A stretch of 63,452 nucleotides of DNA, counting the filler, from Craspedostauros australis (lineage: Eukaryota), in the NCBI GenBank assembly GCA_030167865.1. It is 13 parts of 13 records of this genome, joined end to end, with 100 filler letters (N's around TTAATTAATTAA, not from the genome) between each part and the next. Parts side by side here need not be neighbours in the genome. Positions count along the whole stretch, not along the records: positions 39,112 to 43,031 come from JALAGF010001717.1; 12 more parts are not named here. The stretch is one strand, 5' to 3'. This document shows, in pieces, positions 1 to 63,452 of the stretch. The notes below the pieces were generated by a model. That model did not search any database. It had not been told where the DNA came from and worked only from the letters and a program-made list of their open reading frames with translations. Made by a program: the position numbers and the translations under genes. The stretch's first letter is position 1; each line of letters opens with the position of its first letter.

Positions 1-1367
1 ATAAATATACAAAATAACCGTGTCTCCCATATTGGAGCTGGACCTCAACAACTAGCGTTATCGTGGTGCATTTTCTCCCATCCGCTGGCCGGCGCGAAGT
101 GCCAATCGGCAATGACAATTTCCAAAAAGCGCGCGCCTTGGCATTTTTGAAAAAAGTCCAGAGCATCGAGTCTCATCCATGCATGCTGNNNNNNNNNNNN
201 NNNNNNNNNNNNNNNNNNNNNNNNNNNNNNNNNNNNNNNNNNNNNNNNNNNNNNNNNNNNNNNNNCCGTAGTATCGGGCGCCACGTCAGTGGGCGCCCCT
301 AAGTAATCGATTGGCTCACAGCTCTTTTTCGAAACGAGTTTACAGGGGACTTCGGTTACTTCGAAAGGGAGAGAATTACCATGACGAACGCAGGGAACAC
401 AACAACGCCAACTGGATACCCCGTTGCGACACGTTCTCCTGCTGGGGTGGTTTGCCCGCAGACCCGCACCACAAAGATGTCTCTACAACAAAGGGCTTAA
501 CCGAACCCGCCAAGAGAACATCGCCTTTTCGCCGCAGACGTGACAATGACTCTATTCAGTCGTTCTGATTGAATCCATTCAGTCCGGGGCACGTCTCGCT
601 TTCTGATTCACGTATATTTTAGTCCGATGAATCGATTTTCAGTTGGCGTTTGGCGACCGAAGACCCTTGCGCGCGCTTCGCACACAGGATGAAGAAACGC
701 GAGGCGCAGCAAAACAAGGTTGTGACAGAAACAACGAGAACAGCAACCACGACAACATCGCCAGTACCAGCGACCACGAAGACGACAGCATCGCAAACAC
801 GAACAAAAAGCTCCAAACGTTTCGGTACCATTCGTCGTTACCCAAGTCCACCAAACTCAGCACCACCAAGGGTATCGAGTGTGGTTTCTCATCAGCATTC
901 GCACCAGATCAATCAAGAACACAGACATCCACCTCCTTGCACTCGACTATCCATCATCGTTACCGTCATCGTTACCGTCATCGTTATCATCATCCTGCGA
1001 TTGCACGTCCTCTTTCTCTTTCTCTCTCCCATCTTTGTCCATCTTCGTCTCTGAGCGTTTCGGAGCGGCGTGTTTCAATCCCATCCCGAGCGTATCCCGA
1101 ACTTGCCACCTGTCTGTCCTTCAGCAGCCACATCCACACCATCTCCACCATCGTCGGCAAAAGACGGCCGCCAGAGGTCCTTGCTGTGCGAGCTGTTCCA
1201 ATCGCGAAACAACAGACCGCGAACCCGGCCATCACCCTGTTCTTGGTCACAAACGAAGCGACCAAACATCCTGCAATCGCAACGTTGTCACAACATCGTT
1301 ACGACATCATCGCCATAACATTACAATAGCACTCACTCATCACATCGACGTGGACAATCACAACATC

Positions 1368-2321
1368 ATGTTCCCTGGAAAACCGCTGCGTCTGCAAAAC
1401 CCGTCGGTGGCATCTTCTGCGAACAACGCCAATCACAGCGACAACAACAATGGAAAGAAACGGAGACACGCCAACAATGGAGATGTGCACAATGCCTTCG
1501 GAATGTCCGCGTCGGCATGCCCACTGGAATCATCATGCGAATCATCCTTCAAGCGGTTGAAGGTTGGGGATGGTCGGGACTCCGCAGGTGGCAATTTGTG
1601 GGGCTTTGGAGGTCCCACCAGCACGCCTTTTCAGACTGGCGTTGCGCTCAATGCGATCCCGCCACGCCATGTTGAAGGCACCCCACACAACTTTCACAAC
1701 TATTCGCATCATCTGCACAGTCAACAGCATCATCAGGCGCAACAGCAACGACAACAGTGGCAGCTGCAGATGCAGCAACGAGGAATAGCGCCGGTCTCAC
1801 CATTGCACCCGTCAAGTGCGACGTCCCCTAATGCGAACAGCCTGAAGTCAGAAGAGTGGCTCGCGCAGCAGGATCATTCCGGAAAATCCACTCCAACTCA
1901 CAGCAACCTGACACAATCACCTGCAGATGTCAGCAGCAACACTTCCACCAATTACAAGCCAATGAACTCGCTGCTCAAGCAACTGCACATTTCGCGACAT
2001 CAGCACGGCAGCAGGCCGCATGAACATCCGCAAGGACACTACGCGCAATATGGGCACCACGGACAGCAAACTAGCCCAGCATCCCAAAACAATCCACAGC
2101 ACCACAAACAACCGCCGCATGCGCACAGCCAGTATCCACGGACCTTGCAACAGGGTGGGGGGTCTGTCACACGTCAAGTCTCTGCACAAGACGGGGATCA
2201 TCGACGTACCCCGCCTCCAAGCGCAGGCAATCGCAATTCTGCTGAGCAGCATCAACATCAACAGCGCCAACAGTGGAGACCGCACAAGGTGAAGCTCCGA
2301 GTCAACTCGAAGCTAGGCTGA
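1368..2321 (+). CDS. Hypothetical Q/H-rich low-complexity protein with NLS-like basic motifs
   Basis: ORF 879..2321; plausible ATG at 1368 (context aacatcATG); KKRRH and FKRLKV basic motifs; polyQ/H tracts; one short helical-looking motif NYKPMNSLLKQLH. Confidence 0.6.
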   Translation: MFPGKPLRLQNPSVASSANNANHSDNNNGKKRRHANNGDVHNAFGMSASACPLESSCESSFKRLKVGDGRDSAGGNLWGFGGPTSTPFQTGVALNAIPPRHVEGTPHNFHNYSHHLHSQQHHQAQQQRQQWQLQMQQRGIAPVSPLHPSSATSPNANSLKSEEWLAQQDHSGKSTPTHSNLTQSPADVSSNTSTNYKPMNSLLKQLHISRHQHGSRPHEHPQGHYAQYGHHGQQTSPASQNNPQHHKQPPHAHSQYPRTLQQGGGSVTRQVSAQDGDHRRTPPPSAGNRNSAEQHQHQQRQQWRPHKVKLRVNSKLG

Positions 2322-3015
2322 AGCGTCGTTGCATGAGTCGGCGGAGCAAACAATCGGAGTACCACGAGTATGTACCATACCATCCTCCACCAAATAGGAG
2401 GACGCAACTTGCGAGAATAGAATAAACACACTTTTATTCGTCTGCTCGTCTTGGTGCCAACATGTGATTCCCTGATTATGGTACTGCATAATCGCACATT
2501 GATGGGTGCGACCTTGTCCTCCACTTCATTGGTATCGCACTTCGCCATCTCTCCATGGGCTGCTTCACGAAGTGTCCAATCCGCAACAACAGGTCAAGCA
2601 TTCCGTTTCCCATTTTGAGACTATTTCTGTGCGACGCTCACTGCCCAGAAAGGTATCTTTTGTCGACGAAAACGCGAACTTCGCGTCACCAACAGATGTC
2701 AACAAAACGAACGCGTCAGCGATCTCGACCCATCACCCCTGCCATCTCGTCATTCATCATGCGCACATGATCAACACTTCGCTCTCCCTTCTCTTCCGTC
2801 CGGCTGCAGCAACACGCCTCACAAGTATCAGCGGCAACGGTACGAGCAGAACATCACAGACAGCATCGCACAATTCGATTGCCCTCTTGATTTGCACACC
2901 ACATCGCATCGCACCGCATCACATCATACTCTCGTACAGAGAAGCGCTGTACTCAAGTGCATCATCAACCCAAGATACCCATCAAGAAACGCAGATCTCC
3001 ACCGTCCGTCACATC

Positions 3016-4095
3016 ATGTTCCGCCTCCCCGCACGATCGATCGCCCAGCGCTTGGCGCCTCCCGCCATGGACGCGGTCTCATTCCGACCATGGCGGCACG
3101 GCATCGCCATGCGCGCCGAGAACAAGGTACAAGCAACTTGCGCCCGATCTATGAGTGCAATGGTGACGGCAGATGGTCGATCCGTTGCGTCAAGCACGAA
3201 CAAAAGCTCCACCCACGCCCGTGCGTCACGGCCCGTCGCTTTGGGACAAGCACAGCTGCGCTCTTTCTCGACGGGAACCGACGGCGATGTCACCACACCA
3301 ACGCTTCGGCAATCCTACGACAACATTCTGGTGGATCCCCGAAAGGAGGCAGGCGTGGCATTGATCACGCTGAATCGCCCGAAGGCACTGAATGCATTGA
3401 ACGATGCTCTGTTCAGTGACTTGCTGCACGCCACACGAGCCTTGAACGAGGACGAGAGCGTGGGATGCATCGTCCTGACCGGCTCCAGCAAGGCATTTGC
3501 GGCCGGGGCCGATGTTGCGGAGATGGCCGAGCAGGAATACGAGAAGGTGGCCAGCCAGGACATGTTCTCGCAATGGCAGTCCTTGGTGCCCGACTGCAGC
3601 GTGAAGAAGCCCATCATCGCTGCCGTGTCCGGATACTGCCTGGGAGGTGGGTGCGAGCTCGCCATGATGTGCGACATCATGGTCTGCAGCGAATCCGCCA
3701 AGTTCGGGCAGCCAGAGATCAACCTGGGCATCATCCCAGGTGCTGGTGGCACGCAGCGTCTCACGCATGCGGTCGGAAAATCCAAGGCCATGCTGTGGAC
3801 CTTGGCGGGCGACTTTTGGTCCGCCGACGAGGCCTACCAAAGTGGTTTGGCCGCCAAGGTGTTCCCCGACGAGGATCTCGTGGAGGAATCCATCAAGATC
3901 GCATCCAAAATTGCGAGCAAGGGACGTTTGAGCGTGCGATTCTGCAAAGAGGCGGTCAACGCATCGCAAGAACTGTCGCTGGCGGAAGGACTCCGGTTGG
4001 AACGGCGTCTCTTCCATTCGTTGTTTGCCACCGCAGATCGGAAGGAGGGCATGGGTGCCTTCGTCGAGAAGCGCGAGCCCAACTTCAACAGGTAG
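3016..4095 (+). CDS. ECHS1: Mitochondrial-type short-chain enoyl-CoA hydratase (crotonase family)
   Basis: ITLNRPKALNAL, AFAAGADV, GGGCELAMMCD, FGQPEINLGIIPGAGGTQRL, EGMGAFVEKREPNF; R/S/A-rich N-terminus from ATG 3016 resembles a transit peptide. The last codons (AG/GTAGG) may be a splice donor rather than the true stop. Confidence 0.93.
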   Translation: MFRLPARSIAQRLAPPAMDAVSFRPWRHGIAMRAENKVQATCARSMSAMVTADGRSVASSTNKSSTHARASRPVALGQAQLRSFSTGTDGDVTTPTLRQSYDNILVDPRKEAGVALITLNRPKALNALNDALFSDLLHATRALNEDESVGCIVLTGSSKAFAAGADVAEMAEQEYEKVASQDMFSQWQSLVPDCSVKKPIIAAVSGYCLGGGCELAMMCDIMVCSESAKFGQPEINLGIIPGAGGTQRLTHAVGKSKAMLWTLAGDFWSADEAYQSGLAAKVFPDEDLVEESIKIASKIASKGRLSVRFCKEAVNASQELSLAEGLRLERRLFHSLFATADRKEGMGAFVEKREPNFNR

Positions 4096-4629
4096 GAATG
4101 GGCACGACGCACAAGTACCACGCAACTACGCCGGTAAATCATACTCATACTCATACCATACTAATACATATATTATTATGCACAACTTCGATACCTCCAC
4201 ACTCCTATGAGCAGAATAGCAGAGCCTCCAGAAAAGATATGTCGAAGGCATTCTCTTGTATTATATGAATGACACGGCACGGCATTGCACCAAGAGCAGG
4301 TCGTATTCTCGTGTACGGCAGGACTTTGTTCAAAGCAACGTTTCGAGCGTGGCAAGGAAAGACAGCACAACAGGTCATGTCCACCAGACAGTTGCGACAT
4401 CGGGCTGCTGTGGTGTCGCGAAGCGCTGAGCGTGCTCTTGGTCTGTCGATCGCAAGGGTTTGCATTGGCACTTGCAGATCTCCTGCATCGAGTGGTTTGG
4501 TCTGACATGCTCGCCTTCGCTTCGCTCGGTATGGTAGGTACAGCCATCAAATTCCAACCCTGTCTGCAGACCGGATCTTGTGGTGGTGAGCAACTCCAAA
4601 TCATTGACGCTATTCCACCTCTCTAGCAC

Positions 4630-4668
4630 CACGTCTCACCTCACGTCTCACCTCACGTCTCAACCTCC
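4630..4668. repeat. 12-bp tandem repeat (CACGTCTCACCT) x3
   Basis: Directly visible. Confidence 0.8.
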
Positions 4669-5790
4669 CCTGTCTGATCCTGGGTTGCTTCTGGTTGAGG
4701 GTGCTGTATGCCTGTACCTCTTTGGGCTGGTTGATGCTGTCCTCTTGGTGACCGCAACTATTTTGCTCCAGCTTCTCTCACGTCTCGATAGTAGTTCGTG
4801 CCCACGGATCATACTCATCCGAACAAAATCCGATCACCTTCTTCGCCACCTTGTGCCATTTTGTGATGAGCCATTTCGAATTTGTTCATCAGTCGGGACC
4901 CAATGTCTGCGTTCTGACAGGTTCTTATTTTGATTATGTGACAAGGAAGCTAAGCGAATGGCCCCGACACGAGAGCCTTGGCAGATACACCGGCTGAATC
5001 CGCGATTGGCTACGAACCCAATCAGACGTGTCCCCAAGATGTTGCCAATACCGTGGTTGCGCTTTGTGCACTTTTGGAAACATTGTGAGCAGGATGCAGA
5101 AAACGGTACTGTCGCAGATTGCAACAAGACATCGCTGTGACGTCGTAGTGTACACGATCCATATGTATTGAAGGCCTTCGTCCACCTAACAACTTGTCGC
5201 AGATTGAACTTGATGACCCAAATAATGCACAACACATTGCTTGGGTTTCCCACAAGTTGGCCCAATCCAGCACGGAGCATGAAGCGAGACCCACATCTAT
5301 GCATGAATTGCCTGTCCCGTCTTTGTGCCGCGGCCGCTGTGTTCGTCGTCTTTTTTGTTCGTTCGTTCCCTCGTGTACGAGTACGTTCGTCCTCGTGTTG
5401 CCCCACGCGTGTTGTGTGTGGTAGTTTTGCGCAAAGAACTCAGGGTTGGTCGTGCCACGACGAACATCACGCGCATTGGCAGTCAACGAGAGAGCGCTGC
5501 GAGCATCACCTCATCTCACTTCATTCCACAAGACGTCCACAAGACTTCGACAAGACCTCCGCAGTCCTACATACCACATTGATTCACAGATACTCACAAC
5601 GTACCAACCAGACATCCATACCAACGCATACGAGTGCTCTGGAGCGCATCAATACAATTCGACACAATTCAACACATCCACATTGTTCACTCCCCCTCCA
5701 GCCGGAGGACGTCCACAAACTGATCGGTAGTATCACCACAACCCATCACAACATACCACAATATACCACAACTACAATCACAACTACAAC

Positions 5791-6783
5791 ATGGACTCCG
5801 TATCTCAAATAGCCGTGCTGAGCAGCAGCTCCATCCAATACCTCGAGAAGGGAGATCAGCAGACTGCCATCGATGGTTTCTCGCATGCCCTCAAGCTCTC
5901 CAAGCAATGGCTCGATCGTGTGGAGCGAGAGATCGACGCGCACTACTCGAACGACCAACATGACGACCTCGGCATGGACGACAGCGAATGCGACAGCTTC
6001 GATGAACGCGGTGAGCCAACATCGTGCTGCACTCCTGTCCTGCGACTGGATCAGTGCATGGCCTCCTTCAAGCTCCCGCAGCTCTCCGCGGCCACTGCCA
6101 ACGATGGCATCCACATGTACAACCAGCCAATCCGCCTTCCGGTCTCCTTCTTCGCCAAGCTGCGCCATCAGCACGAGCAGCAATGCACCGACAGCCAGTC
6201 CACGCTCCGCAGCCTCTACAGCATGAAGAAGAACGCTGTCATCATGTGCGCCACGTCCATGTTCAACCTCGCTCTGTCATGCCAGCTCTCCGCGAGGAGG
6301 ATACGCCAGCAACTGCAGCACCACCACCACCAACAACAGCACCAGCAGCAGCAGCAAGCCCAGTTCATTCACATGTACACATCTCTCCTCCAAAAGGCGG
6401 CGCACCTGTACGAATGGTCCTACCAACTGCTGGTGTCCGAGCGCATGGAGAACAGCGGCATGATCGTCTACACTCTCGCCACCATGAACAACCTGGGCTG
6501 GATTCAGCAATCGTTGGGACGTTACGAGCAATCCCACGGCAGCTTCCAGAACGTGCTCTCCACCCTCGTCTTCCTCGTCGATCAGCACCAGATGCGCCAC
6601 CAGCAGAGCAGCGGCACTGACAGCAGCACCGTCGCCTACCAACCGCGTTCGACTCATCCGCAGCAACAGCCCAGCACCCGCTCCAAGTCCAACGGGGCCG
6701 GCGCTCTGTCACGCAAGCTGGATGGTTTCTGGTGCAACACCTCGCATCTTATCCTCAGACACACAGGAGCACCGGCAGCCTAA
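5791..6783 (+). CDS. TPR-like helical protein of a diatom-type multigene family
   Basis: 330-aa ORF with strong C-ending codon bias; motifs LDQCM, MYNQPIRLP, MFNLALSCQL, LYEWSY, ATMNNLG, C-terminal APAA, all shared with 14094..14915. Confidence 0.8.
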   Translation: MDSVSQIAVLSSSSIQYLEKGDQQTAIDGFSHALKLSKQWLDRVEREIDAHYSNDQHDDLGMDDSECDSFDERGEPTSCCTPVLRLDQCMASFKLPQLSAATANDGIHMYNQPIRLPVSFFAKLRHQHEQQCTDSQSTLRSLYSMKKNAVIMCATSMFNLALSCQLSARRIRQQLQHHHHQQQHQQQQQAQFIHMYTSLLQKAAHLYEWSYQLLVSERMENSGMIVYTLATMNNLGWIQQSLGRYEQSHGSFQNVLSTLVFLVDQHQMRHQQSSGTDSSTVAYQPRSTHPQQQPSTRSKSNGAGALSRKLDGFWCNTSHLILRHTGAPAA

Positions 6784-7806
6784 ACTTAGACCATCATAGA
6801 TGCATCACAGATGCTAGCACCATACTATCCTATGTTTGTAAGCGCGTCGTATCATACAAACCACGACAATCTCTAACAGTCTCCATTGCCACACTTCACA
6901 TTCATCTGGAACATATAGTATGCATACAGAACTAGAGTATGTACCTACATGGACACGATGTCAGCAACGGCCCGTATCCTGATTCAACCTCGCAGGAATC
7001 CATGTGCGCAGTGGCGTTGCATTCCAGACTCTTCTTCGGGACACACCGACAACTCACATGCGCCTCGACTAGAGAGAGAGAGCACATACTCTTACTCTTA
7101 CTCTTGCTCTTATTATGATATCCAATGCTGTCCACGCCAACCTGCACTAATACAGCAACGAAGGCAAGCCGGAGACACAATAGGCACCGCCGGTGCATTG
7201 CGAACCAGCACAATGGTTCGCCATACGAGAGGTGGCGCGGGATGTTGGACTTCTATGGTGATAACATTCTAGTACATACTCAACCACTAGCTCCATTGGC
7301 ACCCACATACTCAAGTATAGCCGACGATGACTGTTCACTTTTTGCCGCGACATCGTGCTCGTATCTCCATTCCTCTCACAGATGTTGGGCTTTGCGGTGC
7401 ACGCAAAATGTGACCAGTCGACAAATACTTCGAGAGAACCCGCACTCTCCACACCAAAGAGGAAAGCGTCGTGAGCAACGCATCGAACCATCCATTTTGT
7501 CGCGAACAGTCCGCTTCATCAGACGCTTTCAAGTCAACGTGACCAAACTAAGAGCACACTGTACTGTAATCTTACGAATAGACAAATGCAATGCATACGA
7601 GTTATGTGCGCAATATTGTCTAATACAATCGTAGACCGAAAGATCTGTCTCTAACGTTCTCTCAGTTCAAGGGCGACGCGGCTGGGTGTCCGAGTCGGTT
7701 CCGCACCGCTTCGCATGACTGCACCTCCATGGCATCGAATCGTGCGAGGGTCCTCAAACCCCGCTACGTAAGTTCGTGCAGTATCGAGTCGCAGCGCGTT
7801 GCCGTC

Positions 7807-9224
7807 CTACTGCATCGCAAAGATGCGACTATCGACCATGTACGGCGAGTCGGCAAAGATCGTGAGATCGCCGCTGTCTTTGCCAGGGACGGGAAAGACC
7901 CGCAGGCTCAGACTCTTGTCCCAGCGGCTCGCAATGCCGCTGACGTCCAGAATGAGACCGGTGACCTCCTGGACCGTGCAGTTGCCAGGGACCGGCACGG
8001 TGTCTACGCCCACACCGCAGACGCTGCTGATGCTCAGCAGATCCGTGATACGCAGCTGGCGGTTGGGTGCCTTCGATGCCAGTTCTGCCAACCTCCTATC
8101 TTCGCACACCGGAAGCATGAGTCCGCAGTACCCGGTTCTCCGAATGTCGGGGAGCGACTGAAGGGCTTTTGTCAGCTCTGCCGCCACGCCCAACGTCCCC
8201 GGTCCACCGAACTCGGCCAGTTCATCCAGCTGTTCCATGGCAGCAGCGATGGAACCGTCTTCGGGGTTCAAGGATGGGTTGAGGGAAGTATCCATGCCCA
8301 AATAAATCCACCGCTTGAAGTGGGAGCCGCCGCTGCCGTCGTCTTTGTCCCACAGTGACTCCCTCTCCTTCACGATCTCCAAGCAAGCATCTTGAACCGG
8401 TCGGACCCTCTCGGCGAAGCCATTGCGGAAGGTTGTTGGGATCGCACCTATGGATCCGCACTTCTTGAGAAGCTCGGTCGTGAGGTTCCCATTCTCCAGA
8501 CCGATGGCAAAGCCGATGGTGGAAGCATCGTGCACGGCGTTGCTGCAGCTTTTGGCGGCGGGAAAGAATGGAATATATGGCCGGCATGATGCGGCTGCGC
8601 AGAAGCGGAAGTTGCCAAGTCCATTCTGAACGAAGGAAGGCGGTGATGGTGACGATGATGCTGCTGCAGCTGCATCGTCCTTTCTGGATTTCTGCTGTTC
8701 GCCCATCGATGCGATATGCAAGATGGTACGCGCCGTCGCTTTGGCCCGATCCAGCATGGTGCTGCCATCGGACACAACGCTGGGGCATTGATCCCCGCAA
8801 TGCTCGGAGATGGGTGCTGAACAAGAGAAGTGCTGCGAAGACCGCACGATCATGGGACAGATGGTCTCGATTTCATGAACCGAGGATGCCGGCCCGAACG
8901 AGAAGAACTCGATGTCGCACTGCTCCAACGTCACGGCCAAGCGATCGAGGATGCTCTGGATGACATCCAACCCGCGTTGGGAACCGTCAGGTGACATGGT
9001 GAGCCACTCGTGGAAAGCATTTGTTGCGATGCGGAGGGTCTGCACGACGTGCCCCTGCGCTGTGAGCTTCGCCTGCACTGCGTGCACAAGCTCTGAGCAC
9101 ATCTGGATGCGCTGAGACAGAGCGGATGCGGTTCCTTGTCCATCTGGTTCGGCATCTTGAGATTGCAGGTTGAGGAATGCTGTAACCGCACGCACCGTGA
9201 CCAGTGGCGATCCTTGTCCCCCTG

Positions 9225-9257
<33 letters not shown>

Positions 9258-9267
9258 AGTGCGCCAT
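7807..9267 (-). CDS. DUF711 / UPF0210-like protein
   Basis: VRAVTAF, VQTLRIATNAF, NFRFCAAA, IPFFPAA, YLGMDTSLNP, GYCGLMLPVCED, SSVCGVGVDTVPVPG match DUF711 family motifs. Confidence 0.85.
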
Positions 9268-10145
9268 TGCTACGGGTACGTTCGTTACAGTTGCGTCTGC
9301 TGCTGGCTGGTTATCTCCCAGTGATTGATTGATGGGAAGTAGAGGCAGGGATGCCCACTGCTGCTCTTGTCACGATCGATCGATTGATGGGTTTATGGAG
9401 AGGGCGGACTTCGAAAGAGTCAAAGAAACAACGCTCAAGACGTGACAGTGAGGGAGCGAGGGAGTGATGCTGAAAGCATTCGTATGTAGAGTATGACTCC
9501 TTCTGATGCGATGTGATGTGATGTGATGTGCCGGTCGATCGATGGCTTCTGCTTCTGTGGGCAGTTTGGTTGGTGAAGATCGTGCCGCCAGTGATGGGCG
9601 AGTTCGCAGATTCCCATGGTCAGGCGGGATTGACCATTCGTTCATGACGTCAACGAGTTAAATAGAGTGTCCTAATACGCCAATTTATTAAAAGTCCAAT
9701 TCTGTCCGTGTTTGTAGTCGACTGATTCGTAATTCGCACGAACAAAATTGAACCAAGCGGTCCTCATCAGTCTGTCCTTTGTCCTCCATGACGTTATATA
9801 CGACACATTCAAATGTTTGATATTGTCCGTTTGTGAGTTTGCTTGTTCGTCATTGTCACAGACAAAACGAAACGAAATGACCATCACAACAACGACAACG
9901 ACACCTCCTCCACATCAAATCAAATCAAGTTGTACAAAGCAGACCAGAGCACAACAGGGCAGCATAACAATAGGTATATCCTTCCCGCACCCTGATTACA
10001 ATCCACCAGCAAGCACAGATCGGGACATTCGAGGGAGGCTGGTATCCATCGGCATGCTCTGTGTTCATGCTGAGATACGCGCACTCCATCGACTCCTTCA
10101 ATTCACGGAGAGATCTTCGATGTGACTGTTGAATCGATCACAAAA

Positions 10146-11366
10146 ATGAACGATCCGTATCGACGGAAACCGACAGCAGGAGCCTTGGTGAGGCTGCTCC
10201 TCTTGGCATGCCTCGTTCTATCTGTTGGATTGATTTGGCTGAGCCTCATCCAACGCCCAAATGAAGGCCTCCAACTTTCGCAAGGGATCGGTGGATTTGA
10301 GGATCAAGCAGAGGGGATGGATGCCGCAGGCTTGGCTTCTTCTTCGACAATAGCAGAGGAGCATGCTGGCAACGATGGAAGCAACAGCATCAATGGAAAC
10401 TCCGACCAGCACGACGCCAGCGTGAGACAACCATCTGAAGCCTCTGAGTCGTCGACGACAGTGCAGTGCAGCGGCAAGCCAAGAGAGCACAAGATTCCAA
10501 TCTGCTTCGTCACGGCGTCCTTCTTCGAATGGGCGAAGTTCGCGGATAGATTGCAAAACGTGACGAGGTTATTTCAGGACATCGCGGTGACCAACAACGA
10601 CGATGCTGCTGCTGCTAACATGAAGGCCAACAATGATGACATGGAAGAATGTCACAATCTCTTGAACATGAAGTTCTTCGTGTTCACGAACTTGCCACGA
10701 CTGCCGGCGCCTGGATGGAGGAGGATCGTTCAGAGCCTGTCGGAGCGCAACTATACAAGGATGATCACGCATTCCAGATGGCCCAAGTTCATGGGCTGGC
10801 AGCATCCCACCATCCAGAAGGAATGCTCCGTCGTCTTCTACATGGACGCCATCGCTGATCTGATCGCCAAGCCCAGCGCGTACCAGCGCATGGCACAGCG
10901 CATCCTGCAATCCGATGTCGGTCTGTCGCAGTACCTGCATCGCGGAGGCGGCGGGCCCGCCAAGGAGTTCCGCCGCGTGCTGTATGCCAAGAAGGATCTG
11001 CCCGAGCACGTCAACGCATCGCTCGCGTGGCTTGCGGCACAGCCGGATTACTCTGGCAACTGCACTCTGTACGAGAATCGGTACTTCGGATACAACGTCC
11101 AGTCGCAGCGCTTCCGAGAGGTATCCACTTTCTTTTGGGACAGGTACTCCAGGGAGGTCGACAGCTGGCGAGATCAGCCGCTGTGGTGCTACGCGTTGGA
11201 GCATTTCCAAATCACTCCGCTTCCGTTGCACCACGAACAGCTATTTTCGATGGATGTGCGGCGCATGGGAAAGAAGAAGCACAAGTACGGCGAGGAGAGC
11301 ATTGACAATGCCATCCAAGTCCAAGAAAGGCGCAACCGCAGATTCATCGAGCGACCCGATGGATGA
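10146..11366 (+). CDS. Type II membrane glycosyltransferase-like protein (DUF616/TOD1-MUCI70-like)
   Basis: N-terminal TM helix (LLLLACLVLSVGLIWLSLI), S-rich stem, FFVFTN, SRWPKF, FYMDA, WRDQPLWCYAL. Confidence 0.7.
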   Translation: MNDPYRRKPTAGALVRLLLLACLVLSVGLIWLSLIQRPNEGLQLSQGIGGFEDQAEGMDAAGLASSSTIAEEHAGNDGSNSINGNSDQHDASVRQPSEASESSTTVQCSGKPREHKIPICFVTASFFEWAKFADRLQNVTRLFQDIAVTNNDDAAAANMKANNDDMEECHNLLNMKFFVFTNLPRLPAPGWRRIVQSLSERNYTRMITHSRWPKFMGWQHPTIQKECSVVFYMDAIADLIAKPSAYQRMAQRILQSDVGLSQYLHRGGGGPAKEFRRVLYAKKDLPEHVNASLAWLAAQPDYSGNCTLYENRYFGYNVQSQRFREVSTFFWDRYSREVDSWRDQPLWCYALEHFQITPLPLHHEQLFSMDVRRMGKKKHKYGEESIDNAIQVQERRNRRFIERPDG

Positions 11367-14093
11367 GCGGAGTCGATGTCGACGAGGATGGGATCGCTCG
11401 GACGTGGCGTGACCAGAGGAGTGATTCTGATGCAAAATGGCGATGCCGATGGCGACGTCCGTGGCACTGGCATTGGCTCCTGCGACAAAAGCCATACTAT
11501 GAATTCGCAGTACACAAAGACTACAGGCAGTCTCCTCTGCTCTCGACGCCACGATTCCAGATTGTTTAATTTTACTCTCGTTACTGATGATTATGCTGTG
11601 GCTGATGATGATGGTCGCGATGACGATGACGCTGGGATTCTTCGCCTGGCCTGATGTCATACAGCCACTGATGCAGAGCGATTGCCGAAGGTGGCCGAGC
11701 AGGTAGAATCACGGTTGACCTGTGGACCAGAACAATCTTTCTGGTGTTCTCCGAGCACTCATACTCGTACGATGCGACATGATACGATACGTGCCATAAC
11801 TGTTCTGTCATAAGTGTAAGCTTGTATTCCCACATTTACAGGATTATTGGTCCATGGACGACCTTTGTGGATGACTTGTATTCGTGGCTCGCATGCTACA
11901 CGCACGAGTAGCATACACCCCTGACGTTGTCCTGATTGCTTCGGATAGGCCAATGATTGCGTATGTCGTGGGACGCAAGCGGTCGGATTCCCGAAATTTC
12001 GTAGTCGTATCGCAGAGGCAAGAGAAGCTCAGCATCCCTCTCCGCCCGTGCTATGTAGAGACACAGTGCGAGAGGATCCACGTTTCTGAATTGCGCCGTA
12101 TAGGTCGTGCGTACGAATAGCAGTACTTGCCTCCAGCACCACCATCGAACCTCTCGTGAGCACTCCAACAGCATAAGTACGAGTACGAGTACGAGTACAG
12201 GTGCATGGAACACTGTTCATCCGAATGCTCGATTCAACTGTCAAGGCACCAGAAAGTCTGTGAACACGACGACGCCAAAGCAAGTGTCGGTCCGGACATT
12301 CATACCATCACACTCCACCTAAGAGTAGTGGTACTGTTGAGAGTGGCAATAGCGGATTGCACCAGGGAGCATTTGGTGGGTGCACTCTTCTTGCTCATAC
12401 CCTTATCCATGCCCTTACGACTACTCATTGCTCGCACTCGTACCACTGCCAACGTCCTCAAGAGGAGACACGAAGTAAATTCCGTTTGCGTACGTGGATT
12501 GCCGGTGCCATCGCAGGGGTAAGGATTGTTGTCGGCTTGCTCATACGAGTACGATAGTATCGCGTTTTACCCGTAGGACAAGCGTGCTCAAATCCTACTC
12601 AACCCCTGTGGCCACTACATCATAGGTATGAACACGAATAGAGTACGAGCAGGAGCACGCTTCTCTGCACTGCGACCAACTCTCTCTCTCTCTCTCATGC
12701 TCCTCGGTAGGCGACATTTCCTCCTCAAACTCGTGTCCCCGTTCCCTTCCTTGTGGACGTTCTTGCCCCTGTTCACTGTCTCAACTGCAACATCTGTGAA
12801 CGCAAACGCTCCTTGGCTGGTCGTGACAACAATGAAGATGATGGTGACGATGGTGGCTGGAACAACAAGAACAACGAGAACAAGGACGAGATAAGTGCTG
12901 GCCAAACAGCCGTATCAACCTTGTCACACCAATTGAATTCCCCATCCACCGATACAATCATCCACCCATCCGACCCATCCGCCACAAGGCAACATTCACG
13001 ATGACGAAGCAAGCAAGGAGAGTTGCCTCCCCAGACAAGAGCCAACCGAGTGGAGATTGTTCATCCACAATTTTGAACCTCTCCCCAACTTCGCCGGTCT
13101 TGGATTCGGACTGATTGGCCTCTCCCGTGGCCACATCCAACATGAAGCCAGGGATCAATCGGCACCTTTCCACCCATCGATGCGATCCCTCTTGGCAATC
13201 TCCATGGCGCTTCATCCTCCCACCCCAACCTCTGTTTCCACAAATTGTGCCCTTGCTGTCAGAATGATTGTATGTCTGCGGTGATGACAAGTGTTCCGAT
13301 CACGCCGATTGTGGATTTTCAGGGTAAGATGTGTCGGGGATATCGCGGTCACAGGTTATATCCGTGTTTTTCGTATTAATCCGTTGACACATCGAAGTAG
13401 CAATCATCCGATGTTTTCCAACAGAATGCGATTATGTCAGGCTTAGTTGAAGGCGAAGACGCTGCGTCAGCTTGGCGCCACGCAATAGCAGTCTCGTTTT
13501 CGAAAGGCCGAACAGGTACTGGTATCATGTTGGTTGTGCGTCGCCTTTCGCTGCTATACGTGTGAGTTTCTCTTCTTCATGGTTTCGATTCCAAAGGTGT
13601 TGTTCTTCGCGGGGTATTCCGACGCGAACATGCCAGAAACAGGCCGTTGAACACAGAAAGAGGCGAAAACACAACTGATCAGTTTCCTCGCACTAGGACA
13701 CAGGTTCGGGTTGGAGAAATCGCATTCTCTGCCGATACAAACATCGCGCAACACAAAAGTCGAAATGATCACCGCTCATTCAGTCCCTCGCGACTTTCCG
13801 CCAACACAACCACAAGCAGCACAACGGCTCCTGTCGCAAACGGGTGCAAGTGCAGCCAGAGGCGGGGCGCATTCCTCTCAAGAGAGAGTATGAGTATCGG
13901 TGTGTATCCTGCTCGTGCTCCAGCCGACAGACTGCTGCTTTCACATGTCGCCGATGTTTCATCAACAAGAGAGGGGCACTCATGTCCTCATAACTTGACA
14001 ACCTCCACAATCCACTACATTCACTCACAAATTCTCCACCAAACCGATCAAACCATCCATCCAATTCATCCATTGAACAACAGACACGCCAAC

Positions 14094-14915
14094 ATGACCA
14101 ACACAAATGCCGACCAGATCGTTTACCGCAACAACCAAGGATGCAGCCTCCTCGAGGTGGGCCACTTCGATCACGCGATAGAAGCATTCACCGGTCTCCT
14201 TTCGTCGTCCAAGCAGTTCATGGACAACTTTTCCGAGCAGGTTGACGATTGCATGCGCAACCCACCTTCCACCAGCTTGGATGCCTGCATGGTGCCTTGC
14301 TCTCTACCTGCCGGGGCCTCAGCGACCCACAACAAGAGCAATACCAATGGCAACGGCAAGAACGTGGACATGTCAAACAGCGACAATTCTGGCAACAGCA
14401 ACAACAGCAGGACAATTAATTCTTCACCAACCAGCGCGAACGACAGCAAGCACAACTTTGTGTACAGGCATCCAATCCAGCTCCCGTGGGGGATGGACCT
14501 ATCGTATGGCAACGGCGTTCTCATCTCCACGGCCATTATGTTCAACCTCGCGCTATGCCATCATCTGAAGGCGTACCGGTGCATGCAGAGCGACGCATCT
14601 CGATCCGCGCAGTGCTTCGCGAAGGCAGGCAGGCTATACGAGCTCGCCTACAACCTGCAGCTGGAGGAGGATCTGGATCCTTCCCACAGCATGTTCTTCA
14701 CGATGGCTACGATCAACAACCTCGGCATGGTCCACAGCGCCAATGGACGCACGCAGATTGCCGAGCAGTGCTTCCAGCACTTGCTCTGCGCCGTCGTCTT
14801 CCTCATCGATCAGAACGAGGCGCACGTGGCACGACAGGACTCCACCACGATGGACGGCTTCATTGCAAACACGAGCTTTTTGATCGTCCAGCACAACACC
14901 GCTGGAGCGGCGTGA
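14094..14915 (+). CDS. TPR-like helical protein, paralog of 5791..6783
   Basis: NNQGCSLLEVGHFDHAIEAF, LDACM, FVYRHPIQLP, MFNLALCHHL, LYELAY, ATINNLG, C-terminal AGAA; ATG 14094 is in frame with ORF 13647..14915. Confidence 0.8.
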   Translation: MTNTNADQIVYRNNQGCSLLEVGHFDHAIEAFTGLLSSSKQFMDNFSEQVDDCMRNPPSTSLDACMVPCSLPAGASATHNKSNTNGNGKNVDMSNSDNSGNSNNSRTINSSPTSANDSKHNFVYRHPIQLPWGMDLSYGNGVLISTAIMFNLALCHHLKAYRCMQSDASRSAQCFAKAGRLYELAYNLQLEEDLDPSHSMFFTMATINNLGMVHSANGRTQIAEQCFQHLLCAVVFLIDQNEAHVARQDSTTMDGFIANTSFLIVQHNTAGAA

Positions 14916-15452
14916 TGCGGAGACACATTGCGGAGCATAGCTGGGGTGGCATGAGTACGTACGTACGGACGTACCTTTCACGGCGAGGATCGTTGATACC
15001 ACCCTGATACCACTGGCACATCTGCTGCACCTGCGAGCATCATCGGAAAGCGATCAAACAACAAAACGCAACCCATACATACATACAGTAATACAATAGA
15101 GCAGACTGGATACGAACTTTCGAATGCATGTTAGTAATGTGCGCGGTCGGATAGGTCCGAAGCAACAGAGCCGCACGTCCAGATCGCCACCATCTGCAAT
15201 CTTGGCAGGATACCAACACATGCACCCCACATAGCTGGAATGCAGACAGACGCCCGGCTGCCATCTTGCTAACGTCGAAGACGATTGTGCAGGCCGGTCC
15301 GTTTGAGAATGGATTGTCGATCGGCAAAGTCATCATCATCTTGAGCAGAGATACAGTCCCGTGACTCTTCCACCGTTGAAGACGTACGTAGGACCAGTAC
15401 AAAAATTCGCACGTAGAACGCGTAGAATCAGTACTAGCACAAAAACTTGACA

Positions 15453-17855
15453 ATGGTGCGCACCGACGCCCAAAACAGTCCTGTCAAAGTGAACCAGAGT
15501 GCTCGAACGGCATCGACCATGGCACGAGGACGCACAGGAAGAGGAGGCCTTCAGGCCCGTGGTACTGGCCCCAAAGGAGGTGGCCGAGGAGGCAAGAGGC
15601 AGACCAGGGACTCTCCAGGGAAGAAGATGGCAAAAAAGACCCAGACAGCGAACGAGAACGGGTGGATTTGGAGTCATCAACACGAGCAAAGCTGGGGTGA
15701 CATCCTTCGCGAGCGAAATTTGATGACTCGCGGCTACGAACCCTTCCCAGCGGCAACCGGTGTTGAAGGAGCGCTTGACGAGTCCATTGCCTTTGTGAAA
15801 GAGATGAGACCAGAGCTCGCCAACGGAGCATCACTCACGCAATGGAAAGGACTCTTCAGCGATGCGTACGACAACAAGCTGCCAGCGGAGTCCAACCTCC
15901 AGATGATACAAATCATGCTGAGGCTGCTGACTACCTCCAACATCTTCTCGTCGTCCATGTGGAAACTGGGGCAGATCCAGTCAACGCACAAGACTGCCGC
16001 CTGGATCGCGGCCAGGACAGTGTTCATGGAGGTCAAAGGCATATTCCTTGACAAAGACGGCGACGAGGTGGTGGCACAATCCAGCTCACCCAATCTGAAA
16101 TCCAAGAAGAAGTCAAGGAAGCCAAAAAACAAGGTGAAGGCGTACCCAAGAAAACAACCACAGGCCCGTGAGCTGGTGAGCGTCAACGACGTCCTCAGCG
16201 AATTCCACAAGACCTTCTTCGATGTCCGACTCCCAATGTCAAGGGAAGGGAGCAAAACTCCACTGGCACAGGCTATTGCAGGGTTGAACGCCCTACGCGC
16301 GTTCGTCTTCCAAGCCGACTCAAAAGCACAAATCCTCGCATGGAGAAAGAGCAAAGAGGTGCGCCCGTGGACCGCCGCAGATGTGGCCTGGACCAACCGC
16401 GAGACAGTGAAGCAATTTGTCGACAGCCTGTACGCAAGAACCGGATTCATGACGTACACGCGGGTATGGATCGCCCACAAACAAGACCTTGACGCATTTG
16501 AAGACGACGGCACGCTGGCAACAGCAGCAATCTCTTTTCGAAAATCCGATATTCAAGAACACAACATTGTGGCGGCAGGATGGCTATTCGGCAGCCACAG
16601 CACCATGAATACGGATGACCTGGCAGAGGTGATCAACGAGCATGAACTCGTTCAGAATCAATGTGTGGTCCAGCTCCGCATACGCGAGATACAGCTGGTG
16701 AAGAGAAGAGGCAGAAGAGCGGAATCCGACGACTACCGCAGCAGGCCAAGGGCCACACACATCATGTGTGGGGAGTCCAAATCCGCGATCTGCAGAATTG
16801 CGATGAAGGACATGTTCAACAGTCGCGCAGATACGGTTCGATTGCTCGGGAAACAGATGCGCTTCATGCCAGATGCGCTGGACCAACGCTTTCATCACCC
16901 GCCGTCCGAACTTGCAGATCTCAGCACGATGGCAGCACACCAAGTCGCCTTTGAAAAGAAAATGGTGACGCAGGGCGTGTACTCCATCATGCAGCTGGAC
17001 GTGGAGGTACCAATCTGGAGGCTCACCCTACGAGAAGTCATCATGAACCTCAGATCATTTGACGATCCTGACTACACGTTGTTCGTCTCGGTCGACACAG
17101 ACCGGTCTGACCGCAACCGTACCTTCTTCGTCTTTCATCCCAAGAGACAGGTGGAAGCAAGAGAGCTGATCTCCAAACTGCCGTTCTTCTGCAGCAAGAA
17201 GCTCGACCACAAGTGCAGAGGATGGTTCACTCCGGAATCCTGGGCCCAGAATGAGTACTACGAGGTCGACTGGGAAACCGGGCTGGTCAGAAGCAAGGAG
17301 GAACTTGAAATGGGACAGCTGGCGCAGGCCGGCGCACACTTCCTAGACCTGGACGAGGACGAGATGATCGGGCTGTCAGCAGAGGACGTCGGATGGGAGG
17401 GGTACGTGGATGAAAACGGGAAGATGAAGCCGGTACCCTTGCTGAAATTCGAAGTTGAGATGACAGCCAACCCGAGAACCCAAAACGGGGACAACGGCAC
17501 AGTCGCCACATTCGCGACCGCGACAATGGCACAACAGAGCGCTCACATCTCCTCTGCCATCGGCAACACGGTGCGGCACAAGTCGGCCAGACCAGAGCAG
17601 TTCGCGACGGACCCATCGGCCAAGACCGATTTCAATCCCGACGACCCCATCCTGGAGGAAGACAGCCCGGACACCGATGAGAGCGACCAGATGAAGGGAC
17701 AAAAGTCCAGAGAAGACGAAGACAGCGGTGACAACTCGAGTGTTACCGAAGAAGATGGAAGGGAGGAGACCGTTCCACACAGAGAGGACACAGAAGATCC
17801 TATGGAGACAGATCCAATTTCACCAGATGGCACCGGCGCCCCAAGCCAGGAGTAG
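15453..17855 (+). CDS. Non-LTR retrotransposon ORF1 protein
   Basis: 800-aa ORF directly upstream of ORF2; RGG/K-rich N-terminus, acidic C-terminus; no domain recognised. Confidence 0.8.
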   Translation: MVRTDAQNSPVKVNQSARTASTMARGRTGRGGLQARGTGPKGGGRGGKRQTRDSPGKKMAKKTQTANENGWIWSHQHEQSWGDILRERNLMTRGYEPFPAATGVEGALDESIAFVKEMRPELANGASLTQWKGLFSDAYDNKLPAESNLQMIQIMLRLLTTSNIFSSSMWKLGQIQSTHKTAAWIAARTVFMEVKGIFLDKDGDEVVAQSSSPNLKSKKKSRKPKNKVKAYPRKQPQARELVSVNDVLSEFHKTFFDVRLPMSREGSKTPLAQAIAGLNALRAFVFQADSKAQILAWRKSKEVRPWTAADVAWTNRETVKQFVDSLYARTGFMTYTRVWIAHKQDLDAFEDDGTLATAAISFRKSDIQEHNIVAAGWLFGSHSTMNTDDLAEVINEHELVQNQCVVQLRIREIQLVKRRGRRAESDDYRSRPRATHIMCGESKSAICRIAMKDMFNSRADTVRLLGKQMRFMPDALDQRFHHPPSELADLSTMAAHQVAFEKKMVTQGVYSIMQLDVEVPIWRLTLREVIMNLRSFDDPDYTLFVSVDTDRSDRNRTFFVFHPKRQVEARELISKLPFFCSKKLDHKCRGWFTPESWAQNEYYEVDWETGLVRSKEELEMGQLAQAGAHFLDLDEDEMIGLSAEDVGWEGYVDENGKMKPVPLLKFEVEMTANPRTQNGDNGTVATFATATMAQQSAHISSAIGNTVRHKSARPEQFATDPSAKTDFNPDDPILEEDSPDTDESDQMKGQKSREDEDSGDNSSVTEEDGREETVPHREDTEDPMETDPISPDGTGAPSQE

Positions 17856-18045
17856 AAAAAAAGGAAAGAGAGAATCGGAAAACACACGAACAGCGAAAAG
17901 GACGCGAACAGCAAAGACACAACACAACAACAACGCAATCAACAAGAAAGAACAACAAGCACTAGTCGACGGGTACCAGACCCGACCACACAAAACCCTC
18001 CGCGAAGAGAGGCACCACCACTAAAATAGTGGAACAACAACAACA

Positions 18046-21000
18046 ATGACAACCGGCAACAGCCAGACACGAAAGTCCGTACCACCGAGTAATAGCGACG
18101 ACATGATGTCTGCCACAGCCAACACAATAGCGAGCAGTCTAAACGATGCTTGCGGGGATGCGATGGGGACTAAAACCCAGGACACGATAAGGATCGTGTT
18201 CCAGAATGCATCTCAGATCCCGATTCACGCGTATCAACAGAAGAACGACGAGATCTTCGAATTCGTCCAAACGAGCGGACTCGACGTGCTCTGCATGGCG
18301 GAAACCAACATTCGGTGGGACCATGTCCGGCCTCAAGATCAATGGTCGGAAAGAGCCAGATCACCAATACCCAGGTCAAAGCACGTGTTCGCATACAACA
18401 CGCATGAACCAAAAAGAGACCCAAGGATTTACGGAGGCGCAGGAACGGTGCTTACCGCCCAGATGGCCGCCCGAACATTCCAAAGCGGAGTCGACGAAAG
18501 CGGGATGGGAAGATGGTGTTGGACCCTATCGGAAGGCAAAGCAGGAAGGATGCTGAGGACGATAGCGGCTTACCGTCCATGCCGCTCGACCAGCGGCGAC
18601 AACACGGTCTGGGCACAACAGTCCAGAGTGTTGAACGCAGAAGGACGAGTCGATAACCCGCACGAAGCATGGATACAAGATCTACTGGAAGAACTGAGGA
18701 GATGGAGGTCCCAAGGCGACACGATCATTATGGGCGTTGACCTCAACGACGATGTGATGGACAGCGCTACCGCCCAGCAACTACACGCTGTCGGAATGAA
18801 GAATGCAGTTGAAGCGCGGGTGGGAAGTGAGGCCAGACAGGCCACTCAACAACGGAATCGCGAAGGAACACCCATCGATGCGATATACACCTCTGAAGGG
18901 GTACAAATCGAGAGCGCGGGATACCTTGCCTTTGGCGCCGCCATCCCTTCGGACCACCGAGCGATTTGGGCAGATGTCAGTTTCGCGCAGATCCTAGGCG
19001 CGGGAATCAGGCCAGTCAAGACCAAATCCCCACGACGGTTGGTGCTGAGCGACCCTCGAGTAGTCCAGAGATACAATGATGCACTCTTTGAAGAGTTTGC
19101 CCGGCACAACATCCCCCAACGAGTGGAGAAGATGTGGACAACGGTGAAACGACAAGGATGGACGCTGACGATTACACAACGAACGCAGTTCGACAAGCTT
19201 CTGGATCAGATCCACCAGATGCGCAGATCCGCGGAGAAAAGCTGTCGAAAGCTTAAGATGGGTTGCGTATCATGGTCCCCGGAAATACAGCATTCACGTG
19301 ACGCGATCAAGCATTGGACCCTGGAGGTGAAGCAACAAGCCGGCGTGAAAGTGAGTTCATCCCTACGCCTGCGCACCCGCCGAAAAACGGCCCTCCCAGA
19401 AAGTACGTCACTCCAGCACGCCCAGCAGATGCGCGTAGAGGCATACAGGACCTACTACGCACAAAAGAAGGATCACGACAGAGCAAGGCAGGACTATCTG
19501 GTACAATTGGCACGACAACGGCACGACGCAAAAGAGCAGGAATACGAATCGGCATTGCATCTGCTGCTGAATCGAGAGAAACAGCGAGAGCAAGCGCGAC
19601 GGCTGCGTGCCGTCTTCGGAAGTGGCAAGTCCATGACTACCAAGGTGCTGTTCACAGACGACAGTGGCCAGGTACATGAGTGCAACGATCAACACGAGAT
19701 AGTCACTGCATGTATACGAGAGAATAAGAAACGATTCTCCCAAGCAAACCGTACTCCATGCATGACGGGTGAAGGCAAGAAGTTCATGGACAGGATATGG
19801 TGCCCACAGCTGGCACCCCAACTGATAAAGGCCGGCGCCCAGATTCCAGAGTCGATTGATCCAATGATACAGGTTTTGCTGGAGTCGTTGGAACCGGTGC
19901 CACCAGACGTGTCAGAGCTGTCAGTCGAAGATCATGTAAAAGCATGGAAGAAGCAGACTGAACTGACCAACTCTGAGCCGAGCTGCCCCCACTTTGGGCA
20001 CTACAAGGCATCAGCGATTTCCTCGACGCTGGCGCGAGTCGATTCACGCATGCGGGAGATCCCCTACCAGACTGGACACTCCCCCTCACCCTGGCAACGC
20101 ATCACCGACGTGGAAATACTGAAAAAAGCGCAAGTGTTCAATATAGAGAAAATGCGTACCATCCAATTGATGGACGCTCAGTTCAATTTGAACAACAAGA
20201 GACTGGGCAAACAAATGATGGCAACAGCGGAGGCAGCCGGATGGCTTTCTGAGCATCAGTTTGGGAGCCGCAAGCAGAGGTCAGCCATGAGCGCCGCGCT
20301 CAACAAGCGTCTCTCTATCGACTTAGGGTTTCAACGGAAGGTGGCGGTCTCATTCTGTTCAAACAACGCGAAATCCTGCTACGACAGGATTGTTCCCAAC
20401 TTCGCAGCCGCAGCCATGATAGCTGCAGGCGCCAACAGCTCGGCCACCCGTAGCATGTTCAAGACGCTACGAGACGCCAAGCATCACATCAGTACTGCGT
20501 ACGGAGTTTCCCAACGGCATTACACGAAGGGAGCGGACTGCGACATGCACGGCATAGGTCAAGGTAACGGAGCGGGTCCGGCAATATGGGCCGTGATCAG
20601 CTCTGTGCTGTTCAAGGCCATGACAAGGTTGGGCCACTCGTTCTCTCTCAGAAGCCCATCCGGTGAAGCCTTGCCCATCCTGGGTTCGGCGTTCGTCGAC
20701 GACACTGACCTGGTCAGACTTGAGCGACGCCGGAAGGACTCAGCCGATACGGAAGCATTCAAACGCATCATACTCGACTGGGGGAACTTGTTACGGGTCA
20801 CTGGAGGTGCTCTGGTGCCAGAGAAGTCCGCATGGTGGGCCATGCAACCCCGGTTCGACAAAGACAAATGGGAGTGGCACGACGCCAACGGCGGTACCGA
20901 CATACGGATCGACGACGGCCACGGAGGAAGCGCCGACATCCCACGAAGGGCGATGGACCAACCCTTGTTCACCCTGGGGGTGTTTATTGACTTCGACGGC

Positions 21001-23571
21001 GACAGTGACTCGCAAGTTCAAGCTATGCGGAAGAAGGCTGAGGATTTTGGAGGGAGGATGCGCACGGCGCAGATTTCCCCGGAAGATGCCCGATCTGCCT
21101 TAACACTGCAGTTCATGAAGTCCATCGAGTACGCCATGCCTCTCGTTCAGCTTGCCCCGAGTGAGTGGAGATACATAATGGCCCCGGCCTTGTTGGCCGC
21201 GCTACCCAAGATGGGTTGCTCTAGAAATATGCCGAGAGATTTGGTGTACGGAACAAAGTCGCTCGGAGGGTTGGGAATCAGGAATCCCGCCAACTCCCAG
21301 TTGATAGCGCAAATCCGCCTTGTCTTTGACGAAGTGCACCGAGGAACACAAACAGGCGCAATGTTCAAGTGCTCGATCCAGGCCCTGAAGGAGGAGCTCG
21401 GAATCGGTGGCTCGTTGTTTCAGTATCCATTCGGAGTTATCGGTCACTGCGCAACCCGTTGCTGGATCACAGGTCTATGGCGGCAGCTTCACGGCACCGG
21501 CATAGAGGTGATCGAAACGACGGAGTCGAGAGAAACGCAGCGGGAAGGCGACTCTTTCCTTATGGACCTGTGGATTCGCCAGAGAGTGAAAGGGGCGCAG
21601 CTGTATCATCTCAACATGATACGACAGAAGTTGGGAGTCCTACGACTTTCGGATATTGTGTCAGCCGACGGCACCAGAATAGTGCCAGGAGTACTTGACG
21701 GAACTTTTGAGTCAAGTACGCCCCAGCCGTGGGCGCGACAGCCGAAACGGTTACCGAGTGGGTGGTGGAGAGAATGGCAACGATGGTGCAAGTCCTTGTG
21801 CTTTCACGGTCTTCTTCTACATCATCCGCTTGGAAGATGGCTACGCGACGACGGATCTTGGCGGTGGTGGAAAGCTCCCTATCAGGATGATATCTTTGAC
21901 ATATCCGTTTCTCCATTCTTGCAATACTTACCGAATCCTTGGCGGCGCACGCGGCGACAGCAATACACCCGCACAAGAGCCGTCGCGGAAATCCCCGAGG
22001 GAGCCAAACGCGTCTCGGTGGTAGTCACGGAGCAGGGTATCGAATGGAATGGGCACCTTGGTCTCTCAAGCGTCCCAGACGAGCCCGCTGACGCTCCGTT
22101 CCCGTTCGAAGATATGCGAGGAGCCATGTCCCTTCAGGAAGCGGCCAGAGCAGCGAATCGGGGAACTCTAGTGATGGTGAGCGACGGGTCATTCAAGGAC
22201 CAACGCGGCACATCGGTCTCTACAGCCTATGACACGGAGTCCGAGCGATACATCTACTGCCACACGTTTGTCCCAGGTCCCCCAACCGTCCAAAGTGCTT
22301 ACCGCAGTGAGCTGGCAGGGATTTGGGCATCGCTTGCCATGCTTAGCATTATGCCCGGGCTGATGCCTAGCGCGGTTGTTACTATCGCGCTCGACGGCAA
22401 ACAGGCGCTCACGCAGGCGCAAAAGGACGATCTGCGGCCCAGTCAGAAGGATTGGGACATTCTCACGGAGATTCAGATGCTAAGACATGAGATACCGGCA
22501 TCATTGAAATGGGAATGGGTCAAAGGCCACCAAGACGACACCGGGAAGAAGCTAACTCTGCTCGAGCAGCTCAACGTGGAAGTCGATCGGAGAGCCAAAC
22601 AATTTTGGGAAACCACCATATCACGGCCCCACAACACGCAGTGGGCCACTGACACCGTTCGGTGGCGCATACGACTTCGCGGCAGTGATCACTCCCATGT
22701 GGATCCTGATGCCATTAACGAGCTACTACAGTCCAATTCGGCAATGCAGTACTGGTCTTCGAAGTTCAAATGGAACCCCACTCAGCTGAGCCAGGTCGAC
22801 TGGCAAACCTACAAATTGGCGCGCAAGTCCAAGTCCAATCGAAGCTCCACGACGTTCATCACTAAATGGTCATCGGGTTTTGTTGGAGTCAACCGGAAAT
22901 TGTTCCAGACGGGGCAACTGCCTTCATCCAAGTGCAAGTTCTGCAATCAGGAGGAGACGACTCAACACGTACTGAAGTGCTCAGAACACTTGGGCGCATG
23001 GAAAGAAGCCACGGACGGCCTTGTGGGCCGTATGCTGGAGATCGGAACGTCTCCTCGCCTGGTGAGCAACATGAGAGTGGGGCTGGTGAAATGGAGACGA
23101 AACGCGCGATCATCGGACGCCCAAAGTACCGTTGGTTGGTACCCGCTCCTGCTGGGATTTTTGCACACAGACTGGATCCGTCAACAAGAGCTATGGATGA
23201 AAACGCACGAGTGCCGATACCCGGACGCGGCGGTGTGGGCCAGAGAGGTGGTGCGATGGATATGGAAGGTGCCTTGGGAAGTGTGGTTGGCACGCAATGC
23301 AAAAGTACATGACGAAGAGAACCACCCGACAATGCGGGATCTGCGGCGACAGGTCCAGCGCCTTCTTCAAAGCGCGAGCAAGGATATGAACGATTCGGAG
23401 CTTCATCTACTCCGTGTAGGTCGTATCGTCGAAAGTGGCACAGAAGAGCAGATGAGACAGTGGGTGAATTCTATGATAGCCGTACAAGCGACGGTGAAAG
23501 CGCGGCGACGGTCACGAACAATGCAGGCTGAAAGGCAGGCAATGGCGTCGTGGCTAGGGCTGGGCTCATAG
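18046..23571 (+). CDS. Non-LTR retrotransposon ORF2: APE endonuclease, reverse transcriptase, RNase H, Zn finger
   Basis: APE: IVFQN, CMAETN, MGVDLND, IDAIY, SDHRAIW. RT: QFGSRK, NNAKSCYDRI, GIGQGNGAGP, AFVDDT. RNase H: VSDGSF, RSELAGI, ALDGKQAL, WVKGHQD, NVEVDRRAK. Zn finger: CKFC-x7-H-x3-C. Confidence 0.95.
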   Translation: MTTGNSQTRKSVPPSNSDDMMSATANTIASSLNDACGDAMGTKTQDTIRIVFQNASQIPIHAYQQKNDEIFEFVQTSGLDVLCMAETNIRWDHVRPQDQWSERARSPIPRSKHVFAYNTHEPKRDPRIYGGAGTVLTAQMAARTFQSGVDESGMGRWCWTLSEGKAGRMLRTIAAYRPCRSTSGDNTVWAQQSRVLNAEGRVDNPHEAWIQDLLEELRRWRSQGDTIIMGVDLNDDVMDSATAQQLHAVGMKNAVEARVGSEARQATQQRNREGTPIDAIYTSEGVQIESAGYLAFGAAIPSDHRAIWADVSFAQILGAGIRPVKTKSPRRLVLSDPRVVQRYNDALFEEFARHNIPQRVEKMWTTVKRQGWTLTITQRTQFDKLLDQIHQMRRSAEKSCRKLKMGCVSWSPEIQHSRDAIKHWTLEVKQQAGVKVSSSLRLRTRRKTALPESTSLQHAQQMRVEAYRTYYAQKKDHDRARQDYLVQLARQRHDAKEQEYESALHLLLNREKQREQARRLRAVFGSGKSMTTKVLFTDDSGQVHECNDQHEIVTACIRENKKRFSQANRTPCMTGEGKKFMDRIWCPQLAPQLIKAGAQIPESIDPMIQVLLESLEPVPPDVSELSVEDHVKAWKKQTELTNSEPSCPHFGHYKASAISSTLARVDSRMREIPYQTGHSPSPWQRITDVEILKKAQVFNIEKMRTIQLMDAQFNLNNKRLGKQMMATAEAAGWLSEHQFGSRKQRSAMSAALNKRLSIDLGFQRKVAVSFCSNNAKSCYDRIVPNFAAAAMIAAGANSSATRSMFKTLRDAKHHISTAYGVSQRHYTKGADCDMHGIGQGNGAGPAIWAVISSVLFKAMTRLGHSFSLRSPSGEALPILGSAFVDDTDLVRLERRRKDSADTEAFKRIILDWGNLLRVTGGALVPEKSAWWAMQPRFDKDKWEWHDANGGTDIRIDDGHGGSADIPRRAMDQPLFTLGVFIDFDGDSDSQVQAMRKKAEDFGGRMRTAQISPEDARSALTLQFMKSIEYAMPLVQLAPSEWRYIMAPALLAALPKMGCSRNMPRDLVYGTKSLGGLGIRNPANSQLIAQIRLVFDEVHRGTQTGAMFKCSIQALKEELGIGGSLFQYPFGVIGHCATRCWITGLWRQLHGTGIEVIETTESRETQREGDSFLMDLWIRQRVKGAQLYHLNMIRQKLGVLRLSDIVSADGTRIVPGVLDGTFESSTPQPWARQPKRLPSGWWREWQRWCKSLCFHGLLLHHPLGRWLRDDGSWRWWKAPYQDDIFDISVSPFLQYLPNPWRRTRRQQYTRTRAVAEIPEGAKRVSVVVTEQGIEWNGHLGLSSVPDEPADAPFPFEDMRGAMSLQEAARAANRGTLVMVSDGSFKDQRGTSVSTAYDTESERYIYCHTFVPGPPTVQSAYRSELAGIWASLAMLSIMPGLMPSAVVTIALDGKQALTQAQKDDLRPSQKDWDILTEIQMLRHEIPASLKWEWVKGHQDDTGKKLTLLEQLNVEVDRRAKQFWETTISRPHNTQWATDTVRWRIRLRGSDHSHVDPDAINELLQSNSAMQYWSSKFKWNPTQLSQVDWQTYKLARKSKSNRSSTTFITKWSSGFVGVNRKLFQTGQLPSSKCKFCNQEETTQHVLKCSEHLGAWKEATDGLVGRMLEIGTSPRLVSNMRVGLVKWRRNARSSDAQSTVGWYPLLLGFLHTDWIRQQELWMKTHECRYPDAAVWAREVVRWIWKVPWEVWLARNAKVHDEENHPTMRDLRRQVQRLLQSASKDMNDSELHLLRVGRIVESGTEEQMRQWVNSMIAVQATVKARRRSRTMQAERQAMASWLGLGS

Positions 23572-23715
23572 GAGGCATTCGACAGCTCGCTCAAAGCACG
23601 GTCCTAAGGGGCCGGTGGCGGCGAGGGTAAAGCCTACAGGCACATTCCTAATGTAATCACTGAGTTATTATNNNNNNNNNNNNNNNNNNNNNNNNNNNNN
23701 NNNNNNNNNNNNNNN

Positions 23716-23727
23716 TTAATTAATTAA
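23716..23727. other. Artificial contig linker TTAATTAATTAA in N-runs (also at 26123, 28678, 34552, 37871, 39056, 43076, 50225, 53016, 54371, 60662, 62034)
   Basis: Identical 12-mer giving stops in all six frames, always flanked by equal N-runs. Confidence 0.98.
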
Positions 23728-23771
23728 NNNNNNNNNNNNNNNNNNNNNNNNNNNNNNNNNNNNNNNNNNNN

Positions 23772-26078
23772 TCCACCTCTCTATTCTGCGTCTTGTGCTG
23801 CAGAATGAGCAAGGCCATGTGGATGGTGTGACCAGTGCTACGATCGATGAGGACGGCATCATCTCCAACGAACAGGCACTCTCTGAACTCCTGGAACAGG
23901 CCGTCCTCGAGCGTCTGGTCAACAACCCCATCGGNNNNNNNNNCGTCTGGTCAACAACCCCATCGGTGGCACCATGTACAACTTCGCCCATGATCGCATC
24001 CAGCAGGCTGCGCATGGAATGATCCCTAATGGCGAGGTCCGCGACAAGCTGCGGTTGCGCATCGGCCACTGCCTGCTGAAGAACTACCGGCTCGGACGGA
24101 ATGACGACGATCCCTTGAAGGAGAATGACGATGACGACGAGCATGTCAAGTCCAAGGCACCATGCCATAAGCGGCTGCAACAGCACAGCATGCCAGCGCA
24201 ATCAGCACAATCAACGCACTCTACCTCGCAGACGAAACCATCCAAGTCGTCATCCTCACGATTGGACGAGATCGAAGGCCTTCTCTTCGTGGCAGTTGAT
24301 CATCTCAACAGCATCCAGACCAAGGACCACATGTTCACCGTCATGATGAACCTCGAGGTTGGCGAGAAGGCGTTGCAGATGGGAGCCTTGGAATCGGCAT
24401 CCAACTACTTGGAGAAGGCGTTCACTGCCTTGCGTCGAGTGAAGAATCATGCTTCCCCCACCAACAACAGCACCAACTCCAGCAGCAGTGCTGGCAGTAT
24501 CAGCAGCACTTCTTCCGTCCAACAAGCTGCCCATCTCTCAGCGTGGGACAATGCAGAGCACTACGACGCGTGCTTGCGACTGTACCACGCCCGCTGTGAC
24601 GTGGAGCTGTCGCTGAGCCACTTCGAGGCTGGGTACAAGCTCGGCTACGAAGTGTTGGACAGGGCTCGGTCGCTTGAAGACAAGCTCCCCACGTACTTCG
24701 CGATGGCCAAGGCGCTGGGCAGGGAAGATCGTCATCTGGATGCCCAGCAACTCGACAAACGAGCGCTCCGAGCGATGAAAGAGTTCCCGAAGAGATGGCA
24801 CTTGCTGCGCAGCGCCAAGATGCTGCTGGATATCAAGTCGTTCCTGAAGAAGAACACGAACGAGCAGATCATGTCCTTGCCGCTCATGACAGATCCGGGT
24901 CAGATCTACAGCATGAGGATCGGCACCGACTTCGGCATTCGCTCCAACCTCATCCGCAAGGTGGTTCCGTACCTCTTCAATCTGTTCAGGACGATTCAGT
25001 GTACCATTCGGTACGGCATCACCGAAGACGCGGCACCTGCTTTCGGAGCCTATGGCATCCTCATGAGTAGCATAGGAGACCAAACGATGGCGCAACGCTG
25101 TGCCGATCTTGCAACCGCAGTCATCGATAAAACCAACGGAAAGTCGAAGAGCGCGATTGTTTCCATGATCAGAACCAACTACATCATCTCTTTCACCGCT
25201 CCTTTTCTCCAGCTAATGCGGGAATGTCGAAAGGGGCATCACGATTCGATGGAAGTTGGAGAGTTTGAGATGGGCATCGCGAACTACCAAACTACTATCA
25301 TGATGGGTCTTGCAATTGGATGCTCGTTGCCTACTCTGATCAAGGCGTCCCATTCAGTGCATCAAAAAATCGCCATCCACCAAGTTCGTTCCTTGGGCGA
25401 AATGGCTGGGGGAATGGCCCAGATGTTGAAATGGTTGGCTGGTGATGAGGCGATCCCATGGCAAGACTTCGAGGCTGAAGCCGCACGAGGTCTCGACAAA
25501 GAGTCATTGGATCCATCTGAAATTTCCTCAGATACGATGAATCTATTTGCTCGAGAGTCGATCTTGATTTACCATCGGCGGTATGAAACCGCGGAACGCT
25601 TCTACGACTCATTTGACTTCTTTGCTTCCAAAGACCCAGCCTATCTGATGGTTATGGCCTCACCCTTCTTCGCAGGCCTGATCGCGGCGGGAAGGTACAG
25701 AGAGACAGGACACCGCCGCCATCTCGCAACCCTGCGCAAGTCCATCAAGACCCTCCGCAACATCGGCAAGACCAGAGGAAGGAACTGGATNCACAAGGCA
25801 TTCTTGCTCGAGGCTGAAAAGCGCTCGATCACTATCAAGAACAAGCGCCATTCCAGAATCCAGAACGCGTACAACCTGGCGATCGTCACCGCCGCGCAAT
25901 CTATGTGCGTCCATGATGTAGCTCTCGCCTGTGAGCTGGCAGGCGAGCACTATGCTCAGAACGATGCCCCAGACCTGGTCAGCGACTACTTCGACAACGC
26001 TGTTGATCACTACACAGCATGGGGATGCAAGACCAAGGTGGATGACATCAAGGAACGACGTGGCCAATTCGTCACCAC
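23772..26078 (+). CDS. C-terminal (winged-helix/TPR-like) part of a STAND/AAA_16-type ATPase; partial
   Basis: YNFAHDRIQQAA, LFVAVDHLN, HKAFLLEAE, ALACELAGEHY, YTAWGCKTKV resemble the C-terminal region of cyanobacterial multi-sensor kinase AAA ATPases. The apparent frameshift at 23911-23966 is a duplicated overlap across a small gap. Confidence 0.8.
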
Positions 26079-26178
26079 NNNNNNNNNNNNNNNNNNNNNN
26101 NNNNNNNNNNNNNNNNNNNNNNTTAATTAATTAANNNNNNNNNNNNNNNNNNNNNNNNNNNNNNNNNNNNNNNNNNNN

Positions 26179-27467
26179 CCCGTTTTGGTCCTGATCTTGT
26201 TGGCGAGCGAATCCAGTGCAGGAATTTCTTTTTCGCGGAAGAATTTCTTGAGGCTATACTTCGGCTTGGGCTTATCAGGAGGACCACCTGTTTCCTTGCT
26301 GCCTGTGATCTCCAGTGCTTGGAAGTACAGTTCACCCTTCACACGAGAGATTTTGTTGGGATCTGGAAGGAGCTTGTACTCGGTTGGCGAGATCCAAGTT
26401 CGCTTGTACGTATTCTTCTGCGCTGGGACCATGCGCCCAACACGTTCAAAGCTGACCCGATACGCCTTTCCTCCTTTTGCAAAACAGTTATTTGTTGGGG
26501 CGAACGCTGTTGATGCAATCGCCATGGTCTTTTCGATGTGGCACTTGTGGTGCACAGCATGGTCAACAGGCTTAACTCCCATCTGGGGCACATGTTTGAG
26601 GTTGCGCCAAGCGACAATAGAGTAGAACCACTTCTCGTCCATGTGGACAACAACAACTTGCGTATTTGGGAACCGCTCAGCTGATTCCCAGAACACACAG
26701 AAGTCCTTGGCCCAGATCTCGCGCTTTGTCTTGATGATGCCCTTGATCTTGGGGAGCATTGTTGTAGAACGGTATTCGCTGCCCTTCAATCCCATCACGT
26801 ACGTTCGGATGGTGTCTTTGCAGACGCATTGGACGTTGCCCCTTCCTGCTAGTTCGCGTGCAACATCGTCCCACGAGAATGCGCCATTGCATCGTTGCAA
26901 CACATCCTGGAGCTCAAATTGCTGGAACGGACCGCGCTCCAACCACAAATCAGACAGAGCTTTTGCGGATGCCAGGTCTTCAGGAGAAGCATGGTCAAAG
27001 GCATCAGAGATGTCATCAGTTGTCAACCGTTGTCTTGGATGTTTAAGCCGCATTTGCTTTGCAAAGATGGCACGCGCCGTGAAGTATTGCTGTTGCTTCT
27101 TGGGGCAGGTGAAGATGGTGTTGCCCGCGTCGCTGCGCTTCTTCCGTCCCAGCTTGTTCTATTGGAAATTCTTGATATTCCGGGCAACAGTGGTGCGGTC
27201 AACATCCCAAGCGTGCGCGATCAATTTCATGTTGGCTGGGATCGCACCCAAATTGAAGTAGAGAACGATGTAGGTTTGCTGTTCATCTCTGCCAAGTTGT
27301 TTCTTTCTATTGGTGGTCTTAGTGTTGCTACGCCCTCTATCCTTTCGCATCCATCCTTTCGTTGTTGCGCCTTTCTCCATCTGCTTCGTGAGACGGGCGA
27401 TGGCTGCTGTCCTGTGCTCTCGTGCCAGCTCGAGAAAAGCAGCGATTTTGGCTTCTTGCGATTCCAT
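26179..27467 (-). pseudogene. Tc1/mariner-superfamily (plant-mariner-like) transposase with one in-frame TAG; 3' truncated by contig end
   Basis: VVVHMDEKWFY first-catalytic-Asp motif; HTH-like LIAHAWDVDRTTVAR; RKKRSDAG; ORFs 27159..27833 and 26127..27053 are in the same frame, separated only by TAG at 27159-27161. Confidence 0.8.
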
Positions 27468-28269
27468 GGTAGTTGGGGATGGTGTGGGGGGCTTAGCCTT
27501 GTTGTTGACACGTGTAGCAGCGACGGAGCGATGCTGGGGAGAAAGGAGGGAAGGCTTAGCAAGGCCACCAGCGTTTGGAGTCTGTGCGAAGGTAGCAAGG
27601 CTGTGTGGTGCGCACAGATCCTCACGAACGATGTACATTTGGCGTTGCCTCATCACTGGGGTCACCATGACCATCGCCACCTCTCCTGGTGCAAGAGGCT
27701 CATCGCGTTTGACTGTAGCACCTTCAACAGTCAGCTTCATCAGCGACTGGACATGGCACACACCGAGGTCATGAACCCTGCCACGTGAGTCCGTGTGGGA
27801 TGACACGTTCACACAGTCACCAGCGAGCATCATGCTTGCAAGCTGAAGATCACAGTGATTGCAGGATGATGTGAATTTTGTTAATGGAGGCTGCAGTGTA
27901 CTTCAAAGGGGCATCGCGACGCACATCAGAAACACGAGGACAGCGACACAGCGCATCGCATCACCAGCCATCAACGCACAGCACAGCACAGCGCAGCGCA
28001 TCACAAGGGGCATGGGCAACATTGGATGGTCACAAGGTGCATCGTATCGTCCACTCTCTCCGATGTGGAGGGTCACAGTCATTGTACATTGTTGTACAAC
28101 CAATGGCTACAAGCAGCAGAGAATCAACAGCAGCTCGTCCCAGATGCGCAATGTTTCCGTTGTCCACTTTGTGACGATTGTCGGAATGTGTGTACTCGGA
28201 TGTGTATGCATCAGTCACACTTGCTTGCCGCCATCTAGACTATTCAGTGGCGGAATCACGACACAAAAC

Positions 28270-28392
28270 TATGACGTCACAGGGATACCATCGCTGTACC
28301 ACGAATACACCGCGATACTACGACGCCAGGATACCGCGATACCAGCGGATACCACAGTATCCATCACACGTGACGTCACATCGAGACCTTAA
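28270..28392. repeat. Cluster of GATACC/GTATCC and TGACGTCAC motifs, probable subterminal repeats of a DNA transposon end
   Basis: At least four GATACC copies, one inverted copy and two TGACGTCAC, ending at GAGACCTTAA upstream of the transposase. Confidence 0.5.
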
Positions 28393-28733
28393 CTACCAGG
28401 TCTACAGGAATGAAATATGTTGTGAATATTCCATCAGATTCGATCAATCNTCAGNTTCAACAAAACCNGAGAANGGAACAACNACGAGACAACGAGAGAG
28501 AAACNACAANGTTGACGATNAAGTCAACATCAACGAGCAACATGAGAGCAATGTGCATGAAGGTGCAAGAGGATTGCACCAAGCAATGAGAGCAAGGAAG
28601 AGATGGATCAAGAGAGCATCTTGATCATCTCATNNNNNNNNNNNNNNNNNNNNNNNNNNNNNNNNNNNNNNNNNNNNTTAATTAATTAANNNNNNNNNNN
28701 NNNNNNNNNNNNNNNNNNNNNNNNNNNNNNNNN

Positions 28734-30329
28734 GATCCTTTCCATCATGAGTTTGAATTCAGTAATGACGTTCGACATGTCCATGTAGTAGGAGGACAAG
28801 GCGGTGTGTGAAGTGCCGCATCTTGTCAGCAGCTTGAGGAGGTCGTGGAAGGTGGGAAAGCCGACTGCATTCTCATTGCCCTTGATGTAGTCACGGAACA
28901 GTTCCCTTGGAGGAGTACTGTCGCGAACAAAGATTGGCAAGTTATCGTAGACAATGCCATCTAGCATCACAGTACGCGATCTGCCGCCCTTGTAGTGCCC
29001 GATGGTTGTGATGTACGAGATGGCATTCTTGAGGGAGTCTTCGGGTGGACGGAAAGGCCGCTCTATTTTTGGAATTGACTTCCCAGATAGAAGCGTGTCC
29101 GCCAAATCCTTCAATCGACTGTGTGTTTCTCGGCGCATGGCGATTCGACTGTCGAAGACCATGGCTTGCTCTTCTGATGGTAGGGCACAATGATGGGATT
29201 GTAGTATGCGCTCGCATTCTGTGGCTCCACATGTGCATGCCAGCATTGCACGTGCAGCTCTAGAGAAGTCGTCGTTTCCAAAGAAGGCGAAGTGACAGAC
29301 GGTCTCCTCTAAACCTGTGAGAGAGAGAGCCTTGTTGTGCCGGACATACTTGATGACATTGCACAGTTGGGGTGGAGCCATCGTGTTGGGGGCAGCTGCA
29401 TTCCAAAAGATAGAAACATGCTCTTCCCATGCTCGTTCCATGGAGTCCCAATGATATCTGTTGGACTTGATTGAAATCCCTGGGTATCCGCCCTTCAAGA
29501 AGTTTCTGAGCGCGCCTGGATCCCTGCCTGTCATCCTGAAGAGGGATAGGAGCTTCTGCTTTGCAGACATATCCTCTGTCCAGGTTGGCCATCCAGGTTC
29601 TGCAACTTCATTGTTGACGATGGTGTCACCCATCATCATATCATCATTGCAATTGTTGTCAATGCTGGTTGGAACTGGAGCACACATGACAATGCTGCGA
29701 TTTGCTTGGAAATGCGGATGAGATGCTGCTTCGGAGTGGTGTTGATTCCCATCATCCTGGGCAAAGCCAACCTGCCCAGCTCCTTCATGGCTTGCTCCAC
29801 ATTGCAGGCAGAACGAGAGTCTCGCATATACCGGATTGCAGCAACCATAGAACACGATACCACAACCTTGGCATTTCAAGTTGCCAAAGCAGGTGATTGG
29901 CATGCCGTGTGCGATTGGTGGCATTGGAGAGGTACCGTATGGAGCAGGCGTGGCAACCATAGGTGGCATGGGGTAGTTTGGGATGCCAACAAAAGCAGAA
30001 TGCAAGTTTGCATCATACCCAACAGTTGGCATTGCAGCGTTGTAGTGCCCACCTCCTGTGGGATAGTTGTAGTTGGCATGCGTTGGAGGGGATGCAGGGG
30101 TTGGACCGTAGAGAATGGTTGGGTAGTTGGCGAGGGGTGGGGATGGTACAAAGCACGCCACTGGTGCAATCATCCTAGATTGGTCATGAGACACCAATGG
30201 CACGAAGAGGAGAGCATAAGGGTTGAGCCCCTGGCGAGGAGAGTGGACATCGCGACCTTCGAGAGGACGGTGAACCTTTGGTGAAGGCTGGTGGGCGTTG
30301 GCAGGAGAGTTTGGGCGTGGGTGGCTCAT
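28734..30329 (-). CDS. Partial unknown protein, probably transposon-encoded (Pro-rich N-terminus, CxxC...CxxC finger)
   Basis: Open ~530 aa to the contig end; CQGC..CLQC; the C-terminal segment resembles my recollection of N-terminal regions of large Sola3-like DDE transposases. Confidence 0.55.
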
Positions 30330-31019
30330 GATCTGAAGGTGGTGGCAGGGCAAACGAAGGAAGGTGATGGGTGGATTGATATAGACAATCGAAGATACTG
30401 TTGGAATCAGTGCTTGCTGGGTGTTTCTGGACATGTGATGAGGAACAGGACAGCTCCAAGAACCACAGCCTGAGAGATCGCAACAGACTCAACGAAGAGA
30501 AGGAGGAGGACGACGATGGTGGAAAGCCCACAGCACACCTGAGACACCAGTACATGTATGCACACATGTCTGCATTTTCCAAAGTGATGTGCCTGTGGGT
30601 GTCATCAAAATGAGCAGCTGTCCCAGACAAACCGAGCGTCAAACATACCATCTGCAACATGTCGTCTGCGACATTTTTCGATACTGGGACCAGTGGAGCA
30701 GAAAGTTGACAAATGGAGCTTTGACTATACTGAATGCACAGGCAGCTGTCTCCTTTGATGAAATCAATTGCACGATCATTGATGGGTCTGCCCCAGGAGA
30801 AGCATACCATCAGAGTTGTGAACAGTTGAAGCAAACAATTTGGAGTGGTTTTGGCAGTCTGTTATAATCTACAGTTGTATCCATATCCCGCCTCTCTTCT
30901 TGTCTTGTTTATCAGTCTATTGTATACATATCTACAAGCATCAAGAATCAATTTGGTTTGATGGTTCAAGGTTGATCTACTACAAACCTTGATATCGTTG
31001 CTGCCGTTACTATTATCGT

Positions 31020-32035
31020 TACTGTCGCTGCTGTCGCTTCGCTGGCATCGCTTCGCCGGCATCGCTTTGCCGGCATCGTTTTTGCCGCCATTGCTTCACC
31101 GCTTTTGCGTTCACAGCCATTGCTTTGCCACCATTGCTTCACTGCTTTTGCGTTCACAGCCATTGCTTTGCCGTCATTGCTTTGCTGCCGTTGCTATTGC
31201 AGCCATTGCTTCACCGCTTTTGCGTTCATCGCCATCGCTTCGCTGCCATTGCTTTGCTGCTTTTGCATTCACTGCCATTGCTTCGCAGCCATTGCTTCAC
31301 CGCTTTTGCGTTCATCGCCATCGCTTTGCTGCCATTGCTTCATCGCCGTTGCTTTGCTGCTTTTGCATTCACCGCCATTGCTTCGCTGCAGTTGCTATCG
31401 CAGCGATTGCTTCACCGCGTTTGCGTTCATTGCCATCGCTTTGCCGCCATTGCTTCATCGCCATTGCTTCGCTGCTTTTGCGTTCACAGCCATTGCTTTG
31501 CCGCCATTGCTTCACTGCTTTTGTGTTCACAGCCATTGATTCACTGCTTTTGCATTCATCGCCATTGCTTCGCTGCTTTTGCATTCACTGCCATTGCTTT
31601 GCAGCCATTGCTTCACCGCTTTTGCGTTCATCGCCATCGCTTCGCTGCCATCGCTTCGCTGCCATCGCTTCGCTGCCATTGCTTCATCGCCATTGCTTCG
31701 CTGCTTTTGCATTCACCGCCATTGCTTCGCTGCTGTTGCTATCGCAGCCATTGCTTCGCCGCTTTTGCGTTCATCGCCATCGCTTCACCACCATTGCGTT
31801 CATCGCCATTGCTTTGCCGCCATTGCTTTGCCGCCATTGCGTTCATCGCCATTGCGTTCATCGCCATTGCGTTCATCGCCATTGCGTTCATCGCCATTGC
31901 TTCGCCGCCATTGCGTTCACTGCCATTGCTTTTGCCACGGTTTCTTTCGCCGCCACTGTCGCTGCTTTCGCTGGCGTTGCTTTCACTGTTGTTGCTATCG
32001 CCGCCTTGCTGCCGTCGCTGTTGTTGTGGTCGTGA
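31020..32035. repeat. ~1-kb degenerate minisatellite built from GCCATTGCTT / CGCTTTTGCGTTCA(T/C)C subunits
   Basis: Dozens of GCCAT(T/C)GCTT copies with a ~29-bp higher-order unit and a 15-bp unit (GCCATTGCGTTCATC) near 31833-31900. Confidence 0.95.
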
Positions 32036-32460
32036 CGACGATGAACGTGGCCACTCCATTTGATGAAGCGGCGAATTGTGTGCGGATGGGACTGCCCCTC
32101 TTTGTCTGCGGGTCGCAAACCGCTGGTGCTGCGTTTGGCCTCAACTCACAGGGAGCAACGGTAATAATGGCAATTACCATAGGTCGAAAAATAGCTGAAG
32201 TGAAACATGTATGCCACAACGACTTGGAGTGACAAGCTGTTGGCAAGTTCCGGACCTCGGAAGCCTACTAGCTGCACTCAATGAAAAACGGTGTCACGAT
32301 AGCACTAGTTGTGGAGTTTTGGCCCCTTGTTGCCACTGGTTTGCTTGCTTTTGGGAGAAACGGCGATTGGATATTTAGAGCTATTTCGTGTTTGATCTCG
32401 CTGATCCGTCTTCTACGTCACAGGGGACGGATTCCACGTCATGAAAAACGAGTCACAACA

Positions 32461-33489
32461 GGACCGTCCGGTACTTGGATTAGTCGTGGATAAATAAGAC
32501 GGTTTATTGTTCGACTCATTAGACTATTACAATATCAGATTCGTGGGTTCGCGCTTCAATCCTGCGGAAACATGCTTGGAGACTGAATATAACGGTTTGA
32601 TTAATTTCGTAACGGTTAGAGAGCAGGACAGGCCAGCCAACACGGAACACTTGAGTGTCTTCCTGTCACCGTTCTGAATCAGAATGCTCATTCTGAATTC
32701 AGAATCAGAACTTCTGAAGTTCTGAATCCGTTCTGACTCTGTTCTGAATCCATTCTGAAAGTCTGAATGCTGTCGCGGATGCAAGTCAAGTTCTGCACAA
32801 GATTGTCGTCATTTGAAACATGGCGCATAACATCTACTAACGCCTTCCTAACATGACAAGTTGGTAACACAACAGCCGCTTCTTCGTTGTTTGCTTCCAA
32901 GCACCCACACGCAAATAATCGATAGCTACTTCATTGTCTCCGTTTCTGTTGCTGCATGCTTGCAACTCTTCACTCATCAGGTTGCAAGTACGTACTCTTC
33001 AACTTTCGATGGCTGACAAGATAACATTCCACCAAAGAACAGAATACTGAGTAGAGCAACATGTTAGCCTTCGTCATCACATCAGCTACGACATCTTTTT
33101 TGGTGCCAAGATGGTTCGGCTCGTGGTCATGTTGTTGATGTCGCAGCGAAGCCCCCGCGACGATCACTGGGGGAGACACTCTCGATTCAGAATCAGAATG
33201 GAAAAAGTCAGAAGTTCTGAAGTTCTGACTCCGTTCTGAATCGGTTCTGAAAGTCTGAATCCGTTCTGAATTGGAGTCTGATTCTGAATCATTCTGAATC
33301 ACGCCAGCCGTGCTATCTAACATGGAATAAGACCGACATGCGAAACGTCAATATAACGTCCGTTACTATTCAAATTATTGCTTGAAGACAGAACAGGGTT
33401 ACGCGGGACTCAATTCGAAACGTTATGAAGTTCTGATGGCGGTCTGTCCGTCGGTTTTATCCATGACTAATCCAAGTACCGGACGGTCC
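32461..33489. mobile_element. Non-autonomous DNA element with 34-bp terminal inverted repeats and internal TTCTGA/TCAGAA arrays
   Basis: 32461-32494 GGACCGTCCGGTACTTGGATTAGTCGTGGATAAA versus 33456-33489 reverse complement with one mismatch; repeat blocks at 32672-32768 and 33185-33300. Confidence 0.8.
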
Positions 33490-33721
33490 AGAGGAAGAGA
33501 CATCGTGTGGCTCTTCCTCCGCAAGACACGATGATGACCGTGTGCAGCAACAACAGAATGTGCCATGCCAGGACAGCCAACAACACTCCACGTTGACCAA
33601 TCTCACAATGGAAACCAGCAACATCCAATCGTCTTGGAATACGACGAAGCGCATTGACGAGCTGTCCGACGCAGACTGAAAGAGCACTATCGAAAAATCA
33701 CAAGGGGAGAGCAAAAGCAAA

Positions 33722-33792
33722 GTACCATGCCGGGATTCGAACCCAGAACCTCAGTTAGAATTACTGGTGCTCTACCGTTGAGCTACAGGCAA
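33722..33792 (-). tRNA. tRNA-like sequence / pseudo-tRNA (nominal anticodon position reads TTC, non-canonical loop)
   Basis: TA-GCTC-AACGGTA-GAGC D arm, CTGGG-TTCGAAT-CCCGG T arm, CAGT/ACTG anticodon stem, downstream TTTT; acceptor stem pairs only with a 1-nt gap. Confidence 0.7.
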
Positions 33793-34025
33793 TGCGATTG
33801 CTGATCCGAACACAAGTGAAATTTATAGATAGCGGGGGCTACGGGAGTAACGTACTTAGCACTATTCGGTTTTGTGCTGATACAGACGAAACAGTAGCAG
33901 CACAAGCCGCAACCGCTGATGTCTACAATAATGCAGACGATTCCAAATGCGAAGACACATCCTTCCTCACCATCTATCCAAAGGTCATCAATATCGTCAA
34001 CGATGACGAGCTGGATACCGATGCA

Positions 34026-34507
34026 TGTTGGCAAGTTCCGCTCACGGTAACCTACGAACGTGGAAGATGATGTTGGTTGATAGTCGTCTGTTTGCTATTT
34101 CATTACGTTGGCTACTCCGATACTCTCGGTGTCCGTTCGTTCTCTTGCCCGATGCTCTTGGCGCTTCAATCTGTTTCGTAGATTCAGTCTCCGACTATGA
34201 GTCGGTACGCGAGATCCTCTCTCGCTCTCTCTGTATTCTCTCTCTCTCTCTCTCTCTCAACATCGTGTACTCATACTACACGATATTCCGTGTTCAATGC
34301 GTACTCCGCATTCGACACTCCGTTCGTTCAGTACTGGCTTTTACTCCATGAGTACTTACCATTTGAAGTTCACCTTCAGTATTCATGATGCTGATGCCCT
34401 TCGGTCATCGGATCTTCGCCTCTTGCTCTGACTTGGAGACAGCTGTTGACGTGGTGACATGTTGACATCCTGTCGACGTCAGTGGGTGTCCTTCTGCTCT
34501 CCAGATG
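34026..34507 (-). mobile_element. LTR fragment of a Copia-type element, cut by contig end
   Basis: Begins TGTTGGCAAG and shares blocks TCTGTTTGCTATTTCATTAC and GAGACAGCTGTTGA.GTGGTGACA with the LTR at 51806. Confidence 0.7.
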
Positions 34508-34607
34508 NNNNNNNNNNNNNNNNNNNNNNNNNNNNNNNNNNNNNNNNNNNNTTAATTAATTAANNNNNNNNNNNNNNNNNNNNNNNNNNNNNNNNNNNNN
34601 NNNNNNN

Positions 34608-35732
34608 ATTGCAGACGATCCGAAGGAATCGCTTGAGTGTGTGCTTGATTCGATCGGACTTCGCTCTGTATCCTTCTGTGATTGTGGCTGTCGATGGTTG
34701 AGTGGATGGATCGAGTCCATGAGCAGCCGATCCTGAGGTGGATGTGCTCGTGAACGAAGACTGTTTGGTCAGAGATTGCTCACGAATGCCATGCAATGAT
34801 GTGCTCGCATCTCCATCGGCACTTGCGCTGACATCATCATCGCTAATTTCTTGGAGGTCGTGGTTCTTGTTCTGTCGATCTGCAATTGTATTGCTGGTGC
34901 TCTCGCCGACCATCATCTCAAGTAGACCTGGAATGATCTTGTACAGAGTTTTGCGCTCCCTCGACGACAGACGCCGAATCAACGATTGGTGCAATGTCAA
35001 GAATCTTCGCGGATCATCCACTGCCGCATCAGCAATACGAGTATCCTCCTGAGGCAATGCCATGATCTGCTCCACCAGCTGGCCCATCGCGTTCTTGATG
35101 CCCGCGTACGGTTCCTCCATCTGCTGNAGATCGAACTTGCCAGAAATGAAGAAGGCGAAGTTGTCGAGGCAGTGCTGCTTGTAGTGCATNGCGAGTGCGG
35201 ACTTGCCGCTTCCTGATGGTCCCGAGATGAAGCATACTGTCTTGAGACTTGTGCGATGGCGCTGCCCGCGACGTTGTTGTTTGTGATGCATTTCGTCTTC
35301 ACTGTTGTGTTTGGAGGTGAAGCTTTGACTGCTGGTGCTGGTGGTGATGCTGGTGCTATCCAGACTTCGCGTGCCTTGGGTGGCTCGCTTTCTGTTGAGC
35401 ATCTGGTTGATGGCATTGGACAGCACCCGTTTCTCCTTGTCCCGCCCAACGATTCCAGCGCGGTCGAACTTCAAAGAAGAGCTTTGCTGCTGGGCATCGG
35501 AGAGCCCGCTGCTGGTGAGCGAGTCTGTGTCTGACATGTTGGTCGATGGATCGTTGAGGCTCTTCGTGCTGCTCGTCCTGTTCTTGTGCAGCATGTTGGA
35601 CCGAGGTGTGTCGGCCAGCGGCACGCGAGATGATGTCGTTGTTGTCGTTGTCGTCATCGTTGTCATTGTCGTCATTGTTGGCGTTGTCGTCATCGTTGGC
35701 GTTGATGTCATTGCGATCGTCGATTCGGCCAT
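34608..35732 (-). CDS. N-terminal part of a STAND/AAA_16-type ATPase; partial
   Basis: IVGRDKEKRVL, Walker A ISGPSGSGKS, FISGKFD...EPYAG, LKRFLRIVC; T/S-rich N-terminus. Confidence 0.85.
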
Positions 35733-36617
35733 TGTGGATGTCCAAATTGCGGAACTGTCCTGTGGATGTCAACTTTGAGGTGTAAGTTCCGGTTTCAGTT
35801 TGTGATCTTTGTCTCTGTATGGGCGCAGGGGGTTGGATGTCGCATCTTCGGTTGCGATGTGCGAGGTGATGAACCAATTCGCATGCGCTCGTATCTCTTC
35901 TTTGCAAGAGGCAGCGGCAGTCGACGCCAGAGCCGCGAATGTGGCAATGTGGACTTGTCTTGTTTCTTCGGAAAATCGCTCTCTTTGACATTTGCGTCTG
36001 CTGCCCTGGCAGAACACCGAAGACCAACGCTCTTTCAGACGAGCACAATCGCACTACCTGCACAGAATGCAAAACGGTGTTGCGACAACCATACTGATTC
36101 TTGTTTCACGGTGTTCATTGTCCAAGTTGAAGTTAGTTGAAATTCAATCATGGACAGACTATCACCGGACACGGTGTCCATCTCCGACGGGAGAAATTCT
36201 CGTTTTTGGCGCGAAATATCCCGACTTGATCGACTACAAAATCTGTTCCCCTTTCTTTCTCTCCTCCATTCATGAATCCATCATGACTCAACATATGACC
36301 AACCTGACTCACATCTCACCTTTGGAACTATGCTTGTCAGGAATCGGGTGTTGTGAAATACCAAATTGCCGCACCCCCCAATACTGTGGAGTTGAGCATT
36401 GTGGAATGATACATTACCGCACCTTCCAAGAGTCAGGAGTCGAACGTTACGATATTGTGCATTACCGCGGCCCCCACGTTTGATCTTTGTGACAAAAATG
36501 TGAGCTGCACGTGTCTTGTGGCGGAGAACGCCACGTGCCGAATGCGAACCGGACTATGGTATCCGTGACCTCCATGCAGGAATGCGAATCATATGTGTAT
36601 GTCGCAGGGGGCAGGGA

Positions 36618-37236
36618 TGTTGGAATCATGACCAACATCACTATACACGCGACTACGGCCCCTATGTCGCAACCAATGAAAAAGAGTACTGGAGGAAGGC
36701 CAATGTCACAAAGCGTGAGATGGCCTGTGAACGAACCTGTTGATGACGAACTTCCAGGAAGCCGGTGGAGTGATCGGTGAAGTGATCGGAGAAACGACCA
36801 GAGAAGCATCGGAGATGATCGGAGATGTGTGATGATGAGGAGCTAAATGAGCTCCCATCCAGGGTGCTCCTGTGACAAATGGGAGATCGTGATCCGATCG
36901 AATGAACCAATCTGTGTGATGCCTGCAACTTGGCAATGTTTATGCCAATGAAACTATTGGTAGAGGGCAGGAGATGGAATATCTGAGATGCATGATGAGA
37001 TGCACCAATACTGCAAGACGAGATGTACATGGAGTACATGCTGCATGACATGATGAAGCAGGAGGACAGCACTGCATGAGCAAGGGCAAGACTGTGTGCT
37101 ACTGTGGANTATGTATGCTTTGGCAAATGGAATTGAAAGTGATGAAGATGTTGTACTCACAGTTCCAACAATGCAATAACATGAATAGGTAACCAGATAC
37201 GACTACTAGAGACTGGGGTACCCCAGATTTCCAACA
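36618..37236 (+). mobile_element. Probable LTR preceded by a polypurine tract
   Basis: AGGGGGCAGGGA then TGTTGGAA...TTCCAACA (8-bp inverted termini; alternative end at 37170); interior visibly TG/CA-rich. Confidence 0.55.
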
Positions 37237-39112
37237 CGTTTCAACTGTGTGATATCGTTTCTTCATCCCACTAAGACTACAAACAAACTCATACTACCAT
37301 AAGCCAAGACTAGTACAAACAGCACTACTCTACTCATCGTTACAGTATCATTTCTTCCACAAGTTCACTCCTCCTGAACTGCATTGCACGGTTAACCTGA
37401 AACCGGCAGTTCGCGAAGCTTTTCCACCGAATTGTGTCATCAACGGAGCACGAATTCCAACTGAGTTTCTTTTCACCCAACTTGGTAAATACCCTTTTCA
37501 TGACTTTTCACATGTCTGTCTTTCTGAATTTTTGATGAGTTGGCGGCTAATCCATAGACACATAGCTTTTGTCTGCGTTGGGTGGTAGGGTTACTAGCAC
37601 CTTCAAGCTTGCCTTGAATCATCCGGCTCGTTCCCTCCAGGCCAATTTCGTTTCAAGTCTCTGCCTCGGCTGTTCGCGTTGGTGTTGACTGATTCGATCT
37701 TGGTTGGAGGGAGAGCGCTGGAATCCCCCCTGGCAGAGGGAGAGTGGAGGTGGTTGTAAGGGTCATAATTTCATAATCTGGGCCTCTCGACCAATCATAT
37801 CGCTTCATTTAGGGCACAAGATACCTNNNNNNNNNNNNNNNNNNNNNNNNNNNNNNNNNNNNNNNNNNNNTTAATTAATTAANNNNNNNNNNNNNNNNNN
37901 NNNNNNNNNNNNNNNNNNNNNNNNNNAATTGGAGCAAACAGGTAAATGATGCACATATCTACGACTACGTAGGCATTAATTCCCTTCATTAGATGAAGTA
38001 CGTTCGTATGGACGAATTAATGACATAATGTTACAAGTATGACAAACATGGATGATGTGGCTTTTACTTTTCCTGTGTGATACAAGTAGTCTACACTGAT
38101 ACACTAGCCTTGGGGGCGATGCGAAATATATGTGTCCGTGGGATGTCGCATGGACATTTCGACGTTTTGAGTCGCTAAGAAACACAAAATAGGCTGGTTA
38201 GTGCAAATCGGCACTTCAAAAAGGCTGGTTAGTGAATTTCCTCCTTTCGGGTTTCAGCCTCTTGCTTCCGACTACATCGATCCAATTTAACCCTCTGCTG
38301 TTCTTTGTTTCAGCAACTGTGTTCCGATTTTGAATTGTTTAGTCTCTTTTTCAGGTGTTCGGATGAGGCCATCCAACAGTCCATCCACGATAGCACTAGT
38401 TGTAGAATGTTGGGGGAAGCGGCGAATGCGTGTTTACGTTGATGACACCATATGCGTGTCCAATCCGTCATCGACGTCACGAAATTGGATACTTCGTCAT
38501 GAAACACCAATGATATCACGATGCGCAACATCAGCAGGTCTGCTTCGTCGTGGCGAAGTGGTTGAGTGGGGTTGGTACTCCTCGAGTGTTTTGTGTCGTG
38601 GTCTTTTTGGATAGTCGGTACAATTGTTGGTAAATCTCCACATCCCCCAACATGTGAGGCTGGCCGAGAGTGGCAAACTCGACACACCAACATGGAAGTG
38701 GAGCAACACCAAANNNNNNNNNNNNNNNNNNNNNAACGGTATGCTTGGCGCCGCAACAACCAGCCGGCCAATTCAAGATCCAAGAACATCGCCGTCACCT
38801 CCACGCAACGTTTGGTGGGTGGACGAACGGAGGCGGGAAGAGGAGTTGATTTGGGGCCGTCGTAGGCCCCAGAAATACGATCACGATTTGGCCCCAAATC
38901 GGCTCGTTGGTTTTGGCCTGTGTATGGCACACACAGGCCATATCAGCGCCTACGGATACGCAAGACGCCTCAGGAAGGCCAAGACGAAGGCACCCTCGAA
39001 GTTTGAGGCTCNNNNNNNNNNNNNNNNNNNNNNNNNNNNNNNNNNNNNNNNNNNNTTAATTAATTAANNNNNNNNNNNNNNNNNNNNNNNNNNNNNNNNN
39101 NNNNNNNNNNNA

Positions 39113-42100
39113 GGCAAACCCCTCATCATCCAAAAGGGACTCTACGGCCTGAGGACATCAAGTGCGAGGTTTCACGAACACTTCGCGGACACCCTTCGAA
39201 CCATGGGATTCTTACCCTCCAAGGCCGACAATGACATCTACACCCGAGAAGCCGACGACCACTACGAGATGATCACTACATACGTGGATGACGTACTGNN
39301 NNNNNNNNNNNNNNNNNNNNNNNNNNNNNNNNNNNNNNNNNNNNNNNNNNNNNNNNNNNNNNNNNNNNNNNNNNNNNNNNNNNNNNNNNNNNNNNNNNNN
39401 NNNNNNNNNNNNNNNNNNNNNNNNNNNNNNNNNNNNNNNGGACTCTCGGCCCAGACATACATCGGGAACGTCATCAAACGAGTGGAGCAACTAGTAGGGA
39501 AGACAATCCTGAAGGCATCCACTCCCATGGTAGAGGCCTGTCACCCAGAAAGTGACACCTCGGACTTCACAGGCGCAGAGGACGCCAGGACTTACCGATC
39601 GATACTGGGTTGCCTCAATTGGGTCGTGACCCTCGGAAGGCTGGACATCCAATACGCCACGACCACGATGGCACGGTTCGCTATGGCACCAAGGGAAGGA
39701 CATCTCCTGACCATCCAACGTATCATCGGGTACCTCAAAGGTTGAGAAAGGGGAGCCATCCTTTGCGACCCCAACCCAGTGGACCACACGAACATCGACA
39801 CTACCCTCTCAAGCCATTGGAGAGAATTCTACCCCACTGCAGCAGAAGTCACCCCCGTATCAGTACCAACACCAAAAGGGAAACCGGTCCAAATCACGTG
39901 TTACGTGGACGCCGACCATGGCCATGACCAGGTCACATGGAAGTCCATGACGGGTGTGGTACTATTGATCAACAACACCATTGTCAAGACCATCTGCAAG
40001 CGACAGAACACAGTGGAGACATCCACCTACGGATCCGAATTGGTAGCAGCCAGGATAGCTACCGAGGCGGTCACAGGTCTGCGATACATGTTGAGAGATC
40101 TCGGAGTCCCCATCGACGGACCCGCAATCATGCTCGGAGACAACAAAGCAGTGGTACTCAATACCACGGTCCCATCCTCAACGTTGAAGAAGAAACACTG
40201 TTCATTGGCTTTCCACCAAATCCGGGAATGCATCGCCGCTGGAATCATCGTGTTCGCCCACATTGCGTCNNNNNNNNNNNNNNNNNNNNNNNNNNNNNNN
40301 NNNNNNNNNNNNNNNNNNNNNCACCACATCACGTCGAGAACGATATTCCGGAACTCAATCCATGAGTCCGGATACCACAACGAAACCATATCACAAGCCA
40401 TAACAAAGAGCAGGACGACCAGAGCAGAAGAGGACCCCGAGCTAATGGCCACGGAAACGCAAGAACCACCACCACCGAAGGAAGAACACACTATGAGTGT
40501 AAACATGGCGAGATATCAACAGACCTCCATGAAATACAGCCCGACATCGAAAACCCTTCGGCTAACCAGAACCCAACGAGAACCGAACCCCCTCGAAATG
40601 GCACAAAGGAAATCACCCAGAACCATCAAGCGCACCAAGAGCACACCGGCCTCGCCCAACCGCCAACAGACGCGAAATTCCAATGTCGTATACGACATGA
40701 CCAACAACCGTACCACGAATCAGAACCACGAGCCAGCCGGCGCGCCAACCGACAATTTCACGATCCGGCGTGGCGACACACCACCATCAGCCCTCACAGA
40801 CGAATTCAGCGCACTCTCAAGTATCAACCCCTCATGTGGAAGCGACGTCCTCTACTACCCAAGAGACATGCTGGAGACAGGGCCCATCATGCCGAGCAAC
40901 CAATCACACGTCGCCACATCGACCAAGTTCCGGAAACCGACACCTGGAACCAACATGCCAGCCATCCAAGAAGATAACTGTGAAACTTCCTTCCACACGG
41001 GCCTGACACCTCGGGCTTTCGTCACACCTGAGCACGAAACATACAGGTGTGACATGCTGATTGCTGATCTCCAGGAAGACTTGGCACGGAATGCGACCGC
41101 ATCCGCTCTTGCATTTCGCAACATGAACATGCCTTCCCCTCGAAAACGGAACCGCCACAATCAGGATCCCGGACACAACTTCACCCCGCGACAGACAAGA
41201 ACACCCACCATGACGTTCCCAAAGTACACCCCGTTCTACCAGGGCATTCATTGTCCCGTCCCCGGATCCAGGGTACTATATCCCGCAGGAAAGAAGGGAC
41301 CCTTCCAAGGAATCGTCGTCGGGTACAGTGGCCGTAGAGTCCGAATCTTCTGCACGAAGGGAAACGAGAACGCACCACCCGGCGAAATCACCCACGTAGA
41401 GAAACAATCCATCTACCCCCTCACCCTCTCCGAATACCTGGATAACAACCTCCAAACCACCGAGGTCCTCAGCATCGCCATTGCCGATGGCCAGTGCTTC
41501 TACCCCGCTCAGGACGGCGCATGGGGCGAACCACCCGACGAGTTCCGCGCAACCATGCGGAAGCTATCCATATGCCACTTCTTCAAGGTGAGGAAGAACC
41601 GGATCCCAATCATCCTCACACGCGCAAGGAAGGCACGAATGGTCCGGAAACAAAGCGACACCCTCGCTGTCAACCTCGCACGAGAGAAGAAAGCACTCGC
41701 GAACGAGCCTTTTCCCCCTACCGATGAGGATGAGATGGTCAATGGGATACCATCCCTCGAAGATTCCCGTCCCAGTCTCGAAGTGGGAGAGACACCAGAG
41801 AGCAGGTTCCTGGATGAGATCCCTGACGGATTCTTTGACAAAAAGATGACCGCAGAAGAAGCCAGCCGCCAGGAGTCTGAATCAGAGGTGTACCACGATG
41901 AAGACCAGGAACCGCAGGACCCAGGAAGTGTGATTGACGTGGAAGCAGAGATCGCAAGTGGAGCGGTGATCAGCCATCCCAGACCTCCCATCAGACGATC
42001 ATCACGACCATCACCGGCGTCCAAAATCTTGACCGCCACGCGAGATGGACAAGGGTATACCGACAAGGTACGCCCAAAGCCCATGATCCCAACCGACCAC

Positions 42101-42964
42101 TCCGTGGACAGCGCGTCCATCCCAGAGCCCGGCGACAGTGACGATTCTGGGTCCATCTTCCGACCAGAAGACAACCCAATCGACCGGAACCAATCATCGC
42201 GACGACCCAGCTCTGGAGCCAGCAGCAAGCAAAGCAATCGCCCCAAAAGAAAGGGGCTTTTCGACGAATCCGAGGACTCCACCATTTCCTCGGGAATGTC
42301 GGGAATCAAGACGATCAAACAGGTCAGGTCCGCCAAGAAAACCACGAGTGGGACCATCAACGCGAAGAGAGCCCCTACCACGGCCGCGGAGAATCCTCCC
42401 GAGGCAGCAGAGCCGATGCCTCCCATAACCCAGGATGAGCAACCAGAGGTCCCTACTCCACCGGAGGGACCAACCGATGATGACGTGCCGGTAGCAACCG
42501 CGTACCCGGCACCCGTGAATTACAATGAGTACGCGAACGCCAATACCCGCCAACTCCGTGCCTCGAACCATCCCCTACCAACGACTCCCGACACTCCGGA
42601 GACCAGCAATGCCAACAAGAGAGCCCGAACGGAGGCCCGACCAGCGATAGCATACCCGTCACCCCGACGTCTTCGATCCGGATATATCATGTCCAGCAAC
42701 CGAGGACCAACGATGATGCAACCATCCATCTTCCAGATGCCTCCCGACCCCACAGCTCAGATCAAGGCCGTCCTCCAAAACGACGAGAGAACACCTATGG
42801 TCATCCAAACCCTCGCCGATATCCTTTTCTGCGGAGGGCTCGACCATATCAACCAAGTTCAGCAGGTCAGCATCACCTCCTCGTTGAACAAGGCACTGGA
42901 AGCCATGCTCACCAACCGCCACCAAAGCCGCGGCTACTACGACAACGACGAACAGTCCGAATGA
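39113..42964 (+). mobile_element. Ty1/Copia pol fragment (RT + RNase H) with internal TGA and long in-frame C-terminal extension
   Basis: KGLYGLRTS, YVDD, YRSILGCLNW, CYVDADHGHD, ETSTYGSELVAARIATE, LGDNKAVV, LKKKH; in-frame TGA at 39743-39745; frame stays open to 42964. Confidence 0.92.
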
Positions 42965-43131
42965 AGCCCGCTCGCCGCCATCTTGGGCGGCGGAACAAAC
43001 CACACTACGATTAGCTTTCTTGCTTTCAGTCNNNNNNNNNNNNNNNNNNNNNNNNNNNNNNNNNNNNNNNNNNNNTTAATTAATTAANNNNNNNNNNNNN
43101 NNNNNNNNNNNNNNNNNNNNNNNNNNNNNNN

Positions 43132-44956
43132 CCCTTCTTCTGGAACTCCTCCGACACCCTCATGGTCATCTGCACTCCCGTCGGGAGCACGTCGAACTTC
43201 GTGGTTTCGATCTTCTCCGTCATGATGAAGTAGCAGTACGCGTTGTCGAGGACGTACAGGATCATCACGGTTCCAAACACGTACTGCGTGAAGCCACCGT
43301 TGGGCATCGCAGCCGGCTTGGTGTGGAAGCACAGGGCCACGCCGAAGAGGAGGAAGAGGTAGTGCAGGTTCTTGCGGATCTCGTACTTGATCTTCTGCCT
43401 GTACATGAACATGGGCGTGCAGATGAGGATGCAGCTGGTGATGATGAGGAAGCCGGTGAGGCCTGTGAAGTGATCGAAGACGAGGTTGAGGTTGCCTTGA
43501 TCTGCCCATCGGATGAGATGTGCCAGGGTGTGGCTGATACTGAAGATGAGGATGGTGTATCCACAGTACAGATGGAGCTCGTGGAGGTCACAGTCGAGGA
43601 ACATGGACACGGTGGTGCGTGCGAGGAAGCTGGTGATGGCTCTGAGCTTGCTGATGTACACCATGACGAGTGCTGTGAAGTGCGTGTGGGTGGGTGTGCG
43701 TGTGTTGGAATAGCCAAGCGGCAAAGTGGCAATGTGGTAACATGAGAAATGGAGGAGCGTGGTGTTTGATAATGGTGTGAGTTGCGAGTTGCGGTGAAAA
43801 CAGAGATACATACATGTGTGTCCAGGATGATGTTTGATGTATAATACAATGGTGATGGCACCATCTACATTGAGGATGAATCGAACTCACCTGGATACAT
43901 GAAGAACGCGCTGGATCGTGCCACGATGATGCAAAGGAGCTGGAAGAGGTTGCTCGCCACGATGGGACGTTCCACGCCGTTGACGAGGATGAGACCGCGG
44001 GCGGTGCGTTCGGCTGAGTCGGTGTCGATGACAACTCCGTTCTTGTACAATCCACCGAAGAGTGTCATGAGGTTGATGAAGACGACGAGGGAGATCTGGA
44101 TGATCTTCAATGTCTTGTGCTGCATGAGCTTCTGCTTGAATGCCTGGAATTGGTAGGCGCTGTTCGATGAGGAGTTGGAATCCGGCGGTGGTGGATTCTG
44201 AGATGGTGTCGCCTGCTGTTCTTGGCCGTACGCCAGCGTATGTTGGACTGTGCGATCCAACTCGTCCAAATCATGCGTTCGCAAGCTGAACTCGACGGGT
44301 TTGTGTTGTCCTTCCACATCGCTAATATCGAGATCAACGATGGTGACGCTTGTGGGAATCAGTCTGTCATGATCGTTGGACATATCGCATGATTCGAGCC
44401 GGCTCGCGAGGCGATGGGTTGTCCGATGGGAATGGGAGGTGACAGCATCGATGTCATCCTTCAGGGCTGCAATATGCGATCCCGGCTCCATGGGCTCCAT
44501 TCGGCGCATCGCTCTGTCGCGATCACCAGCTTCGTGAGTGTCCATCACGAACTCTGTGGTCGGGGACTCAGGAAAGTCGCCATTCTTCTTGAGCCGTTCC
44601 AACAGACCGAACGACGGGGGCATGGATTCCGCCGACCGGGTTGTCGCCTCTGTCAAGGCGTCTGGGCGAAGGATGGAATGTTGCATATGGTGTTTGCCCG
44701 TCGCGTTCGAAGCGGTGTGCGCCGAGGCTGTTGTGCGCACGTTTCGCTGAGAGTTGCTTTCTGATTTGGATGCGGGGCTCTTGGAGACGGTGGCTTGCGG
44801 CGGTTCCTTGTCAGAACGCGCCGCGTGTGCATCCACATGGAGGACGACGTTGCCTGCTGTGTCTGAGTTGATCATGGCATGCATTTGGGTATCGTCTTCT
44901 GCGATGTTGTCAGGTTGTGTGTTGCTCGTGTTGGAGAGTGAAGCAATCGACAACAT
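43132..44956 (-). CDS. NADPH oxidase / ferric reductase-like protein, N-terminal and transmembrane half (exons 44956-43891 and 43672-<43132)
   Basis: Heme-ligand His pairs LHELH...SHTLAH and LHYLF...CFH; a GTGAG...CACAG intron joins MYP-A-LVMVYISK in frame. Confidence 0.85.
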
Positions 44957-46850
44957 GACTTGGTGGTATGGTGCTGTGTGAAGGGACGGAGTGTGTTTGG
45001 GTTTGGTTGACGCGAGGGGCGGCCTGAATGTTCTACCAATTGTCCTGTCCTGTCCTGTCCTGTCCTGTGTTGTGATGTGTTGTGTTGGTGACGACAGAAG
45101 CAGTGCGTGCGTTGTCGAATGATGTTTGACGTTCTGTTTGGTTTTGTGGTCTCACGAGGTGTCTGTGGATGAGTTCATTTGAACTTGTTGCACTTCTGTC
45201 AGATGCGCGTGGTTGGCACGCGTTTCGCACAAGCAGTTAGGTTTGAGAGCAGCGATGATTAGGCTGTGAAGGCCCAGTTGCTCAGGTGTCTGTGTGTAGC
45301 AACACCGAGTGGGCTTCGTCCTTTGGAGCTGACGAAACGTTTTCGTTTTTGCCACACCACCATCTCTCAATGCCCCCAACAATGCTTCCACCATGTTGTG
45401 ACGAAGTTGATTCCTCCATTTGTTTCTTCTCATGTTCCACCTTGCCATTGGCCACTTCAGGATGAGGGGGCATTGATCATCCAAATCCGAATGATCGGAG
45501 TCGTGATGCTCCGTCGTCAGACATGGCCCAGCCTCTTGTCCGCCTTGGTAATACGTCTCAAAGAGGCTTTGGTTGCCGTTGACGTTGCGAAGAGGAGGTT
45601 GGTGCAGTCACCTTGTTGCCATACGACACGTCGTCCCTTTCGGTTGGACGGACCTCTCTTGTGGTATCTTCGATCCCCGCATCGCACAGAAAAGTGGCTG
45701 TCATCAAAACGAACATGGTAACACTAAAGTTCTTTGCAATAAATTCCAACTGACGACATCCGCCCAGACGAGCAACTTCTCCGTCGCGCAACCATCGGAA
45801 TTGACACAAGAGGTCTTGGCTTGAAGGATCAGAGGAAAAACCATTTCCATGTGCCTGTCGGAATGATCCTCCCTGTGTGGAGCTGCTTCAAAGAGAACAG
45901 AGCAGCGTTTTGGGCACTTCCGTCAAGCACCACACCAGTACAATCACAGGCATCTTGGTAGAAGGGACCTTCGTGTTCTCCTCACACTCTGTCCCGATTT
46001 TGCACGTTTCGCACACGATTGCACCCTGTCTCCACGATTACGATATTCCTCCTTCTCCATTCGATCGACCTCAACAAGGGACGTTGCACGGGTCGATGTC
46101 CCTCCTGATGTCCACAATAAATGCATCCATCAACGGTCATCACTCGCGCGTCTCATCATGGAGCTGATGCCTTTCCTTCCGCCATTCTTTCCCTCCAACG
46201 CAATCGTGCACTTGGAATTGCGTCGTCGTACGTGTGTGTGATGTGCCTCAGCGCATCAACGTACACAACAAGAGATACGCCAACAAATCCAGAACGAAAT
46301 GAACAACACGACAAAGCGTTGGACAAGCAGGGAACAGAACCACAAAAGGAACCAGAACGCCGTGTCTGTGCCAGCGCAAAATCGTGACACGTCGCGATAA
46401 CTTATAGTGGATTAATTCATATATCTACCGTAACCTCCAACGCCTCGTCGATTTTAGTCCATCTTGTCGACTATCCACGCGTCATCATGATGAAATACCT
46501 CCTCATGTAATTTCACATGGACAACCACAGTCCACTTTCATCCACCACTCCCAGTAGTATTTCCACTACTTTCAATCGTGGATAATTTCGAGACATATTT
46601 GAGGGAAATTCGACGTAGGGACTTTGATTTCAGTGCAAACGCGAACGACGGATGACGGCCACAAACGCAAAGCGGAACATCGCGACACCATCCCAACCTC
46701 TCTCTCTGCGTCTCTCTGTCTGTCTTCTCCATCCACACATCGGAGGCTGACGATCAGGCCACCCACCCACCCACCAACCGCGATGCAACGATCCACACCA
46801 ATGCCATTCCATCATCGTGAACAAACATACCCTAAGACAGGACGAGTACG

Positions 46851-48971
46851 ATGAGTGGGACAGTGGCAAACAAAGCCATGGCGATTTCATCACCGATCTT
46901 GAGGCAATCGGCATCAAGGCATTCGCATGCCTTCCGCCTCAGGCAACCATTTCGCCTCGCGACGACCATGAGGGCATCGTCGGTTGCTGTCATTGACCGA
47001 TCAAGTGCACTGTCACGACGCCGTCTCTCGCGGCATCCATCACTGGCTCTACGCCAAGCCATTCACGCACCTGGAGATGGCATCAGTCCTCCCGGTATCC
47101 ATCGCCCGGTCTCGGGATCTGCATTCTTCTACCATCGATACGCAATCGTCAAGGCCGTGGAGGATGGCGACCCAGAGCGTGCGGAGGAGCTGCTGTGGGA
47201 GTACGTGAGTTCGCAGCAGGAGGCATCGCCGGATCCCGAGGTCATCCCTTTGGTCATCAAATCATGGTTGGATTATGCCAAGAAGAAGTACCACGATCAG
47301 CCTCCTTCCGAGGTCTCGTTGCCAGCTGATGCAGGGGCGTCATCGCCACCGTCATCGTCGTCGCCAAAAGGCAATCCCCGTCGCCAGAAGAAACAAAAAC
47401 AGAACCGCCAACACCAGAAGCGCACCGCGCACACCCAAGATGAGCTCGCGGTACGACACAACAAGGCAACCCAGCATGTTTGCAAGATCATTCACCAGCT
47501 CAACAAGCTCGTCAAGAGCACCGCCATCAGCGCGGACTTCCTGCCCGCCACCGAATCCTACGAATACGCATTCGAGTGCTGCGTGCGCGTGCGCGACATA
47601 CAGAATAGAGCCAGCACCATACAGAGCATCGAGGAACTCATCCAGGCCATGGTCAGCAACAACGTGCTCTTCAACGAATCCATCTGCTGCAACGCCATCA
47701 AGACGCTTGTCAAGAATCACGAGATCCTCAAGGCGAACGCGCTCTTCCGCATGTTCCCGTACGACAACAGCATCATCGTCAGCGCCGCGGTGCTGCTCAG
47801 CGGGTGGTCGCAGATGTTTGGCGCGGCCGCGACGCAAGAGCGGTTGAATGAGATGCTGGACAACGAGAACATCGCTGGCCACACCATCCTGTTCACGGTG
47901 GTCATGACGGCATGGAAAGCAGAAAGACGTCCCGACAAAGTGCAGGAGCTGATGATGCATATCGTGTCCAAGGCCAACGCGGTTGGATCGGCCTACCAGC
48001 TGGATTATGCCATGTATCGATGTGCGTTGCACGCGTGGTCTGAGTCGAGGGAGGCGACGGCGGCGGAACAGACGGAGTCTGTGCTGACGAGGATGCGCGC
48101 ATCGTTCAAGGTGGACGGCTATGACACGAAACCAACAGCGCGGGACTACGAGTGCGTTATCATGAAATGGACGGCGGAGGCTCGCGACAGCGTGCAGGTG
48201 TTGCGACAGAATATCAGCGGACACGCAAATGCAAATGAAGATCGAATCGGTCACATACCTAACGAGAAGTACGATCCGCATGGCGCGGTGCTGAAGGCGG
48301 ATAAGTTGCTTCGCCAGCAACTCGACGACTGCTTCGGTACGGAGGTGGACAAGGCCAAGACGCACGAGACGGAAAAATTCGAAAGCAGGAGCATTGCCAA
48401 TCTCACACCCACAGTGCGGGCGGTCAATGCCGTCATCGCGACCTGGCTCAACGTCCGCGAGGCGCTGGGTGTAAACCCTCAACCGGCAACATCGTTGCTG
48501 TTTGCTATGCCGGTGACGAGTCTCAACATCACATCGTTGACTATTGTTGCGGAAGCCTGGGATAAGTACATGGAACGCGAGATGGAGGCACCGCTGTATC
48601 AGGCATCGATCGCATCCCACACGACGATCACATCGCGAAATGACTTGGGTTTTGACAACAGTGATGGTCACAGTTATGACTTCGACGATGGGTTTGTTGG
48701 ACACGACCATGCGTACAACCAGGACAGCGATCTGCGTGGATTCGATCATAACAGCGATCAAGATGATAATCACGGAGGCAAGGAGCATTGCAGATCTCAA
48801 ATCGTGAGCATCTTGTCAAAACTATCAAGTCTCTTGGAATCGAAGGAGCTGACCGCGCACAATATGCATCACGCCAAGTCATGGGATTCGTACGAAAGGT
48901 TGTGTGGCAAGTATGGCGTGCGACCAGCTAGCAGAAGAAGGCACAAAGATCGAAGGAGGCGTGCCGCATGA
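46851..48971 (+). CDS. Pentatricopeptide-repeat-like (PPR) protein, probably organelle-targeted
   Basis: Repeated helical motifs: FTVVMTAWKAERRPDKVQELM, YRCALHAWSES...AEQTESVLTRM, KPTARDYECVIMKW, PTVRAVNAVIATW; R/S-rich N-terminus. Confidence 0.75.
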   Translation: MSGTVANKAMAISSPILRQSASRHSHAFRLRQPFRLATTMRASSVAVIDRSSALSRRRLSRHPSLALRQAIHAPGDGISPPGIHRPVSGSAFFYHRYAIVKAVEDGDPERAEELLWEYVSSQQEASPDPEVIPLVIKSWLDYAKKKYHDQPPSEVSLPADAGASSPPSSSSPKGNPRRQKKQKQNRQHQKRTAHTQDELAVRHNKATQHVCKIIHQLNKLVKSTAISADFLPATESYEYAFECCVRVRDIQNRASTIQSIEELIQAMVSNNVLFNESICCNAIKTLVKNHEILKANALFRMFPYDNSIIVSAAVLLSGWSQMFGAAATQERLNEMLDNENIAGHTILFTVVMTAWKAERRPDKVQELMMHIVSKANAVGSAYQLDYAMYRCALHAWSESREATAAEQTESVLTRMRASFKVDGYDTKPTARDYECVIMKWTAEARDSVQVLRQNISGHANANEDRIGHIPNEKYDPHGAVLKADKLLRQQLDDCFGTEVDKAKTHETEKFESRSIANLTPTVRAVNAVIATWLNVREALGVNPQPATSLLFAMPVTSLNITSLTIVAEAWDKYMEREMEAPLYQASIASHTTITSRNDLGFDNSDGHSYDFDDGFVGHDHAYNQDSDLRGFDHNSDQDDNHGGKEHCRSQIVSILSKLSSLLESKELTAHNMHHAKSWDSYERLCGKYGVRPASRRRHKDRRRRAA

Positions 48972-49235
48972 TTGGCGCAATGGCATAGCACAGCGTGGAA
49001 TGGAATGAAATAGTACCTATCATTGAGCGTTTTCCGCTTAATGTGCTCGTACTTAATATGTCTCTCTCAAGCAACGGAGTTGTGGTATCAACACAGCCGA
49101 TGATGTGAATCGATTGTCCGAATGGGCAGAATGGAAGCCGTGCCACGCTGAAGGGTGGATGCGAAATGGTGGAAATTGGAAATGGAAGTGGAAGCAGGCT
49201 GCCGCCACTTGTTCCCCAAACTGTTGTTTTTGTTT

Positions 49236-50180
49236 TTACCAACCAAATGACTCGATGTGCAGGTCCACCTTCAGCTCAGAACCGATCTTGCGAAGGTCCT
49301 TCTCCACTACTTTCGCACCACCACAGTACATCAAGCCCCACGTCTTCATCACAAGCTTCTTGTCCAGACTCTTCACGTACGGCCTCGCCTCGGCGTTGAA
49401 CTCCCAAGGCTTGAAGGCCAAACGCAGATTCTCAGCAATGGCAGTGGAACGAAGGTCACGATTGGCCTTGGGGCATCTCACATCGGGCTGTGTCTTCAGA
49501 CCCTCCTTGTTGATACCATCCAGCTCGAAGCCGTAGTGCTTGGCTGTCTCGATCACCTCGTTGATCTGCTGTGTTGTGACGCTGGCAGTATCATCGAAAT
49601 CGTTCTCCACGTTGTTGTCGACTCCAGTCTCGGTGTCGCTACCACCACCTCCGGCATCACCATCGCCACTGTCGCTGCGACTGCAGGATGCACCGCCACC
49701 GCCCAACATATCCACCAGCAGCTCCGATGCTCCCATCTTCTCGTCAGGGACATACCGCTCCGGCAATCCTTCGCCAGACTCGATGCCGTAGATGATGTTG
49801 GGAATCACATCACCCAGCTTCGGACGACCCTTGATGATACAGATGTTCGTGTTCGAAAAGATCTCCATGTGCTCGTCATCCAAAGGCGTCTTGCCAGTGT
49901 AAAAGATCAGATTCCAGCCCTTGTGATCCAGGTACAGGTGACGCAGGAAGAACTCAAGCAGGTGCTTGTCGCGCACAGCCCACACCAAGTTGATGCGACG
50001 GCTGTCCTTCTGCGCGCGGATCACGGACAGCGCCGGCGTGATGCCGATGCCAGATGCGACCAGGATCTGGCTGTCGTACTTCTCGGCGCTGTTGTACGGA
50101 CTGGGGAACGGACCCTGCACCCACACCGGGCGGACCGTGTCTCTCTGCAGCACACGATGGACCTTGCTGGTCCAGTCACC
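49236..50180 (-). CDS. NADPH oxidase / ferric reductase-like protein, C-terminal FAD/NADPH-binding half; 5' truncated
   Basis: GDWT, VQGPFPSP, ILVASGIGITP, LVWAVRD, MYCGG, HIESFGW. Confidence 0.9.
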   Translation of the reverse strand, partial: GDWTSKVHRVLQRDTVRPVWVQGPFPSPYNSAEKYDSQILVASGIGITPALSVIRAQKDSRRINLVWAVRDKHLLEFFLRHLYLDHKGWNLIFYTGKTPLDDEHMEIFSNTNICIIKGRPKLGDVIPNIIYGIESGEGLPERYVPDEKMGASELLVDMLGGGGASCSRSDSGDGDAGGGGSDTETGVDNNVENDFDDTASVTTQQINEVIETAKHYGFELDGINKEGLKTQPDVRCPKANRDLRSTAIAENLRLAFKPWEFNAEARPYVKSLDKKLVMKTWGLMYCGGAKVVEKDLRKIGSELKVDLHIESFGW

Positions 50181-50281
50181 NNNNNNNNNNNNNNNNNNNN
50201 NNNNNNNNNNNNNNNNNNNNNNNNTTAATTAATTAANNNNNNNNNNNNNNNNNNNNNNNNNNNNNNNNNNNNNNNNNNNNC

Positions 50282-51142
50282 AAGCTCCATTATGAGGCAG
50301 TCAAGTACCTCTTCCGCTACATCGCTGCCACGCGGGAGCTTGGGATCACCTACTGGCGACCGTCACCACTGCCTGATCTTCCTGATATCCTGGTGCCCGT
50401 CCCTCTTTCACCACCGGAGGACGTTTCGCATAACGTGGATGGTCATACAACGGTCCGGTTCTCCACGGTCTATGGCTACGTGGATGCTGACTGGGGATCC
50501 GATATTCGACATCGGCGCTCTGTCACTGGCATCGTGTTCATGTTCGGCGGCGCTGCCGTCGCATGGAAGACCAGAGTCCAGCCAACNNNNNNNNNNNNNN
50601 NNNNNNNNNNNNNNNNNNNNNNNNNNNNNNNNNNNNNNNNNNNNNNNNNNNNNNNNNNNNNNNNNNNNNNNNNNNNNNNNNNNNNNNNNNNNNNNNNNAC
50701 TCTCATCTTCGAGGACAACCGAGGAGCACGCATGATGGCCAATGCAAGTCAGCCTACACGGAATTCGAGACATATTGATATCCGGACCTTCGCAGTCAGT
50801 GACTGGGTGGATCGGGATCTTATTCTTATCGAGGACGTCGCGTCCGATCTCAACGCTGCAGATGCGTGTACCAAGCAAACGCCTTCGGTTCTCTTCTTCC
50901 GCCATACTGACTTGATCATGGGTCGCTTCCGCCCGTCTTACGCTCAAGACCATGATGGGCGTCGCTCTGTCAGAGCAATTTTTCCCGCTGGAGATCTTCC
51001 AGCGTGGGGGGTGTTGGCATACGTACGCAGGACAGACGTCCGCAGCCTCCGCCTCTGAAGAGTGACAACGGAGACAGTCTCCTCCCATAAATCCATCATT
51101 AGCACACACACACACACACATCCTCCCGTACAGATACTGACA
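50282..51142 (+). mobile_element. Ty1/Copia 3' end: RT tail, RNase H, PPT and short 3' LTR (~51012-51142)
   Basis: GYVDADWG...RRSVTG, FEDNRGA, RHIDIR, NAADACTK; GGGGGG PPT directly followed by TGTTGGCA...CTGACA. Confidence 0.9.
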
Positions 51143-51805
51143 ACTTTGACACTTTCTCAGAAATCACGTATTGAGCAAATAAACTGCAATTTTTACGTGC
51201 AGTATCTCCATTTGAGTATCTCGAGGCGACAAACTCCATTGTCGTAACAGAACGACGATTCCCGACCGATACGTTCATGATATCGTTGCGATGGGACTAT
51301 CGTATGCTCCGTATTGTTGTCGCTCATCGCAAGTACTACCACCATAGTATCAAATCATACAAAAAATTGACAAAATTGTTTCCACAAAATCCCAACAAAA
51401 ACAAGGACAGAAGTGTCCCTTTGATGTGAACGGCGACACAGCGCCATCGCCACCAACCATGCCAACATCAACACCAGGATTGGCATCAACACAGAAAATG
51501 GTATCGACGCTGTCATTGAGTCCAACTATGCAGAGGCTTGCATTAACAAAAAGGCCCAACCCATGCTCTGTATAGTGCTTGGAACAACTACCTACTGAAC
51601 ACATTCAGCCACACTTCCGACGATACACATCCAAAGACGCACATCCAACAACGCAGACTCCATCTGCTTTGTTCGAGGTGATGGCAACATCAAGATAGCC
51701 AGTTCTGTGCATCGCCCATGTGTATCACAGCCAGCCAACAACTGCCAACTTGCAATGATCATGGCGTTATTCCAAACATAAGCATTGTTGTGTTCGGCAT
51801 GTGCC

Positions 51806-52971
51806 TGTTGGCAAGCCCCATTATTGGTACACTTGCCGTTGCTTGCGATGAAGATGGTGGTGGTGGTTGATCTTGATTCTGTTTGCTATTTCATTACATA
51901 GAAACTGATACTCTTGGTGTTGACTCCAGTGCTCCTGGGTGTCCTGTCTGTTGATCCAAGCCAACTATGAGTCAGATGCAGACGTGCTCCCTCTCATGAT
52001 GTTCATCATCGTCCCTGTACTTCTCTCTTACACTCGTTTGCGTAGCACTCCTACGAGATCCTACACATTCGATTCATGGTTCATCACCTTATCCTCCATG
52101 AGCATACTACCATGTGCACGTGTAGGCGCTGTCGTCTAATTCCGAACTCCTTCTTGACCTTTCAAGATCTCGATGACCAATCGTCATTGAATCTTCTTTG
52201 TTCTCTGCCGGATGTTGAGACAGCTGTTGATGTGGTGACACAATGACATTCTGTCAACGTCAGCTGCTATCTTCCCTGCATTCTCTGATTCCTCATTCCG
52301 TCATCATATGGTGGTCAGATGGTCATGTTGTCATTTTGGGTTTAGTTGCAACCTCCATCGATCCTTGCTTAATGCCATGTCGGCTGGTGGACGTACAAAA
52401 ATCCTGATCGTCTCAGGTTAGATTGTCCCAACGTCCCCGTGTGATTCTTGGGTGATTTGGTGTGTCCGAGTTTGTTTTGTTGTTCTCAAACACGAAACGT
52501 TCAGGACACGAATATTGTCGACGCTAGTTGGTCGAGTTGAGGAAAACCAATTGGATGGGCGATGCACATACATATACATCTCGGCACCCTTCCTGTGTGC
52601 ATTCGGTCACTCGAATGTTCTCGATGTGTCAAGGTACGACTTCTCATGTTCGCGTTGTAAGTCGGCCTTGATGTTCTTGGTGAATCCGTCGCTTGTGTTC
52701 TGCTCGGATTTGACGAAGATGATTTCGATGGTCTTGTTGATTACCATGTTCCTCACGTAATGATGGCGCACGTCGATGTGCCGTGATCGTTGGGATGTTG
52801 ATGGGTTCTTGGCTATGATGATTGCTCCGATGTTGTCCACACGGACCTTGATCGGCGTCTTCACTGGAATGCCGACACTTTCGAGTGGCTGCATGACGAA
52901 GAAGATCTCCTTTGCCGCTTCGGAAAGGGCAACGTATTCTGCTTCGGATGAGCTGAGTGTGACGGCCTTCT
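51806..52971 (-). mobile_element. Ty1/Copia 3' end on minus strand: RNase H (52971-52607), 3' UTR and 3' LTR (~52432-51806)
   Basis: VTLSSSEAEYVALSEAAKE, VDNIGAI, RSRHIDVRHHYVR, SDGFTK; GGGGA PPT-like run near 52434-52438; LTR homologous to 34026. Confidence 0.88.
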
Positions 52972-53071
52972 NNNNNNNNNNNNNNNNNNNNNNNNNNNNN
53001 NNNNNNNNNNNNNNNTTAATTAATTAANNNNNNNNNNNNNNNNNNNNNNNNNNNNNNNNNNNNNNNNNNNN

Positions 53072-53586
53072 TCCCGCACTGTTTCGATCCATTTCAACGG
53101 CCGCCGTTCCAGCGTTTTTGATTCGATTTCACAATTTTTACAGTTTGTTTCGTCGAAGGTATCCTACAGAACGTCCTTTGAACTATTTGGCGCCAATGAA
53201 ACGTAATCAACATTGTCGATTGTGACCCTGGTATCCGGACAGACGCCATATCTGCTGAGTAAAACCTGGCACGTTGGCTCGAAGGCTTCGTTGAGAATCT
53301 CAACGCATGAGCCATCCAAAGAGACAGACTTGGACAAACAAAGACAAGAAACACGTCAACACAAGAGACGAAAGGGGCCCTGTGTTGACTGGTGGGAAAC
53401 ATCGCGTGGCGTGGCTTCGCATCATCGCCGTTGCCATTTCCATTTCCATCGGCATCCCTTGGCAACCGCACGTACCATACTCGCTCGCCATCATCTTTTT
53501 CCATCAAGAGCATCATGCACAAGCACGTTCATCTTCTGAAGTGCTTCATCCCACGCCCAACTGGCATCTCTCATCGATTCGATCAA
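53072..53586. repeat. ~515-bp sequence present as reverse complement at 54427-54941 (contig overlap)
   Basis: Identical ORF translations on opposite strands; both copies begin at contig starts. Confidence 0.92.
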
Positions 53587-53716
53587 TTGACCGATNGCCG
53601 CTCGTGTTCAGTTGGTGGGTTGTACCGTTACGGTCACTCATTCCTGCTTGTGCGACCGTGACAATTCCAACGCATCACAACGCATCATAGCGCATCACGA
53701 CGCAAAGAGAAGCAAC

Positions 53717-54326
53717 ATGGCGGACGATTCCTACGCCTCGTTGGAGGATGTGGACAGCAAATCTTCCATGAGCTTTGGCTCCAGGGCCAACGACATGTGC
53801 CTCAACACGCTCGGCAGTCTTACGAAGCCCAAGACCAGATCCGACAAAAGCATCGTGGACGTCTGTGAGGCGAATGACACCATACCCTTCGTCAACAAGA
53901 TGGGGATGGATGCAGCCAGCAATGGCATGCTCTTCAATCTGTGGAAGGATTCCAAGGTACGTACAATGCGCAATGCGCAGTACACTGCACGAACGAGCTG
54001 AAGAAGCTCTGCAAGTATTCCAGTGTATGCATCGCGCTCCTCACACACAGAACAACATTGCATTCTATTCTCACATATTATTCTCATATTCTGTTGTCTT
54101 GCTTCACTGTTCGCGTCATCCTTCCAACCAACAATCCTGCATCCACATCGACATTGTCCACACTCCAAACACTGCAGAATCGAAAAAGCGTCTGGCGCAA
54201 AACAATGTTGGCGTCATAACAGACCAGCAACCCCAAATGGACCAAGGTGCTGGATCTGGACAACCCCGCCAGAAAGGAGAAGATGCCATGGACATGGAAG
54301 GGAAGTTGGGTGCTGCCCAGGGCCAG
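53717..54326 (+). CDS. 5' fragment of an unknown protein gene (exon 53717-53956, probable intron to ~54222, second exon to contig end)
   Basis: MADDSYASLEDVDSK... with coding-like codon usage; AG/GTACGT donor; TAACAG acceptor gives in-frame TSNPKWTKVLDLDNPARKEKMPWTWKGSWVLPRA. Confidence 0.55.
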
Positions 54327-55051
54327 NNNNNNNNNNNNNNNNNNNNNNNNNNNNNNNNNNNNNNNNNNNNTTAATTAATTAANNNNNNNNNNNNNNNNNN
54401 NNNNNNNNNNNNNNNNNNNNNNNNNNTTGATCGAATCGATGAGAGATGCCAGTTGGGCGTGGGATGAAGCACTTCAGAAGATGAACGTGCTTGTGCATGA
54501 TGCTCTTGATGGAAAAAGATGATGGCGAGCGAGTATGGTACGTGCGGTTGCCAAGGGATGCCGATGGAAATGGAAATGGCAACGGCGATGATGCGAAGCC
54601 ACGCCACGCGATGTTTCCCACCAGTCAACACAGGGCCCCTTTCGTCTCTTGTGTTGACGTGTTTCTTGTCTTTGTTTGTCCAAGTCTGTCTCTTTGGATG
54701 GCTCATGCGTTGAGATTCTCAACGAAGCCTTCGAGCCAACGTGCCAGGTTTTACTCAGCAGATATGGCGTCTGTCCGGATACCAGGGTCACAATCGACAA
54801 TGTTGATTACGTTTCATTGGCGCCAAATAGTTCAAAGGACGTTCTGTAGGATACCTTCGACGAAACAAACTGTAAAAATTGTGAAATCGAATCAAAAACG
54901 CTGGAACGGCGGCCGTTGAAATGGATCGAAACAGTGCGGGAAGCAAAAAAGTGGGAGAAAAGCAAGAGTTCCGGACAAGGGCAACACCAGAGCGACGGAG
55001 GAGGTAACTGTGTGCAGATGACGTTGTTCAGACAGAGTCATCAGGTTGCTC

Positions 55052-55270
55052 AGGGTTAGAGTTAGGGCTGGGGTTCCGGCTTGGGTTAGGGTTAGGGTTA
55101 GGGATCGAGGGAAGCAGTTGTTCAGGGCTAGAGTTAGGATTGGGGTTGGGGTGCCGGCTGGGGTTTCGGCAACTTGGGAGAGACGAGGGAGGCAACTGCG
55201 TGTGGCTGACATTACTCAGACAGAGCCATGAAGTTCCTCAATGTTAGGGTTAGGGATGGGATTAGGGGGC
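55052..55270 (+). repeat. Interstitial telomere-like (TTAGGG)n degenerate tract
   Basis: (TTAGGG)3 at 55086-55103, (TTAGGG)2 at 55244-55255, plus variants TTAGAG, CTGGGG, TTGGGG. Confidence 0.75.
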
Positions 55271-58200
55271 CAGAGGGTCAAGACCTGGAATAGATATGTG
55301 GGTTGGGGTTGCCACTGCGTACAGGACTGTGGCGAGGGTGCTATCCATTTCCATCTTGGCACCAGCAATTCACATCGTCCAATTCAGCGCTGCGCAAGTT
55401 GCATCGTATGCGTCTCGTGCATTGCAGCCAGTGCACCCACCTTGCTACCATGCTGACATAACAGACAGGAGGAAGAGGAACAAGGACCGTGCCTACCATC
55501 CTGGTTGTCGGCCCATTGCACATCGCACCGCATCACAATATGATACATCATATCACTCTCCATGCAGCAACAGTTTTGTGTTCACACCAACGATTCTGTG
55601 TGAGCACAAGGTAGAGTCACTCTCCGGAAATTCAAGAATCGCGAACAAAGCCCAAACGACGGAAGGAAAAAGAACGTTTTGGGACAAATGACCACTGCGA
55701 CTCTATTGAAGCGCCAATGAGCACTGTAGCGTCTGTGCGTTATTCACCTAATAGGTAGATTCGACATGATTTTCAACCCTCCATAACTTTAAAATGATTG
55801 GACGGAACAATTCTAGTTCTTGCCATATGATGTATTTGATGTAGGAGAAGAGATATAAGCAGTTATTTTCATCACAGAAACGACGTTCCCGAGAAAGGTG
55901 TACTATTTTCGCTCAGGCGGGTCTTAAGAAGAGCACGAACGCCGAGGTACTCTGTACGCAATCACAAACACAGACACAGGCAAAGGCACATGCATGGCAC
56001 ACGAACACCAACACGCGCACACATGAGTGAATGCACCTGTATACACGCACACACACACACAAAAGGGCGAACAGGACACACAGCAACCGCGGTTCCGCAA
56101 GGTGAGACAATGAACAGAGGAGGAATCAATCCTCCAGAAGTTATGACAGAGGTATCGTCCGAACCGCGGTACAAATTGTATCGCAGAAGAAAGCGGCTCC
56201 ACGTGTCTGCTTGAGGAAGACAGGTCGTGGCGGCCATGGTGGCTTGCAGTGTCCGAAGGCAACCACAGGTTCAAATGCTCTCTTGTCGAAGCCAGGCCTT
56301 GTGCATCTGACGGAATCACGTTCCTCAAGCGACAAGATACGAAGGGTAGACGCAATTGCGCGAATGGATAGAGCAGGTTGTACCATGGAGCCAGAGCACT
56401 TCACAAGAGGTGAAGGATCAATGACGGATCGCAGGCCACAGGAGGAATGGACACGCGCTGCGCAAACCATGACTACCAGCCATACCAAACACTTGTGAGA
56501 ACCACGCCCATAGAACGTCAACTCTACGAGCTGCTCGCACCATACGGAGTCCGCCTCGCCACGGCTTGCTTCCCACCACGGACACATTTTTCGCACCCTT
56601 CTTGTCTGTCTGTCTTAGGCGTCAAGAGGAATTGTTTTGGTTTGCTGTTGGTTTGGAAATGAAAGAAGAGGTAGAAGGAGATCGCCGCTTCCTGCTCCTT
56701 CCCGTTGCAAAAAGCGCGTTGCGATAGGTATTGGCGTGCAGTATTGTAGAGTACCATACGCACTGGTAGTGCTCCTTTCCGAACACCTCGTCCGCCACAC
56801 GAACCCGCACAACGGCTCCGGTAGAGCAAAGCACCCATTCACAAGTGCCACACGATGCTCTGTGTCTCTCCAGAGACAGAGAGAGAGAGAGAGATCCCTG
56901 TAGAGTACTCTACTCGCTCTCATACTCTCCATTGGAAGACATAGTTCGCTTTTGCGCCAATGATTGTTCAGACTGGCTTCGGGCAGGAGGCGAAACACGC
57001 GATGCTGAGCCGCTTGCGCTTGCGCTCGACGGAGAGGAGATACTATAGGGGCAGCTACGAATAGTACGCGCAGTTGAGGACGAATACCGTCGGGGATACT
57101 TCTGCGCATTGAATGCATTGGTCTGTCAATGCTGGCCGACGACCGAGTTCCCCTGGCACAAAACGGGAACACGGTGATGCGTCGCAAGTCGGTTGGGTGG
57201 TGTACGCGTACGAGTACTCGTACACTTACCGTAGAGTGTGCTTAATACATGGGTATGTACTCTTGGTGTCGTGCTATTTCTGTTTGTGTCGCGTTTGGCT
57301 TGCCAGCTTGGTGCAGGTACGACACGGAGCAAGCCATGATGCAGCACACGAGTGCAGAACTCTGCGCGTACTTGTTCTACCAGGTTTGGTTGGGTAACAT
57401 GGAGCGGGATCCTTGGTGCAACAATTATCAATCATCATCGAGTCGGAGCACCACTCATTCAGTGCCAGAACTCTACATTCTGTCAATAGATCGGACCTCA
57501 CGAGTTACGGGTACCCCATGCGTACACATGCTCGTGCTGACATGCCAGTATTATGGATAACAAACGGCCTGCCTCTTTCGTTGAATTTCTTGGAGTGGGA
57601 TCTTCTGAACGACAAAAGCGCCATACCACCAATTCAACATGATGGATCCAAGAATAGCGTCGCCTGCACGGCGAGCCATGATGGAGCAGGTACTTGCGAT
57701 TTATTCCATGTCGTTTGTATTGCGACGTTCCAGTACCATGTCTTCGTGGAGAGCAGAGCAACACGTTCTGCTGCGATGATGTGTTATTTCCTTCTCCTCC
57801 TCTTCGTGTTTCGCTCTGTATTTGTTCGGTGTCGCCTCCACCGTGGCATTGGAGGTGTGTCCGAGGAAGTCAATGTTTTTCGCATCGCGGTTTGCTTTTC
57901 ACTTGATTGGGACCAAAAGATGTGACGAGAGAGAGTTGGTGGTGGCACGCGATTCGTCGTTGAAGCCCTTGTGTGTCGTTTGTACCCCCAATGCAAAACG
58001 CCTTCGCTTTCTGAAGAACGGGCGACTGGCCGGTGTCGCAAGAGACGCTTCCACTTTGGAGTCGATCACGACTCAATCACCTATCAACGAAAACGTCACG
58101 GCGTGTTCTTCGAGGCGCATTGGTTGGTCTTGTTGCCCACAAAGTGTCCATTGTGCTTCTCCGGAGAAGCCTTGTCCAATCCATGGACAACGAAAGGCGG

Positions 58201-60718
58201 CAATAACCCCAACACCCCCCAGACAGATCGCGCTTCTTCGGTTGTTTGGTGGCTGGGAGCTCCTGATTCGCAACAGGCAACGTTCTCCATCTTGGGTGGT
58301 CACTAATTGTGTCTACTCGACCGCGCGACGAGTACCGATGCGAATTTCCTGTTCCCGCACCAGCCCCCTCTTCTGATTGAGGGCACAGGAGAGTAGGTAT
58401 GACAAGCAATGGAGCAGCTCAATGTGCACGATGCAACAGTATCGCACAGCGTTTGCCTGTGTCGCCCATTGTGGTCTCGCCACAAACACATTGCAGCCAC
58501 GATCTCCTCCTCCTCCTCCTCCTCCACCACCATCACAGCGGTCAGCGGCTGACAAAGGCGCAAGGACGAGGAATGCACCACTCCACCGTCACTGCTTCCT
58601 GCATCCTACACGCATGGATACATTCGTGCTCTCCTCCAACTCACTTTGCGATGAGGCAGCTCGCGATAGGATTAGGAGATTGGCCATCCCATTCGAGTAT
58701 ACGTACTTTCATAGTAGCCCACGTACAGTCAATGCAAGGATGATGCCAACTTGACAGGTAGGGCGAAGTGGAATCGATACTCCTTGGAAGTGCGTCCCGT
58801 AAGACGGGGCTGTGATCGCCGTGGGTTGCATTGCACTTTCGATTAGCTCGTCATCACAAAGCGTTTTTTCGATTCCACTCGGGAGATGGCGGCGTCTGAC
58901 AACTTGCCAACCATTTTGAATCCTTTGCATAGTACTATGTATGTGGGCTGTTGACGTTCTCTGGTGTGTCTCTTTGGAGGACATGCGTCATGGTGTCGCT
59001 CGGAGATCGTGGGTCGAAACAACAGCACTAGAACTGCCTTGTGGGGCATGGATGGATGTCGTATCGTTCATTCGTTTGCACACAAGACTTTGTTGGAACT
59101 TGTATGAACTGACTACCATACTTTAAGTGCTGTTGGTGCAATCATTGAATCTCCGAAGCAGCGGGCTTCTGTACCGGACGGGTGGTTGAGCCACCAACAA
59201 AGAACTTCCGGTGCTACAAATATATTTCTAACCGTTGGTGACGATGCATGCGCACACGATTCGGCTGGACTGTTCGCCACAGCAACCATGAATCTGTGCG
59301 GGTGCTCCCTTGTCTTTTGGGGAGGCACATCACAAAGTCCGGAACAAAATAGGGAACAAGCAAGCGACACTGCGAGTGCGAGCCACTGGTGCTATCAACT
59401 CGCACCACACCACCTCCCCAACCTGATGCGTTTGTCGGCATGCTTTCCATCACTGAGGGGATGACGACTGATTTTCGGCCGCGCGAAGATGCCGATGTTG
59501 AATGTGCACGAAAACATACTGGTGAGGAGAGTCGTATGCTTCCCACACTCGTACGTTAACGTGAGAGTGCTCTACTCTCGACACATACGCAACGATACTT
59601 CAATGACGTAGCCGTCCAATTCAAAGATCTCCCCCCAGAAAGACGACGAACTCATGATGTGATTCCAGGAGAGGATGGAACACTCATTGGTATTGCTGGA
59701 CATATCATTCGTTGCTTCAATGTTGATTTCAAATCCTTTGTCATCAGCTTGGACGAGTGAAGGTCGCCTTCCTTCTTGTAGTTGCCGAAGAAGGAAAGTC
59801 CTCTATTGAATGTTCTTCTCCCCAGTCGCCACTGCCCTTCCCATTGGAAAGTGGGCAGCTCCGCCACGTAACAAAGAGGAGTGCAAGGTTGTGAGAGCGT
59901 CATGGTGCGCTTTACTCCACTCTGTTGTGCTATTGTGGAAGCACTGATACTGCCTGAGATGCTGTTAGAGAGAGAGCATCATGTGGTTGCTGCCTGTCCG
60001 AGCTACTTTACTTGTCACGATTCGAAGATGGATCATGTCATGCCGATTTGACACTTTGCCGTTCACAATCCAAATCTTGGCGCCGCTTGATCTCACACAA
60101 ACATCAACTGGTGGCGGAAAACGATGCTCTCGGCAGAGGAGAAGCCATTGGAGCAGTTCGAGTGGACCCTTTCCAAACAAGAGGTTGCCCTTGCTCAGTG
60201 GCAGACAGGATATTGTACAAGCCAGTCAAGATGATCACGTCAGGCCAGGAGGAGGCTCGCACTCTGCTCGCATCAGTGCCAACGGTATGCAGCGAAAGGG
60301 CGAAAATAAAATGGGCCGTACTCCGCCACATCGCAGGAGAGCTTTGCGACCAAGGGAGACAAACAATCTCTTCATCAAAATATCAACGGAACGATTGAAG
60401 GTAGAAGTCAGCAAAAGGGAAGGAAGAAAGCAGCGAACGTGGAAACATTTAGAACCTCATGGCCACCGACCCCGCCTGCCGCCAGATCGCGCGGCAGATG
60501 CGCAAGGGCGAGACAACCTCGCATGTCAGAGCAAGGGGGGGGGAAAGACGGTAATTTTGCATTTCCCATGATAAGGCAACAACAGTTTCTTCCATAATCA
60601 GCAGTTCAAAAGTCAAANNNNNNNNNNNNNNNNNNNNNNNNNNNNNNNNNNNNNNNNNNNNTTAATTAATTAANNNNNNNNNNNNNNNNNNNNNNNNNNN
60701 NNNNNNNNNNNNNNNNNA

Positions 60719-61988
60719 CGTCCCCTTTATGTGATGAAGGATGATCTTGAGACAATCCTCAAGCGTCTCCCCATATTCACGTACCAAGAAGCTCTTCCAA
60801 AACTCGCAGCCAAGGACCTCACCTGGATGGCAATCTGCAACAAAGCGCAGGCTTCGTACGACAACGAAGTACGAGGAGATCGTTGGCACGCCATTCGACG
60901 CGTCAAGGACCGAAACGTCCCCAGGCAATCGTACTTCAACAACGTAGCCAAGCATCCAAAGGCCAACATCCTTGAGCAACACAAGGGTTTCGGAAGGAAC
61001 AACGCTAAGAAGAAGAATCAACCAAAGAAGCCCAACAACAACAACGGAAATCGAAAACCGAACCAAAGTTGGGCATCCACGCCACCCAAAGCGGGTGAAC
61101 CACAGCGCAAGCTTGTCTACGACAAGACGTTCATGTGGTGCGCCAAGTGTCGTCGTTGGCGTCTTTCGCATAACACCGAAAGCCATCAAGACAACTTCAA
61201 GCCGAAAGGTAAAGGCAACAAAAACGCCAAGCCTGACCATCTCGTCGTCGACATGGCTGCTTGGACCTGCTTAACAGCTACCACCAGTCAAGACGAGAAG
61301 GAGTGGTGGTTGTTTGTGTGGAACCTCTTCACCTCCTTCAACTACCTCAGCTGTGTGATCGGATCAATCCTTTCTTTCGTGAGCCTCCAAGTCTACACTC
61401 TTGGAGTCGAGCACGGGTGGTACGTCACGGCTACTAACGCCTGGATGATAACCGCCATCACGCTGCTCCTCCTTCACACAAATGTGCCACGAAGATACAG
61501 CCCCAACAGAGCTGTTAACACCACTCAAACAATGACTCGAACCAAGTCCAAGAGCAACATCCGCCATCCTATCCACTTCAATGAACCTGTGAAGCGCACT
61601 CTCTACGACGTGATGACAGAGAACAGTAAGACAACTGATCCTGTGCCAATGCGAGCTCTCAATACTAGTCCGCCACGGAACGCGCAATCAGAACATCGCC
61701 CTGCTCGGACCAAAACTCGCAAGCGCAACCAAAAACGTCACCATTGGAATAAGCCCAAAACACCGTTGGAGTACCCCAAATATGGCGCGAAACAAAACAA
61801 TTCGCAAAATCCAATCACACGTACACGAAGTCGCACATCAACCCTCTCACGAAATCTCTGGAACATTTACCCCAAGCTCGGCATTGACTTGGCTTGCGGC
61901 AAAAGTCAGACTCAACCCAGTGATACTGACGCTCCTGCACTTCTTTCTCTGCAAGGCCTCGCCTCCTTCTTTACTAATCGTCACGCTT
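60719..61988 (+). mobile_element. LTR-retrotransposon Gag C-terminal fragment (Copia-type), open across the whole contig
   Basis: K/N-rich nucleocapsid-like region, W..TPPKAGEP, WCAKCRRWRLSHNTESH zinc knuckle. Confidence 0.65.
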
Positions 61989-62089
61989 TNNNNNNNNNNN
62001 NNNNNNNNNNNNNNNNNNNNNNNNNNNNNNNNNTTAATTAATTAANNNNNNNNNNNNNNNNNNNNNNNNNNNNNNNNNNNNNNNNNNNN

Positions 62090-63452
62090 CCGTTACGACA
62101 TCGACGAGTGCGCAGTCCATCTTCTTGATCAGCATGATCACCATCATGACCCGATAGGTCACGTCATGGATGATGGGTGAGTAGTGCTCTTGGAAGTCCA
62201 CTCCTGCGACTTGTGAATAGCCACATGCAACGAGCCGCGCTCGATGTGTGCCGTTACGCTTCAGCTTGAAGACCCATTTGCATTTGCAGCATCTGCGGCC
62301 GCGTGGGATGGCGTCTCGTTTGATCTTGCTGTACACTTTGCGTGTNNNNNNNNNNNNNNNNNNNNNNNNNNNNNNNNNNNNNNNNNNNNNNNNNNNNNNN
62401 NNNNNNNNNNNNNNNNNNNNNNNNNNNNNNNNNNNNNNNNNNNNNNNNNNNNNNNNNNNNNNNTTCTCGTCCTGCATCGACAATCCGATGTCGATCGCTG
62501 GTGATTCGGTAATGATTGCATTCATTCCGTACAGTCCTGTTGTGCTATGGTGAGTGATCTCGATCTCTCCTTCATCTGCAATTTCTTCGTCATCTGTAGT
62601 TTCGTTGTTGGAGTCGTCGATCATCTCGTCGCTGAGTTCGTCACTCGCGTCATCGGATGATGGATCGCTTTCATATCCTTCTTCCTTTCAACCTCGTTCG
62701 TTGAAGTCTGCGAGCTCACGCAGAGCTCTAGGAATACTCTTTCCTGTAGTTGGCTTGGGATCAGTTTCTCCCTTCCTGCCTCGTGCTTCGTGACGTCGGA
62801 TCCTCTCCTTTCTAGCTATATCACGCTTGTTTGGCTTGCTCGGTGGAGATCTGGATGGTGTACCATGTGTAGACCTCGCTGGTGTGTTTGGAGGAGTAAC
62901 GTCTGTGTCATCGTCGGCTTCGTCGCTGGATGGTGTGATCTCGTCATCCTCATGATTGGATTCGCTCCGATCTTCCTCGTCGTTATGGACCAATTGAGTT
63001 ACTACTCCGTCGTCCTCATTATCCTCGTCGTCGCTGTCTGATAGGATATAGTACATGTTGCTGTCAGCAAAAGATACTCTCTTTGCTTCCGATGCTTGAC
63101 GCGTTGCCGTCCTTGGCATCGCTCCCTTCCGTCCAATGATTGTTAAGCCATCTGCGTCCGTTGTTCCTACTTCGTTGGATATGTTTGGTGCTGGTGTCCA
63201 GCCACGGAACTGTCCGTATGATTGGTTGAGCCATTTGATGTCGCGAGAGCAGATGAGTGACTTGGTTGATGGTCTGTACATGTTGTAGACCCCTGATGCG
63301 TGTTGGTGTGCATATCTGATGAACACCATCTCTTCTCCTCTATTCTTGAGTTTGGCGGTGATCCCGCTGTAGGTAGTCTTCACAACACCCACCTCTCCAA
63401 ATGTACGGAGTGCATCCGCATATGGTGGATCGTTGCCGAAGAATTGTCGATG
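62090..63452 (-). mobile_element. Ty1/Copia pol fragment: integrase C-terminal SH3 region, acidic linker, start of RT; one in-frame TGA
   Basis: LRTFGEVGVV, KLKNRG..MVFIRYA, KCKWVFKLKRNG..RARLVACGYSQVAGVDF.EHYSP; TGA at 62690-62688 between two in-frame ORFs. Confidence 0.92.

Follow-up and report, generated by a model that had tools for sequence, protein, structure and literature searches.

A Copia RNase H end that continues in frame into an 880-codon tail on a small scaffold of Craspedostauros australis

Layout of the Copia scaffold

The window analyzed here, that is, the whole stretch of 63,452 nucleotides from Craspedostauros australis, consists of small contigs joined by 12 linkers of the form N44-TTAATTAATTAA-N44, as revealed by mapping of N runs and linkers. 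One of the joined pieces carries the 3′ part of a Ty1/Copia pol followed by a long open tail, with the features below.

39112–43031, no strand: small unplaced scaffold bearing the Copia pol end and its tail (3920 bases, bounded by contig linkers)
39113–39298, plus: Ty1/Copia reverse transcriptase (RT) fragment (Pfam RVT_2, PF07727, E 3.3e-06, 27.3 bits); the tblastn alignments of relatives begin here
39299–39439, no strand: 141-N run within RT (47 codons, length and frame kept), crossed by ungapped tblastn pieces
39440–39742, plus: RT thumb/connection region of pol (462.7 bits together with RNase H, against a profile of 15 relatives' polyproteins)
39743–39745, plus: in-frame TGA within pol, read from the sequence and absent from the original prediction
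39746–40269, plus: Copia RNase H domain (146 proteins at E ≤ 0.001, best 6e-63, with PF07727)
40270–40321, no strand: 52-N run over the RNase H stretch xxNxADxxTKPLxxxxF (MAFFT and tblastn; length and frame intact)
40322–40363, plus: RNase H C-terminal tail, HHITSRTIFRNS..., aligned to FHxLxxxxLFRxP of relatives; tblastn pieces end at 40351–40363
40364–42961, plus: putative orphan extension of about 866 codons in the frame of pol
41207–41716, plus: more hydrophobic island (extension residues 296–465) with predicted strands and helices
42749–42925, plus: C-terminal block (extension residues 810–868) with four helices predicted by AlphaFold2 at pLDDT of only 40–49
42962–42964, plus: TGA terminating the frame, read from the sequence
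42972–42993, plus: GC hairpin 3′ of the stop (8-bp stem and 6-nt loop)

The scaffold is one of many small unplaced pieces; it consists of repeat sequence and contains N runs. It starts inside RT, and the integrase is not on it. The RVT_2 score lies under the cut-off of 31.6 bits because the RT is a fragment with 62 residues visible. The invariant columns of 16 aligned sequences are kept in the RNase H domain, and the RT–RNase H part is 45–67% identical to many Copia pols from marine and freshwater metagenomes. The order from RT to RNase H is present, one tblastn piece matching residues ~2000–2418 of relatives' polyprotein, but the frame here runs on past RNase H. Because of the in-frame TGA at 39743–39745, an intact Pol could not be made from this copy as written.

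Continuity of the tail with RNase H

The original prediction that the frame stays open for about 2.6 kb past RNase H proved correct: 880 codons follow the 52-N run (40322–42961), and one frame extends without a stop from 39746 up to the TGA at 42962–42964, amounting to 1072 codons with the N run counted. The same prediction had taken the 52-N gap to have the length of the expected motif, and the alignment agrees, since MAFFT set 17 X against the 17 residues of this stretch in 23 relatives without a gap. tblastn with the polyproteins of three relatives gave ungapped pieces of 413, 413 and 417 residues over 413, 413 and 417 codons, which cross both N runs and span 39113 to 40351/40363. Both MAFFT and tblastn assigned the first 10–14 residues past the 52-N run to the RNase H tail. 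These alignments place the RNase H tail and the extension contiguously in one frame, whatever the 52-N run hides, and at the level of alignment they confirm that the frame is preserved and fused to an authentic Copia RNase H tail. The RNase H alignment ends just 28 codons before the first Met, and the sequence from 40322 to 43031 is without interruption.

Coding character of the tail

The only stop in the tail frame is the terminal one, and the other five frames contain 15–35 stops each. The longest open frame in 1000 shuffles averaged 152 codons and reached a maximum of 354, compared with the 880 observed. Base composition of the extension differed by codon position (chi2 86.5, p 1.6e-16). 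Under a codon model, the tail frame was favored in all nine blocks of 100 codons, with the weakest frame signal in the low-complexity first 300 codons of the extension. The 880-codon open frame is thus confirmed as real and not a product of chance. A 336-codon antisense frame (41509–42519) was set aside; it is low-complexity and expected under the skewed composition.

Third-position usage of the extension (A/C/G/T 217/361/203/99) was indistinguishable from that of the adjacent pol (84/142/78/33; p 0.91). It differed from that of two host genes (p 1e-05), the non-LTR element of the window (p 1e-08) and two of the three other Copia fragments (p about 1e-04 and 5e-05); the third fragment, of 120 codons, gave p 0.65. 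GC3 of the island, measured on 41222–41701, was 0.71 versus 0.64 overall. The observed/expected CpG ratio was 0.78 in pol, where the sample was only 828 bases, and 0.99 in the extension, a contrast that gives a weak hint of different histories; with these values, CpG depletion was not retained as an indicator of common history. Pro, Thr, Ser and Arg account for 36% of the extension residues, and the highest Kyte–Doolittle mean over 19 residues was 1.12, so the extension has no membrane span.

Pol ends and architecture of related elements

The window contains two further Copia 3′ ends that had been cited as ordinary Pol ends, and they indeed stop ~22 and ~62 residues after an ADxxTK-like motif. 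Pol of related loci ends 24–72 codons past the same point in 77 of 80 cases; the stop is visible in these 77, and no tail among them exceeds 72 codons, compared with 898 codons from that point here. Tails in the 120 related proteins listed range from ~18 to 149 residues, with seven exceeding 100 and none exceeding 149; the part after RNase H is a variable spot in the lineage. PF07727 is present in all 120 RNase H relatives listed.

The giant polyproteins of relatives comprise 2196–2439 residues. Their N-terminal regions are long, variable and Pro/Ser/Thr-rich, and 350–650 variable, disordered residues with a small island lie ahead of their Gag. One full-length relative (L034) contains a Chromo domain (PF00385, E 1.7e-08) between integrase and RT; Pfam detected no chromodomain in relative L007 or in the two L004 ORFs. 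At another locus (L002, 62% identity), the RNase H tail runs directly into a protease region (E 2e-15 against the profile), indicating that in-frame joins of unrelated parts occur in this lineage or in its assemblies. The 53 nonsense codons of decayed relatives comprise 33 TGA, 12 TAA and 8 TAG, some of which may be true terminators at alignment ends.

Homology searches and predicted structure of the tail

Searches with the extension returned no homologue. Pfam gave no match to the whole extension at E ≤ 1 or to five pieces of it at E ≤ 10. A word-indexed protein search yielded 6203 candidates of near length and 2860 longer proteins, none of which matched, and phmmer against 1,835,955,588 representative proteins gave 0 at E ≤ 0.001. 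Pattern matches in metagenome contigs (34) and viral contigs (4) were not confirmed in any case, and tblastn against phage records, which have little relevance here, found none. Within the window, tblastn and blastn for a second copy recovered only the extension itself plus one match at E 7.4. The best E value was 1.6 against 80 related loci and 120 related proteins (tblastn and blastp) and 0.26 against the polyproteins of four relatives (BLAST), and the N-terminal islands of relatives, used as BLAST queries against a set including the extension, did not match it. In the collections searched, the tail therefore appears to be an orphan. Gag, protease and integrase of the lineage were sought in the extension by hmmsearch with filters off, using the profile of 15 polyproteins; the score of −2.1 bits versus 462.7 for the pol control indicates that the extension is not a recognizable piece of the lineage's own polyprotein.

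The tail had been described as mostly disordered, which fits both its Pro/Thr/Ser/Arg content and the lack of any confident AlphaFold2 structure: predictions made without an alignment had a mean pLDDT of 35.7 for the whole extension and 39.5 for the island. Within the island, AlphaFold2 predicted three strands in succession over the GSRVLYPAGKKGPFQGIVVGYSGRRVRIF stretch. The proposed KOW/SH3/Tudor fold of the island found no support in Pfam (E ≤ 10, island alone or its 63-residue core), in PDB sequences (E ≤ 10, island only) or in Foldseek of the island model against PDB (none at E ≤ 0.001, query TM at most 0.26); with that pLDDT and alignment-free models, it is unsupported but not disproved. 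Hexokinases, the top rows of Foldseek, were rejected as the island fold, as query TM values of 0.18–0.26 at an rmsd of 13 Å are meaningless. The one hint came from ESM Atlas, where feature scores for the island did not exceed 0.82; hits at 0.76–0.82 included the KIF2A N-terminal domain (KIF2A-N), Spin/Ssty and DUF3104, in a range (under 0.9) that a third of shuffled proteins reach. These three are small beta-barrels. The C-terminal helical block had no usable match in ESM Atlas.

Origin of the extension

We tentatively favor the reading that the tail is an extra coding region, specific to one family, that became fused to the Pol of a CoDi-like Copia element, which we hold to be quite possible though somewhat short of an even chance. 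The scaffold would then hold the 3′ half of a CoDi-like (diatom-type) Ty1/Copia copy that is young yet no longer active, and the source element of this copy would have borne about 2.6 kb of additional coding region between RNase H and the 3′ LTR. Because it shares the frame of pol without an intervening stop, this region would represent an additional ORF that has come to extend Pol at its C terminus. It would be translated at the end of Gag-Pol and probably freed by the protease of the element. The product would be a mostly disordered Pro/Ser/Thr/Arg-rich protein that contains one small structured island and ends in helices. Several basic clusters, by eye, resemble nuclear localization signals, and by analogy with the chromodomains of CoDi-A the protein might act as an adaptor that, inside the nucleus, carries or tethers the complex for replication or integration. 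The reading is supported by the continuity with RNase H, the coding character of the 880 codons, the pol-like third positions, the negative profile score against the lineage's own polyprotein, the variable tail length in related proteins and the published precedents for extra ORFs 3′ of pol and for the CoDi-A chromodomain. Counting against it are the single, TGA-damaged copy in the window, the small unplaced scaffold that ends before any PPT or LTR, the 77 related loci with a visible stop that all lack such a tail, an extension with no homologue found, the in-frame join at L002 and the CpG contrast.

Several of these points also fit a one-off chimera, in which a deletion, recombination or template switch during reverse transcription joined the pol end to another coding sequence, from a different mobile element's ORF or a host gene, in matching frame and orientation, so that the extension is no feature of an active family. 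We consider this rather unlikely, though the most probable of the alternatives. In its favor, the copy is already dead through the TGA in pol, such a tail occurs in no relative, close relative L002 has an in-frame RNase H-to-protease join or is itself an assembly chimera, and CpG ratios differ between pol and extension. In addition, chance open stretches of 100–150 codons are common on this T-poor strand (shuffle mean 152), which would make a junction easier to hide in the low-complexity first 300 codons. It is opposed by the third positions, which match the adjacent pol and not the host genes, the non-LTR element or two of the three other Copia fragments, and by the donor, found neither in the collections searched nor in the window; it also demands the correct orientation and frame with no non-coding remnant, and only 28 codons are available before the first Met. 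The third-position match likewise argues against an assembly artefact joining reads of two different repeats just after the RNase H tail. That explanation is improbable even for a 3.9-kb unplaced scaffold of repeat sequence with N runs, because 40322 to 43031 is unbroken, no stop interrupts the frame where the RNase H tail gives way to the extension, and the N-run lengths are exact to the base, which suggests hidden bases in continuous sequence and not mate-pair gaps.

The remaining readings concern what the extension encodes. The original prediction saw the island as a KOW/SH3/Tudor beta-barrel, a chromatin/RNA reader or anti-silencing factor released from Pol. The three predicted strands, the ESM Atlas features and the integrase chromodomain in relatives (seen in L034) are consistent with it; with no Pfam or PDB sequence match, the low pLDDT and Foldseek values and Atlas scores within the shuffled range, we judge it quite improbable. 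A more specific form, an accessory protein of ~866 residues at the Pol end whose island is a new, very divergent Tudor/SH3-type reader and whose disordered arms anchor the particle or the integration complex on chromatin or RNA granules, is less probable still; if true, it would constitute a second, independent targeting module in a lineage with an integrase chromodomain. Finally, the extension could be the N-terminal (Gag-side) region of another element of this kind, present as a neighboring or tandem copy. Relatives do have long, variable Pro/Ser/Thr-rich N-terminal regions, and the TGA at 42962–42964 may be either a true terminator or a nonsense mutation: past it, the same frame is open through the 22 remaining codons to the scaffold end, and TGA makes up 33 of the 53 nonsense codons in decayed relatives, more than any other. 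This possibility is nevertheless the faintest of all, since an LTR and a 5′ UTR do not fit between the RNase H tail and the extension, the profile search revealed no Gag or protease in the 880 residues, and relatives' N-terminal islands do not match the extension.

Comparison with known systems

Among Copia elements, additional ORFs are exemplified by the sireviruses. In LTR retrotransposons generally, the commonest extra ORFs are those in sense orientation that lie 3′ of pol and before the 3′ LTR, with Athila, Bagy2, Grande, RIRE2, Retand and others named as carriers (PMC7264820). Such additional ORFs, e.g., the env-like ORFs of Athila/Tat-type Ty3/Gypsy elements (PMC7264820), resemble the present region in being sense-strand, downstream of pol, family-specific and often without known domains; they are usually separate, whereas the region here is fused in frame to RNase H. 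The env-like ORFs have signal or transmembrane segments, unlike the extension. Being fused to Pol, the extension lacks a separate start.

Retroelements that transduce genes and dead chimeric copies, for which maize Bs1 and retroviral oncogene capture are examples, have identifiable host donors. They likewise place foreign coding sequence in frame with a retroelement protein in a defective copy. In contrast to them, no donor was found here, and base usage is pol-like, not host-gene-like.

CoDi elements are described at 5.2–8.1 kb (PMC2806351), and the gain of a chromodomain is a published hallmark of CoDi-A (PMC2774666, PMC5348765). The scaffold shares with CoDi-I and CoDi-A elements the order of RT followed by RNase H (Maumus 2009, PMC2806351; Llorens 2009, PMC2774666). 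The hallmark chromodomain is also found in relative L034; the scaffold itself begins in RT, past the integrase. The available parts of the CoDi descriptions mention no coding region after RNase H, in contrast to the ~866 extra codons here. Enlargement of the polyprotein by a module outside core replication has parallels, within the accessible text of the reports, in the integrase chromodomains of chromoviruses and oomycete Chronos (PMC5348765), an m6A demethylase in an orchid Ty3/Gypsy element (PMC9289625) and the shared extra ORFs in LTR retrotransposons of bdelloid rotifers (PMC5408684). As described in those texts, the captured modules have cellular homologues and many copies, whereas the extension has no homologue found and one copy in the window.

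As part of an active family, the extension would represent a rare case of a Copia Pol enlarged past RNase H by a large protein without relatives, in a lineage that also independently gained an integrase chromodomain. It would then add to the evidence that microalgal retrotransposons acquire host-interaction modules and provide a concrete protein for tests of targeting or of escape from silencing. Were it instead a one-off chimera or a misjoin, it would be an ordinary outcome of repeat decay and unplaced-scaffold assembly. The present value of the 880-codon tail is that of a lead.

The 3′ end of the scaffold

As originally noted, no PPT or LTR is seen between the stop and the contig end, which says little because just 67 bases follow the stop; since the scaffold ends there, no PPT or LTR is available to place the extension inside the element. 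A tandem repeat search of the sequence returned three trivial rows only. The GC hairpin reported 3′ of the stop exists, but it is statistically unremarkable (z −0.56; folding was equally good or better in 53 of 200 shuffles). Hairpin-aided readthrough of the TGA was rejected, since the hairpin is not unusual and decayed relatives carry TGA more often than any other nonsense codon.

Continuity of the frame from RNase H into the extension

The window (63,452 bases) is not a single locus: 12 linkers of the form N44-TTAATTAATTAA-N44 connect small contigs, so features that adjoin across a linker are not neighbours in the genome. Evidence on the extension, the long open sequence after the Copia RNase H, comes from a single copy in the window and from relatives from other sources.

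Features of the scaffold
39112–43031: scaffold carrying the finding, 3920 bases
Scaffold start: within a Copia reverse transcriptase, recognised by Pfam RVT_2 (E 3.3e-06)
39299–39439: first internal N run, 141 N
40270–40321: second internal N run, 52 N
40322–42961: extension

The reverse transcriptase is followed by the thumb and then RNase H. The RNase H piece (39746–40267) had 727 candidate proteins, 146 of which passed E ≤ 0.001, with the top match at E 6e-63 and identities of 45–67%, and PF07727 was present in all 120 proteins listed among these matches. Under the standard code and delimited by stops at both ends, the open frame extends from 39746 to the TGA at 42962–42964 and comprises 1072 codons including the N run, 880 of them after it. 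MAFFT alignment with 23 relatives revealed that the 17 X of the 52-N run occupy the relatives' 'xxNxADxxTKPLxxxxF' without any gap, and that the residues after the run, HHITSRTIFRNS, pair with their 'FHxLxxxxLFRxP'. Polyproteins of three relatives gave ungapped tblastn pieces of 413, 413 and 417 residues, equal to the number of codons, which span both N runs and stop at 40351–40363. The agreement of the two analyses places the end of RNase H past the gap, uninterrupted and in the frame of the extension; by these alignments, the frame truly continues across the 52-N run. The original prediction of a frame-preserving gap and of a long open frame fused to Copia RNase H, its overall observation, was thus confirmed. 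Since both N runs are length-exact to the base, they suggest hidden bases within continuous sequence, not estimated scaffold gaps. Scattered single N elsewhere in the window (e.g. 28450–28520), taken with these length-keeping runs, suggest hidden or low-quality bases.

A TGA lies in frame within pol (39743–39745), which the original prediction did not mention and which indicates that this copy is already damaged. The frame also remains open for all 22 codons left on the scaffold after the final TGA, which could therefore be the genuine terminator or another nonsense mutation. Both in-frame stops of the scaffold are TGA, the commonest in-frame stop of decayed relatives: alignments of these metagenome loci contained 53 in-frame stops (TGA 33, TAA 12, TAG 8), some of which may be true terminators at alignment ends. 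The TGA excess could stem from deamination at methylated CGA codons. The predicted hairpin after the stop exists and has no special character (z −0.56; 53 of 200 shuffles fold equally well or better). Likewise, no PPT or LTR appears before the contig end, as had been noted, and this is uninformative because only 67 bases follow the stop.

Coding character of the extension and its relation to pol

The extension is real coding sequence, now or until recently. The strand is T-poor, so long chance frames are expected; the longest frame in 1000 shuffles had a mean of 152 codons and a maximum of 354, against the 880 observed, and the five other frames contain 15–35 stops. Base composition was unequal among codon positions (chi2 86.5, p 1.6e-16), and a codon model whose training set was well-supported coding regions of the window favoured the frame of the extension in all 9 of its 100-codon blocks, with the lowest margin in low-complexity blocks. 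Opposite the extension lies an antisense open frame of 336 codons (41509–42519, minus strand) with a low-complexity, Gly/Ser-rich translation, which probably arises from the skewed composition.

Third-position base usage: extension against other coding regions of the window
Adjacent pol: no difference, p 0.91
Two host genes (enoyl-CoA hydratase, DUF711): differs, p 1e-05
Non-LTR retrotransposon: differs, p 1e-08
Copia fragment 50282–51055: differs, p about 1e-04
Copia fragment 62691–63452: differs, p about 5e-05
Copia fragment 52610–52969 (120 codons): no difference, p 0.65

By this pattern, the extension more likely has a shared history with pol than an origin in a recently captured host gene. 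The CpG observed/expected ratios (pol 0.78, extension 0.99) point weakly, on little data, against such a shared history.

Length of the Pol tail in relatives

In the scaffold copy, the tail past the 'FAHI' position is 898 codons long. Among the 120 related proteins listed, in a survey covering proteins of 589–1876 residues, the tail had a median of 39.5 and a maximum of 149 residues (≤60 in 96, 61–100 in 17 and >100 in 7). A metagenome scan without a limit on protein length yielded 602 pattern-matched stretches, 325 of which encode relatives; in 77 of the best 80 of these, pol stops 24–72 codons past the 'FAHI' position, and the remaining three reach the contig end after 152, 32 and 11 codons. 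At the window's two other Copia 3′ ends the tail is short, as originally described; it measures about 22 residues in one and about 62 in the other. Since the relatives' long tails are low-complexity and unlike one another, the Pol end is, judging from these sequences, a variable spot in the lineage, with none near the 898-codon case.

Searches for homologues and structure

The extension had no Pfam match, no homologue in two word-indexed protein searches, in the window itself or among the relatives, no phmmer match among 1.84 billion representative proteins, and no relative in scans of metagenome or viral contigs. It is rich in Pro (10.5%), Thr (9.1%), Ser (8.9%) and Arg (7.8%) and has one Trp. 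An env-like identity was excluded, since 19-residue hydropathy peaks at 1.12 and there is no membrane span.

The KOW/SH3/Tudor-like fold proposed for the more hydrophobic island (residues 296–465) remains a lead without support. AlphaFold2 without an alignment reached mean pLDDT values of 35.7 over the full extension and 39.5 within the island, predicting strands at residues 317–346 and 386–395, helices around 369–458, and four helices at 810–868. Pfam was blank; the island, the only part searched against PDB sequences, had no match there, and Foldseek on its model returned nothing at E ≤ 0.001, the top rows being meaningless. ESM Atlas feature scores of the island, with the KIF2A N-terminal domain, Spin/Ssty and DUF3104 among the matches, were ≤0.82, a range also reached by one third of shuffled proteins; the C-terminal block gave nothing.

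Candidate origins of the extension

The most likely reading, held tentatively, is that this Copia family has an additional coding region of its own, fused to the Pol end. Such a region would belong, as a variant, with the extra sense-strand ORFs that other LTR retrotransposons are known to carry between pol and the 3′ LTR (PMC7264820); the available parts of PMC2806351, PMC2774666 and PMC5348765 describe no coding extension downstream of RNase H in Copia elements of diatoms, in a literature search that was not exhaustive. The extension would be translated together with Pol, would probably be cut from it by the protease and, at a guess, may act as a nuclear or chromatin adaptor. A specific reader-domain version, a subset of this reading, is improbable. 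Somewhat less likely than the family-specific region is a one-off chimeric dead copy, and an assembly misjoin is unlikely; the prior for both is raised by the metagenome locus L002 (1830–2801, 62% identity). Its RNase H tail continues without leaving the frame over at least 152 codons and matches the protease region of the polyprotein profile (positions 369–483, E 2e-15). L002 represents either a rearrangement of the element or a chimeric assembly; in-frame joining of unrelated parts thus happens in this lineage or its assemblies.

It is very improbable that the extension derives from the Gag side of another, neighbouring element of this kind. Full-length relatives' polyproteins are unusually large (2196–2439 residues), each with an N-terminal stretch of 350–650 variable and disordered residues that surrounds a small island and precedes conserved Gag, protease, integrase, RT and RNase H. 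A 1731-position profile built from 15 of these polyproteins and run with all filters off scored 462.7 bits for the window pol and −2.1 bits for the extension, the relatives' N-terminal islands showed no match to the extension, and the RNase H tail passes into the extension with no space for an LTR and leader.

Other elements

One relative (L034:1080–8276) encodes a Copia polyprotein of 2399 residues, in which a Chromo domain (PF00385, E 1.7e-08) occupies residues 1524–1560, ahead of RT, in agreement with the integrase chromodomain of CoDi-A, which the available parts of PMC2774666 and PMC5348765 give as a mark of CoDi-A/CoDi-I diatom Copia. Units of the relatives L004, L007, L017 and L034 are 8.2–10.7 kb, exceeding the 5.2–8.1 kb of the CoDi elements described in the accessible text of PMC2806351. 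The contig ends of L004 and L007 are identical over 111 bases and the repeat of L017 lies within open frames, which indicates circular permutations made by the assembler.

Other retroelements in the window
15438–23571, plus strand: non-LTR retrotransposon, apparently intact
50477–50926, plus strand: Copia fragment
52631–52969, minus strand: Copia fragment
62691–63452, minus strand: Copia fragment

ORF1 of the non-LTR element (805 codons) had no Pfam match; ORF2 (1848 codons) begins with an Exo_endo_phos endonuclease (E 1.4e-07), and Pfam detected no RT in it at E ≤ 0.001. The Copia fragments represent at least two or three other families, and third-position usage in two of the three is unlike that of the studied element.
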